Assembly (NCBI RefSeq): GCF_022045235.1
Contig: NW_027266308.1
Location: 22,072,001 to 22,136,000, forward strand
Direction of reading: 5' to 3'
DNA: 64,000 nt
DNA from: Haliotis cracherodii
Taxonomy: Eukaryota
Positions 1 through 64,000 of this stretch are shown one piece after another; the stretch's first letter is position 1, and each line of letters begins with the position of its first letter. The translations under genes and the position numbers were made by a program. The notes beneath the pieces are model-generated. The model searched no databases. It was not told the DNA's origin and saw only the letters and a list, made by a program, of their open reading frames with translations.

Positions 1-41
1 CGACTCGACATTCACCCGCCATAAAGCAAGGATGGCATCCC
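1..41 (-). CDS. ADCY10: Soluble adenylyl cyclase (ADCY10-like), internal exon truncated by window edge
   Basis: Minus-strand acceptor at 42-43; translates (G)DAILALWRVNVES, matching the sAC GDALLALWRV motif and in phase with the exon at 282-419. Confidence 0.85.
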
Positions 42-281
42 CTGTAGCACACAAGGAAACCAGTACAATAGGAAACCCCTATTCAGATGCTAACTGAATA
101 CGATCAAGCCGCCAAGTAATTTTTCAAAACAAGGTCATCAGTTCAGGTGAGTGATGCCATTCCGTTTTGAATTCAGTTCATCTGAAAATTTAATTTTTGT
201 ATTGTTTTTTTAATTCTATACCACTTTTTGTATTTGTTTCATCGATAAGCGTATGTTAACCGCAACAAACTGATTTTGTAC

Positions 282-419
282 CGGCGTATTTGAGCACGTC
301 CCCGTCCGAGGAGAGAATGCCGTCGACGATGGCGCCCATGTAGGCGTTGAGGGTGCTGGTAAGTTCGTCGATGCCGCTCTTCTCCATTGCGCTATACTGC
401 TCACATAAGGATGTAAATC
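282..419 (-). CDS. ADCY10: ADCY10-like exon (cyclase C1 domain)
   Basis: GFTSLCEQYSAMEKSGIDELTSTLNAYMGAIVDGILSSDGDVLKYAG, a class III cyclase motif as in sAC (GFT...GDILKFAG); ccccag acceptor and gtacaa donor, phase 1/1. Confidence 0.9.
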
Positions 420-821
420 CTGGGGACAGACATAATGCATGGTTATGACATTGATGAACACGATAGGGTGAAGGTTGAATGTGAAGTGCCATTGTCTCTG
501 GTCGGACTTGCCAATTTGTTATCATAACACTGCAAAATAAATCCAATAATTTTGCTCTCACAATTTATCATTTTATGAAAAGGAGTGACGTCTACGATGC
601 TGTCAGAAACATTCACCCATACTACCCAGGAAATAGGCTTGGCAAAACGTAACCATGTAGAGATTCGAACTTTGGTCTCCGGGACTACGTCTTGTTCAAT
701 TGGCTTTTCAGATGCAAAACAATACAAATATCATAAGTATCTAATTTATTTTATTTATAAGTTCGGTTCATATTTCTCACATTTACCGAGAGTTCTATTT
801 CCATAATAAACACATCATGGC

Positions 822-1002
822 TTATGCCCCTTGCAATATGACGTCATTGGTGCCAACTAATTTGCGATTTCTTGACGGGTTAGGCAGTGTATCGGATGCC
901 ATGTTGTCTCACCATAAACTGGTACTTGATATCTTTTGCGTTGTGACAAGACAGGGACCCAGTTAAATTGGCACCAATTACGTCATAATCTAAGGGGGAT
1001 AA
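822..1002. mobile_element. MITE-like inverted-repeat element in ADCY10-like intron
   Basis: Imperfect terminal inverted repeats: ttatgcccctt..atgacgtcattggtgccaa versus ttggcaccaattacgtcata..aagggggataa. Confidence 0.55.
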
Positions 1003-1302
1003 TTCAGGCCTGTTTAGCTCGGAAAACGAAGGCCTCATAACGGCATGACACTTTCACACTTATTGCGAGCTTCCAATGAGAAAAATGAGGGTATATTTTC
1101 AAACACTGATACTAACTAATTCGAAAATTGCGTTTTGTTTAAAATGAGAAAGAATGTGATGTTCGCGTGTAAACCTCCCCTATTAGGAACAGTCTCCTAA
1201 TTACTTGAAATGGGGGTAGTGGTTATATTTAACACATGCTCGGGGGTCTGTAAGAGAGACTACCCACGCCATAGCTGTTCGAAGTCCGAAGTTCGAACTG
1301 AC

Positions 1303-1482
1303 CTGATATGTCGGCAAACATCAAGACAGAGTGGTACTCTGTGCTCCATGGCAAGGCTCTGGTATGGTCAGCGAAAGTGACCAGGCCTGGCACGTGCGGC
1401 GTTAGGGCCTGCACTTTTTGGTTCTGCTCCGCGCGCCCGTGTTTCTTCCGGAAGAGCGTAAGGGCTAAATCCGTGAAGTTTG
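1303..1482 (-). CDS. ADCY10: ADCY10-like exon (N-terminal part of C1)
   Basis: ...ALTPHVPGLVTF...YHSVLMFADISG (sAC AHLPDLIV...VLMFVDISG); AG/GT boundaries, phase 1/1; upstream start exon not located. Confidence 0.9.
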
Positions 1483-1754
1483 CTGGGGAAAAAATAGACA
1501 TACAATAAATAAATATACTGTCTTACAAAACTATACGTCTAGTTTAATACCTGACTTCTCCATAGTTCAAAACACGTCTGGGTTTTTTCATACAGAACAC
1601 GCGTTTAAATTTAAGATACCCTAGTTAGATATTAAATCTGTTTTCATCTGATATATGATTTTTGTTCGTTGTTTAAGTTCAAAACGATAGCTACATTCAC
1701 ACAATTGATTCACTTATTTTTTGTCGCTAGTACATTACATCCAGTCTAAAGTAT

Positions 1755-2128
1755 TTTTGTTTGTTTAACGCAGCACAATATTCCAGCTATATGACGCGGG
1801 CATGTAAATAATTGAGTCTGGACCAGATAATCCAGGGATCGACACCTAGAGAATCTAATTGTGATACAATTACATATATTCAACTAAGTCAGCGAGCCTG
1901 GCCAGCCGACCCACATAATTCTATTGAGTGAGTGAGGTAAAAGTTAAAGTCGCATTAGCATTATTTCAGTCATGTAGCAACGAGAACAATTTGACATGTA
2001 CCAAAGTGAGGAATGAATACAAAGTTATATCTAAAAATACAGTTGTCAACTATATTTGGGTATAACAATATCAGTCGCCTTCTGGGACAAGCATATGGGT
2101 TGTTGAGGATCTATGTACCACACGGGTC
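1755..2128 (-). mobile_element. SINE family A copy (decayed, interrupted by another repeat at about 1920-2070)
   Basis: Reverse complement of the family A tail (gtttgtttaacgc..caatattccagctatatgac..gagtctggaccaga) and of its head (agtcgcctt..caagcat..gggttgttgagg). Confidence 0.7.
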
Positions 2129-3778
2129 TTATACATTCGTCACCACTCGCCCCTTTTCGTAACTTGTCCCGGAATAATACGAGTTGGTCACGAATGGGGT
2201 CTTATGAAAACTGACGGCCAAAAGAAACTTTACTGTAGTTTTAAATCCCTCTCGTTTAAAAACCGCACAAGACAGATGCGTGAAGTAAAATGTATTGAAA
2301 ATAAATCAACATTTAAAATGACAGTCATACAACATCCGACATTGGCATGACAGTTGCCCGAATTGAGGTGTTGTAGCAAAAACAAGCTTTCATGGTAATG
2401 GACAAAAGTCACACACATCTAAAATCGCTCAAGTTCAACGACACGTCACATGAATATGGTGTATGACCACCCCTTGCTACAAGACACGCAAAAAATGTAT
2501 TGAGGCCAGATTTTTTCAGGTGCAAAACCAGAATATCAAATGGTCGGCCCCTATATGGCATGCTGTATATATATATATATATATTTATTATATAAATGTA
2601 ATGTTTATGATGAGTGCACTCACGTTGTTAAACCCATACACGTGCATGTATAATTCATAATTTTCTCAACGAACTATGGAACATGGCGGTCGAGTTTCCG
2701 ATGTACTATATATCTATATATTCTATTGTGATATTTAAATTTGACTTCAATACGATTTTTGCGTGTATGGAAGTTTAAACGTAAACTGTGTCTATTTTCC
2801 ACAAACGAAAAAAGTCAATTCTTATAACTATAAATAAGACAATAGACAATAATAATTTCAAACTTGTTTCATCATTAACACAAGGCACTGGTTCAAAGAT
2901 ACGAAATCAGCGCAATACACGTAATAAATTAATTGCTAACGATTTTATGGCAATTGATTGTCCAACCAAGCAAATTTTCAACATTATCAAACATTAATCC
3001 GTAACAGCATTTGAGGATACATTTATCAGGAGCTGACACTTTGTACGTTCTCCAATATTTGACTTTATGATAATACAATGTGATTAAGATGGTAGCTCAG
3101 CTTGCTGAGGAATGATCAGGAATCGCCACATTTGTAGGAACTCAATTGCATTTTTGTTAAGAGTAGCGTAAATTACCAACAAAGTAACAAATGAATACAC
3201 AATGAAAACAAACATCTGACATTGACTGTCGGGCAAACAAAGGATGCAGCCATGTTTGATGGTGGCCAGAAATGGTTATGCCATGATGATCAAGTATCTG
3301 ACGATGTTTTCAGCCGAGTAAGTTTTGTATGTTTTTGGATCAAGGTGTATACTTTCTTTAGTTTAGATACATTATTCGACCGCTGCTCTGTCTAATTGAA
3401 CTCTTAAGGCAGATTGTATCAAGTATTATTCAAGTTAAGAAAACATATATCTGTATCGACCGAGTATAATATTATCACATTTCTTTCAAACATAGCTTTT
3501 TATTAAATCGGTACCAAACTCGTATGCGTCCACGCGAGACAGCTAGCAAGGGTAATAAGAATCTAATATGGTACAAACGATTTCAAAAATAAGTTTTCAA
3601 TAAATATTTCAAATCAAAATATCTGACCTCGTCTCTGCGAATCCCTGCTTTCCGACTCCATGATTAAAAGCTCCGTGTGGGGATCAGAATGTGAGATTAT
3701 CAAAGTTTATAGCTACCGCCATTTTCATCTTTCACGTTCAGCTGACCCTTCAGACACTGTTGTCAACCTATTACTGTA

Positions 3779-3822
3779 TGACGTCACAAAGCGCCTGGGA
3801 AATCCCCTACGGAAGCGGAAGC
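3779..3822 (+). promoter_or_regulatory. OTUB1 proximal promoter: full CRE (TGACGTCA) plus tandem ETS sites (CGGAAGCGGAAG)
   Basis: Exact motifs at 3779-3786 and 3810-3821, 30-75 bp upstream of the OTUB1 ATG, between the divergent ADCY10-like and OTUB1 genes. Confidence 0.6.
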
Positions 3823-3852
3823 TGTATTTCACGCATGTCTAACATCGATGCC

Positions 3853-3883
3853 ATGGCGGAGGGAAGTTTCAAGTACGATCCAG
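3853..3883 (+). CDS. OTUB1: OTUB1 exon 1 (MAEGSFKYDP)
   Basis: GCCATGG Kozak context, CAG|GTAGAT donor, phase 1 fits exon 2; in-frame upstream ATG at 3835 is an alternative start. Confidence 0.75.
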
Positions 3884-4687
3884 GTAGATTTGTTTTTCTT
3901 GATATTGTCTGAATTCGACTAGACTGATTTAAGAAAGTGAATGGATAGGGACTTTAAAGACGTGGTATTTGTTTTCCGTGATGTGATGTCACATTCGTTG
4001 CTTGGTATTGTTTGAAACCTCAGTGTTTGGTTTCATCGTTCGTGATTACATTTTTGGGGCGATCATAACCTCAGTAGCTAAGCAGCGTCTTTTGACAAGA
4101 AAACACAATATAAGCAAATTATATCGAATGAATCATGAAGTATGGTTTATCGAGAGATGCTAATTACCCTCCGCCTGCTGAACACACTTCACTGATCTCG
4201 TTTATGGGATTACATCCAACACTCTTTAGGCATTGGATCTCCTGTTCCAATCAAACTGTACCAACGCTTTAAGTTGCACGTGCTCTTATCTGTGGTGCGT
4301 AAACAATCTATTTCATAGACAGGATGGCCAAACACCTGGCACAGTAACGATTTATAGTTGGCAGAGTCCAGTATGTCGCAATGGATGAACATATTTATGC
4401 TTACACTACTCATATTCACGAGTATTATTAATGTTTGGTGTAACATTTATTAAAGAATATAAGTGTTGATACTTTTTGATTAGTGTGCGATTATGATCGA
4501 CACTTGTATCGAGATGTAAAAAATCATGATCCACCAATGCATCAGTGTTTAAACCCACTACTGCTCATATTACTGTGATATCGATTGCTATGAGTAGATT
4601 ATTGTCCTTGACCATGTTGACTATACTTGTCACTCTTTCATTGACATGAATCATCGGGTTTTATGTTGGCATCTCAAATATTTACAG

Positions 4688-4740
4688 ATAAAAATTATGA
4701 TGAAGAAACACTGGCACAGCAAAGAAATATTGAAAAGGAG
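4688..4740 (+). CDS. OTUB1: OTUB1 exon 2
   Basis: tttacag|...|gtaaga; DKNYDEETLAQQRNIEKE resembles the OTUB1 N-terminal helix YDEAIMAQQDRIQQE. Confidence 0.88.
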
Positions 4741-7159
4741 GTAAGACATTTTATCGCTTAGTTGTAGCAGTTTCACTCTCCTTCTTTTCTCATGTTTCTT
4801 TTCCGAACATATACCAAATTAATCATAATCTGATCTATATCTCTAATTTGGTATCATGATGTTGGTTGTATTTTTAGGGCGGGTAGGTGAACTGAACAAT
4901 ATATGTGTTCTCTCAGAAATAATGAAAATTATACCATGTATACAGCACTCCGATCACCATCAGTCATCATTTATGGTTATTTTAGATGACTGATATCTGT
5001 ATACACAGGTTAATATGTCCGACTGATTACAATTAACGTCAGTGTTTAACTAATTGACAAAACATTACTAGACATAGTGATTTACAATTTCAATTACATC
5101 CTGTTACGCTAGGCCTATTATTGTATAATCTGAAATAATTGTCTTATAAAATATTCAGGAACTGGCAATCAGCTGTACATTTTCTCCCATGATCTACCAG
5201 TGATGCAGTCATAGAATATCCTCTAGAATAACTTAGACAATGTTTCATGCAATGATCAAACAGAGAATATTATGTCTGAAACTTTATATTTTGTGATATG
5301 TTATTAATCCTGCTTTTACAAAATACATTAAAAAATAATCTTTAGAGTTGCACTTTGGAATGTTACTGGTTATTTATTATGTATGGAACAGTGTGACCAT
5401 TTAACAGTGATCTTGACATGAAGACGTCCTGCTGTCTTACCGTTTAATAGAACATAAATAATAGCAAACATGATTTTTCTGAATCAAAGTGTGGCATTTA
5501 TGGTACATATATCTATTCTCTGACAACTAAAGTTTGTTTCAAGGCATCAGTAGCGGTAACCATGGTAATCAAGGAACAGTGAGTTGGTACAAGCTGCCAA
5601 TCAGTTCTCACACGACTTCTGTGAAATTAATGTAAATAACACTGAATGGAATCAAACAAGATATACATTGAACACTTTTTATAACCAAGCTGTGTAATAA
5701 CAGGACTAACTTACGTACTTCAGTACAGATTTTTTTACTCTTTTTTTTGTTACATACTTGCGGTTGTCACTCTTGTTACATGTTGATTCCCAAATTGAAA
5801 CAATATGTTAACCCAGAAATCTGTATGTAAAAGAGTTTAGTGTGAAACCAACAAACAACCAACAAACAACCAACAAGTGGTATTCAATCGATAAGGGTGT
5901 GCGGTATTACCGGTACACCGGTATATTGTGGTGCAAATCTTCAGCAACTCGTATTGTGATACGTTTGTAAATGTAGCAATATATTAGGGGAAATATAGAT
6001 AAGTATATTTAAGCTACCATGTGACCGTATCATCCCCCTTGATCGTTGCTGGTATACAAAATGGCAGATGATTTGACATTGTCTCAAATAACTAATCAAT
6101 AAGGGACACCTACTGATGGTATCTGACATTAATACAGGGTATAACTCTGATTAACTCATGAAAATGTAAATCGGCAATATATTGCAATACGTATTGCATT
6201 ACAGGTTAAAGTATGGTAATATATTGCAATACGTATCGCAATACTGGTTAAGGTATAGCAATACATTGAAATACAAAATCCAGGTCAATACACATCCCTA
6301 ACAATCAACAATTGTATTACAAATTAACTAGGTTTACAAATCAATACAAATGACTGCACAGCAATTACAATGGCAGTACACACTAGAATGGTAGTACAAT
6401 ATTCAGTGACAGTATACATGTGAGAGCAGCTCAAGTTATTAGAATGAGCGCAGAAAAAAATATCTTTGTGTTCAAAGGGCCGCACAACAAGGTTCATCAT
6501 ACCAAATTCTTGACAAGAAATATTAAATTCCTGAAATTCAAGTCATGATTAGATCTTATAGTACAGTACACTACACCATTTCATTATTTTACAGGACCAT
6601 CATATTTCCCTTAAAATTAGTAATTGGGGGTCCTCTGGACCCTAGTTTTGTAGGGCAAGGTAAAACCCTGATGTATATTATACACAAAAGATTATGCTGT
6701 TTTCAGTTGTTTTGTTTTCGCCACCAATTTCACACATGGTAGCATCAATGTGCTGCTTAAAACAGCCTTCAAGTTATTGTCAGCCAGTACAATTATTGCT
6801 ATTTTGAGTTCAATTGTTTACATGTTTACCATATAAAGTCTGTGATTGTGCAGTGAGGTGGTGCAATAAAACAAATGAAATTTTTAAATTATTTTTTTTT
6901 ATTCACTGATTATGTTTTTCATTGTAACCTGTCAAGCTACAAAATGAGCTAAATGCTGTGTCTTTATCAGAACAAATGATCCATTGGCGATAATTCAGTC
7001 AAAATCAATGTCATATTAATATTATTTTTTCAAATACTTGAATAAATTTTATAAAGTGCTATTTTGTCCTATTGTTTATGTTTTTATGTTTTTTGTGTGT
7101 GCACAAGTTCTGTGCAACTGATTATGGTTCTAGATATGGCCTTTTAATATTGGTCTGTT

Positions 7160-8836
7160 ATTTGTATTGTGTATGTACAGATTACAGACCGTTAGTCACT
7201 GGTCAGTACACAGATGAGTGTACATATTGTGTATGTACAGATCACATACAGTCACTGGTCAGTACACAGATGAGTGTATGTATTGTGTATGTACAGATCA
7301 CAGACAGTCACTGGTCAGTACACAGATTAGTGTATGTATTGTGTATGTACAGATCACACACAGTCACTGGTCAGTACACAGATGAGTGTATGTATTGTGT
7401 ATGTACAGATCACAGACAGTCACTGGTCAGTACACAGATGAGTGTATGTACTGTGTATGTACAGATCACATACAGTCACTGGTCAGTAAACAGCTGAGTG
7501 TACATATTGTGTATCTTCAGATCACAGACAGTCACTGGTCAGTACACAGATGAGTGTACATATTGTGTATGTACAGATCACAGACAGTCACTGGTCAGTA
7601 AACAGCTGAGTGTATGTATTGTGTATGTACAGATCACAGACAGTCAGTTGCTGGTCAGTAAACAGCTGAGTATATGTATTGTGTATGTTCAGATCACAGA
7701 CAGTCACTGATCAGTAAACAGCTGAGTGTATGTATTGTGTATGTACAGGTCACAGACAGTCACTGGTCAGTAAACAGCTGAGTGTATGTATTGTGTATGT
7801 ACAGGTCACAGACAGTCAGTTTCTGGTCAGTGAACAGCTGAGTGTATGTATTGTGTATGTACAGATGACAGACAGTCAGTTGCTGGTCAGTAAACAGCTG
7901 AGTGTATGTATTGTGTATGTACAGATGACAGACAGTCACTGGTCAGTAAACAGCTGAGTATATGTATTGTGTATGTACAGATGACAGACAGTCAGTTGCT
8001 GGTCAGTAAACAGCTGAGTGTATGTATTGTGTATGTACAGATCACAGACAGTCACTGGTCAGTACACAGATGAGTGTACATATTGTGTATGTACAGATGA
8101 CAGACAGTCACTGGCCAGTAAACAGCTGAGTGTATGTATTGTGTATGTACAGATGACAGACAGTCACTGGTCAGTACACAGATGAGTGTATGTATTGTGT
8201 ATGTACAGATCACAGACAGTCACTGGTCAGTAAACAGCTGAGTATATGTATTGTGTATGTACAGATCACATACAGTCACTGGTCAGTAAACAGCTGAGTG
8301 TATGTATTGTGTATGTACAGATCACAGACAGTCAGTTGCTGGTCAATAAACAGCTGAGTATATGTATTGTGTATGTGCAGATCACAGACAGTCAGTTGCT
8401 AGTCAGTGAACAGCTGAGTATATGTATTGTGTATGTACAGATCACAGACAGTCACTGGTCAGTAAACAGCTGAGTGTATGTATTGTGTATGTACAGATCA
8501 TAGACAGTCAGTTGCTGGTCAGTAAACAGCTGAGTGTATGTATTGTGTATGTACAGATCATAGACAGTCAGTTGCTAGTCAGTAAACAGCTGAGTGTATG
8601 TATTGTGTATGTACAGATCACAGTCAGTCAGTTGCTGGTCAGTAAACAGCTGAGTGTATGTATTGTGTATGTACAGATCACAGACAGTCAGTTGCTAGTC
8701 AGTAAACAGCTGAGTGTATGTATTGTGTATGTACAGATCACAGTCAGTCAGTTGCTGGTCAGTAAACAGCTGAGTGTATGTATTGTGTATGTACAGATCA
8801 CAGACAGTCAGTTGCTGGTCAGTGAACAGCTGAGTG
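7160..8836 (+). repeat. 56/60-bp minisatellite (about 29 units) made of the OTUB1 exon-3 acceptor plus first 13 codons
   Basis: Unit tgtattgtgtatgtacag|atcacagacagtca(gttg)ctggtcagtaaacagctgagtgta; the last unit runs directly into the real exon. Confidence 0.95.
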
Positions 8837-8895
8837 TGGAGGAACTCATCGAGGAGTATGCCCAGGAAGATGAGGTTTACCGCAAGAAGTTGGAT
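8797..8895 (+). CDS. OTUB1: OTUB1 exon 3
   Basis: ITDSQLLVSEQLSVEELIEEYAQEDEVYRKKLD, similar to OTUB1 IAVQNPLVSERLELSVLYKEYAEDDNIYQQKIK; gtaagt donor; phase 0/0. Confidence 0.88.
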
Positions 8896-9102
8896 GTAAG
8901 TGGAGTTTAATGTTGATAATCAAGTGCAGGAAGTATTGGAAATCAACACAAATGTGATGAAAGTTTTGTCAGCTTTGTGGTAAAAATATATCTGAAAATA
9001 GCAACCTGACAGGGTCTGAGTTAGATATGTATAAACATTGAAAAATGCAACCTAATATGTATGTCTACCTGGACCAAGTGTGTGTGAATAAATTGAATTA
9101 TG

Positions 9103-9935
9103 TGTCACCCCTGTTGCTCTGAGTGGTCCTTGGGTGTATATGTTGATATATTTCCTCACCCCTGGTGCTAGGAGTGGTCCTTGGGTGTACATGTTGATAT
9201 ATTTCCTCACCCCTGGTGCTAGGAGTGGTCCTTGGGTGTACATGTTGATATATTTCCTCACCCCTGGTGCTAGGAGTGGTCCTTGGGTGTACATGTTGAT
9301 ATATTTCCTCACCCCTGGTGCTAGGAGTGGTCCTTGGGTGTACATGTTGATATATTTCCTCACCCCTGTTGCTCCGAGTGGTCCTTGGGTGTACATGTTG
9401 ATATATTTCCTCACCCCTGGTGCTAGGAGTGGTCCTTGGGTGTACATGTTGATATTTCCTCACCCCTGTTGCTCTGAGTGGTCCTTGGGTGTACATATTG
9501 ATATATTTCCTCACCCCTGTTGCTTGAGTGGTCCTTGGGTGTAGATGTTGATATTTCCTCACCCCTGTTGCTTCGAGTGGTCCTTTGGTGTACATGTTGA
9601 TATTTCCTCACCCCTGTTGCTCCGGGTGTACATGTTGATTATTTCCTCATCCCTGGTGCTACAAGTGGTCCTTGGGTGTATATGTTGATATTTCCTCACC
9701 CCTGTTGCTCCGAGTGGTCCTTGGGTGTACATGTTGATATATTTCCTCACCCCTGGTGCTCTGAGTGGTCCTTGGGTGTACATGTTGATAAATTTCTTCA
9801 CCCCTGTTGCTACGAGTGGTCCTTGGGTGTACATGTTGATATATTTCCTCACCCCTGGTGCTCCGAGTGGTCCTTGGGTGTACATGTTGATAAATTTCCT
9901 CACCCCTGTTGCTACGAGTGGTCCTTGGGTGTACA
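9103..9935. repeat. 49-51-bp minisatellite (about 16 units) in OTUB1 intron 3
   Basis: Unit gagtggtccttgggtgtacatgttgatatatttcctcacccctggtgctag. Confidence 0.95.
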
Positions 9936-9978
9936 TATTTTACATTTATTACACTTAATTACATGCATGCTATTGCAC

Positions 9979-10240
9979 AGGTCGCCCAGTTGTCTAAGGC
10001 ACCACAATTCATTGTGCAGAGTTGTGTCCCTTGGACACGCCAGAAACCTGTGATTGTGGGTTCAAATCCCGGTTCAAATTCCAGGTTTATCAGCACCATA
10101 CCCATGCTCGTAGTTTAACCATTGTTCACCAAAGTGGTAAACTTCAGAGATCTGCATCATTTCGGGCTTGCCTTCCACATTAAGCTGACACATTGTGATG
10201 TAATACTGTTACATGCAGCATTAACCAAACTCACTCACTA
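9979..10240 (+). mobile_element. SINE family B copy (tRNA-derived, V-domain-like)
   Basis: Matches copies at 18464, 24733, 35499 and 37296; B-box gggttcaaatccc; (actc)n tail. Confidence 0.8.
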
Positions 10241-10440
10241 TTTACACACACAAAAATTCATTCAGTGTTGAACAAAACATAGGAACATTTATGTATAAAA
10301 ATAGACAATTTCAAGCCAGTGTTGTTTCATGTAGATTTAACTGTGCCAAATTGAAATTGTATGGAGAAGGTTGTTATATACATGATGTAAGGCAATGTTG
10401 TCGAGCAGACTGAGCTGACTATTGTGTGTGGTTGTTGCAG

Positions 10441-10559
10441 GACATGCGGTCAAGGTACAAACAGGTGAGGAAGACACGAGGGGATGGAAATTGCTTTTTC
10501 CGGGCATTTGGTTTTTCCTACCTGGAGAAGCTTCTCACAGATGATACAGACATGACAAG
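10441..10559 (+). CDS. OTUB1: OTUB1 exon 4 (catalytic Cys)
   Basis: DMRSRYKQVRKTRGDGNCFFRAFGFSYLEKLL, the otubain RKTRxDGNCFxRAF catalytic motif. Confidence 0.97.
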
Positions 10560-10625
10560 GTGGGTCCCTTAACATGTAGATGTTGCACAGACATGATGAA
10601 GAATTCACACCTTAGTTTGTTTACA

Positions 10626-10880
10626 GACCCGTGAAGATCCGGGGTAGAATAGGTCCTCACCAACCCGTGCTTGCTGTAAAAAGCGACTATGTTTGTTGTA
10701 AGAGGCGACTAACGGGATCGGGTGGTCAGACTCGCTGATTTGCTTGATGCATCCCAATTACATGGACCGATGCTCTTGATGTCAATCACTGGATTGTCTG
10801 GTCCAGACTCGATTATTCACAGACCGCTGTCTTATAGCTGGAATATTGCTGAGTGCGGCGTTAAACAACAAACAAAAAAC
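10626..10880 (+). mobile_element. SINE family A copy
   Basis: Starts gacccgtgaagatccggggtagaataggtc and ends gctggaatattgctgagtgcggcgttaaacaacaaac, shared with more than 10 other copies in the window. Confidence 0.85.
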
Positions 10881-10983
10881 ACAAAAATATTAGTTGTTTT
10901 TTACGAATGTGTAAAAACTAAACTGCCTATTAACCTTTCAACTTTGCATATTTGCAATCATGAATACTGCTGTCAATTTACAG

Positions 10984-11068
10984 GTTCAAAGAGATAGCCA
11001 GCAAGAGTAAAGATGAGTTAGTCACTCTTGGCTTTCCACAGTTTACCATTGAAGATTTTCATGAAACA
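10984..11068 (+). CDS. OTUB1: OTUB1 exon 5
   Basis: FKEIASKSKDELVTLGFPQFTIEDFHET (OTUB1 SKEDLVSQGFTEFTIEDFHNT); phase 2/0. Confidence 0.95.
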
Positions 11069-11253
11069 GTAAGTTTGTTTCACACTATAACTTGATGCCT
11101 TCAATATTTAGTATAACTCATAATTCTGACGTATTTGGTGGCATTGATGTAGCCTAGATACCATTTAATTTGTCATGATTGTCTTTATGATGTAAGTCTT
11201 ATATCACGGTATGCATGGTATGAGGTGCCATATCAGCCATACCATAAATACCA

Positions 11254-11800
11254 GCCCGCCTCCGTGGTCTACTGGTAGAGCATCTGCCTGGAAAGCGGAA
11301 CGTCCAGGGTTCGATCCCTGACTGCATCACACCAAAAGAATTTAAAAGATGGTACTTTTTGTTACCCGCCTGGCGCTTGACATTAAGGGGCTAAAACAAG
11401 AACCTGGTCGGCTTGGAGTCAGTATACTGTTTTTGAGACACACCACACCACACCACACCACACCACACCACACCACTACACACCACACCATTACACACCA
11501 CACCATTACACACCACACTATTACACACCACACCATTACACACCACACTATTACACACCACACCATTACACACCACACCACACCACTACACACCACACCA
11601 TTACACACCACACTATTACACACCACACCATTACACACCACACCATTACACACCACACCACACCACTACACACCACGCCACTACACACCACACCACTACA
11701 CACCACACACTCACTCACCCACGCATGCACATCTCTATATAAGTGCAATAATCTTGAACGTGATGTGTTAAACCCCATTTTACCTCACCTCACCTCACCC
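11254..11800 (+). mobile_element. SINE family D (tRNA head, Meta/MESC-like core) with an internal (CACAC)n-type microsatellite at about 11437-11710
   Basis: A/B boxes (gtggtctactggtaga / gggttcgatccc); core accaaaagaatttaaaagatggtact..cctggcgct; tail gtgcaataatcttgaacg..gttaaaccc; homologous to 47325, 47795 and 63030. Confidence 0.7.
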
Positions 11801-11887
11801 ATAATAATCCAGACATACCATGTACCCATCAGCCATACCAGATATAACAGACATACCATGCACACCAAACATATACCAGACATAGCA

Positions 11888-12072
11888 GACCCATGAAGAT
11901 CCGGGTGAGAATAGGTCTTTAGTAAGCCATGCTTGTTGTGAGAAGCGACTATGCTTGTCATATGAGGCGATTAACTAATCGGATGGATCGCTTACTTGGT
12001 TATTTACAGACCACCGTCTTATGGCTGGAATATTGCTGAGTGCATTGTTAAACAACTAACTAACAAACCAAA
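11888..12072 (+). mobile_element. SINE family A copy (internally deleted)
   Basis: Same head and tail as the 10626 and 27533 copies. Confidence 0.8.
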
Positions 12073-12128
12073 CGAAAGTATGATATCTGGTTACAAGACT
12101 TTAGTTAGGTGTTAGCCACTGTTAGGAG

Positions 12129-12288
12129 CCGGGCGGTCGGATAGCCTAGTGGTTAAAGCGTTCGTTCGTCACGCTGAAGACCTGGGTTCGATTTCCAATA
12201 TGGGTACAATGTGTGACGCCCATTTCTGGTGTCCCCCACTGTTATATTGCTGGTATATTGCTAAAAGTGGAGTAAAACCATATTCACT
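12129..12288 (+). mobile_element. SINE family C (short tRNA-derived SINE) with 12-bp TSD
   Basis: A box tagcctagtggtt, B box gggttcgatttcc; TSD cactgttaggag at 12117-12128 and 12289-12300. Confidence 0.85.
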
Positions 12289-12358
12289 CACTGTTAGGAG
12301 ACACATAGCACAGTATTGTTGTGTATTGTAACTATGGTAATATACACTTATGTTTCAG

Positions 12359-24732: not shown

Positions 24733-24981
24733 GGGGGCACGGGTGGCCCAGTCGTCTAAGGCGCCGCGATTCGCTGTGCAGAGTTGCGTCCCTTGGTTCG
24801 CCACAATTATGTTTCTAGGTATGTCAGCACCATACCCGTGCTCGTGGGTTTCACCGAAGTGGTAAACGTCTGAGACCTGCATCACTTCGGGCTTTCCTCC
24901 CACATTAAGCTGACACGCCGCGATATAACTGGAATGCTGTTAAAAGCGGCGTTAAACCCAACTCACTCACTCACTCACTCA
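24733..24981 (+). mobile_element. SINE family B with 14-bp TSD
   Basis: TSD ctctattgtgaaga at 24719-24732 and 24982-24995; internal deletion removes the B box. Confidence 0.88.
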
Positions 24982-25101
24982 CTCTATTGTGAAGACAATA
25001 CTCGGATAGAATGGCATCTGATATCTAATAAGCAACACCACTTGTAAGTACTTTGCATTTCACACCGAAGAATCGGTCCCAAGCAAGCTACCAATATGCT
25101 T

Positions 25102-25348
25102 ACCCGTGAAGATCGGAGTTAGATCAGCAACCCATGCCAGCTGTAAAAGGCGACTATGCTTGTACGAGGCAACTAACGGGATCGGGTGGTCAGGCTCGCT
25201 GACTTGGTTGATGCATGTCATCGTATCCCAATTGCGTAGATCGATGCTCATGCTATCAATCACTTGTTTGTTTGGTCCAGACTCGATTATTAACAGACAC
25301 ATAGTTGTAATATTGCTGAGTGCGGCGTTAAACAAACTAACAAACAAA
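25102..25348 (+). mobile_element. SINE family A copy
   Basis: acccgtgaagatc.. to gcggcgttaaacaaactaacaaac. Confidence 0.8.
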
Positions 25349-25676
25349 TCACCGTGCTGTAATACGGTGTATTTATATTATAAAATAACCAGAAACAAAG
25401 AGTAGTCCGATTCTGAGTATGTTCCAAGAACAAAATAGCTGAAAAGGTTTTCATGTCAGAGGTCAAATATTAGTAGAGAGCCATTCTAATGGGTGTTAGG
25501 CTACCGGTGGTTCACTTCGTCAAGATGAATAATTTGGCACGTGGCAATTAATACAAAATCATATTATAATACAAATTATACAAATCCAACTAAAGCTCCT
25601 CTTCATGGGATATTACCCCCCATGCATAAATAGTCTTACCAGTATGTCATAATACATTGTTTGACAGAGCACCGAC

Positions 25677-25760
25677 CTTGTTCATCAGGGGAGACAAGTT
25701 TTGACATCACTGAACGCATCATCGCAGACGGTGCTTCACTGAAGATCCCAACCACGGCCG
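25677..25760 (-). CDS. SLC46-like paralog 1, 84-nt exon
   Basis: AAVVGIFSEAPSAMMRSVMSKLVSPDEQG, the SLC46 RSxxSKLV..EQG motif; phase 1/1. Confidence 0.92.
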
Positions 25761-25881
25761 CTGAATGGAATGAATAGAGACATTACAAAGTGGCAACTAT
25801 TCGTGATAATACATTTTCAAGAACGAAAACAACAATTTCAGAAAAAAAATAAGACGTTAAAAAAGTTCTGGTAAGCCATAC

Positions 25882-26991
25882 CTATGATGACAAGGACGCT
25901 ACTCTGGCCGATTCCTAACAGCACCAGGAACAGCATGTTGGAAACACATCCGATGATGGCGATGTTGACTTCCGACAGGCGGCGCGCAAGGAAGCGCGTG
26001 AGGGCGAGTATGCAGACCCAATCAACAATGGTCCTGGCCGCGGTATAGCCGGTGATCTCTACTTTATTCCAGCAGAAGGGCGTGGCCAGGAGGTAGAGCG
26101 TCAGTACCGTGGCTTTGATCAGCTCCACGGAGAAGGACGTAAAGAAGGTCATCAAGGACACAATCAATTTCCACCGCCTTTTCTCAGGAGTGTCTTTGGT
26201 GTAAAACTGTATGCTTGTTTTGAATGATTTCAAATGTTCCTTGAACGTGAGGCTACCTTGGGGTCGATGTCTACGCGTTTCTGGAAATATGAATATCGTA
26301 AACAGGAGACATGCACTAGATAATGCGATTAAAAAGTATAACGGCTGTTTAAAGTTGACCTCCTCTATCCAAATTCCTGCAACCAAGGCCCCCATCGCTG
26401 AGCCTAAGCTCATCACTGCCTGAATTATAGCCATCCTCAATGCTCGCTTGGGTCCCGCGGTTGTAATGTCGGCCGCACATCCAAATAACGCCGTCAACAT
26501 TGTCCCAAAACCACCCGAAAACCCCTCGATTGCATTGCCTATGAATAGGTATGCGAGCGGTAGGTCCAGCTCGAACACGATGAGATACACTATCTCCTTT
26601 GATAGAAGACCACAAATCGGCATTAACATCGACAGTTTCCTACCGTGTCTGTCAGAGAAGGACCCAAGAACGATTGTTTGGATGATTCCAGGGAATGTGC
26701 TAGCAAAGATGAGGAATACTGTATAGTCAGCAGCTTTGCTCTGTATCTTGTTCTGCAGCCCTGTGTCGGACGAGTTACCTGCCTTGGGGCTGCAGGCGTC
26801 GGTCGTGCTTTTGTTGACGCCGCCATATTCTCTTGTTATTTTGTCGACTATGTAGAACTGTGTCAAGGGTAGAGTCATGACGATACCGCAGATGAAGAGG
26901 AATGCGACCACCTCCACTGGGACGTAGTGTCTGAGTGGAGGTAACGACATGCTGGTTTTGCCTTCGTTTTGGATCAGGGATTTGCGTTCAT
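25882..26991 (-). CDS. SLC46 (PCFT/SLC46A3-like) MFS transporter paralog 1, large exon
   Basis: Multiple TM helices, MFS motif A GSFSDRHGRK, AADIT, FPET, PFCW; acceptor at 26992-93 and donor at 25880-81. Confidence 0.92.
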
Positions 26992-27199
26992 CTGGAAGTA
27001 GCAGGGAATAAGTTACTTAACGACAGGTTTGGGAAGACGGAAACACACCCGCCTACCAATATAAAACCGTAACAACATTTCAAAGAGGAGAAAGGATGCT
27101 GAAAGGGTTTCGCTAAAGTCATAAATCGTCTTAAAAGTTTGTCACATCGAGCTTTCCTTCTGCATCAAGCTGACACGCAGCTATATAACATAAACACAA

Positions 27200-27400
27200 A
27201 TGTTTGTTTGTTGTTTAACGCCGCACTCAGCAATATTCCAGATTTATGACGGCGGTCTGCACCAGACAACCTTTATATCGAAATCATATGTGCATCGATC
27301 CATACAACTGCTATACGTCAACACGCATCAACCAAGTCAGCGAGTCTGACCACCCGATCCCGTTAGTCGCCTCATCGACAAGCATATGTTGCTGGTGGGA
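27200..27400 (-). mobile_element. SINE family A copy
   Basis: Reverse complement of the family tail and core. Confidence 0.75.
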
Positions 27401-27532
27401 CCCATAGTTAATTGAGTCGGGATAAAACATGTCCGTTTCTTCTGCCCTCGTATAAGTGACACGCCTTCGTATTTACTTTTACACTTGTCTGTAATTATTT
27501 CAACACGTATCCACACGTAGCCCATGTTGCAG

Positions 27533-27793
27533 GACCCGTGAAGATCCGGGGTAGAATAGGTCTTCGGCAACCCATGCTTGCCGTAAAAGGCGACTAGGCT
27601 TGTCGTTATAGGCGACTAACGGGATCGGGTGGTCAGACTTGGTTGATGCATGTCATCGTATCCTAATTGCGTGGGTCGATGCTCATGATATCAATCACTG
27701 AATTGTCTGGTCCAGACTCGATTATTTACATACCGCCGTCATATAGCTGGAATATTGCTGAGCGTGGCGTAAAACAACCAACCAACCAACCAA
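27533..27793 (+). mobile_element. SINE family A, full length, with 12-bp TSD
   Basis: TSD cccatgttgcag at 27521-27532 and 27794-27805 brackets gacccgtgaag...(caac)n. Confidence 0.9.
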
Positions 27794-27943
27794 CCCATGT
27801 TGCAGACGTGCGAGAAGGGAACTCCACGGGTTCGCACTATATTCCAATTGCAGGTCCATCCGTAAGCCACTCATTATGCGTGAACAAGTTATGATTGGCT
27901 TGCCTAGTTATAAATCTTAGAGACACATTAACAATAGATTTAC

Positions 27944-28010
27944 CTTCTTCCTCTGTCGCCTCCACTGGAGACTCGTCAGTCGCCACAACATCTTCCGTAT
28001 GGGCCGACAT
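27944..28010 (-). CDS. SLC46-like paralog 1, first coding exon (MSAHTEDVVATDESPVEATEEE)
   Basis: Phase-1 gtaaat donor joins in frame to the 26991 exon; begins MSAH like the paralog-3 exon at 44835. Confidence 0.75.
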
Positions 28011-28494
28011 TGTGTGTTTTTCCTTGAATGTGACCAATCCTCTACATGTCCCCAGGTCTAGACTGCAGTGACAGAACACGTATAGCTTGTAGTGGACCTC
28101 AATGCTAGAAACCCTATCTGTGGTTTTAGAATTATCATAACAAACTGCACCAAATGCTTACATAATGTTTCAGTACCAGAATCCGTACTCTACTGAGAAA
28201 GTGTTATCCCAAATATAACATTTGTAACATTTGACCACTTTCTAAGTGGCATTGTGTATTAAAAGCCTGAAGAAGCATCAAAATGTGCCGTGCACGTTTC
28301 AATGTGGATTTTCCTGGGAACATACTTGTAATATATTCGGTCTTCAAAATACACGAAAAGCAACAGAATTCTAAACTATAGATAAAAATAGGTACAGTCT
28401 AACACGACAGCTGTTCCAGGGGACACCACTACAATAGTTAACGATAAACGGTCTCCTCTCCATGATACAGTATCACCTTAGTTATATTGATATA

Positions 28495-28846
28495 TGGAAT
28501 CGTGTACTGCCATTGACCCAGTGTTACAAAGAATGGTGGGCCGCCCTTGACCCAGTGTGACATAGAATCGTGTGCCGCCCTAGACCTAGTGTGACATAGA
28601 ATCGTGGGCCGCCCTAGACCTAGTGTGACATAGAATCGTGTGCCGCCCTAGACACAGTGTGACAGAATCGTGTGCCGCCCTAGACCTAGTGTGACATAGA
28701 ATCGTGTACCGCCCCAGACCCAGTGTGACATAAAATCGTGTACCGCCCCAGACCCAGTCTTACATAGAATCGTGTGCTGCCCCAGACCCAGTGTGACATA
28801 GAATCGTGTGCTGCCCCAGACCCAGTGTGACATAGAATCGTGTGCC
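28495..28846. repeat. 34-35-bp minisatellite (about 10 units)
   Basis: Unit catagaatcgtgtgccgccctagacctagtgtga. Confidence 0.9.
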
Positions 28847-29404
28847 AGGGATGTGTACTGAGTTCCTGTTTGTTTGCCTTATTTGTAAATGACTTGGCCG
28901 ACAAAAATAAAAGTACTTGTTATCCGTGTATTAATTGTTGATTGTAATTCAAATCTAGACATTGTTATTCTATTCTGAAGTCTATTGTTGGTGTCAACGT
29001 GTCTCCTGTAAATCATGTTGTCCGTGGCGAATGCCAAAAATACACAGTTTACATTATTCTTATAAACGTTTATATTAGATACTTGTAAAAAATTGTATGT
29101 GTGACAGATTTACGTTTACCTTAAAAGTGTCAGAACTTTTTATTGCCTTAGTGTTTATTTCAATAATATTTTTTAGAAGGTTATGCCTAATTATTTATGA
29201 AAGGTAACACATTCCTCCGTTTTTATAGAGCGTAGTGCTGGTCACAATGCCTTATTAATGCCAACTTTAAGAGGATGTAAAAGGTCTGACGGTTATGAAA
29301 GAAATACGTTTTGGAGTGGAATGAATATATTCATTATTATACAAGGCAGATTCATTATATATACATAACACCCGATAAGTAATCATATATATGACCATAG
29401 GTTA

Positions 29405-29640
29405 CAGCAACCCATGCTTGCCGTAAAAGGCGACTAAGCTTGTCGTAAGAGGCGACTAACGGGATCGGGTAGTCAGGCTCGCTGATTTGGTTGAAGCATG
29501 TCATCGATCCCAATTGCGTGGACCGATCCTCATGATATCAATCACTGGATTGTCTGGTCCAGACTCAATTATGTACAGGCCGCCGTCATATAGCTGGAAC
29601 ATTGCTGAGTGCGGCGTAAAACAACAAACCAACCAACCAC
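29405..29640 (+). mobile_element. SINE family A copy
   Basis: cagcaacccatgcttgccgtaaaaggcgact.. to tail. Confidence 0.85.
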
Positions 29641-30345
29641 AGGTTAAAGCATGGCGTACGACCACCACTTCTACCTGAGCTACATTCCTGTGTCCGTGCA
29701 GTCAGTGTGTATACACACAACACAGGAGACCTACATACCCTATCTTTGTGTTTACCAGTGGAGTTAATAGCGGCGTTAACAGTTGACATTCCCTATGTTC
29801 AGTGTGTCAGAAATTTGATTGCAAAGCGCACACAGCATATCTTCTGACCCTGTCTAAAAATACATCAAATCACAAGACCATTAGTCAAGGTCAAGGTCAC
29901 GCATTTATCTCCTTCGTAGTATTATAGTGTGCACGTTGATGCACCGTCTTGGTGCAGCTGTATTGCACTCTTTACATGGCTGGGTAACTGGTGTCTCGCA
30001 TATGACACAAGGAGGATTGTCCATAACGGTGTTTAGTTACGATGGGAAGTATAATTATATCTTCGTTTCATGATATGAGTTTCGCCCTATTCAACAATTT
30101 GCTGAGTCATATGCAATCACGAGTATGTTTAGTGGAACTGAACTCATTTAAAATCTCGAATGTCTGTTTTTAACTTTTCTGTTACTAACATAGTACTTGT
30201 TTTACCTTATTGACATTCATATTAGTATTGAGTATTAGTATCAGTTGAGTATTAAATAAGATTCCCGACAGTCTACAAAACGGCGAACCCATTCTGTCAA
30301 TACACTACCTATGTATAACTAGCTCCCTGTACTCTGCATACAATC

Positions 30346-30476
30346 ACTCACCTGGGGGGTTCCTGTCTCTGTAGTTAACACACACACGGGGTGAGCTCAC
30401 AGGCTGTCTGTCACCTCTGACATGATACTCGGTCCCCGCGCACTATTTCCTGGTGACAGACTGTACACTTTATATG
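30346..30476 (-). promoter_or_regulatory. Candidate TATA box and non-coding first exon of SLC46-like paralog 1
   Basis: Minus-strand ATATAAA at about 30469-30475 and a perfect CAG|GTGAGT donor at 30346-30354; no transcript evidence. Confidence 0.4.
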
Positions 30477-30956
30477 CATGCTCACCCCCTCACCGTGCGT
30501 CCGCTCATCTGGAGTGTAATGATTTCAAATGTCCACACCTTCAGTGGTTTCCAAAAGTGGACAGCTGTCGCGTGACGCTGAACGTTCTTGAAAACTGTCC
30601 CATATACTGCGCTTAAGGAAGACCAGGTGCAACAGACGAGTTCTTACACAATTCAATGTATATGTATCATGACCACGAGTTTCCGGCTGTGTGAATTATT
30701 AGCCCTCATGTGACGGCTTGAATAGCCCTCAGGTCAGCCAAGGTGGATATATAGGACGCTGCCCAAGTTTTCCCCATAACTGTGAAAAGAAGTTATAAAC
30801 CTTATCCTGATGTGTTTTAGTATAAAATAACAAATAACAAACCATGGGAACATTAGCTATTTCGATATTATTATTTTTTGTTTTTTTGTTTTTGTAGGTG
30901 TTGGGGAGCGTGCGTGCGGCTCGTTAATCCATACTCATACACTGCTGTGAGTGACG

Positions 30957-31121
30957 GGGCGGTCGGGTAGCCTGGTGGTTTAAGCGTTCGCTCGTCACAC
31001 CGAAGACCCGGGTTCGATTCCCGACATGGGTACAATGTGTGAAGCCCATTTCTGGTGTCCCCCGCCATGATATTGCTGGAATATTGCTAAAAGCGGCGTA
31101 AAAGCATACTCACTCACTCAC
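30957..31121 (+). mobile_element. SINE family C, full length
   Basis: A/B boxes, tRNA-Asp-like gtcac loop, tail gctggaatattgctaaaagcggcgtaaaa(actc)n. Confidence 0.88.
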
Positions 31122-31149
31122 TGTGTGTAACGTCCCCAAAAGATGCCTT

Positions 31150-31630
31150 ACGATCCGACTGAAGGAAATAGGTTTCCTGTTCCCCATGCCTGTACCATCC
31201 GACTAAAGCGAATAGGTTTCCAGTTCCCCATGCCTATACCATCCGACTAAAGGGAATAAGTTTCCTGTTCTCCATGCCTGTACGATCCGACTAAAGGGAA
31301 TAGGTTTCCTGTTCCCCATGCCTGTACGATCCGACTAAAGCGAATAGGTTTCCTGTTCCCCATGCCTGTATGATCCGACTAAAGGGAATAGGTTTCCTGT
31401 ACCCCATGCCTGTACCATCCGACTAAAGGGAATAGGTTTCCTGTTCTCAATGCCTGTACCATCCGACTAAAGGGAATAGGTTTCCTGTACCCCATGCCTG
31501 TACCATCCGACTAAAGGGAATAGGTTTCCTGTACCCCATGCCTGTACCATCCGACTAAAGGGAATAGGTTTTCTGTTCTCAATGCCTGTACGAGCCGACT
31601 AAAGGGAATAGGTTTCCTGTATCCAATGCC
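31150..31630. repeat. 44-bp minisatellite (about 11 units) derived from a SINE-A-like head
   Basis: Unit ccgactaaagggaataggtttcctgtaccccatgcctgtaccat. Confidence 0.9.
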
Positions 31631-32083
31631 TGCTCGGTGACTTGGCTGATTGCTTGTAGATCGTACATGGTTGCAGAATCGATCATTTACGTGCCGTCGA
31701 ACTAAACTTGACAAGCTGACTGCGCCGTTAAACAATAGTCGCTGTCACTTTGCGTAGACGACGTGTATTGAGTCTTCCCTATGTCCGGCGTGTATGCCTA
31801 TGAATTAACACTCTTATAAAACATTCATCATTGGTTTCACAAATGGAAACCAACGAGGCCTCGGCCGCCAGTAAATAGCCAAGCCTATGGACCTCACGCC
31901 TAACGTGAAAGCCGACTTCATGAGGATAGCAATTTATTACCTTGCTGCTTGTGTGTCGTGACGAACTGCCGTCAATCACTGGTTGTGTTTAATCAAAACC
32001 TGTTTATTTAAAAAAAATCATGTTATTCACTCTTTCACTCGCTGTGCTTTAACTATTTACATCTCCACATCACATGTCCTTTG

Positions 32084-32357
32084 AGTGAGTGAGTTTGGTT
32101 TAACGCGCTTTAAACAGTATTCAAGTTATATCACGGAGTGTCAGCTTAATGTGGGAGGAAAACCCTGTGATGCAGGTCTCAGACGTTTTAAACGCTTTGC
32201 TGAAACTCACGAGCACGGGCATGGTGCTGATAAACCCAGAAACGTTCGCGGCAAACCGTGATTTTGAAACAACGATCATAGGCTTCTTGCGCGTCCGAGG
32301 GACGCAATTCTGCACACCTAACTGCGGCGCCTTAGGTGACAGGGCCACCCGTGTCCC
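32084..32357 (-). mobile_element. SINE family B copy
   Basis: Reverse complement of the family B tail, core and head. Confidence 0.8.
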
Positions 32358-32539
32358 CACATGTCCATGGATATCCAGATTATTGACGGATTCAGTTAGA
32401 TTATCAAACTTGAATTTGGAGAGAGAAAGAAGATAATATAGCAGTGAGAGCCATTTGTGACAGTGACTATAGTTTGGCAGGTAACGAAGTGGAACACTTA
32501 GTTTGCATACTAGATAAAATACCATTCGCCCATATTGTC

Positions 32540-33074
32540 CATCTACCCGAGGAAGAGAACTGACTATAAAAAGTCCTGTTTCCATCCATGCCGATCTAGA
32601 TTGGAATTATGGAGTTATATTTTGGCTTGACTGACGAGTCTATGCATAGTCCAAGCTCGTAACGAAATCGACATCCTGTTCATGAACTGCCGTGCAGATT
32701 TCGGTCGACTGCAGGATTTGCAAAGCATGTGTACCGCCAACTCGGCGTTAACAGATATTTTCCAAATCTTTTCATGGCTGTTTAATCAAGGTGCTCAATC
32801 GATTTGATGCACATCGTTAAGTAAGACCCGTTTTATCACAATATAGATTTTGATTATCGATCAAATCGTCTTCACTGGGCGCTGCCATTTTGTTTGAAGC
32901 AATGCTAGTGATATGAGAGGTGGAATCTAATTTGTTAGTAGGAGGGATATAGAAGGGACATAACTCGAAATAGCCACTGGTGGCGCTACGATCGAGCCCG
33001 GAAATTCCAACCTAGTTGGCAAGGGTGGAAACTGGACTTTTACAGTCAGTTAACTCCCTTGACTCGGGAAGATG
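32540..33074. mobile_element. Non-autonomous DNA transposon (TIR catct(t/a)cccgag), 8-bp TSD atattgtc, hAT-like
   Basis: Terminal inverted repeats with TSD on both sides; second copy at 60121-60657. Confidence 0.8.
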
Positions 33075-33825
33075 ATATTGTCTAGCATTTACATAGACAC
33101 TTTAAGTAGCTCACGCTGGTCACATCTAAAAGGCGAAATTGATTGCCCTTCCGAACGTGTTTCCTAGGTTCTTCTCTGTTTCAATGTTAATGTTAAGGAG
33201 GGATGGGACAAACAAGTGTCGGTAAAGGCCTCGCCACGTGACCAAGACATGTGACCAAGACATGTGACCTAGCCGTCTGCTGCTCCCTCATCCGACTGAT
33301 GTTCTCTTGTCTTCCCACCCGCACTTCGAGGTTGTCTGTTTTTGTTAATGATGGTGATAAATACATTTTTGTTACATTCAGCAAAGTTAACACATTACAT
33401 TTGAAGTTTAAATGGTATAAGTCGCTTTAAGTGTCTGTATGAACGACTAGTTTCTGAGCTAGCATGAAAAATAGGATTTGCACAAATTGTAATTAATATA
33501 TTTATTAATTTCTATTAAAATAGTCCAGTTACATTGCGACCACATGTACAGTACGTCCGAGTCTGGACCAGATAAACCATTTGTTATTATCAGAAACCCT
33601 TGAGGTACGAAGATGCACATTTAACCAAGCCTGGTCACCTGATACATTTAGTCGCCCTTTAGGAAAGGCATAGATTTCTGGGGACAACTTCTTACCTGAT
33701 TGAACATAGTGTTGAACATAAATGGATATTGTTGTGAACACCAATCAGTACTCATCACATACACACAACCTCTCAGCAAACTATTATCCTTGCCTATGGT
33801 CATTTAATAACCTTTTTGTTGGCAG

Positions 33826-34881
33826 ATGTCATGTTGTCCTCAAGTGGGGGCCTGGAGACGCCAAGCCGACTCGCTCTGGTGGAAATGCCTTTGTTTCTGT
33901 ACTACGTCTGCCACACCAACGTCCTGCTTACCCAGTTCTACCTCCACGACAAGTATATGCGTTCCTATACCGGAAATGGGTCTTCAGTCAACGCCTCGAA
34001 GGACATAGTCGACGCCATCCAAGCAGACACGACCATGACCTTTACATATATATTAATAACTTTATTATGTCCAGCCATTTTTGTGAACTTGTTAGTCGGG
34101 CCACTTTCTGATCAGCTTGGAAGGAAAGCGTTTCTTATTATGGTTAATGTCGCTTCCTTTGTGAAAGTTAACATTGATATCATTGTCATGCACTTTGATC
34201 TGCATGTTGGATACCTTTTTATTGGAAACATGATTTATGGACTGGGTGGCAGCTACGCTCTGATGTTAACATGCGGACTAGCAATGGTAGCTGACGTTAC
34301 ACCCATTGGGCCACAGCGATCATTCCGCATCACAACGTCATGTGCAGCCATCGCTGTTGGCATCAGTTTGGGTATCTCCATAACGGGTGTCCTCATTGAT
34401 TCGTTTGGATTTGTATTCCCGGCTATACTGTACGCTGTGGCCAGTTTCACCAACGTTTTGTTTGTGTGGTGTTTCTTGCCTGAAACAGTGCCTGGTGGGT
34501 CATTGAGGTCCCTCTGTTTATCAGACATTATCGAGAATATACAAAGAGGCATTGACGTGTATGGGCGGAGTATCCCGAGTCTGCGACGCGTTTCCCTGCT
34601 CCTCTCTCTATTGGCCGGCGTCCTGCTTCTGTCCATCATGAAGGTGGAAATGACTCTGTCCAGTCTGTTCCTCCTCGCTCCACCATTCAATTGGACTTCT
34701 ACACATGTCGCCCTCTACTACGGGGTGAAGACAGTGGTAAGCTGGGCCATCATACTCGCGTCAACTAAGTGTCTGCTTAGATACTGCTCCGACCTCACAC
34801 TAGCCATATGCGGATGTCTCTCGCTGTCTCTGGACGTCCTTCTCATAGGCATTGCGGACACAGATTCAGTGATGTATACTG
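33826..34881 (+). CDS. SLC46-like MFS transporter paralog 2, large exon
   Basis: GPLSDQLGRK, VADVT, LPET, PFNW; phase-1 acceptor ggcag as in the paralogs (in-frame ATG at 33831); gtaagt donor; upstream exon not confidently located. Confidence 0.9.
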
Positions 34882-35097
34882 GTAAGTTGAAATGGGGTTC
34901 GATTCCCAGAATCAGCACAATTCATTAATCCCATTGTTACATTCCCCGTGTGTTGCTGGAACATTCCTGAAACGGCATGACGGATTCCTAATCCACCCTT
35001 CAACTATTTAATGCCTTAACAACGTAATCCAATCACTTCTACAATGATGAAGACGATAATGTTCATAATTAATATACACATGTCTGTTTACATCCAG

Positions 35098-35181
35098 CGG
35101 CCTGTGTCGGGTTGTACGGTGACCAGGGCATCTCAATGGTGAGAACCTTCATGTCGAAGTGTGTGCCTCTCCAAGAACAAG
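35098..35181 (+). CDS. SLC46-like paralog 2, 84-nt exon
   Basis: AACVGLYGDQGISMVRTFMSKCVPLQEQG. Confidence 0.9.
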
Positions 35182-35498
35182 GTTGGTTTAAAGTATAAAT
35201 GTACCCAGAATTAGAACGCACAGTTTGAAAGCTTTGAATCATTCCAAGCAGTCCCAGCTTTTGGTGTCTACATTTCGCAGTTTACTTCGAAGATTTCATG
35301 CGAGTGTCATGCGACTCTTGCTCAGACATTGTTAGTTCAGACTTAAAGTATTCAGTGCCTCAGCAAAAGCTTTCCAAGGGTTTCATCGTCGATATGTGGA
35401 GGACATTTCCAAATTTGACTGACGGTCACCAATGATATATCCGATGCAATTCCCTTTTTGGACCGGTATCATCCCTATGTAATTCATTATCATATCAG

Positions 35499-35770
35499 GG
35501 GGGCGCGGGTGGCCCAGTTGTCTGAGGCGGCGCGATTCGCTGTGCAATTGCGTCCCTTGGGCACGCCAGAAACCTATGATTGTGTTCGAATCGCGGTTCG
35601 CCCCGATTATGTTTCTAGGTTTGTCAGCACCATGACCGTGCTCACGGGTTTCACCGAAGTGGTAAACGTCTGAGACATGCATCATTTCGGGTTTTCCTCC
35701 CACATTAAGCTGACACGTCGCGATATAACTGGGATACTGTTAAGAGCGGCGTTAAACCCAATTCACTCAC
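35499..35770 (+). mobile_element. SINE family B with 15-bp TSD
   Basis: TSD tcattatcatatcag at 35484-35498 and 35771-35785. Confidence 0.9.
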
Positions 35771-36019
35771 TCATTATCATATCAGCAAATGATATTGTCT
35801 GAATCGTAATATGGACATTTCTTATGATTACGGAAGGGCTTTGTCGCTTTTATTAATATTCGGCCATATTTGTGCTGAATAGGTTACGCATTGGAACTCT
35901 TTTGTTGTAATATTAAAACAATAGTTCTTAATGTTTCTTTTTTCCCAAAGATAAGAGATTTGAAGATAATTAGGTACATGTTTCGGAGACAGAACTAATT
36001 TCATGAATGCTTTGCTAAG

Positions 36020-36176
36020 GAGCCCTATTCTCTACTCTGAACGTGTGCCAGTTAATCTGCTACCTGTTCGTTACTCTGGCCATCAACCTCACCTACCGAG
36101 GCACCCTGGATGTCCGCCCTGGCGTCGCATACTTCGTCATGACTGCCGTAGCTGCAGTTACCGTCGGCATACTTGG
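36020..36176 (+). CDS. SLC46-like paralog 2, 157-nt exon
   Basis: GALFSTLNVCQLICYLFVTLAINLTYRGTLDVRPGVAYFVMTAVAAVTVGIL; AAG acceptor; length identical to the paralogs. Confidence 0.88.
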
Positions 36177-36899
36177 GTAGGTATATGTCATACAGAAGGC
36201 CAACCAAGTGTATTTGTTCACTGACAATAAGCCAAAGAATAAGACACAATTAAATGAGACATCATATTAATTTAACTCAAATGTGTGGACTGTTCTGTCA
36301 AACAAATCACATTGTCATTATTAGCTTGCTCTCTCTGTGCTTTTGCTGTCAATGTGTATCAGTATTTTGTTTATATTCATATTGCCTTGGAGATAGTTCC
36401 AGTTTATTCCCAAATACGTGGTTTGTGACTGAAAAATAAAAAAAATCCCGTTAAAAGGTTCTTGAAGAGGCCGCGGGTACCTATGTCATGTCAGTAGATA
36501 TTCCAACACAGGGTAGATTCCCAATTATCCGAATCCCGGGATCCAATATATAGTTTCTCTTACCGTGGGACTCGTTGTAAAAGTGATTTTTAGAAAGTGA
36601 TTCCAGGTTTGTCTCCCCTCCCGAACCTTTGTTAAAAAAGGTCCCTAGTACCCAATGTGTGTCTCTTCTTGGGATTCCAGGGTAGAAAATAGACCCCCAG
36701 CATGTATCGCGCCGTTGAGAGTCCGCCGTGGAAGCAGTCGGTTTCCTAAATGAGTTTAAAATATAATCCTAACACTGCCCTAGGTAATGTACTTTCTCTT
36801 ACCTGTGTTCCGAATGTACAGATACCCCCGGAAACAGGCTTAACGAAGTCTAACTTTCAAACTTTACACTGTCATAACAAACAGCATATTCTGTTTCAG

Positions 36900-36960
36900 A
36901 TATATCAACATAAGAAACAAGGGATTCAATTGGTCCCTGGTAAACTACAGTCCACATTGA
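36900..36960 (+). CDS. SLC46-like paralog 2, probable last exon
   Basis: ctgtttcag acceptor; phase 2 gives (G)YINIRNKGFNWSLVNYSPH*; AATAAA at about 36988. Confidence 0.55.
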
Positions 36961-37295
36961 GGACAGGCACAATGGGTGATTTGCAACAATAAAGATGTAA
37001 AACAGTGTTTCTCTGTTCCCATTTTGGACAAAGATTCCGATAAGTGACTAAACAAACACATCTGACTTTACGATCTCAATCAATTGTTTTCCCCTAAAGA
37101 GAAGTAACACCGGTGAAAACAAGGCGTAAAAGACACATTTGTTATACAGTCCCTGCAATAAATTTACATACAGTTTGGAACTATTATTCTTCTAGAAATG
37201 CATAAAACAATAAAAATACAATAAATAACATCAGTTGATAGTTCCACTGGTTGATCCAAAGGGATAACGTCAGTGGAAGGATTCCTGAGAGTACC

Positions 37296-37572
37296 GGAGC
37301 ACGGGTTGCCCAGTCGTCTAAGGCCCCACGATTTGTGCAGAGTTGCGTCCCTTGGGCACGCCAGAAACCTATGATTGCGGGTTCGAATCCCGGTTCGCCC
37401 CGATTATGTTTCTAGGTTTGTCAGCACCATACCCGTGCTCGTGGGTGTCACCGAAGTGGTAAACGTCTGAGACATGCATCACTTCGGGCTTTCCTCCCAC
37501 ATTAAGCTGACACGCCGTGATATAACTGGAATACTGTTAAGAGCGGCGTTAAACCCAACTCAATCACTCACT
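37296..37572 (+). mobile_element. SINE family B, full length
   Basis: Same sequence as the other B copies; gagtacc flanking repeat. Confidence 0.85.
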
Positions 37573-38261
37573 GAGTGAGTACCCGCTGGAAAAACAATAT
37601 TTTGCGTATGTATACTTCTGAATAATGGCCATGTCATTGTCGCTATTCAAAGTGCCATACAGAGTAATATAAGTATGCGTGTTTATCAATTATTGACCAT
37701 TCACGGGGGCAATATCATGTTTTATGGAGTGAAATTGATTATGACCGAGGGCAGCCAGCGGCCGAGGTCAATATCAGTTACCTGGATCCATAAAACATGA
37801 TATTGCTCGAATTGTGTCCATTATTGATATTGCTTTATGACATAATTTAAAACAGAGAAATATTTCAAATTCAACAATAATTAAATCAGATGTCACGGGA
37901 AGTCATAGGGGATGATGCACAGCTAGACTTGCGTTACGCTCTCTCTGATTGGCTGAAAATATTTCTATCCTTTGAACTGGTTCAATCATACAGAGCAATA
38001 TCACTTTTGATCACTGCACAGAGGGTGGGTCTCTGGGCAATACCGTGTTTTAAGGAAGGTCATGTGACCCTTTCTCATCCAATGAAAATACAGATATAAT
38101 TTGTAAATTGGGAAGTCAATGTCCAAAGTTGCCCGAAAGTTTGGTAAATCCAAATGTGTAATTTAATGACTGGGAGAAACGGGTGAGACTGCATTGAGAC
38201 CATGGCATGGCAGATCTAACAAACGACACCGTGACAAGATCCTCTCATCACATTAGTTTAC

Positions 38262-38511
38262 TTATGAAGATCCGGAGTAGAATCTTTAGCACCCCATGCT
38301 AGCTGTAAAAGGCGAATATGGTTGTCGTAAGAGGTGACTAACGGGATCGGGTGGACAAGCTGCTGACTTGATTGATGCTTGTCATCATATCCCAATAGAT
38401 CGATGTTCATGATGTCAATCACTGGATTGTCTGGTCCAGCCTCGATTATTTACAGACCGCCGTCATATACCTTGACTATTGCTGAGTGGGGCTCTTGACA
38501 ACAAAGAAACA
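38262..38511 (+). mobile_element. SINE family A copy
   Basis: tgaagatccggagtagaat.. to tail. Confidence 0.8.
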
Positions 38512-38539
38512 AGATTACATTACATAATTTGCACAATGT

Positions 38540-39060
38540 AATAGGAAGTGGGCGAGGCAACACCAGGGACGGAATGTGAGCCGATGGCACAACACAATGT
38601 TTACAGACGTATAAAGGTTTTTTCTCCAATTCATATATGGCACGTATGGCGGAAAACGACGTTGTCGACGGAGGCAAGCGGTGTGCCAGGGCTACAGTTC
38701 TTGGCCGTGATCGGAATGGGGGCGACGGTGTCATGGTGTGGGGCGGTATCACACATGACAGGCGAACTGATTAGGATATTGTGAATGGACATTTGACTGG
38801 CTAGTAAATATATATGTTGAATCCTGTCGTTGATCCATTTTCTAGAATTATCGGCAGAAATTTTATACAGCAAGATGACAATGCCAGATCGTCCCGATTA
38901 TCTACGACGAGAATGCATATGGACATTGGAATGGCCCGCTAGGCTCCGACATGTCACAAACAGAGCATCTGTGGGATGTTCTCTGGTGGAGAGTGTGTAT
39001 GTCAGAGATAACCCAGCACCCGCCAACGTTGTCCGGCTTGGCGTAGCTCTTTAGGCGAGT
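38540..39060 (+). mobile_element. Decayed Tc1/mariner transposase fragment
   Basis: Frameshifted translation contains GDGVMVWGGI, QQDDNAR, LEWPA and EHLWD, the Tc1 DD34E-domain motifs. Confidence 0.8.
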
Positions 39061-39639
39061 AGTATAGACAGTGGAGGTACGTCAATCCGCATAAATGTAT
39101 GTCATGATGTTGCAGGACTAACATTTACATAGAATTATGGGGCACGACGCCATCTCATGATGCGGCAAGACAAAATTATGGGGCACCAATATATAGCATC
39201 AATATTTATCAAGAATATTTATCCTGACTCTATCCGGCTCCCTGGTTTTGGCGCGGAATGCTTGGCGTGCTTGTCTCCCCTGTACTGTGAACTTGTTTTT
39301 TGCATCTTCACAAATGCCACTTGTCTTAAAAGTATTTGATCGAATACCATGTTGCATTGTGTTGTTTGAATTCTGACAACACTAAACGAATCTCTTCCTC
39401 AGGTACCTTGCCATCAGCTGGTGCTGTTGAGATATGGTCCTCAGTGCTATTTAACTATTTAATGAAGAGAGAGAGAGTAACCAGGGAAAATTTATCGCAC
39501 ACGAAATCCAAAGATGATTGGAGATCTTATAAGATTGCCACAAGTTGTCCTGATGGCCACAAGTTGTATGTTTCTAGGTTCGTCAGCACCATACCCGTGC
39601 TCATGGGTTCCACCGAAGTGGTTAACGTCTGAGACCTGA

Positions 39640-40850
39640 CACCCACAGGTGGTTTTGAGTGGGTAGATAATATAGATGTGAATAATATTCCCAAAGATTC
39701 TGATACATACTGGAAGTTGACTTTGAATACCCCACACATTTTCAAAACACCAATTGTTATCCGCTAGCCCCTGAAAGTTTAATGGTGTCTGACTATGAAC
39801 ATAACTTGATGGGAAAAGACAAAGCTAAAGTAGAAAAAACTCGTAACAATTTGATGGATTAGACAAAGTATATAGTCCACTATAGAAATCTCCAGTTATA
39901 CCTATCATTTGGTATAAAACTAAAGAAACTACATAGTTTGATCAAAGCCCTTTTATGACACCATACATACGGAACGATGGCTACTAGTGAAAAGAACCTA
40001 TATAAGCTCAAGAATAATTTGGTAAAACTATGGAGAATCACAGCAAATATTGATGTTGATTTTTTCGAAACAAACAGCTAGTCCAGCTTTTAACAAAACA
40101 TATTTGATAACGACTTAGTAGCATTACATATGAAAAAGAGTAATATAAAATTCAAAAGACCAGTATATGTTATTATGAGTTTTCTTGACTTGTCAGAACA
40201 CTAACTGTACGACTTTTATTACAATGAACTTAAGAAGCAACATGTTCATAGATGCGAGGTCTTATATACTACTCAAAAGAAGTTAAGGACCACTTGATGC
40301 TTTCATATTACTACAGTTAATCTGGCATGCCATGATGTATTAACTATAGTAATATGATAGAATCAGGTGGTCCTTAACTTCTTTTGAGTAGTATATACCG
40401 ATACAAATTCATTTGTGATGGAAATACAAACTGATGATTTGTATAAAGATATGGCAGACAAATAGAAAGTATGATCCAAAGATTACCCAAAAGATAATCC
40501 ACCCCAGCACAGTAAATACAAAGGTATTTGGTAAGATAAAGGATGAGTGTGCTGGAACTCCTATTGCTGAGTATGTTGGATTGAGATCAAAGATCTATTG
40601 CGTAAAGACTTCTGATAATGATGAACTAAGAATAGCTAAAGGTGTTAAGAAGTATGTAGTAACAAATCATCGTTAACGTGACCATGACGAGGCATTATTC
40701 AACAGTAGAACATTCAAACATGAGATGTGACATTAAGTGACAAGCACAGGGTATATGGATTAACAATGAATAAGACATCTTTATTCCCCCTTAGGTACAC
40801 AGAGATGGGTTGATAAGTGGTGAACTACCCATGCATGTGGTTACTTTGGA
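39640..40850 (+). mobile_element. Decayed protein-primed DNA polymerase B (Polinton/adintovirus-like)
   Basis: Broken frames show YPLAPE, YIVHYRNLQLYL, YKLKNN, GKTMEN, YTDTNS and KVFGKIKDECAGTPIAEYVGLRSK. Confidence 0.8.
40267..40393. mobile_element. Tc1-type MITE inserted at TA inside the polB remnant
   Basis: Perfect inverted repeats TA-ctactcaaaagaagttaaggaccac / gtggtccttaacttcttttgagtag-TA. Confidence 0.85.
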
Positions 40851-40859
40851 TGTAATACT

Positions 40860-41207
40860 GTATCACTGGAAAGTATTGGCAACTCTCCTCCTACAAATCC
40901 TCTGCGCGGTCCATCTGCATCATAATGCAAGTAAGGCTCACCACATCGACTAATGTTATATATCTTAAGAGACCAAACTGGATCAATTGCACAGCGTTGG
41001 CCTCCACTGAGTTCACCAGGCTGGTATAAATATCTTACACTGGAACTGTTTGTTCTTTACCTATCCGCGGCGCTGAAGATTCAGAAGTCACATATTTCAT
41101 TTTAATAGCACCGGTTGGGCTCTTTCTAATTAATATTGATACTTCATTCTTTAGCGCTGATACAGCAGCTGATATTCGTGTCAACCATTCTGTTGATCTT
41201 TTATCAG

Positions 41208-41242
<35 letters not shown>

Positions 41243-41720
41243 TCCTGGGCATATTGATCCAAAATTCGGTTAAATCTTCCAACAATAGCTTGGCTACAAT
41301 GGACCTCTTGTTCACCACGCCAGATTGCAACATCGTGCTTTGTTGATAGTTTAGTTACTGATCCTATAAACTCGAGTCCAGAATCTACTCGACATAACTA
41401 TATATGCAATCTAGTGCATCAACTGCTTCAGTTGAATCTTTTGAGGTCAATGGCTCAGTATCTTTGTATCGACTAGATAATCTACTACTGTTAAGGCATA
41501 TTCATTTTCTTTACATCGTGCCTTATGTGGAAGAAACAGGAGATCAGCCTGGTGAACTTCATTTGTTGTGGATATATTAACTTTTCTCTTGGTATATATC
41601 GTGGGCCTGGCAAGTATATTTGCCATATTGCTTCTGGTTTAGATATCTTATCTGCTGTAGCTAGTTTTTGTATTGCTCCCTTACCCTTCCAGTATCCTCA
41701 CGGGCTATAGTAAATTATAT
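40860..41720 (-). mobile_element. Decayed retroviral-type integrase, convergent with polB (Polinton/adintovirus-like); contains a (CAT)n expansion
   Basis: QAIVGRFNRI..QYAQEM..RSTEWLTRISAAVSAL resembles rve integrases of Polinton-like elements. Confidence 0.6.
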
Positions 41721-42847
41721 CCATTATCAATTAATATTGATTCCTTTAATATAATATAGTAATATGGACTTTCAAATGTGGCACCTCATAATGTTTTAGT
41801 AAAGGTAGCATCTTTCTGCATCATGACATGTATGGTCATTATACCTCCATCAGTTACCTTAGTTTTTGTAGTTCGTATATACAGAGTTATATAAGAGTTA
41901 TATAATTAAGCATGCAAATAATATTATAATATCACCGACTGACTGACTATACATAAATGCTATATCAATAATATCTGCCCGAGTAAGTGGCAAATCAAGA
42001 CAAATAGATGCGCTAAATGGTTGTAAGGCAACATTAATATATATTAATATTAATATAATAATTATATATGTATATATGTATATTTGGAACATTTATCAAC
42101 TGCGTCCGTAACAAAACGTATCTCACGTGAATATACGTTATTTGGAATTTGATTCCATGGAGTTGAAGTTAGGTTTGTTAAGACGTATAATATTATTTCA
42201 TGGAATTCTAAGTCTACGGTCTACTGTCTAGTTTTATAGTTCCAAGCCATACATTAATTCCATGAAGCATTTTAGGCCAGGGTCAACCCTCGCATTCATT
42301 TGGGGACGCATTGCTTGATAAATTACAGTACCCATGGACAAATATAAGGGGTCACTTGATGAGTGAGTGAGTTGAGTTGAAAATGTGACATGGCCAAAGC
42401 ATAAGTAACAAACGACAGACCGCGAAGACAGATAAGCTTGCCATGCTTCAGCATCTCCTACAGCTGTGGGGCAGCCCTGTGCGTGCGTTTGGTTTAGCTG
42501 ATAACGATGGTTGACGGTTTCCATGTTTAAATACTTGTAGTTATTTTTATCAAACGGAGAATTCAGCGTTATTTGTCAGTCTTGTTTACACTTTTCAGTT
42601 CAATGAACTGAGACCGAAGTTTGTATAAATGGGATATTAGCAACGCCTGATCGATATTCTAGTAATAAAGGAACAATTATATTAATAATCTGTCACAATT
42701 GAAATCATATTCTGAATAGCAAACACATGGCAGCCACAACACCTACACTGTTCACAAAACAGTTGGACCGAACTCTTAACTGGTGAGCTGAATGTGATGT
42801 CCACACGCATGTGACAGGTACGTGTTAGCATTTCAATACTTCTGTTG

Positions 42848-44425
42848 TGGGTAAGGTCTCGAGAGATAAAATTCGTCACATCTGTTGCAGGTAAGGTCTT
42901 GAGAGACGCAATGTGCCACATCTATTGCAGGTAAGGTCTAGAGAGATGCTATTTGCCACATATATTGCAGGTAAGGTCTTGAGAGATGCTATTTGCCACA
43001 TTTATTGCAGGTAAGGTCTTGAGAGATGCTATTTGCCACATTTTTTGCAGGTAAGGTCTTGAGAGATGCTATTTGTCACATCTATTGCAGGTAAGGTCTT
43101 GAGAGATGCTATTTGCCACATCTATTGCAGGAAAGGTCTTGAGAGATGCTATTTGTCACACCTATTGCAGGTAAGGTCTTGAGAGACGCAATGTGCCACA
43201 TCTATTGCAGGTAAGGTCTTGAGAGATGCTATTTGCCACACCTATTGCAGGTAAGGTCTTGAGAGATGCTATTTGTCACACCTATTGCAGGTAAGGTCTT
43301 GAGAGATGCTATTTGTCACACCTATTGCAGGTAAGGTCTTGAGAGATGCTACTTGCCACATATGTTGCAGGTAAGGTCTAGAGAGATGCTATTTGTCACA
43401 TTTATTGCAGGTAAGGTCTTGAGAGATGCTCTTTGTCACATCTATTGCAGGTAAGGTCTTGAGAGACGCAAGGTGCCACATCTATTGCAGGTAAGGTCTT
43501 GAGAGATGCTATTTGCCACACCTATTGCAGGTAAGGTCTTGGGAGATGCTATCTGTCACACCTATTGCAGGTAATGTCTTGAGAGATGCTATTTGTCACA
43601 CCTATTGCAGGTAAGGTCTTGAGAGATGCTACTTGCCACATATGTTGCAGGTAAGGTCTAGAGAGATGCTATTTGTCACATTTATTGCAGGTAAGGTCTT
43701 GAGAGATGCTATTTGTCACACCTATTGCAGGTAAGGTCTTGGGAGATGATATATGCCACATCTATTGCAGGTAAAGTCTTGAGAGATGCTATTTGTCACA
43801 CCTATTGCAGGTAAGGTCTTGGGAGATGCTATCTGTCACACCTATTGCAGGTAATGTCTTGAGAGATGCTATTTGTCACACCTATTGCAGGTAAGGTCTT
43901 GAGAGATGCTACTTGCCACATATGTTGCAGGTAAGGTCTAGAGAGATGCTATTTGTCACACCTATTGCAGGTAAGGTCTTGAGAGATGCTATCTGTCACA
44001 CCTATTGCAGGTAAGGTCTTGAGAGATGCTATTTGCCACATCTATTGCAGGTAAGGTCTTGAGAGGTCCTATTTGTCACATATATTGCAGGTAAGGTCTT
44101 GAGAGATGCTATTTGTCACACCTATTGCAGGTAAGGTCTTGAGAGATGCTATATGCCACATCTATTGCAGGTAAAGTCTTGAGAGATGCTATTTGTCACA
44201 CCTATTGCAGGTAAGGTCTTGAGAGATGCTATCTGTCACACCTATTGCAGGTAAGGTCTTGAGAGATGCTATTTGCCACATCTATTGCAGGTAAGGTCTT
44301 GAGAGATGCTCTTTGTCACATCTATTGCAGGTAAGGTCTTGAGAGGTCCTATTTGTCACATATATTGCAGGTAAGGTCTTGAGAGATGATATTTGCCACA
44401 TCTGTTGCAGGTTAGGTCTTGAGAT
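42848..44425 (+). repeat. 40-bp minisatellite (39 units), each carrying TTGCAG|GTAAG
   Basis: Unit ctattgcaggtaaggtcttgagagatgctatttgtcacac; CAG ends every 40 bp from 42890 to 44410. Confidence 0.97.
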
Positions 44426-44834
44426 ATACAATTCGTTATTACACCTCTTGCAAACGGTCATGAGAGATTCAGTTCATCAGATCTCATATTTTAGGTAAGG
44501 CCTAGAGATTACTTCTTTTCTATTCTAGGTTTTATGTCCTTATTCTCTTCTTTTTTGTGAGGGTCTTGACAAAAGTCATTGTAACTCTATTTACGAGGCA
44601 AGGTTTCGTGTTTTGCCCAAACTGACAAAGGACTGAACCGGAACTTTAAAATTCAGGAAACATGTTTGCAACATGTGCTCGACAAAATCTATATTGAACT
44701 AACGGTCTAACACGTAGCCGACTGAACTATACCCCCTTCCAATATGGCACAACTTAACGAACATTTGTACTTCTCTTGTAGTCCTCAAACACAAGACCTC
44801 TTCAAAACTAGAAGTACTACGTGATATTTAAGTC

Positions 44835-44964
44835 ATGTCAGCACATAACGACTCCACTGTACACGAGACAAGTTTCACAACGTTCGGTGATGACGTTGGA
44901 AAAAAAGACGGGGGTAAGAAAACCTTCCTACCCAATATTATCACAACAAAAATACGTAGTTCTG
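44835..44964 (+). CDS. SLC46-like paralog 3, first coding exon (MSAHNDSTVHET...), two possible phase-1 donors (44913 or 44964)
   Basis: Acceptor ttctcttgtag at 44781; MSAH start shared with paralog 1; both donors join in frame to 46163. Confidence 0.7.
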
Positions 44965-45231
44965 GTGAGTTTACAGCCTTTGTAAAATCCTTATCAGAGA
45001 TTTATAAAAAGAGTTTGAATGATGTTATCTGAGAGACCAGATATTTTTTCATCTACATCTGCAAAACCCGATATTGTTTTAACTAAAACTATGAGTTTAA
45101 ATGTTTTTTTCTTTTTCTCAACAGTGAGAAGCATAGTTATTTTTTCAAAAAACCAAAAAAGTGGTCTCACATGACATTTATTGGCTAATCTGTGTGTAGT
45201 CTCATATGACATTGACCTTACACTGTGTCGT

Positions 45232-45730
45232 GGCACTATTCCAGCTATACGGCTGTAGTTTGTAAATAATTGGATCTGGACCAGACAATCCAGTGTTCGA
45301 TATTGTGAGCATCGATCCACACAGTTGGGATACGATTACATATAATCAACCAAGTAATCGAGCATGATTACCCGATCCATTTATTGACGTCCTGCGATAA
45401 GCCTAGACGGCTGCGGACCTACTTGGCATTTGCGGTTAAACTGTCTGTGGTCTTTTATGACATTTGCAGTTAAACTTTGTGTGGTCAAATAGGTTTCTCA
45501 TATTGTTGTGCTACTGAACCACTGGGAATAACTTACTTTAAGCAACCTATGGTTTTCGTTCGAGGCGACTTTATGTATGGGTTGGTCAAACTCAGTGACT
45601 TGTTTTATTGCGTGTCATCGACGGCGAGGATCGTTGCTCATGATGTCGATCACTGGTTTGTCTGAATATTTAAATGTCGCCGCCATATAAATGATGTATT
45701 CCTCAGGGCGACGTTAAAAATAAAGAAATA
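45232..45730. mobile_element. Two decayed SINE family A copies (minus 45232-45420, plus 45538-45730)
   Basis: tattccagctatac..ctggaccagacaatccagtg (minus) and agcaacc..gaggcgact..gatcactggtttgtctg..ggcgacgttaaa (plus). Confidence 0.65.
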
Positions 45731-46162
45731 ATCATACTTGTCTGTCAAAAATTCAAATAATCGATCACTTGCGAAAGATGTAGATGTAGCTGTAGGAATT
45801 TCGATTCAGAATAGGTCCCCACATATAAGAAAATATGAGCGTTGGAAAATAAAAAAACCAAAACAACCTTATACTTGTCTGCCAAAAACTTATATAAAGT
45901 TGCAAACGATCAGCGCACTCACATTAGAAAACAAGCCAAACAGCTCCACCCTGCCGTGCCGCTCTTACACCCTGTAGCGATTCTGATTCAGTATATTAGG
46001 CTCTGTAATCTGGTTGAGTGTGTGTCGTCATACCGAGTGCCTGTGTACCTGCTCCATCATTTGCACGACCACGTTATATAGATGGAATAGTTCTCCAGCC
46101 TGAAACAATTAACAAGCAAAAGTGATGTTTCACAAAATGTAGACTTGCGTTTTACGCTTCAG

Positions 46163-47224
46163 ATTATGGTAGCATAGATCGCACCGCCCCAACTCCTGGA
46201 CGACCTCGCTACGTGGCCGTGGAGGTCGTAGGACTCCTGTACTTCACCAACACCTACTATCTGATATACCACCAACAGTTCTACCTCCGCGAGAGGGCAA
46301 AGCTGGAGTATGATGTGAACCATCTCAGCGAGAGCCTCATGAATAACAGCACAGATCGAGAGAACACCATACAAGCCAAAGCTACTACTGATTTGATTCT
46401 CATAACTCTATGCCTGATCCTACCTGCTAGTTTAACTACTCTCCTGGTGGGGGGACTCTCGGACGTGTTTGGGCGGAAGATGCTAATGTATCTCTCACTA
46501 ACAGGGGCAATGATTTATTGTATCAATATGATAATTGTTGTTCGGTACAGTTTAAGCGTCTACTTCTTGTGTATAGGAGCGGTGTTACATGGATTGGGAG
46601 GTTACTTTGCAACAATGATGACAGCCTTGTTTAGCACTGTAGCGGACATCACTGAACCAGGGGATAGGAGATCATGGCGTATGATTCTGCTCTCCTTCAT
46701 CCTGTTCCTGGCCTCTGCTCTTGGAGCGTCTATTAGTGGAATCTGGATTGACAGAGCCGGCTACCTACAACCTCTGTACCTTAGTATTGCTCTCTGCATT
46801 GCATCGCTTTTTGTAGTCATAATTTTCATTCCAGAAACTCACCAGGCGGCGAAATCAAAACATGTACTGAAAGAAAATTTATCGATTATTAAACAAGGAT
46901 TTAACTTTTACTTCGCCCCGTCAAAAACTCGCACGTTAGTCGGTTTGTGCCTCATGACATTCATCACATCTTTTTCTGTGGGCTTTACGAAACAGATGAT
47001 CCTGAACCTGTTCCTGCTCACCAGCCCCTTCTTCTGGTCGACGACCCATATCACTCTGTACTCTGCCCTTAGGGTGTTGCTGTCTTGGTTCGTCATCTTA
47101 CTGACGACAGGGTGTCTCAGACGAGTCATGTCCGCCATCAGCCTGACTCTCGTTGGCGTCCTGTCAAACATCGTGTCACTTGTCCTCATCGCGACCAGCA
47201 CCAACGACCCCATGATATATATAG
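46163..47224 (+). CDS. SLC46-like MFS transporter paralog 3, large exon
   Basis: GGLSDVFGRK, VADIT, IPET, PFFW; gcttcag acceptor, ATAG|gtgaga donor. Confidence 0.92.
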
Positions 47225-47324
47225 GTGAGAGTACATGCATCTACGTACTTGTATTACATTCATCCCATACAGCAACATGGTACCCTGTCTCGTCGTATAC
47301 GAGCTCCGTGTTCTTGTCGATAGG

Positions 47325-48090
47325 ACCGCCTCCGTGGTCTAGTGGTAGAGCGTCCACCCGGAGAGCGTCAAACCAAAAGATGTTAAAAGATGGTACTTGT
47401 CGTTACCCTGTCTCGGCAATAAGGGGATAAAACAACGACTGGTGGCTCGGAGACAGTATACTGTGTCTGAGTGGGGTATTCATGTTGAACTGCGGCAACT
47501 GTTCTCAGTTGGCTAGCTATCACTATAAATCGGCATCAGTCCGGAANNNNNNNNNNNNNNNNNNNNNNNNNNNNNNNNNNNNNNNNNNNNNNNNNNNNNN
47601 NNNNNNNNNNNNNNNNNNNNNNNNNNNNNNNNNNNNNNNNNNNNNNNNNNNNNNNNNNNNNNNNNNNNNNNNNNNNNNNNNNNNNNNNNNNNNNNNNNNN
47701 NNNNNNNNNNNNNNNNNNNNNNNNNNNNNNNNNNNNNNNNNNNNGCAATGATCTTGGACGCGACGTTAAACCCAATTTTCCCCACCTCTAGTCAGGGGAG
47801 CGGAAGGTCCGTGGTTCGATCCACCGTCTGTGGCATACCAAACGACGTTTCAAAATGATACTTGTTGTAACCTTGCATTGTGCTCAGCATACAACAAGGA
47901 CTAGTCGACTTTGAATCAGTATACTTTGTCTGAGCGTGGTATTCATGACAAATTGTATCAAGCACTACAAACCGGGATACGGCCGGACTTGTACAATCAC
48001 AAGCTCGCACGCACGACCATTGCACACGCACAACTGCTTTGAAAGTGCAATAATCTTGAACACGACGTTAAATCCTAAAAAGAAACTCAC
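47325..48090 (+). mobile_element. Two tandem SINE family D copies; the first spans the assembly gap
   Basis: ccgcctccgtggtctagtggtagagcg head, accaaa..aaa(g)atg(g/a)tacttgt core and gcaat(g/a)atcttg..cgacgttaaa tail, each seen twice. Confidence 0.7.
47547..47744. other. Assembly gap (198 N)
   Basis: Run of N. Confidence 1.
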
Positions 48091-48243
48091 CTCAACTCTC
48101 GGGCTCACCACATCCTTCTACTCCAACCCACGGTCTCTTCATATTCATGAAGTGATGTATTCCTTGACGTGAAGTAGCTGATAATAGTATCACACCATGG
48201 CACTAATCTACTTCCATGTGCTAACTACAATCTTCTGTTTCAG

Positions 48244-48327
48244 CGGGTGTGGCGGGCGTATATGCCCAAGCAACAGGCCCTTTAATGAGAGGGTTTATGT
48301 CTAGTCTCGCAAGTCCTGACCAGCAAG
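48244..48327 (+). CDS. SLC46-like paralog 3, 84-nt exon
   Basis: AGVAGVYAQATGPLMRGFMSSLASPDQQG; ctgtttcag acceptor, gtaagc donor. Confidence 0.92.
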
Positions 48328-48919
48328 GTAAGCCAGCTGTTTCAAGAACAAATTTTTCAAAGTATTCCCCAGAAACCCCTCTCCCTGAGCAGACACTATG
48401 GGAGACCAAACAATCACTTTCAACAGCACGATCACGCGCGGTAACACTATTACCTTGGTTATGTAATATTATGCGGAATGAAAAAAAAGAAGATTTTTTA
48501 CACCCACTCTATTTAACGAGCTTTTTGTCAAATCATGGATGTACAGCTGTTACAAACTTTGTGTTGTTACTCTCAAACATTAAAGCTATATTGCATTTTC
48601 ATTAAAGAATCGGAAATGAAGCCGCCGTGTACTGACATTGTATTTAATATTATTGCAATCTCAATATTAGGTACTTCATATATCTATAAAAGCGAACCAA
48701 TATCTCTGATATCTCATTTGTCCAACCCTTTACCTGTCGAGACCTTAATAACAATAACGTTGACTTTGCCCTGTAGAGCTATATGAGCTTACGATCTTCA
48801 ACTTGGAAACCGTAAAATGCTATGCTGCTTTGTCGAAAGCGACTGACCTATCCCGTAAGGTACATTATAAGTTGTAGCAGGATCCCTCGGGGTAGATGGG
48901 GTTATATGCGTCCCTCTTT

Positions 48920-49440
48920 ATGTCTTATACCACTCGCCGGAGCAGCCTATGTAGCTGGGATATAGCATAGGTCTTATACCACTCGCCGGAGCAGCCTTTG
49001 TAGCTGGGATATAGCATAGGTCTTATACCACTCGCCGGAGCAGCCTATGTAGCTGGGATATAGCATAGGTCTTATACCGCTCGCCGGAGCAGCCTATGTA
49101 GCTGGGATATAGCATAGGTCTTATACCACTCGCCGGAGCGACCTATATAGCTGAGATATAGCATAGGTCTTATACCACTCGCCGGAGCAGCCTTTGTAGC
49201 TGGGATATAGCATAGGTCTTATACCACTCGCCGGAGCAGCCTATGTAGCTGGGATATAGCATAGGTCTTATACCACTCGCCGGAGCAGCCTTTGTAGCTG
49301 AGATATAGCATAGGTCTTATACCACTCGCCGGAGCAGCCTTTGTAGCTGAGATATAGCATAGGTCTTATATCACTCGCCGGAGCAGCCTTTGTAGCTGGG
49401 ATATTGCATAGGTCTTATACCACTCGCTGGGATATAGCAT
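48920..49440. repeat. 49-bp minisatellite (about 10 units) resembling the shared SINE 3' tail
   Basis: Unit gtcttataccactcgccggagcagcctatgtagctgggatatagcatag. Confidence 0.92.
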
Positions 49441-49968
49441 AATTCGGTGGATAAATCTCTCTGACTCACGTAATCACCAACCCACATGTAAGTAGCACAT
49501 GGGAAGGGGAGACATGATATATGTCATGAATGACGTGTACGAGGATACATTTTCTTCAGTGAGTACATGATTGTATGGACACGAGTTCTAAAAAGGCATT
49601 ATCGTCTTTTTCGAAAATAATTCAGATACTTTTGGGAATTAACGGTTTAACAATGGCGTGTGTCACACCTCCATGTCAGAATGATGAGATCTGATTGGTC
49701 TACGTGTTTACTTGCGGAAAGACTGTGATGGCATGCAAAATATATTAATGAAAACCCAATGGTTTTTTTGATCGTCAAACAAGTGCTGTTGCACGTGTAC
49801 GTCATGATGGTGTGTTTCGGCGCGTCAACTTCTTAAAACGTTCTTTTGACAGATCCTCTGGATTGGTAAAAGTGGGTTTTGGTATGGGCCGGCTAATCTG
49901 CCTTTATTTAAGTTCCATTTGTTCCATATTGGGATCTTAAGCTGGCCACTGTGGAACCTGTGTAATTG

Positions 49969-50102
49969 AGGATTGAGTGACTAATATTTTTTTTGGTTCA
50001 TTGGGGTATGAATCGAACTTTTGTAAGAATTGTACAGTTTGCACATCGGTTTTTCGATTCATACCCCAATGAACCGAAAGAAAATAGACAGTCAATCCTT
50101 AA
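49969..50102. repeat. Long imperfect palindrome (MITE-like)
   Basis: aggattga..ttggttcattggggtatgaatcgaa / ttcgattcataccccaatgaaccgaa..tcaatcct. Confidence 0.7.
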
Positions 50103-51554
50103 AATTAAATTCGACAACGTAAAACATATTTTATCTACAATAGTTTAACAAAAAACAGTTAAATATATCAAAGCAGACAAAAATGACGAGATTGATAAAT
50201 ATTCCAGATGTATGAATACATACTGTGACGTGAAATGAATCAGGTGATCGTTTAATTTATGCACATAACTTTACACGCCTACACAGTCAGTAGCCAATCA
50301 ACGGAGAGTAGGGTCAAAACAATGTTCATATGACCTGTTAATTAAGGCAAAAGGCGAGAAGAAGTGAAACAGTCAGACTGTAATATGCCCAGGAGAAGGT
50401 GTCTCTTTCAAATGACATGGTCAGTTACCGCCAGATTCAAACATGACTTCCCTGTAAACGGGAAAACACAGTTGGAAAAATGCTAGTTAGAAATGAAACC
50501 CGAAGACATGAAAGTTGAACCGAGGCGAGCGGGAAAGACAGGCGAGCGAGCCTGCACGTTTGCTGTTTCATTCATTCTCGGTAGTTTGTACAACGAATAT
50601 GCATCAAAGTCGCTAAATGTCCTGTGCATAACGATACACGTGAGCAGAAAGGGAATTTCCTCGACTGTAATATTGGGATTCCCCGACATTACGCAGTAAT
50701 AAAAGTAGTGCGCCTCGGTGGGCGTGGCTAAATTTTTTACATTCATTGAAATGAACGCAGTAACACGTGACCAATTCAGACAATCAGAACGAAAATTTGA
50801 TTATACCGATCTATACCGAAAGTATTACAGTATTAAATTAAAGACTTTGTCCATAAATTGTGTCTACTTTGAAAACTTCGATTCGCTGTTGTGTTGACTC
50901 CAACTGTTTTCCGAGACGATTCTCCGCCACTGGGTGCTTGAACCTTCCATTTCCTCGTACAGTAATAAACCCCCCAAAGTTATTAACAAGATGCTGCTGA
51001 TGAAGACACATTCGTTCTGCTTACTGTTGTGCACGGACAAAGTCTGGATGCAGTCACGAGCGTCACCTGACCGGTTTTGTAATTGCTCGCAACTTAAACA
51101 AATTTGTTCCCCACTGGCTTTCACAAATTATGCTTATTTGAAATTTAACATGACAAAGTGAACATGTCATGCATGTTTGGACTTCTAGTGTCGACCTTGA
51201 TCAAATTCACAACTTAATTTCAATTTGCATGAAGAATGTACGAGAAAGATGACATGATGCTACGAACAACTATTTAGCTGCCATTCTAAATGCTGTTATC
51301 TAACTTTCAATGTAACCACCTAAATACTGATTGCTCCTGGTCTGCTTAAAAATCAAATTTTGACCAACCAAACCAGTGATTGACTGCATGAGCAACGATC
51401 TACACCGTCGGGGCATAATGACATACGATCATCAAGGTCACACATTCTAACCACCCCAACCAAAACATGACTTAGGGCTAACTTGGGCTACATGCCGTTG
51501 GTTCAAGAAACAAGGATCCTGCAAAAGAGTGTTTGTAGTTTCAATCTGTTTCAG

Positions 51555-51711
51555 GTGCCGTGTTTTGTGTGCTTGATCTCAGCGAGATGGTCTCCACTGC
51601 AGTGTTTACAGTGGCCGGAGGTCTGATCTACGCGGCAACACTAGCGATATTTCCGGGCTTTGTATTCATTGCACTCGCTCTCATCCTACTCTTTGTTGCC
51701 GTGGCTCTGTT
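51555..51711 (+). CDS. SLC46-like paralog 3, 157-nt exon
   Basis: GAVFCVLDLSEMVSTAVFTVAGGLIYAATLAIFPGFVFIALALILLFVAVAL; gtgagt donor. Confidence 0.92.
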
Positions 51712-51729
51712 GTGAGTATACATTGTGTT

Positions 51730-54440
51730 TGTTCTGGTAGTGACAGCACTACTGATTGTTGCCATCACGTGTTTGTTCCTCTTTGTGTGTTTGACCACAA
51801 GCCTAGCTTGTGGTAGTGGCATCTCTAGTGTGAGTAAACATAAGCCAGGTTTCTGCTTGTGGCAGATCTGGTGTGTGTAAATACAGGCCACGCTCCTGGT
51901 AGTGGCAGATCTAGTGTGAGTAAATACAGGCCACGCTCCTGGTAGTGGCAGATCTAGTGTGAGTAAACATAAGCCAGGTTTCTGCTTGTGGCAGATCTGG
52001 TGTGTGTAAATACAGGCCACACTCCTGGTCGTGGCAGATCTAGTGTGAGTAAATACAGGCCACGCTCCTGGTAGTGGCAGATCTAGTGTGAGTAAATACA
52101 GGCCACGCTCCTGGTAGTGGCAGATCTAGTGTGTGTAAATACAGGCCACGCTCCTGGTAGTCGCAGGTCTGGTGTGAGTAAATACAGGTCACGCTCCTGG
52201 TAGTGGCAGATCTGGTGTGAGTAAATACAGGCCACGCTCCTGGTAGTGGCAGATCTAGTGTGAGTAAATACAGGCCACGCTCCTGGTAGTGGCAGATCTA
52301 GTGTGTGTAAATACAGGCCACGCTCCTGGTAGTCGCAGGTCTGGTGTGAGTAAACACAGGTCACGCTCCTGGTAGTGGCAGATCTGGTGTGTGTAAATAC
52401 AGGCCACGCTCCTGGTAGTCGCAGGTCTGGTGTGAGTAAATACAGGTCACGCTCCTGGTAGTGGCAGATCTAGTGTGTGTAAATACAGGCCACGCTCCTG
52501 GTAGTTTCAGGTCTGGTGTGAGTAAATACAGGTCAGCTCTTGGAAGTGGCAGATCTTGTGTGAGTTAACACAGGCCACGCTCCTGGTAGTGGCAGATCTA
52601 GTGTGAGTAAACACAGGTCACGCTCCTGGTAGTGGCAGATCTGGTGTGTGTAAATACAGGCCACGCTCCTGGTAGTCGCAGGTCTGGTGTGAGTAAATAC
52701 AGGCCACGCTCCTGGTAGTCGCAGGTCTGGTGTGAGTAAATACAGGTCAGCTCTTGGAAGTGGCAGATCTTGTGTGAGTAAACACAGGCCACGCTCCTGG
52801 TAGTGGCAGACCTAGTGTGAGTAAACACAGGCCACGCTCCTGGTAGTGGCAGATCTAGTGTGAGTAAATACAGGTCACGCTCCTGGTAGTGGCAGATCTA
52901 GTGTGAGTAAATACAGGTCACGCTCCTGGTAGTGGCAGATCTGGTGTGTGTAAACACAGGTCACGCTCCTGGTAGTCGCAGGTCTGGTGTGAGTAAATAC
53001 AGGTCAGCTCTTGGAAGTGGCAGATCTTGTGTGAGTAAACACAGGCCACGCTCCTGGTAGTGGCAGATCTAGTGTGAGTAAATACAGGCCACGCTCCTGG
53101 TAGTGGCAGATCTGGTGTGTGTAAATACAGGCCACGCTCCTGGTAGTTTCAGGTCTGGTGTGAGTAAATACAGGTCACGCTCCTGGTAGTGGCAGATCTA
53201 GTGTGAGTAAACACAGGTCACGCTCCTGGTAGTGGCAGATCTAGTGTGAGTAAACACAGGCCACACTCCTGGTCGTGGCAGATCTAGTGTGAGTAAACAC
53301 AGGCCACGCTCCTGGTAGTGGCAGACCTAGTGTGAGTAAATACAGGCCACGCTCCTGGTAGTGGCAGATCTAGTGTGAGTAAACACAGGCCACGCTCCTG
53401 GTAGTGGCAGATCTAGTGTGAGTAAAAACACAGGTCACGCTCCTGGTAGTGGCAGATCTGGTGTGAGTAAACACAGGTCACCTCTTGGTAGTGGCAGATC
53501 TGGTGTGAGTAAACACAGGTCACCTCTTGGAAGTGGCAGATACAGGGTGGTGTGAGTAAACACAGGCCACGGTCCTGGTAGTGTCAGGCCTAGTGTGAGC
53601 AGACACAGTCCAGGCTCCTGGTAGTGACAGCACTATTGAGCGTAGCCATCACGTGTTTGTACCTCTTAGGGTGTCGTTCGTAGTAGTGGCAGCTCTAGTG
53701 TGAGTAAAGACAAGCCACGTTCCTGGTAGTGACAGCTCTAGTGTGAGCATACACAGGCCACGCTCCTGGTAGTGACAGACCTAGTGTGAGTATACACTGT
53801 CCACGATCCTGGTAGTGGCAGCTCTAGTGTGAATAAACACAGGCCACGCTCCTGGTAGTGGCAGATCTAGTGTGAGTAAACACAGGTCACGCTTCCGGTA
53901 GCGGCAGGCCTAGTGTGAGTAAACACAGGCCACACTCCTGGTAGTGACAGATCTAGTGTGTTTAAACACATACCACACTCCTGGCAGTGACAGACCTTGA
54001 GTGAGTAAACACATACCATACTCCTGGTAGTGACAGACCTTGAGTGAGTAAACACATACCACACTCCTGGTAGTGGCAGACCTAGAGTTAGTCAACACAG
54101 GCCACACTCCTGGCAGTGACAGATCTAGTGTGTTTAAACACATACCATACTCCTGGTAGTGACAGACCTTGAGGGGGTAAACACATACCACACTCCTGGT
54201 AGTGGCAGACCTAGAGTTAGTCAACACAGGCCACACTCCTGGTAGTGACAGACCTTGAGTGAGTAAACACAGGCCACACTCCTGGTAGTGGCAGACCTAG
54301 AGTTAGTCAACACAGGCCACACTCCTGGTAGTGACAGACCTTGAGTTAGTCAACACAGGCCACACTATGGTACTGACAGACCTTGAGTTAGTCAACATAG
54401 GCCACGCTTCTGGCAGCAGCAGACCTTGTGTGAGTAAACA
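51730..54440 (+). repeat. 43-bp minisatellite (about 60 units) starting just after the splice donor; most units contain GTGAGT
   Basis: Unit ctggtagtggcagatctagtgtgagtaaatacaggccacgctc. Confidence 0.95.
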
Positions 54441-54866
54441 TCTCTGAAGAATAATAAGCATGCTCCTGGAGGTGGACGATTAAGTGTGAGACAGACCTGT
54501 TCTATATAGTGTCATGTCATGCGTCTTCTTGTGTGCAGTGTTGAGACATTTGCTGTATTCCACGTAATCGAAGTTGTCTGAGCATACCGTAAGACGGCCT
54601 AACGGTGCCACTTTGTCAGCTTGATTTTTTAAATAGAAGTTTCTTTATGTTTCAATTATATGCTTATGTTTTCGATATCTCGAGGTTTTCTTGTTACTTC
54701 GATTATATTTTCGTAATTTCAATAATGTTTTGTTACTTCGAGGTTTTTTTCATTACTTCGCATATTTTCAGATTTTTTCTATTATTTACTCGTCAGTTCA
54801 AGTCTATTTCAAAAACTTGAAATTTCGAATTTTCCTCATTGCTTCCATTATTCCGATTATTCTCAG

Positions 54867-55030
54867 GGGCAGTGGGGTAGCCAAGTGGCTAAAGCCTGCG
54901 TTCGTCACGTCGAAGGCCCGGGTTCGATTCCCCATATGGGTACAATATATGGTACCCATGTCTGATGTCCCCCGACGTGATATTGCTGGAATATTGAACA
55001 AAATCGGCGTAAAACCACACTCACACACTC
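54867..55030 (+). mobile_element. SINE family C copy, inserted in a probable MITE (about 54590-55216)
   Basis: A/B boxes and tail; flanking imperfect inverted repeats ggcctaacggtgcca / tggcgccattaggc. Confidence 0.75.
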
Positions 55031-55363
55031 GATCATTTTCTCGTTGAAATGACGAGAGAAACAAAAACGAAATTTCGAGTTTTTGAGATAAGCTTGACAT
55101 TACCAGGAAATAAACGAAGTAACCAGAAAAAACCTCGAGGAGACATATAAAAGAGAGAGAATATAATCAAAATAACTAGAAACTGATTAAAAAAATGGCG
55201 CCATTAGGCTTTCGTATGTCGTCAATGATATTACTTTGCCCACGATTAAAGTTTTAACGATAGTACTCTTAACTATTGACAATGCTGCAACAATCACATT
55301 TCATTCGTGATCATTCTTGCCAATTGTAGATTAATGAACAATGCATTTCACCATTTTCTTCAG

Positions 55364-55412
55364 CATCGCCAAACGACTCCAGGACCGCGAGGGAGACGGA
55401 AGCATAGATTAG
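55364..55412 (+). CDS. SLC46-like paralog 3, probable last exon
   Basis: ccattttcttcag acceptor; phase 2 gives (F)IAKRLQDREGDGSID*; AATAAA at 55451; an acceptor at 55329 is an alternative. Confidence 0.5.
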
Positions 55413-56920
55413 AAGATATGTCCATCCTCAGTATAAATACATGCATGTTGAATAAAGGAAAACGTCAAACGAAGTTGCTCATTCTAATGATAAATCGTTA
55501 CCATGGAAGATCCTGGTTATAAAACAACAGGAATATCCGAAAAGAGATATACGGATAAACGATGAACAAGAATATCTACAGATCTTGTAATATGTTGCCT
55601 GTTGTCATTAATCATGCAGTTATATTGGACACTGAAAATAAAGTATACAATTGTGAAAAAACAAACTTAACAGATGTAGGATCTATCATATGTATGAACT
55701 TACAGTATTTATTTAGATAATTAGTTGGAAGTTTAAATCATTAATCCGTGAAAATAAGAGGGAATAAATTGGTACCATTGCTGAGTAGAGATTAATTGTT
55801 CAAAGGTGTGGACATAAGTGGGACTCGGGCCAACGGGAATATCACATATCATGATGGGAGTTATAAGGTTCGAAATAGCATCCGAACTGTCAGAAATAGG
55901 GCAGTCCTACGAGCAAATGAAATATAAATGGTCTGAGTGAGGTGAGCCTAAATTCTTGGAAATCGTGGAATTCGCCTAACAGAGGACCAAATAAGGAATC
56001 GGGGTAAGAACGAGTATGGACTAGTCTTTTGCAAGGGGGAAAGGATGCGGACCTTTGGTTAACGAAAATGATGATTGTTGTGACGTAGGAACCCGTGTTT
56101 TAGACGTAGAAGCGAACCCAAAGTAAGACAGTCATGGGCGCACCCGCTCTTGTCTATTGTCACTGAACTCGTACTCAGAGACATTCTTAAGGCATCACAG
56201 TTTTGACTGAAGCCTTGCGGCCGAAGTCTCTTAGTCAAGTGTTTATAAATCAAATGCAATTATATATAAAATAGATTTATCTGTCCCCGTTAACAGTAAT
56301 ATGGTCGACAAGACTCAGGAACCACATGGCTAATGGAAATTACACTTTCATCCCAAGTACCAAGCTGTACCTATTGATACCTATGTACCTATTGTCGTGA
56401 ATGTTCTTCTCCGGATTATTGCGGCCACAACGCAGCAACTTTCTCCTCCAGTACACGGGGATGGAAGGGAGGCCTTCTGTATGCACGTTCCACCAATACG
56501 TTTCGATTGATACTTTCAACCGGAAATAATTCCTTGCAGTCGTCGTTGAGTGTAACCAGATCATGAACGGTTTCTAATCACTCCTCATGCAATCCCCTAT
56601 ATGTTTCCACGAGTACTTTACATCATGAAATTAATGTGTCACCAAATATATGTGAGTGTTGATCCTTGGCCAAATGTGCGCTATGGAAAGTATGCGAGCG
56701 TTGACCCATGACCTAAAATGCATCATGGAATTAATGCGAGAAGTATTGCCTCTGAACGATAAAAAGACTATACGGTAGTCTGTAGATCAAGGGGGATAGT
56801 TCTATCGCTATTCAACTTCTGTATCACAATGAATGCGTCGCTTCGGTGTGCATGCTAACGCTGTTATCACGCAGTGTAAAAAAGAAGTTGTATATTCACA
56901 GAAGGTTTTCCCCAGGTCAT

Positions 56921-57000
56921 CGGGGCGGTCGGGTAGCCTATTGGTTAAAGCGTTCGCTCGTCACGCCGAAAACCCGGGTTCAATTCCCGACATGGGTACA
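56921..57000 (+). mobile_element. SINE family C head only
   Basis: ggggcggtcgggtagcctattggttaaagcg..gggttcaattcccgacatgggtaca. Confidence 0.75.
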
Positions 57001-57099
57001 AAGAAACAACCAGGAAACATATTTATAACAATAGTCCTGTGATGTTTGAGAAAAGTTTGAGGAATTTGATCAACATACGCAAAGTAGGCAGCCCTTTTC

Positions 57100-58700
57100 C
57101 AGTCAACTATGAGCTACCCCCGCCACACCACAGCCACGCGCCCAGGTGGCTCTTGAACCTATGGCTTGATGCATCGCCCTCTACCCTGGCCTTGGTAGTG
57201 AGAGCATTAGTGTGAATTTTGAGCGGGTCATTACAACTGGTTTACCATTCTGGTAACTGAGGAAAACTGGTGATTCCAGAGAACCGCCATTGTTCACACT
57301 GAACAAGTGAAGGATAGCTCTGACTGGGCAAAGGGGATGTGGGTTAATGCATGGTAATCTCACCTCATACATTCTTTCCTTAAACTGAATAGTTTTGGAC
57401 CAGTTCACTCTCACTCCATGTGAACAGTCCGAGTATAACTTCCTCTTGAAAGCTGCTTCGTACTTGAATAATTTTTCTCCGAGTCAGGGAAAAGGTTTGA
57501 TTTGCGAAACAATCCAAAAAACATCATCAGCATACCACTCCACAAGTTTACATGTGAAAGGTTGCTAAATGCAAGCACTCCCCTGAGTTGTAGCAACATG
57601 ATCGGTGTCATATGTTCTATGTACAACACATCCTTTAATTCTTGAAGTTACCCTGAGAGTAGACTTCAGAAGCCAACTATTTGAAATGGGTGCTCATACC
57701 CACACACAAGATGCAAAATTCGCATAATATAATGCACTGTTTAATTGAAGTAGGATCATATTGCGAGTGAGGCGGCATAGAGCACAAACATGCCACACTG
57801 TGACTGGGACGGGAGCCTTCCCTATTAACTTACAAAACTTCAGATATGCACTCAAATGCAGCTTGTACGTTCTCATGGTATTCTCTGAGAAAGTCGATGC
57901 ACGATATTCAGGAACTTCCTCTGTGCATACGTGAGCCCTTCTTGTTATGACCATCTTCAATACAGAAACATCCTTGACTGCAGGGACATTGAATTTACAA
58001 ACTCTGGGAGCACCATGAGGCCTGACTTACAACACTGAAACCACTTACTGAGTAATGTGCACAATTTTGTAAGGATGTTAGGCTCATGGAGTCGCTAAAT
58101 AGTGTCTGGAATGATGTTACATCTGCCGGGTATGTGACTCTCTTTTACTGTGAAGGTCCACCGCGCATTTGCCACAACACTGTCTGTATGCACAACCATG
58201 GCTTTATCCTTCCATCCCTTGGCCCCTTTTCTCACTGCCAGAACAAGTGCCAACATTTTCTTATAGTTAATATGCAAGGTATCAATTGCCGTCCAATCAG
58301 CTTGCCATGCTGAATAGTGCCTCTCCCAACTGCTGCTGTGAAAGCATCCACGTGAACTGGATCCGTTTCCGTTGAAACATAATACACTGATACATTAAAT
58401 ATGGCAAGATAAGCTAGCCACCGTGCCAAATCGCTCTTAAATTCGTGCGATAATACTGCATTGACGCTACAGGCCACACATCGTGTCCAGAATGTGTCGA
58501 AGAAAAAGTTCCTCCTAATATTGCCTGGCATGCCCAATTTAATAATCCTGCTAGTCCTTGCAATTGTCGTTTTGATGCTCTTCTTCTGCTTTAAAATCTC
58601 TTTTGTTTCTCATTTAACTTAGAAACTCTCTTATCACAGCCAAATATTCAAGTTCCACGAATATACACATCCATATATATTGTGAAAAGTGCGCAAACGT
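57100..58700 (-). mobile_element. Decayed DIRS/Ngaro-type tyrosine-recombinase retrotransposon
   Basis: YR fragments FFGLFRKSNL and WSKTIQFKER..HPLCPVRA; RNase H fragments HINYKKMLALVLAV..W..VHTD and HIPGRCNIIPD; frameshifted. Confidence 0.8.
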
Positions 58701-59429
58701 CACTTTTCACTTTCCCCTGAATCACACGGCCAAGAAGACTGTGTAAGTCTCCAGGTATATACAGCTCGAACGGCTTTGCTGTTATAAGTGTATTTGTAAG
58801 AATGCATTGTCATGTTATAATTGTACTAGGCGTGACAAAAATGCTTAGTTCTAATCAATAGCTTTTGTTTTCGAATTGTTCTTCCTGAAAGTGCTCTAAA
58901 CGCCTCAGTAACATTTAAAAGAACAAAAAATATTCAAAGTAAATAACTTTTAATATATTACTGTGTAACAAAAAAAGTTACAACTTTTGAAAATGACTCG
59001 TACACATCCTGCTAACATAGGATATTCATTTTGTGTTAAATTCATTCATTATTTAGACTTTTAACCTGTGGCCGTTATGACTTTTTGTTGGTGTGGCCGT
59101 TATGATTTTGTCTGTGGCAGTTTTGGCTATGGGTTTGTGGCCGTTTTGACTGCAACCCTTTGTGATTGGTGCCACCAGTGGGACAGGATACGTATCATCA
59201 CTAGTTGATGACTATGGAAAAAGTTTTGTCGCTTTTATGGATGTAATGTGCTTTTTAAACAAGAAAATGTAACCCGCTATTGTTCATTAATACATAAGGT
59301 TATATCTGCCACAAACAAAGAAAATATAACCCGCCATTTTTCATTAATACATAATGTTATATCTGCCACAAACAATGTACCGATGTACCAATATTCTAAG
59401 GGTTCAAAGGTTATGTAATAACAACTGAC

Positions 59430-59579
59430 CCCTTTTTTCGTCGATACCAGGAGTGTTCTTTTGTTCAAGCCGTACTCCATATTCGGGAAGGCCTCCGTCA
59501 TCTGAAATGAGGTGACTGGAACAAGTCTTCCTGCAGTCCCAGTCCCGTGCAATGTAGACACAGCCACGCCTTCTGTTTC
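59430..59579 (-). pseudogene. Ionotropic glutamate receptor/IR-like exon (ATD-S1 linker)
   Basis: ...EAFPNMEYGLNKRTLLVSTKK, an FPNxxYGxNxRxLxVST pattern seen before S1 in molluscan iGluR/IR-like proteins; ttgttgcag acceptor, gtcagt donor. Confidence 0.65.
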
Positions 59580-60120
59580 CTGCAACAATTAAGTTTAACA
59601 TAATTTTCATTTACTGTAAGCATGTTAAATAACATACCGAGTAGGTTAATCTATGGACAAAAACACTAATAGTTTAAGAATAAGAATGAGGCAGGATTTT
59701 GAATTGTTACGGTTACATCTGTTATACAATGTGTTACACTGTATTGCAAAGATATAACGTTTGAGAGAAATTAATAAGTGACAAAATGTCGTGCCACTTT
59801 GTCAGGTTCACTTCACGATCCACCTCGAACAGTTGCAAGCTACCTCACCCCTACCACCTACATTGGGTGACTTTGTAAAAAGATTGGAAAATATTCCTGG
59901 ACTGGAAAATAATAGTCACAATACCAATTGCCTGAACATTTCATTGATTTATTTGATAGTCTGACTGATTCAACTAGAACTAAAACCGAGATACTGAATA
60001 AAGCTATCTTACTGAGCAAAGACTTTTTACTAGAATATTTTTCTCGAATTTAATGAACATTATTTCTGGGGCGGGATCTGGATCCGACGAGATATAAATG
60101 ACTCAAGCCATTGGTCAGGT

Positions 60121-60657
60121 CATCTTCCCGAGGCAAAGGCGTTTACTAACTGTAAAAGTCTACCCTTGCCGAACTAGGCTGGAATTCCGGAGTTACATTT
60201 TGGCTGTACTAACGAGTGCATGCACAGTCCAATCAAAATCGCGTGACGCACTGGACATCCGGTTCGTAAACAACATGGATTTCAATGTGCAGATCTCGGT
60301 CGACTGAAAGATGTGCAAAGCATGTATACCGCCAAATGGGCGTTTACAGATGTTTTGCAAATCTTTTCATGTTTTTAACCAATGTGCTCAAGTGATTTGA
60401 TGCACTTCGTGAGATAAGGCCCGTTTTATTACCGATCAGATCGTCTTGAATGGGCACCGACATTTTCTTTGAAGCATTTGCAAGTGATATGAGAATCGGT
60501 ATCTGATTGGTCAGTAGTAGGGACATAGAAGGGACATAACTCTTAATAGCCACTGGTGGCGCTACGATAGCGCCTGGAAATTCCAGCCTGCATGTAGTTC
60601 GGCAAGGGTGGAAACTGGACTTTTATAGTCAGTTAACGTCCTTGACCTGGCAAGATG
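60121..60657. mobile_element. Second copy of the catcttcccgag-TIR DNA transposon
   Basis: Collinear with 32540-33074; flanks tggtcaggt / tggttaggt. Confidence 0.8.
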
Positions 60658-60737
60658 TGGTTAGGTACTCAGAGCATTGGTCAATTCACTTAAACAGCGT
60701 TTAATTAATAGATGGATGCTTATCAATGGCAATATAC

Positions 60738-60900
60738 TTGCCCTTCTCAACTGTGGAAGTGGTGATACAAAAAGGACATTCTCTAAATCCAGGGACAGGA
60801 GCAGGATGTCATGCCATGTACTCCTCTCGGCAAGGACTATCCACTTGGAGAGGTGTCGGGAGTCACTTGTTCTATTCGAAGTGGTGTCATAATTATTTGC
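60738..60900 (-). pseudogene. iGluR/IR-like exon
   Basis: Phase-0 acceptor tttctcgtcag; ANNYDTTSNRTSDSRHLSKWIVL..LDLENVLFV continues in phase from the 61432 exon; 3' end uncertain. Confidence 0.55.
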
Positions 60901-61431
60901 CTGACGAGAAAGAATATCATAGTATAGAAGTAATTATGCAACTAATGCTAGTTTCGGTGTTTTATTGGCCCTATGTTTGATTTTTTAAATTGAGTTATAC
61001 AAAAAAGCAACCATTTCATCTTTTTCTCAGTTATTTATCAAATAAAAGACCAGTTTACCAGTATTTGAATCTATGGTTTTGGGGTCACTATCAAAAATGC
61101 ATGATTCAATGTACCAGTAACGATGTTTTAGTAAATACGAGTTTCCCTAAAATGAAATTGATATGACATGGAAAGGAATATGTACGACGGTATGTGCCAC
61201 TTCTTAGCCGACCGGCCCACATGCACACCTGAACATGAAACACATGAAACACATGCATATATGCAGATTAAAAACTGTGTAGCATTTAGTCTAGTACATC
61301 AGAATTATCACAGAGATCCCCAATAATGGGTTTTATACATTGCACTTTGATTGTGGACAATAGAATCCAGATCTTAAGTGTGACAATCAAATGTTTGAAG
61401 GATAATGTGAACCATTAAATGTTACGCTTAC

Positions 61432-61616
61432 CATTTTGAGAGCAAATAAAGCATGAATTGGATTGCAAAGCAGTACTATGTTGACAGATGGAAACATGAC
61501 AAAGTACACTGTCTTCAGGGTGTAATTCATATCTGTTGTATCAATGTTGAAATCCAGGATTTTACAGGAAGGTCTCTTTCATGCCATCACAGACTGCAAC
61601 GTCGAAACTGTATGTT
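61432..61616 (-). pseudogene. iGluR/IR-like exon with in-frame TGA at 61579-61581
   Basis: cttttag acceptor, ATG|gtaagc donor, phase 1/0; EHTVSTLQSVMA*KRPSCK...VNIVLLCNPIHALFALKM. Confidence 0.6.
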
Positions 61617-62161
61617 CTAAAAGTATAAGAAAATGCGTAGATGACCCTTATACTATAGCATATTATCAGTCTTTATGTAAACCTTTGTACTCTACAATCT
61701 TCAAAACTTATATCGTGATAGAGTTAGATGAACAGGAATGCAACAAACAATACACATAACTGTGAAACGATCAGTATTTTACAATGATATACGTGAACCT
61801 CTGAAGGACCCTTTGACATACCAGTTGATTTATAGAGCATTGCGATATTCTAATGATACACGAGAATTTGCACCGGTATATGGATTCCCAACAATAAGAT
61901 CCACACAACATTGTGAATTTCAAGACAACAAGACAAGACACATTTTTATTCGGAACTTCAGACCACCGGCTTATAATACAATGGAAATATACTGTGTATA
62001 TATACAATATACAATATGTGAATTTCTAGGGATTAATGATGCCTTAGAATCTTCAGAGTCCAGGTTTTTTATTTATTTTACCAATTGCATCTCTCATTTT
62101 TAAGTATATTCAGGAGATGAATTTTTGAAGTATTTCTTTTTCTGACTGTTTATGATGTTAC

Positions 62162-62296
62162 CTGACGACGTGTCATACACGATGCTCACTGATGTCCAGT
62201 TGAAGGATTCAATGACATCAGCGATGAAGGTGGTAGGTGTCGATTGTTCCGGTGAAAATTCCTTAGATATTGCCTCCACATTAAGTAGTCTTCCCT
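62162..62296 (-). pseudogene. iGluR/IR-like exon (amino-terminal LIVBP-like domain)
   Basis: FIADVIESFNWTSVSIVYD, the ANF-receptor/ATD motif (I..F.W..V.I.YD); phase 1/1. Confidence 0.65.
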
Positions 62297-63029
62297 CTAA
62301 GTCAAGAAATAGTATATCAAACCAATAGTCATAAAATATATAAAAACTGAAAGTCATAAAAGTCAAACTACCTATCTATGCTGACCCTTCACGGCAGGAT
62401 ATTTTTGAAATATAGATATGCTACATTTACATGTTGGAATTCCCTTGCTCTTGCCCTTTCCAATCCCCAGCCTTCCCTTTATATCGAGCAATATTCCAAC
62501 AGTTCCTGACTTTCGTGTCTATATTTCACAACTTTTGAGGTACAATCGAGCATGCACATTATGTTCCCATTTTTCCGTGCGCATGTATTGCATAAAAGAT
62601 CAATGAATGACAACAGATCTGAAAAATATGCACATGTGTTTGATGATAAAGAGTTGAAAATAACGATGAAAAAAATTAGAAATTGTAAGTTTATATCCAG
62701 GAGGAAAACTGAGGATAATAAACAGTTTATCAAAGACATCAAGGTGCATTTCTGGAAAATACACTTTACGTTTAAACCAATTATATTTAATTATCATCCG
62801 TTGATTTGTCGTAGCATAGCCTTATCAACTATTCAATGGTCATTATGGCACTCTTCCTGAAGCGCAAGACCCGATGATGTCTGGTGGATTTTGACAGTGA
62901 CGAAGATGCCTGCCCATAATAACCTTAAATGACGGCATGCATTGTCAGCATGGAAGACAAAACGTCGACCAGCGTTTCTTGCAAGGTGTAGTCCTCCCAT
63001 GGACGAAGTCCAATGGCTTTATGTCCGAG

Positions 63030-63122
63030 ACCGCCTCTGTGGTCTAGTGGTAGAGCGTCCGCCCGGAGTGCGGAAGGTCCGGGGTTCTTTCCCCGGACGC
63101 GTCATACCAAACGACGTTAAAA
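63030..63122 (+). mobile_element. SINE family D head, truncated
   Basis: ccgcctctgtggtctagtggtagagcg..gtcataccaaacgacgttaaaa. Confidence 0.7.
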
Positions 63123-64000
63123 CACTGCAAACACGAAAACGTCGTTTTTTTCCGTATATGGTCATTGGACGGAAAAACGACTAAAAATTCATTAAAATTG
63201 ATTAATTGGTCAGCGTCTAGAAAGTGTCCAGAAAAGGGTCGAGTTTTTCAAGCGTAAAATGGACGGAAAAACGATGCTTTTTGCTCCGCCTTGTACAACT
63301 GTTAACGGCCAATCAGATGGCGCTGGTCCCCCGACGCACGTGATGTCCAAGGCTTCCTTTCGGAAGCTTTAGGTTTCGTATTTCTGGCATGCCTTGCTCT
63401 AGTATCTCTCGCGCGCAGTGCAGCGAGATTTGCTGATAAGCTAGTTTTAGGATATGTTACATGTTAATAGAATTCAGACACGCGCCAAGAAGTCAAACCA
63501 AACAATGTTACTAAGTTTATTGTGGTAACGGCTATGTACAGTTACCCCTATCGGATAATGGGTTGTGTTTCATTTGGTTATAACAATAACTAATTTTTTA
63601 ATGTGAAGTTTACAAGATATACGACTTGGACGCGAGGTCGGTCACATGACGTTCTTCACGTGACTGTATTCTTGAAAAGCCGTAAACACTGACTACTTCC
63701 ACATTCCTGGGGAAAACCCTTGGAATTCCCTGGTACGAATTCATACAGAAGCGTGGTTGCAAGCCCATTTAAGGATACCCTCGCTACAACCCATCCCAGA
63801 GAGAAAAAAAACACGAAAAAAAATCCAAACTGTCGCAGTGACAATTTACAGAAATCTACGAATTTACCTTAGTATCTATTTGACACATCTTCACAATCAC
63901 CTTTCAATGATCGGCCAATTGATCAGTGATGCCAAAGGCTTGAAATAGCCACAGGTTAATTAACAACTTCGAAAATATCTCCCGTCACGTTTATCGTGTC

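Follow-up and report, generated by a model that had tools for sequence, protein, structure and literature searches.

The window analysed here, a stretch of 64,000 nucleotides of the Haliotis cracherodii genome (contig NW_027266308.1, positions 22,072,001 to 22,136,000 of the forward strand), contains the gene OTUB1, whose last exon matches Haliotis OTUB1 at 100% identity. Eight exons with AG/GT borders were defined on the plus strand: exon 1 (coding part from the first ATG, 3835..3883, preceding exon 2 in transcript contigs), exon 2 (4688..4740, donor GTAAGA at 4741), exon 3 (99 nt, 8797..8895, donor GTAAGT at 8896) and exons 4-8 (10441-10559, 10984-11068, 12359-12462, 13424-13514 and 13991-14188). 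Exons 2 and 3 are placed by both translation and contigs, exons 1 and 4-8 by the spliced translation, which is 265 aa long if exon 3 starts at 8797 and shows 0 differences over 265 aa from the RefSeq protein P0121, the RefSeq OTUB1 of both H. rufescens and H. cracherodii. Three tandem arrays that apparently span no splice site lie in or just after the gene: a 51 bp array in intron 3 (9105-9936), a 29 bp array near the exon 6 donor (12611-12736) and a 42 bp array downstream of the last OTUB1 exon (14766-16768).

Exon 3 is preceded by a minisatellite that spans the exon boundary (7160..8835, plus strand). TRF reported a single array at 7163-8837 (period 56, 29 copies, 92% matches, score 2462), and splitting on the acceptor motif gave 29 acceptor-type CAG ends between 7180 and 8796, i.e. 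28 copies and the real one, confirming the host gene, the exon and the approximately 28 extra acceptors given in a preliminary description of this DNA. Of the 28 units between acceptors, 12 are 60 bp long and 16 are 56 bp long. The unit had been described as a 39-nt exon copy followed by a 21-nt spacer, which is correct for the 60-bp units; in the 56-bp units the exon-3 head is 35 nt, and the exact 21-nt intron-end stretch is found before 18 of the 29 acceptors, namely the real acceptor and 17 others. Similarly, the 56-bp units are present upstream as described, but are interspersed with seven 60-bp units. The first unit is the most divergent (6 substitutions), and the first 30 nt of true exon 3 are unique among the 29, with a G at nt 28 separating the real exon from the five nearest copies.

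The five 60-bp units adjoining the exon (8497..8796, plus strand) are in frame with exon 3 and stop-free; the frame arithmetic given earlier was right, and the acceptors at 8496, 8556, 8616, 8676 and 8736 are open into exon 3 and would contribute from +100 to +20 aa, whereas seven acceptors farther upstream are frame-compatible by distance but run into stops. The copy after 8676 is the only one of these five that reads exactly ITDSQLLVSKQLS, the peptide quoted previously; the other four read IIDS.. or ITVS.. Ten of the twelve 60-bp copies encode QLL, as does the window protein, while H. asinina and H. rubra OTUB1 (each 265 aa) have QSL, suggesting from sequence comparison that the array is young or was recently homogenised. 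A T-rich segment before copy 1 (7131..7180, plus strand) with a branch-point-like TTAAT at -37 is the likely original 3′ end of intron 2, now stranded at the far side of the array, and a branch-point-like CTGAG at -27 of the real acceptor (8770..8774, plus strand) lies in the exon-copy part of unit 28 and is a pattern match only. A search of the genome DNA, which skips common words and so does not prove uniqueness, found the array unit at the OTUB1 locus only. The array as described is that of one assembled allele. Its formation likely began with a duplication of approximately 60 bp across the intron 2/exon 3 junction, followed by expansion through slippage or unequal exchange; a 4-nt deletion gave rise to the 56-bp variant, which then spread through the distal part.

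In order to see which acceptor is used, Logan contigs of seven sequencing runs were inspected; the RNA nature of these runs was guessed, none being on record as RNA, and their contigs do join exons. In three of the four runs with contigs over 8737-9100 (X1, X2 and X8), one contig, of depth 46-61, passed from exon 2 directly to 8797 and continued as far as exon 4 without any inserted letters; X8 comes from a different organism, in which the gene may lack the array. In three of the four runs inspected over exon 2 (X2, X3 and X4), the sole exit from exon 2 was a 30-nt string present after acceptor 8796 alone. Thus, in 5 of 7 runs, representing two studies with four of the five runs from one study, exon 2 was joined to the last copy only, and normal splicing is undisturbed in the main form, rare forms being invisible in assembled contigs, which lose rare variants. 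The other two runs did not span the junction, as the X5 contig begins at 8833 and X6 has no contig on exon 2. No contig of the five informative runs joined exon 2 to any of the copies, with the same proviso that contigs drop rare forms, and no exon 2 letters were found in the contigs at sequence before 8737. X2 also has an 86-nt array-type contig that lacks exon 2 letters; its depth is 3.7, that of the mRNA contig 53, and we interpret it as intronic or genomic in origin. We therefore consider it very likely that the array is a minisatellite within intron 2, built from repeats of the OTUB1 intron 2/exon 3 junction, and that only its last copy serves as acceptor in the transcripts seen. The 28 copies would then leave with intron 2 and the protein would be normal, so that the repeat is probably harmless and, as it stands, of little consequence for OTUB1; lancelets are known to carry arrays of this type, which is also common in this abalone genome.

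The preliminary description had instead suggested a ladder of isoforms, for which no support was found: every contig that leaves exon 2 enters the last acceptor, and the Haliotis proteins of 265 aa lack an insertion. The full-length Haliotis OTUB1 proteins in the cluster (three sequences, four species) are all 265 aa, and extra modules are absent from these three sequences. An alternative reading is that the nearest in-frame acceptors leak in a minority of transcripts, giving OTUB1 with 20-100 more residues that are tolerated or tuned by array length. Each of the five nearest acceptors is intact, leads into exon 3 in an open reading frame, shares its 21 upstream bases with the real acceptor and would, if used, escape nonsense-mediated decay; the 60-bp form is clustered next to the exon beyond random order (last five units all 60 bp, P=0.008); and in human genes with comparable arrays the nearest copies are used to some extent, with the two nearest donor copies of 6-16 and CBS used as well as the exon-adjacent one (PMC1557585, in the part cited) and one unit of ABCA7 intron 18 retained in some transcripts (PMC5954066, in the part cited). 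Abalone OTUB1 aligns to human OTUB1 without gaps in the region of the exon 2-3 junction, and this junction adjoins the part that corresponds in the alignment to the human N-terminal helix region, a helix that touches proximal ubiquitin (PMC4295869, in the part cited). However, exon 2 was joined to no copy in the contigs of the five informative runs, the spacer peptide was found in 0 of 123 fetched proteins, and in-frame neighbours are no commoner than chance among 13 boundary-spanning arrays (see below). Leakage of this kind is consequently judged unlikely, and it is somewhat more doubtful still that such minority transcripts yield stable proteins, 20-100 residues longer, in amounts governed by array length. 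If they did, the added residues would sit where the N-terminal ubiquitin/E2-binding segment of OTUB1 ends, and the array would be a single working example out of thousands of junction-seeded arrays in abalone. A functional alternative-isoform reading is not supported by these data, minor use being possible.

The other source of a ladder would be splicing of each 60-bp unit as a 39-nt micro-exon cassette with its own acceptor and an AGT|GTATGT donor, adding 13 aa per step. A GT does stand at the start of the spacer in nine 60-bp units, and this donor fits 6 of 9 consensus positions, but all seven real OTUB1 donors score 7 or 8 of 9, and the GT is present at the same spot in the real exon and needs no special explanation. 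An intron of 21 nt is shorter than the usual animal minimum, and no such path was seen among the contigs. The 39-nt ladder with its 21-nt intron was rejected on the contigs and donor scores, and is considered very improbable.

The choice of the last of 29 near-identical acceptors had been called unexplained, which overlooks both a described class of minisatellites and work on intron 7 of human F7 (see below). The first copy, which keeps the original intron end, was not seen used in the contigs, and this disfavours a choice by upstream strength or by scanning for the first AG. On its upstream side, the real acceptor shares its 21 bases with 17 others, and its branch-point-like word lies within the preceding unit; the features unique to the last copy all lie downstream, making exon definition the most likely selector. 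Only the last acceptor is followed by the purine-rich rest of exon 3 and by the GTAAGT donor 99 nt on, and exon definition, with a short-range enhancer, would select it on this basis. Nine purine enhancer-like words were counted in nt 40-99 of the exon and 0 in nt 1-39, compared to 7 across the 1,616-nt array. We infer that selection of the last copy by exon definition and an enhancer is likely. RNA structure could in principle make the same choice, if internal acceptors pair with neighbouring units and leave the last one more open: the predicted mean unpaired probability over the last 15 nt is 0.46 for both the last and the first acceptor and 0.28-0.42 for the 27 internal ones. This difference is small and comes from a prediction at 37 C, the equally open first acceptor was not seen used, and the F7 array has no structural explanation in the part of PMC1557585 cited, so that selection by structure appears very improbable. 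The locus is a natural test piece for 3′ splice-site choice, with 29 near-identical acceptors and only the last seen used.

Selection against frameshifting neighbours had been offered as the reason for in-frame units next to the exon. The clustering of the last five units is real, yet a frame-neutral variant is equally polarised, being confined to the distal part of the array (rho -0.59, P=0.001) and missing from the last ten units (P=0.014). Like neighbours and distinct edge units, the turnover pattern of a minisatellite, are both present, and 60-bp units near the exon are then what we infer to be the expected gradient, 60 bp being the form of the real exon. A second acceptor-spanning array in the same gene, in intron 6 (12825..13424, plus strand; 54/58-bp units, 11 acceptor positions ending at exon 7), breaks the frame: its nearest copies are +58, +116 and +170 nt from exon 7, all out of frame, and the last acceptor is again the one used in the RefSeq protein. 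Across boundary-spanning arrays, a small sample of 13 including those from the survey described below, frame is kept by the nearest intact copy in 6 (P=0.24, tested against one third), and in 4 this copy is in frame and also open; among the five acceptor arrays it is in frame in one only, the OTUB1 exon 3 array. With the polarised neutral marker, the frame-breaking neighbours of exon 7 and the 1 in 5 acceptor arrays within this small 13-array count, selection on frame need not be invoked to account for the in-frame run.

The OTUB1 array is a mirage (boundary-spanning) minisatellite, a class already described in amphioxus, where the parts of PMC3087553 and PMC3902484 cited list Adh3, troponin C, the globins BflGb6 and BflGb9, and PGBD5 as hosts, trace the definition to Canestro et al. 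2002 and state that splicing is left undisturbed. As in the OTUB1 array, amphioxus mirages repeat the intron end and the start of the next exon in tandem inside the intron, keep the AG and yield a normal mRNA. The OTUB1 units of 56 and 60 bp are within the 10-160 bp reported for mirage units (PMC3087553, in the part cited), and the splice dinucleotide is kept, with 29 of 29 acceptors ending in CAG. In contrast to the amphioxus cases, the host of the OTUB1 array is a gastropod mollusc, the copies number 28 rather than the 3-6 of BflGb6, and five neighbours happen to be in frame. Human VNTRs likewise offer a series of many near-identical splice sites, with the exon-adjacent one winning: in F7 IVS7 (37 bp), lamin B2 and PDGF only the exon-adjacent donor is used (PMC1557585, in the part cited), and any leakage in this group concerns the nearest copies. 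These are, however, donor arrays that follow an exon, whereas the OTUB1 array is an acceptor array that precedes one. In the Rogers model of intron gain by tandem duplication of proto-splice sites, as cited in the part of PMC3087553 used here, a unit with AG and GT could become a boundary; unlike in that model, OTUB1 has gained no new exon or intron and keeps its eight exons and 265-aa product. An ordinary intronic minisatellite has been reported in abalone (PMC6905558, in the part cited), and no paper on mirages in molluscs was found in the literature searched, which leaves out most subscription journals.

The frequency of such arrays in this genome was estimated on kinesin genes, with 123 of 125 motor matches kept and two with many stops dropped before counting. 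The 51 stretches surveyed total 375,511 bp, two of them overlapping by approximately 2.8 kb, and contain 71 arrays that make up 14.5% of the DNA. An array lies within 80 bp of 18 kinesin matches, and by inspection 7 arrays span a splice site; 70 further exon-like kinesin pieces added 4 more. This gives 11 boundary-spanning arrays (8 donor, 3 acceptor; L036, L039, L044, L049 (two), L051, L052, L055, L056, L073 and L080) on 193 kinesin exon pieces, approximately 6%, in 9 of 38 gene clusters, with splice sites taken from homology rather than transcripts and spanning called by eye. In three of the donor arrays (L055, L056 and L080) the nearest copy keeps the frame and is open. L072 was left out as doubtful, having 0 intact copies, and further arrays close to exons, L063, L064 and L075 among them, were judged to cross no boundary. 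A crude random-seeding null, which ignores composition, expects 3.6 arrays compared to the 11 observed (P=0.001); this excess of about three times in a small sample is a lead, not a result, and minisatellites may be biased to start at splice junctions. Extrapolated from 11 of 193, abalone would offer thousands of natural splice-site competition experiments, and such arrays can mislead gene prediction and exon-primed PCR.

Separately from the kinesin count, 117 myosin-family matches were found, dominated by one paralogue cluster at G000:C12:64.58-64.96 Mb, where over a dozen myosin-head genes, their introns short, stand in tandem. One kinesin match, on a separate contig (G000:C74:4486-5433), is full-length and intronless and contains 20 TAA/TAG stops, which is what a different genetic code, as in a ciliate-like contaminant, or a dead copy would give.

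Two further arrays in the window carry splice-site-like words. A 43-bp x 61 array (51811-54438) starts approximately 100 bp after a donor at ~51712 and repeats a donor-like GTGAGT, with 37 similar sites within 3 kb; it is possibly an older donor-side mirage, and its host gene is membrane-transporter-like, a label that comes from reading the translation. A 40-bp x 39 array (42850-44424), shortly after a possible donor at ~42819, contains 33 CAG|GTAAG words, each resembling both an acceptor and a donor. At 25640-26950 (minus strand), 33830-36930 (plus strand) and 46165-55400 (plus strand) lie three genes for similar multi-pass membrane proteins, each with a single large exon; together they look like an MFS/SLC46-type cluster.

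Follow-up and report, generated by a model that had tools for sequence, protein, structure and literature searches.

A donor-bearing 40-bp minisatellite ahead of an SLC46/PCFT-like gene of Haliotis cracherodii: likely an ordinary expansion of a first-exon splice site

Introduction

Upstream of an SLC46-like gene of the abalone Haliotis cracherodii, a junction in which an acceptor-like TTGCAG is followed immediately by the donor GTAAG recurs in a long tandem array, raising the question of whether such a ladder of splice motifs serves splicing or has simply been amplified along with the repeat. The preliminary description of the window, i.e., the whole stretch of 64,000 nucleotides analysed (contig NW_027266308.1, positions 22,072,001 to 22,136,000 of the forward strand), read the junctions as ratchet points (zero-length exons) of recursive splicing, and named a ladder of 5′ UTRs, a U1 snRNP sponge and new-intron formation as further possibilities. 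We conclude that repeats of this type have been described in lancelets and humans, and that the array has likely arisen by ordinary expansion of the splice site of exon 1 rather than as a ladder of recursive sites. Among the papers found on Haliotis minisatellites and introns, and on mirage minisatellites and splicing, none concerned this locus as judged by titles or the starts of abstracts.

The array and its host gene

The array is a minisatellite on the plus strand at 42850–44424 with a period of 40 bp, 39.4 copies and 90% matches (TRF), and the main tandem arrays together make up ~17% of the 64-kb window. A reading of its 39 full junctions found TTGCAG|G in every one, GT in 38 and the intact site CAG|GTAAG in 33. 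Self-identity peaks at an offset of 280 (0.941 vs. ~0.90), showing higher-order blocks of 280 bp; the units are related by duplication and are therefore not independent observations, so that the copies represent one amplified unit rather than independent motifs. ATG occurs in 35 of the 38 internal units, and the segment 42812–42910 is free of it. Paired with the U1 5′ end, the unit donor forms a duplex of −11.5 kcal/mol vs. −9.2 to −9.8 kcal/mol for the donors of exons 2, 3 and 4 and the site at 42818.

The first units are divergent (42831–42890, plus strand): unit 0 reads GG|GTAAGG at 42851, and the first perfect CAG|GTAAGG lies at 42891. This segment is a candidate for the 3′ end of a non-coding exon 1. 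Immediately upstream, a block at 42615–42830 (plus strand) is common to this gene (paralog 3) and a sister gene (paralog 4) at 71–73% identity and carries AG|GTACGT at 42818 (U1 duplex −9.8 kcal/mol); it may supply an alternative donor for exon 1 or belong to the promoter. At 42805–42835, a start–stop element (ATG TGA in paralog 3, ATG TAG in paralog 4) adjoins a conserved GTACGTGT, which could be a donor, a promoter site of bHLH/bZIP type, or both. On the downstream side, degenerate tail copies extend over 44425–44510 (plus strand), the last AG|GTAAGG being at 44495.

Several simple accounts of the unit were rejected. Its derivation from the 42818 donor finds no support, as the unit and that donor's context show no significant similarity (anchored score 14, P = 0.16, n = 1,206 other AG|GT sites). 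Masking of the donors by RNA structure is not indicated, as four units fold no better than shuffled sequences (z = −0.76). A dispersed repeat family finds no support either, the matches to the unit being at least those at the array locus and paralog 4, with none listed elsewhere.

The acceptor AG (44780–44781) of the SLC46-like gene follows the array at a distance of 357 nt, and the intron is ~1.9 kb long. The authentic acceptor (44752–44781, plus strand) has a CTTAAC branch-point match at −25, a pyrimidine tract and TAG, and the branch point is retained in paralog 4. It opens the first coding exon, exon 2 (44782–44913, plus strand), which is covered by RNA-type contigs and encodes residues 1–26 of P0001 from the ATG at 44835, with an in-frame TAA just upstream. 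Since this TAA precedes the ATG, all sequence upstream is leader; because P0001 also begins at 44835, a protein-coding array is unlikely. The other coding exons lie on the plus strand at about 46163–47224, 48244–48327, 51555–51711 and 55365–55409. The large exon contains an MFS_1 domain (Pfam, E = 4.5e-16), and its sole PDB match is the proton-coupled folate transporter PCFT (7bc6, E = 2e-17). P0001, an identical annotated Haliotis cracherodii protein with five coding exons from 44835, is named 'proton-coupled folate transporter-like', and by homology the host gene is a predicted SLC46/PCFT-like MFS transporter.

Much of the preliminary description thus stands, namely the 39 tandem copies every 40 bp, the near-perfect U1 site, the distance of about 360 bp to the acceptor at 44781, and the position, which is supported, within the first (5′ UTR) intron or at the 3′ end of exon 1. 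The form yTATTGCAG, described there for every unit, holds as the majority form and is not universal (A at −7 in 33/39 units, A at −9 in 6/39).

Elsewhere in the window, a 56-bp array at 7163–8910 runs straight into an open frame resembling a coding exon, possibly an acceptor-side counterpart of the donor arrays called mirages in amphioxus.

Are the junctions recursive splice sites?

Zero-nucleotide ratchet points of Drosophila, as described in bioRxiv 10.1101/006163, juxtapose YAG and GT, have TT at −6/−5 in 99.5% of cases, possess a strong pyrimidine tract and cross-species conservation, and number 1–6 per intron in introns of 11.3 kb or more (11–133 kb), with segments of at least 2.6 kb. The array shares the juxtaposed YAG|GT (38/39 junctions) and the TT at −6/−5 (39/39). 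However, its 33–39 sites stand 40 nt apart within ~1.9 kb, far under the Drosophila range, and are decayed in the paralog; for human recursive splicing, PMC10156609 reports a broader size range. Using the minimal motif Y5+N0-4YAGGT from the latter source, a pyrimidine tract was found in 1/39 units vs. 2/4 of the gene's own acceptors, and a yTnAy branch point at −45 to −10 in 0/39 units vs. 3/4 of those acceptors. As to step size, a spliceosomal intron probably needs more than the 40 nt of a single unit, though moves of two or more units may be long enough.

Conservation within the array was a further claim, the splice motif having been called the most invariant part of the unit. In fact, 21 of the 40 unit positions are invariant, and the longest invariant run is indeed TTGCAG|G (7 positions), for which the probability of any invariant run of 7 or more is 0.14. 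The donor half varies: positions +2, +3 and +5 carry four variant alleles in 6/39 units, one of them GA, by which the donor is lost. The 11-nt motif window shares the lowest variant count with eight other windows (permutation P = 0.12), and the splice motif as a whole does not significantly exceed the remainder of the unit in conservation. The acceptor half is invariant at 6/6 positions vs. 15/34 elsewhere (Fisher P = 0.021, post hoc and uncorrected). Units also differ from one another at −9, −10, −15 and −18. The claim is therefore borne out only partly. The preliminary description had itself regarded a motif no more conserved than other unit positions as decisive against its reading; because +2, +3 and +5 vary and the motif window gives P = 0.12, this is what is found for the donor half, the acceptor half being borderline.

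Ratchet sites are also expected to be conserved across homologs and more so than their flanks, and here only 1/4 units is intact in paralog 4. Because three defining features were tested and not found, we do not class the array as a ratchet-point system. The ratchet-point reading is thus not supported, given the single pyrimidine tract, the missing branch points, the 40-nt spacing, the short intron, the one intact copy in the paralog and a donor half without special conservation.

Transcript contigs

Transcript evidence came from X1 and X2, two runs guessed to be RNA from one study of a related abalone (~95% identical), as assembled contigs. RNA-type contigs of both runs join exon 2 to exon 3 (44913 to 46163). 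The X1 contig begins exactly at the AG, at 44780; the alignment of the X2 contig starts at 44776 and has 8 differences vs. 7 for X1, with 2 letters left unaligned. In the DNA-type run X3, the stretch 44767–44789 is identical to the window. The 8-letter tip of X2 agrees with the terminal letters of unit 0, of any of the full units or of the 44495 tail copy, and it agrees with neither the 42818 donor nor the unspliced window sequence, the agreement being derived from mismatch counts on the assumption that X2 has X1's two unlisted differences. From this one contig tip we infer that a repeat-derived donor was quite probably spliced to exon 2 at 44782. It breaks off at −8, beside the unit's most variable positions (−9 and −10), a pattern that several different donors would give.

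Each of X1 and X2 also contains one 70-nt contig whose mismatch counts agree with a perfect cycle of a single internal unit type, at a depth near that of the mRNA contig (6.9 vs. 8.7 and 3.8 vs. 4.2). X1 includes unspliced intron-2 sequence at a depth of 2.4, and nascent RNA or DNA multiplied by the copy number is therefore enough to account for these cycles; exonic internal units would likewise explain them. Among the contigs listed for X1 and X2, none covers the left boundary (units 0–1), for which the DNA-type run X3 has one, and none joins the array to the exon at 44782. The stretch 44425–44775 is without RNA cover in X1 and X2, which we do not take as proof of absence. The runs X4 and X5 of organism C gave no cover of the gene's exons. 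In organism B, a summed depth of up to 1,387 vs. 73 hints at expansion and does not represent a copy number.

Very high-copy SINE-like interspersed repeats at 45260–45340, 45574–45677 and 47324–47540 dominate contig depth in all runs.

A sister gene with one intact donor

Paralog 4 (P0002; L012, L015 and L016) is an SLC46-like gene lying inverted on the minus strand ~17–25 kb beyond the window (G000:C45, about 22153000–22161060), with 82% amino acid identity to paralog 3 over the large exon. It has the same flanks as paralog 3 from 42615 on, with AG|GTACGT present in both, and its array consists of ~4 decayed units (TRF 4.1 copies, 70%) vs. 39.4 in paralog 3. AG is kept in 4/4 of these units and GT in 1/4, leaving exactly one CAG|GTAAGG. 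The surviving single donor is what the donor-minisatellite reading predicts, as the gene would then require one donor and the remaining copies could degenerate. As far as its sequence indicates, the sister gene does not need a ladder, and it provides a natural low-copy, one-donor control for the array.

In paralog 4, no ATG occurs from −6 to +195 around the GTACGT site, and the intact donor lies at +154. The ATG-free stretch from the GTACGT site to the first intact donor, found in both paralogs, mildly favours a short exon 1 that terminates at one of the early units.

The two genes differ in other arrays too: a 43-bp array (51811–54438) has 60.7 copies in paralog 3 vs. 21.2 in paralog 4, and a 31-bp unit (48093–48148) is unexpanded in paralog 3 and present in 63.6 copies in paralog 4. 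Expansion is therefore a general habit of the locus. Further minisatellites in the neighbourhood, L018/L019 (G000:C45, about 22185786–22186430, minus strand) and L023 (1–409, minus strand), carry CAG|GTGAG and AG|GTAAAT on the minus strand.

Donor arrays elsewhere in the genome

Genome-wide, triplets of CAGGTAAG at gaps of 15–45 nt gave 1,799 matches vs. 494 for the reversed control (3.6-fold), with 11 arrays on the 89-Mb contig C1; these genome-wide figures are matches, arrays being counted only among those listed. The non-splice anagram CAGGATAG gave 1,412 matches vs. 1,528 for its own control, and CAGCTAAG triplets gave 187, ~10-fold fewer than CAGGTAAG. The fuller TTNCAGGTAAG (TTNCAG|GTAAG) gave 70 matches in 10 arrays, the studied array included, vs. 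12 for its control. Up to 79.7 Mb of C1, 9 donor-type vs. 8 anagram arrays were counted, showing no clear excess. As CAGGTAAG triplets and those of the anagram are of similar frequency, we do not claim enrichment of donor motifs among minisatellites; donor arrays are ordinary in this genome and show no clear excess over chance.

Among the first 13 listed arrays, 5 show by eye an acceptor-like site together with a short candidate exon upstream of their first unit. Pfam, applied to 150 of the 153 open frames flanking 13 other arrays, supported no exon directly adjoining an array; a weak Cupin_8 match had E = 0.15. The sole array tested by homology, L074, is a 19-bp donor array (L074 2883–3430; G000:C1, about 86091400–86091900, minus strand) at the 3′ end of a cupin/JmjC-like exon; this conserved coding exon (46 hits) ends at the first unit, and a further exon, of EF-hand type, lies past the array.

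More donor arrays with exon-like stretches in front were seen in L071, L073, L075 and L076. The L076 peptide may resemble the end of mevalonate diphosphate decarboxylase; it has 0 PDB hits, and Pfam gave no confirmation. In L068 (2789–3163; G000:C1, about 29112800–29113150, minus strand), a 43/53-bp array has a T-rich stretch before CAG|GTAAGT and is a better dual-site match than the studied array.

Proposed explanation and alternatives

We favour, with a probability of about 0.58, the reading that the array is a minisatellite amplified from a donor-bearing unit, likely at the end of a non-coding exon 1, in which one copy, probably among the most upstream, would be the real donor and the others would be carried in the 5′ UTR intron as mostly unused pseudo-donors. 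The unit at the end of exon 1 would have been duplicated before the split of paralogs 3 and 4, after which the units of paralog 4 would have decayed to one working donor and those of paralog 3 would have been amplified and homogenised. The most upstream usable donor would be chosen, by analogy with human F7 IVS7, and the remaining copies would leave with the intron, their number drifting neutrally through slippage or unequal exchange. Splicing from one unit to another would recreate an identical donor and leave no trace in the mRNA. Use of a later donor would bring ATG-bearing units into the leader (with uORFs of 22–35 codons in one example) and leave TTGCAG against exon 2. The extent of exon 1, the use of a repeat copy as donor, the precedence of the most upstream copy and the neutral drift are all conditional parts of this reading. 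Several points argue against it: a strict 'most upstream' rule would pick the 42818 site, if transcribed, to whose context the unit shows no significant similarity; exon 1 is not seen directly in the contigs listed for X1 and X2, runs that come from another organism and are guessed to be RNA; the unit cycles at mRNA-like depth and the X2 tip beside variable positions would also suit the use of internal units or of several donors; and neither the anagram control nor Pfam lends support from the other arrays.

An unlikely alternative is a stochastic array of dual sites, as in UBC, in which many internal donors would yield 5′ UTRs with variable numbers of units, each unit adding an upstream ATG, and the TTGCAG left at exon 2 would allow re-splicing to the same mRNA. 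The invariance of the acceptor half (39/39) beside a varying donor half points this way, as does the same asymmetry in paralog 4 (AG 4/4, GT 1/4). The contig tips also differ (X2 at −8 vs. X1 at −2), the internal-unit cycles are at mRNA-like depth, and the tandem dual sites of UBC do splice stochastically (PMC10809524). However, all 39 units lack a branch point, the pyrimidine tract is present in one, no listed contig joins the array to 44782, and the unspliced intron-2 sequence of X1 suffices to explain its cycle; strict first-donor use is moreover possible, as F7 demonstrates (PMC1557585). A more elaborate form, quite unlikely in our estimate, would make the array a 5′ UTR switch that erases itself: each of the ~33 donors could be joined to exon 2, leaving TTGCAG and upstream ATGs, and a second splice would remove them, so that copy number would tune the escape of a uORF-laden, poorly translated mRNA. 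If several donors are used and re-spliced, VNTR length would be linked to uORF load and transporter output; if the switch is real, it would be a natural allelic series for 3′-first recursive splicing in a short mollusc intron.

It is rather unlikely that the array is wholly intronic, with exon 1 ending at 42817 (AG|GTACGT) and the repeat donors acting as occasional leaks. The presence of this site in both paralogs, its U1 duplex of −9.8 kcal/mol in paralog 3 and the start of the X1 contig exactly at the AG, which agrees with spliced and unspliced forms branching there, are consistent with it; on the other hand, the X2 tip does not fit 42817, four ATGs lie within 42727–42811, the repeat donors are stronger (−11.5 kcal/mol), and conservation there is not clearly above that of the neighbouring intron (~70%). 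An untranscribed VNTR close to the promoter, with the start site downstream of it near 44776–44782, would agree with both RNA-type contigs ending within 8 nt of 44782, with the uncovered stretch at 44425–44775, and with array 70-mers carried over as DNA. We nevertheless consider it very unlikely, given the branch point, pyrimidine tract and YAG retained in both paralogs and an X2 tip that mismatches the genomic sequence as a spliced repeat end would. A selected ladder of ratchet points, or a U1 sponge, is highly improbable: the TT at −6/−5, a ratchet hallmark, the near-perfect U1 match and the depth-based hint of expansion in organism B, which is not a copy number, speak for it, but they are set against the spacing, the short intron, the missing pyrimidine tract and branch point, the decay to one site in the paralog, the unconserved donor half and the lack of excess over the anagram control.

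Comparison with known systems

Beside the Drosophila ratchet points, three published cases are close to the array. The human UBC and VCX3A tandem dual-specific splice sites have, like the array, one AG|GT per unit (PMC10809524), and Duan et al. propose that such sites make repeat expansions tolerable since the repeat can be spliced out (PMC10809524), a proposal that could apply to the array as well. In UBC, however, the sites lie within coding repeats and have been demonstrated as both donor and acceptor (PMC10809524), whereas the array lacks the branch point, and its X1 and X2 contigs hint at donor use and contain no acceptor use.

The 37-bp VNTR of human F7 intron 7 is similar in unit length and likewise presents identical strong 5′ splice sites to one acceptor, with only the most upstream of 5–9 identical donors used (PMC1557585). 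It differs in having 5–9 sites, a coding context and proven first-donor use (PMC1557585); the array places 33 intact sites within a 5′ UTR, with the donor choice predicted by analogy. With 33 identical strong donors facing one acceptor, and a one-donor control in paralog 4, the locus is a test bed on which the human F7 rule that the most upstream donor wins can be tested in a lophotrochozoan.

The amphioxus 'mirage' minisatellites consist of tandem exon–intron boundary units in which many AG and GT are kept and edge units escape homogenisation (PMC3087553). The array is likewise a head-to-tail minisatellite with a splice signal in its units, its edge units are divergent, and copy number differs at the level of paralogs. 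In amphioxus (Adh3 and the globins BflGb6 and BflGb9), splicing is reported as undisturbed, and new-intron formation by AG|GT duplication, one of the possibilities raised for the array, is a published idea for mirages (PMC3087553). The array has ~39 copies of 40 bp vs. 3–6 copies of 150–160 bp in BflGb6 (PMC3087553), and its host exon would be non-coding, with a boundary placed from the reading given above. Since the authentic exon–intron boundary is only hinted at, membership in this class is likely, not proven; the array is likely a donor minisatellite of the mirage or F7 IVS7 type in a 5′ UTR intron, mostly neutral. So read, it adds another donor minisatellite to a genome rich in such arrays, and it would carry the mirage pattern of amphioxus over to the 5′ UTR of a mollusc gene.
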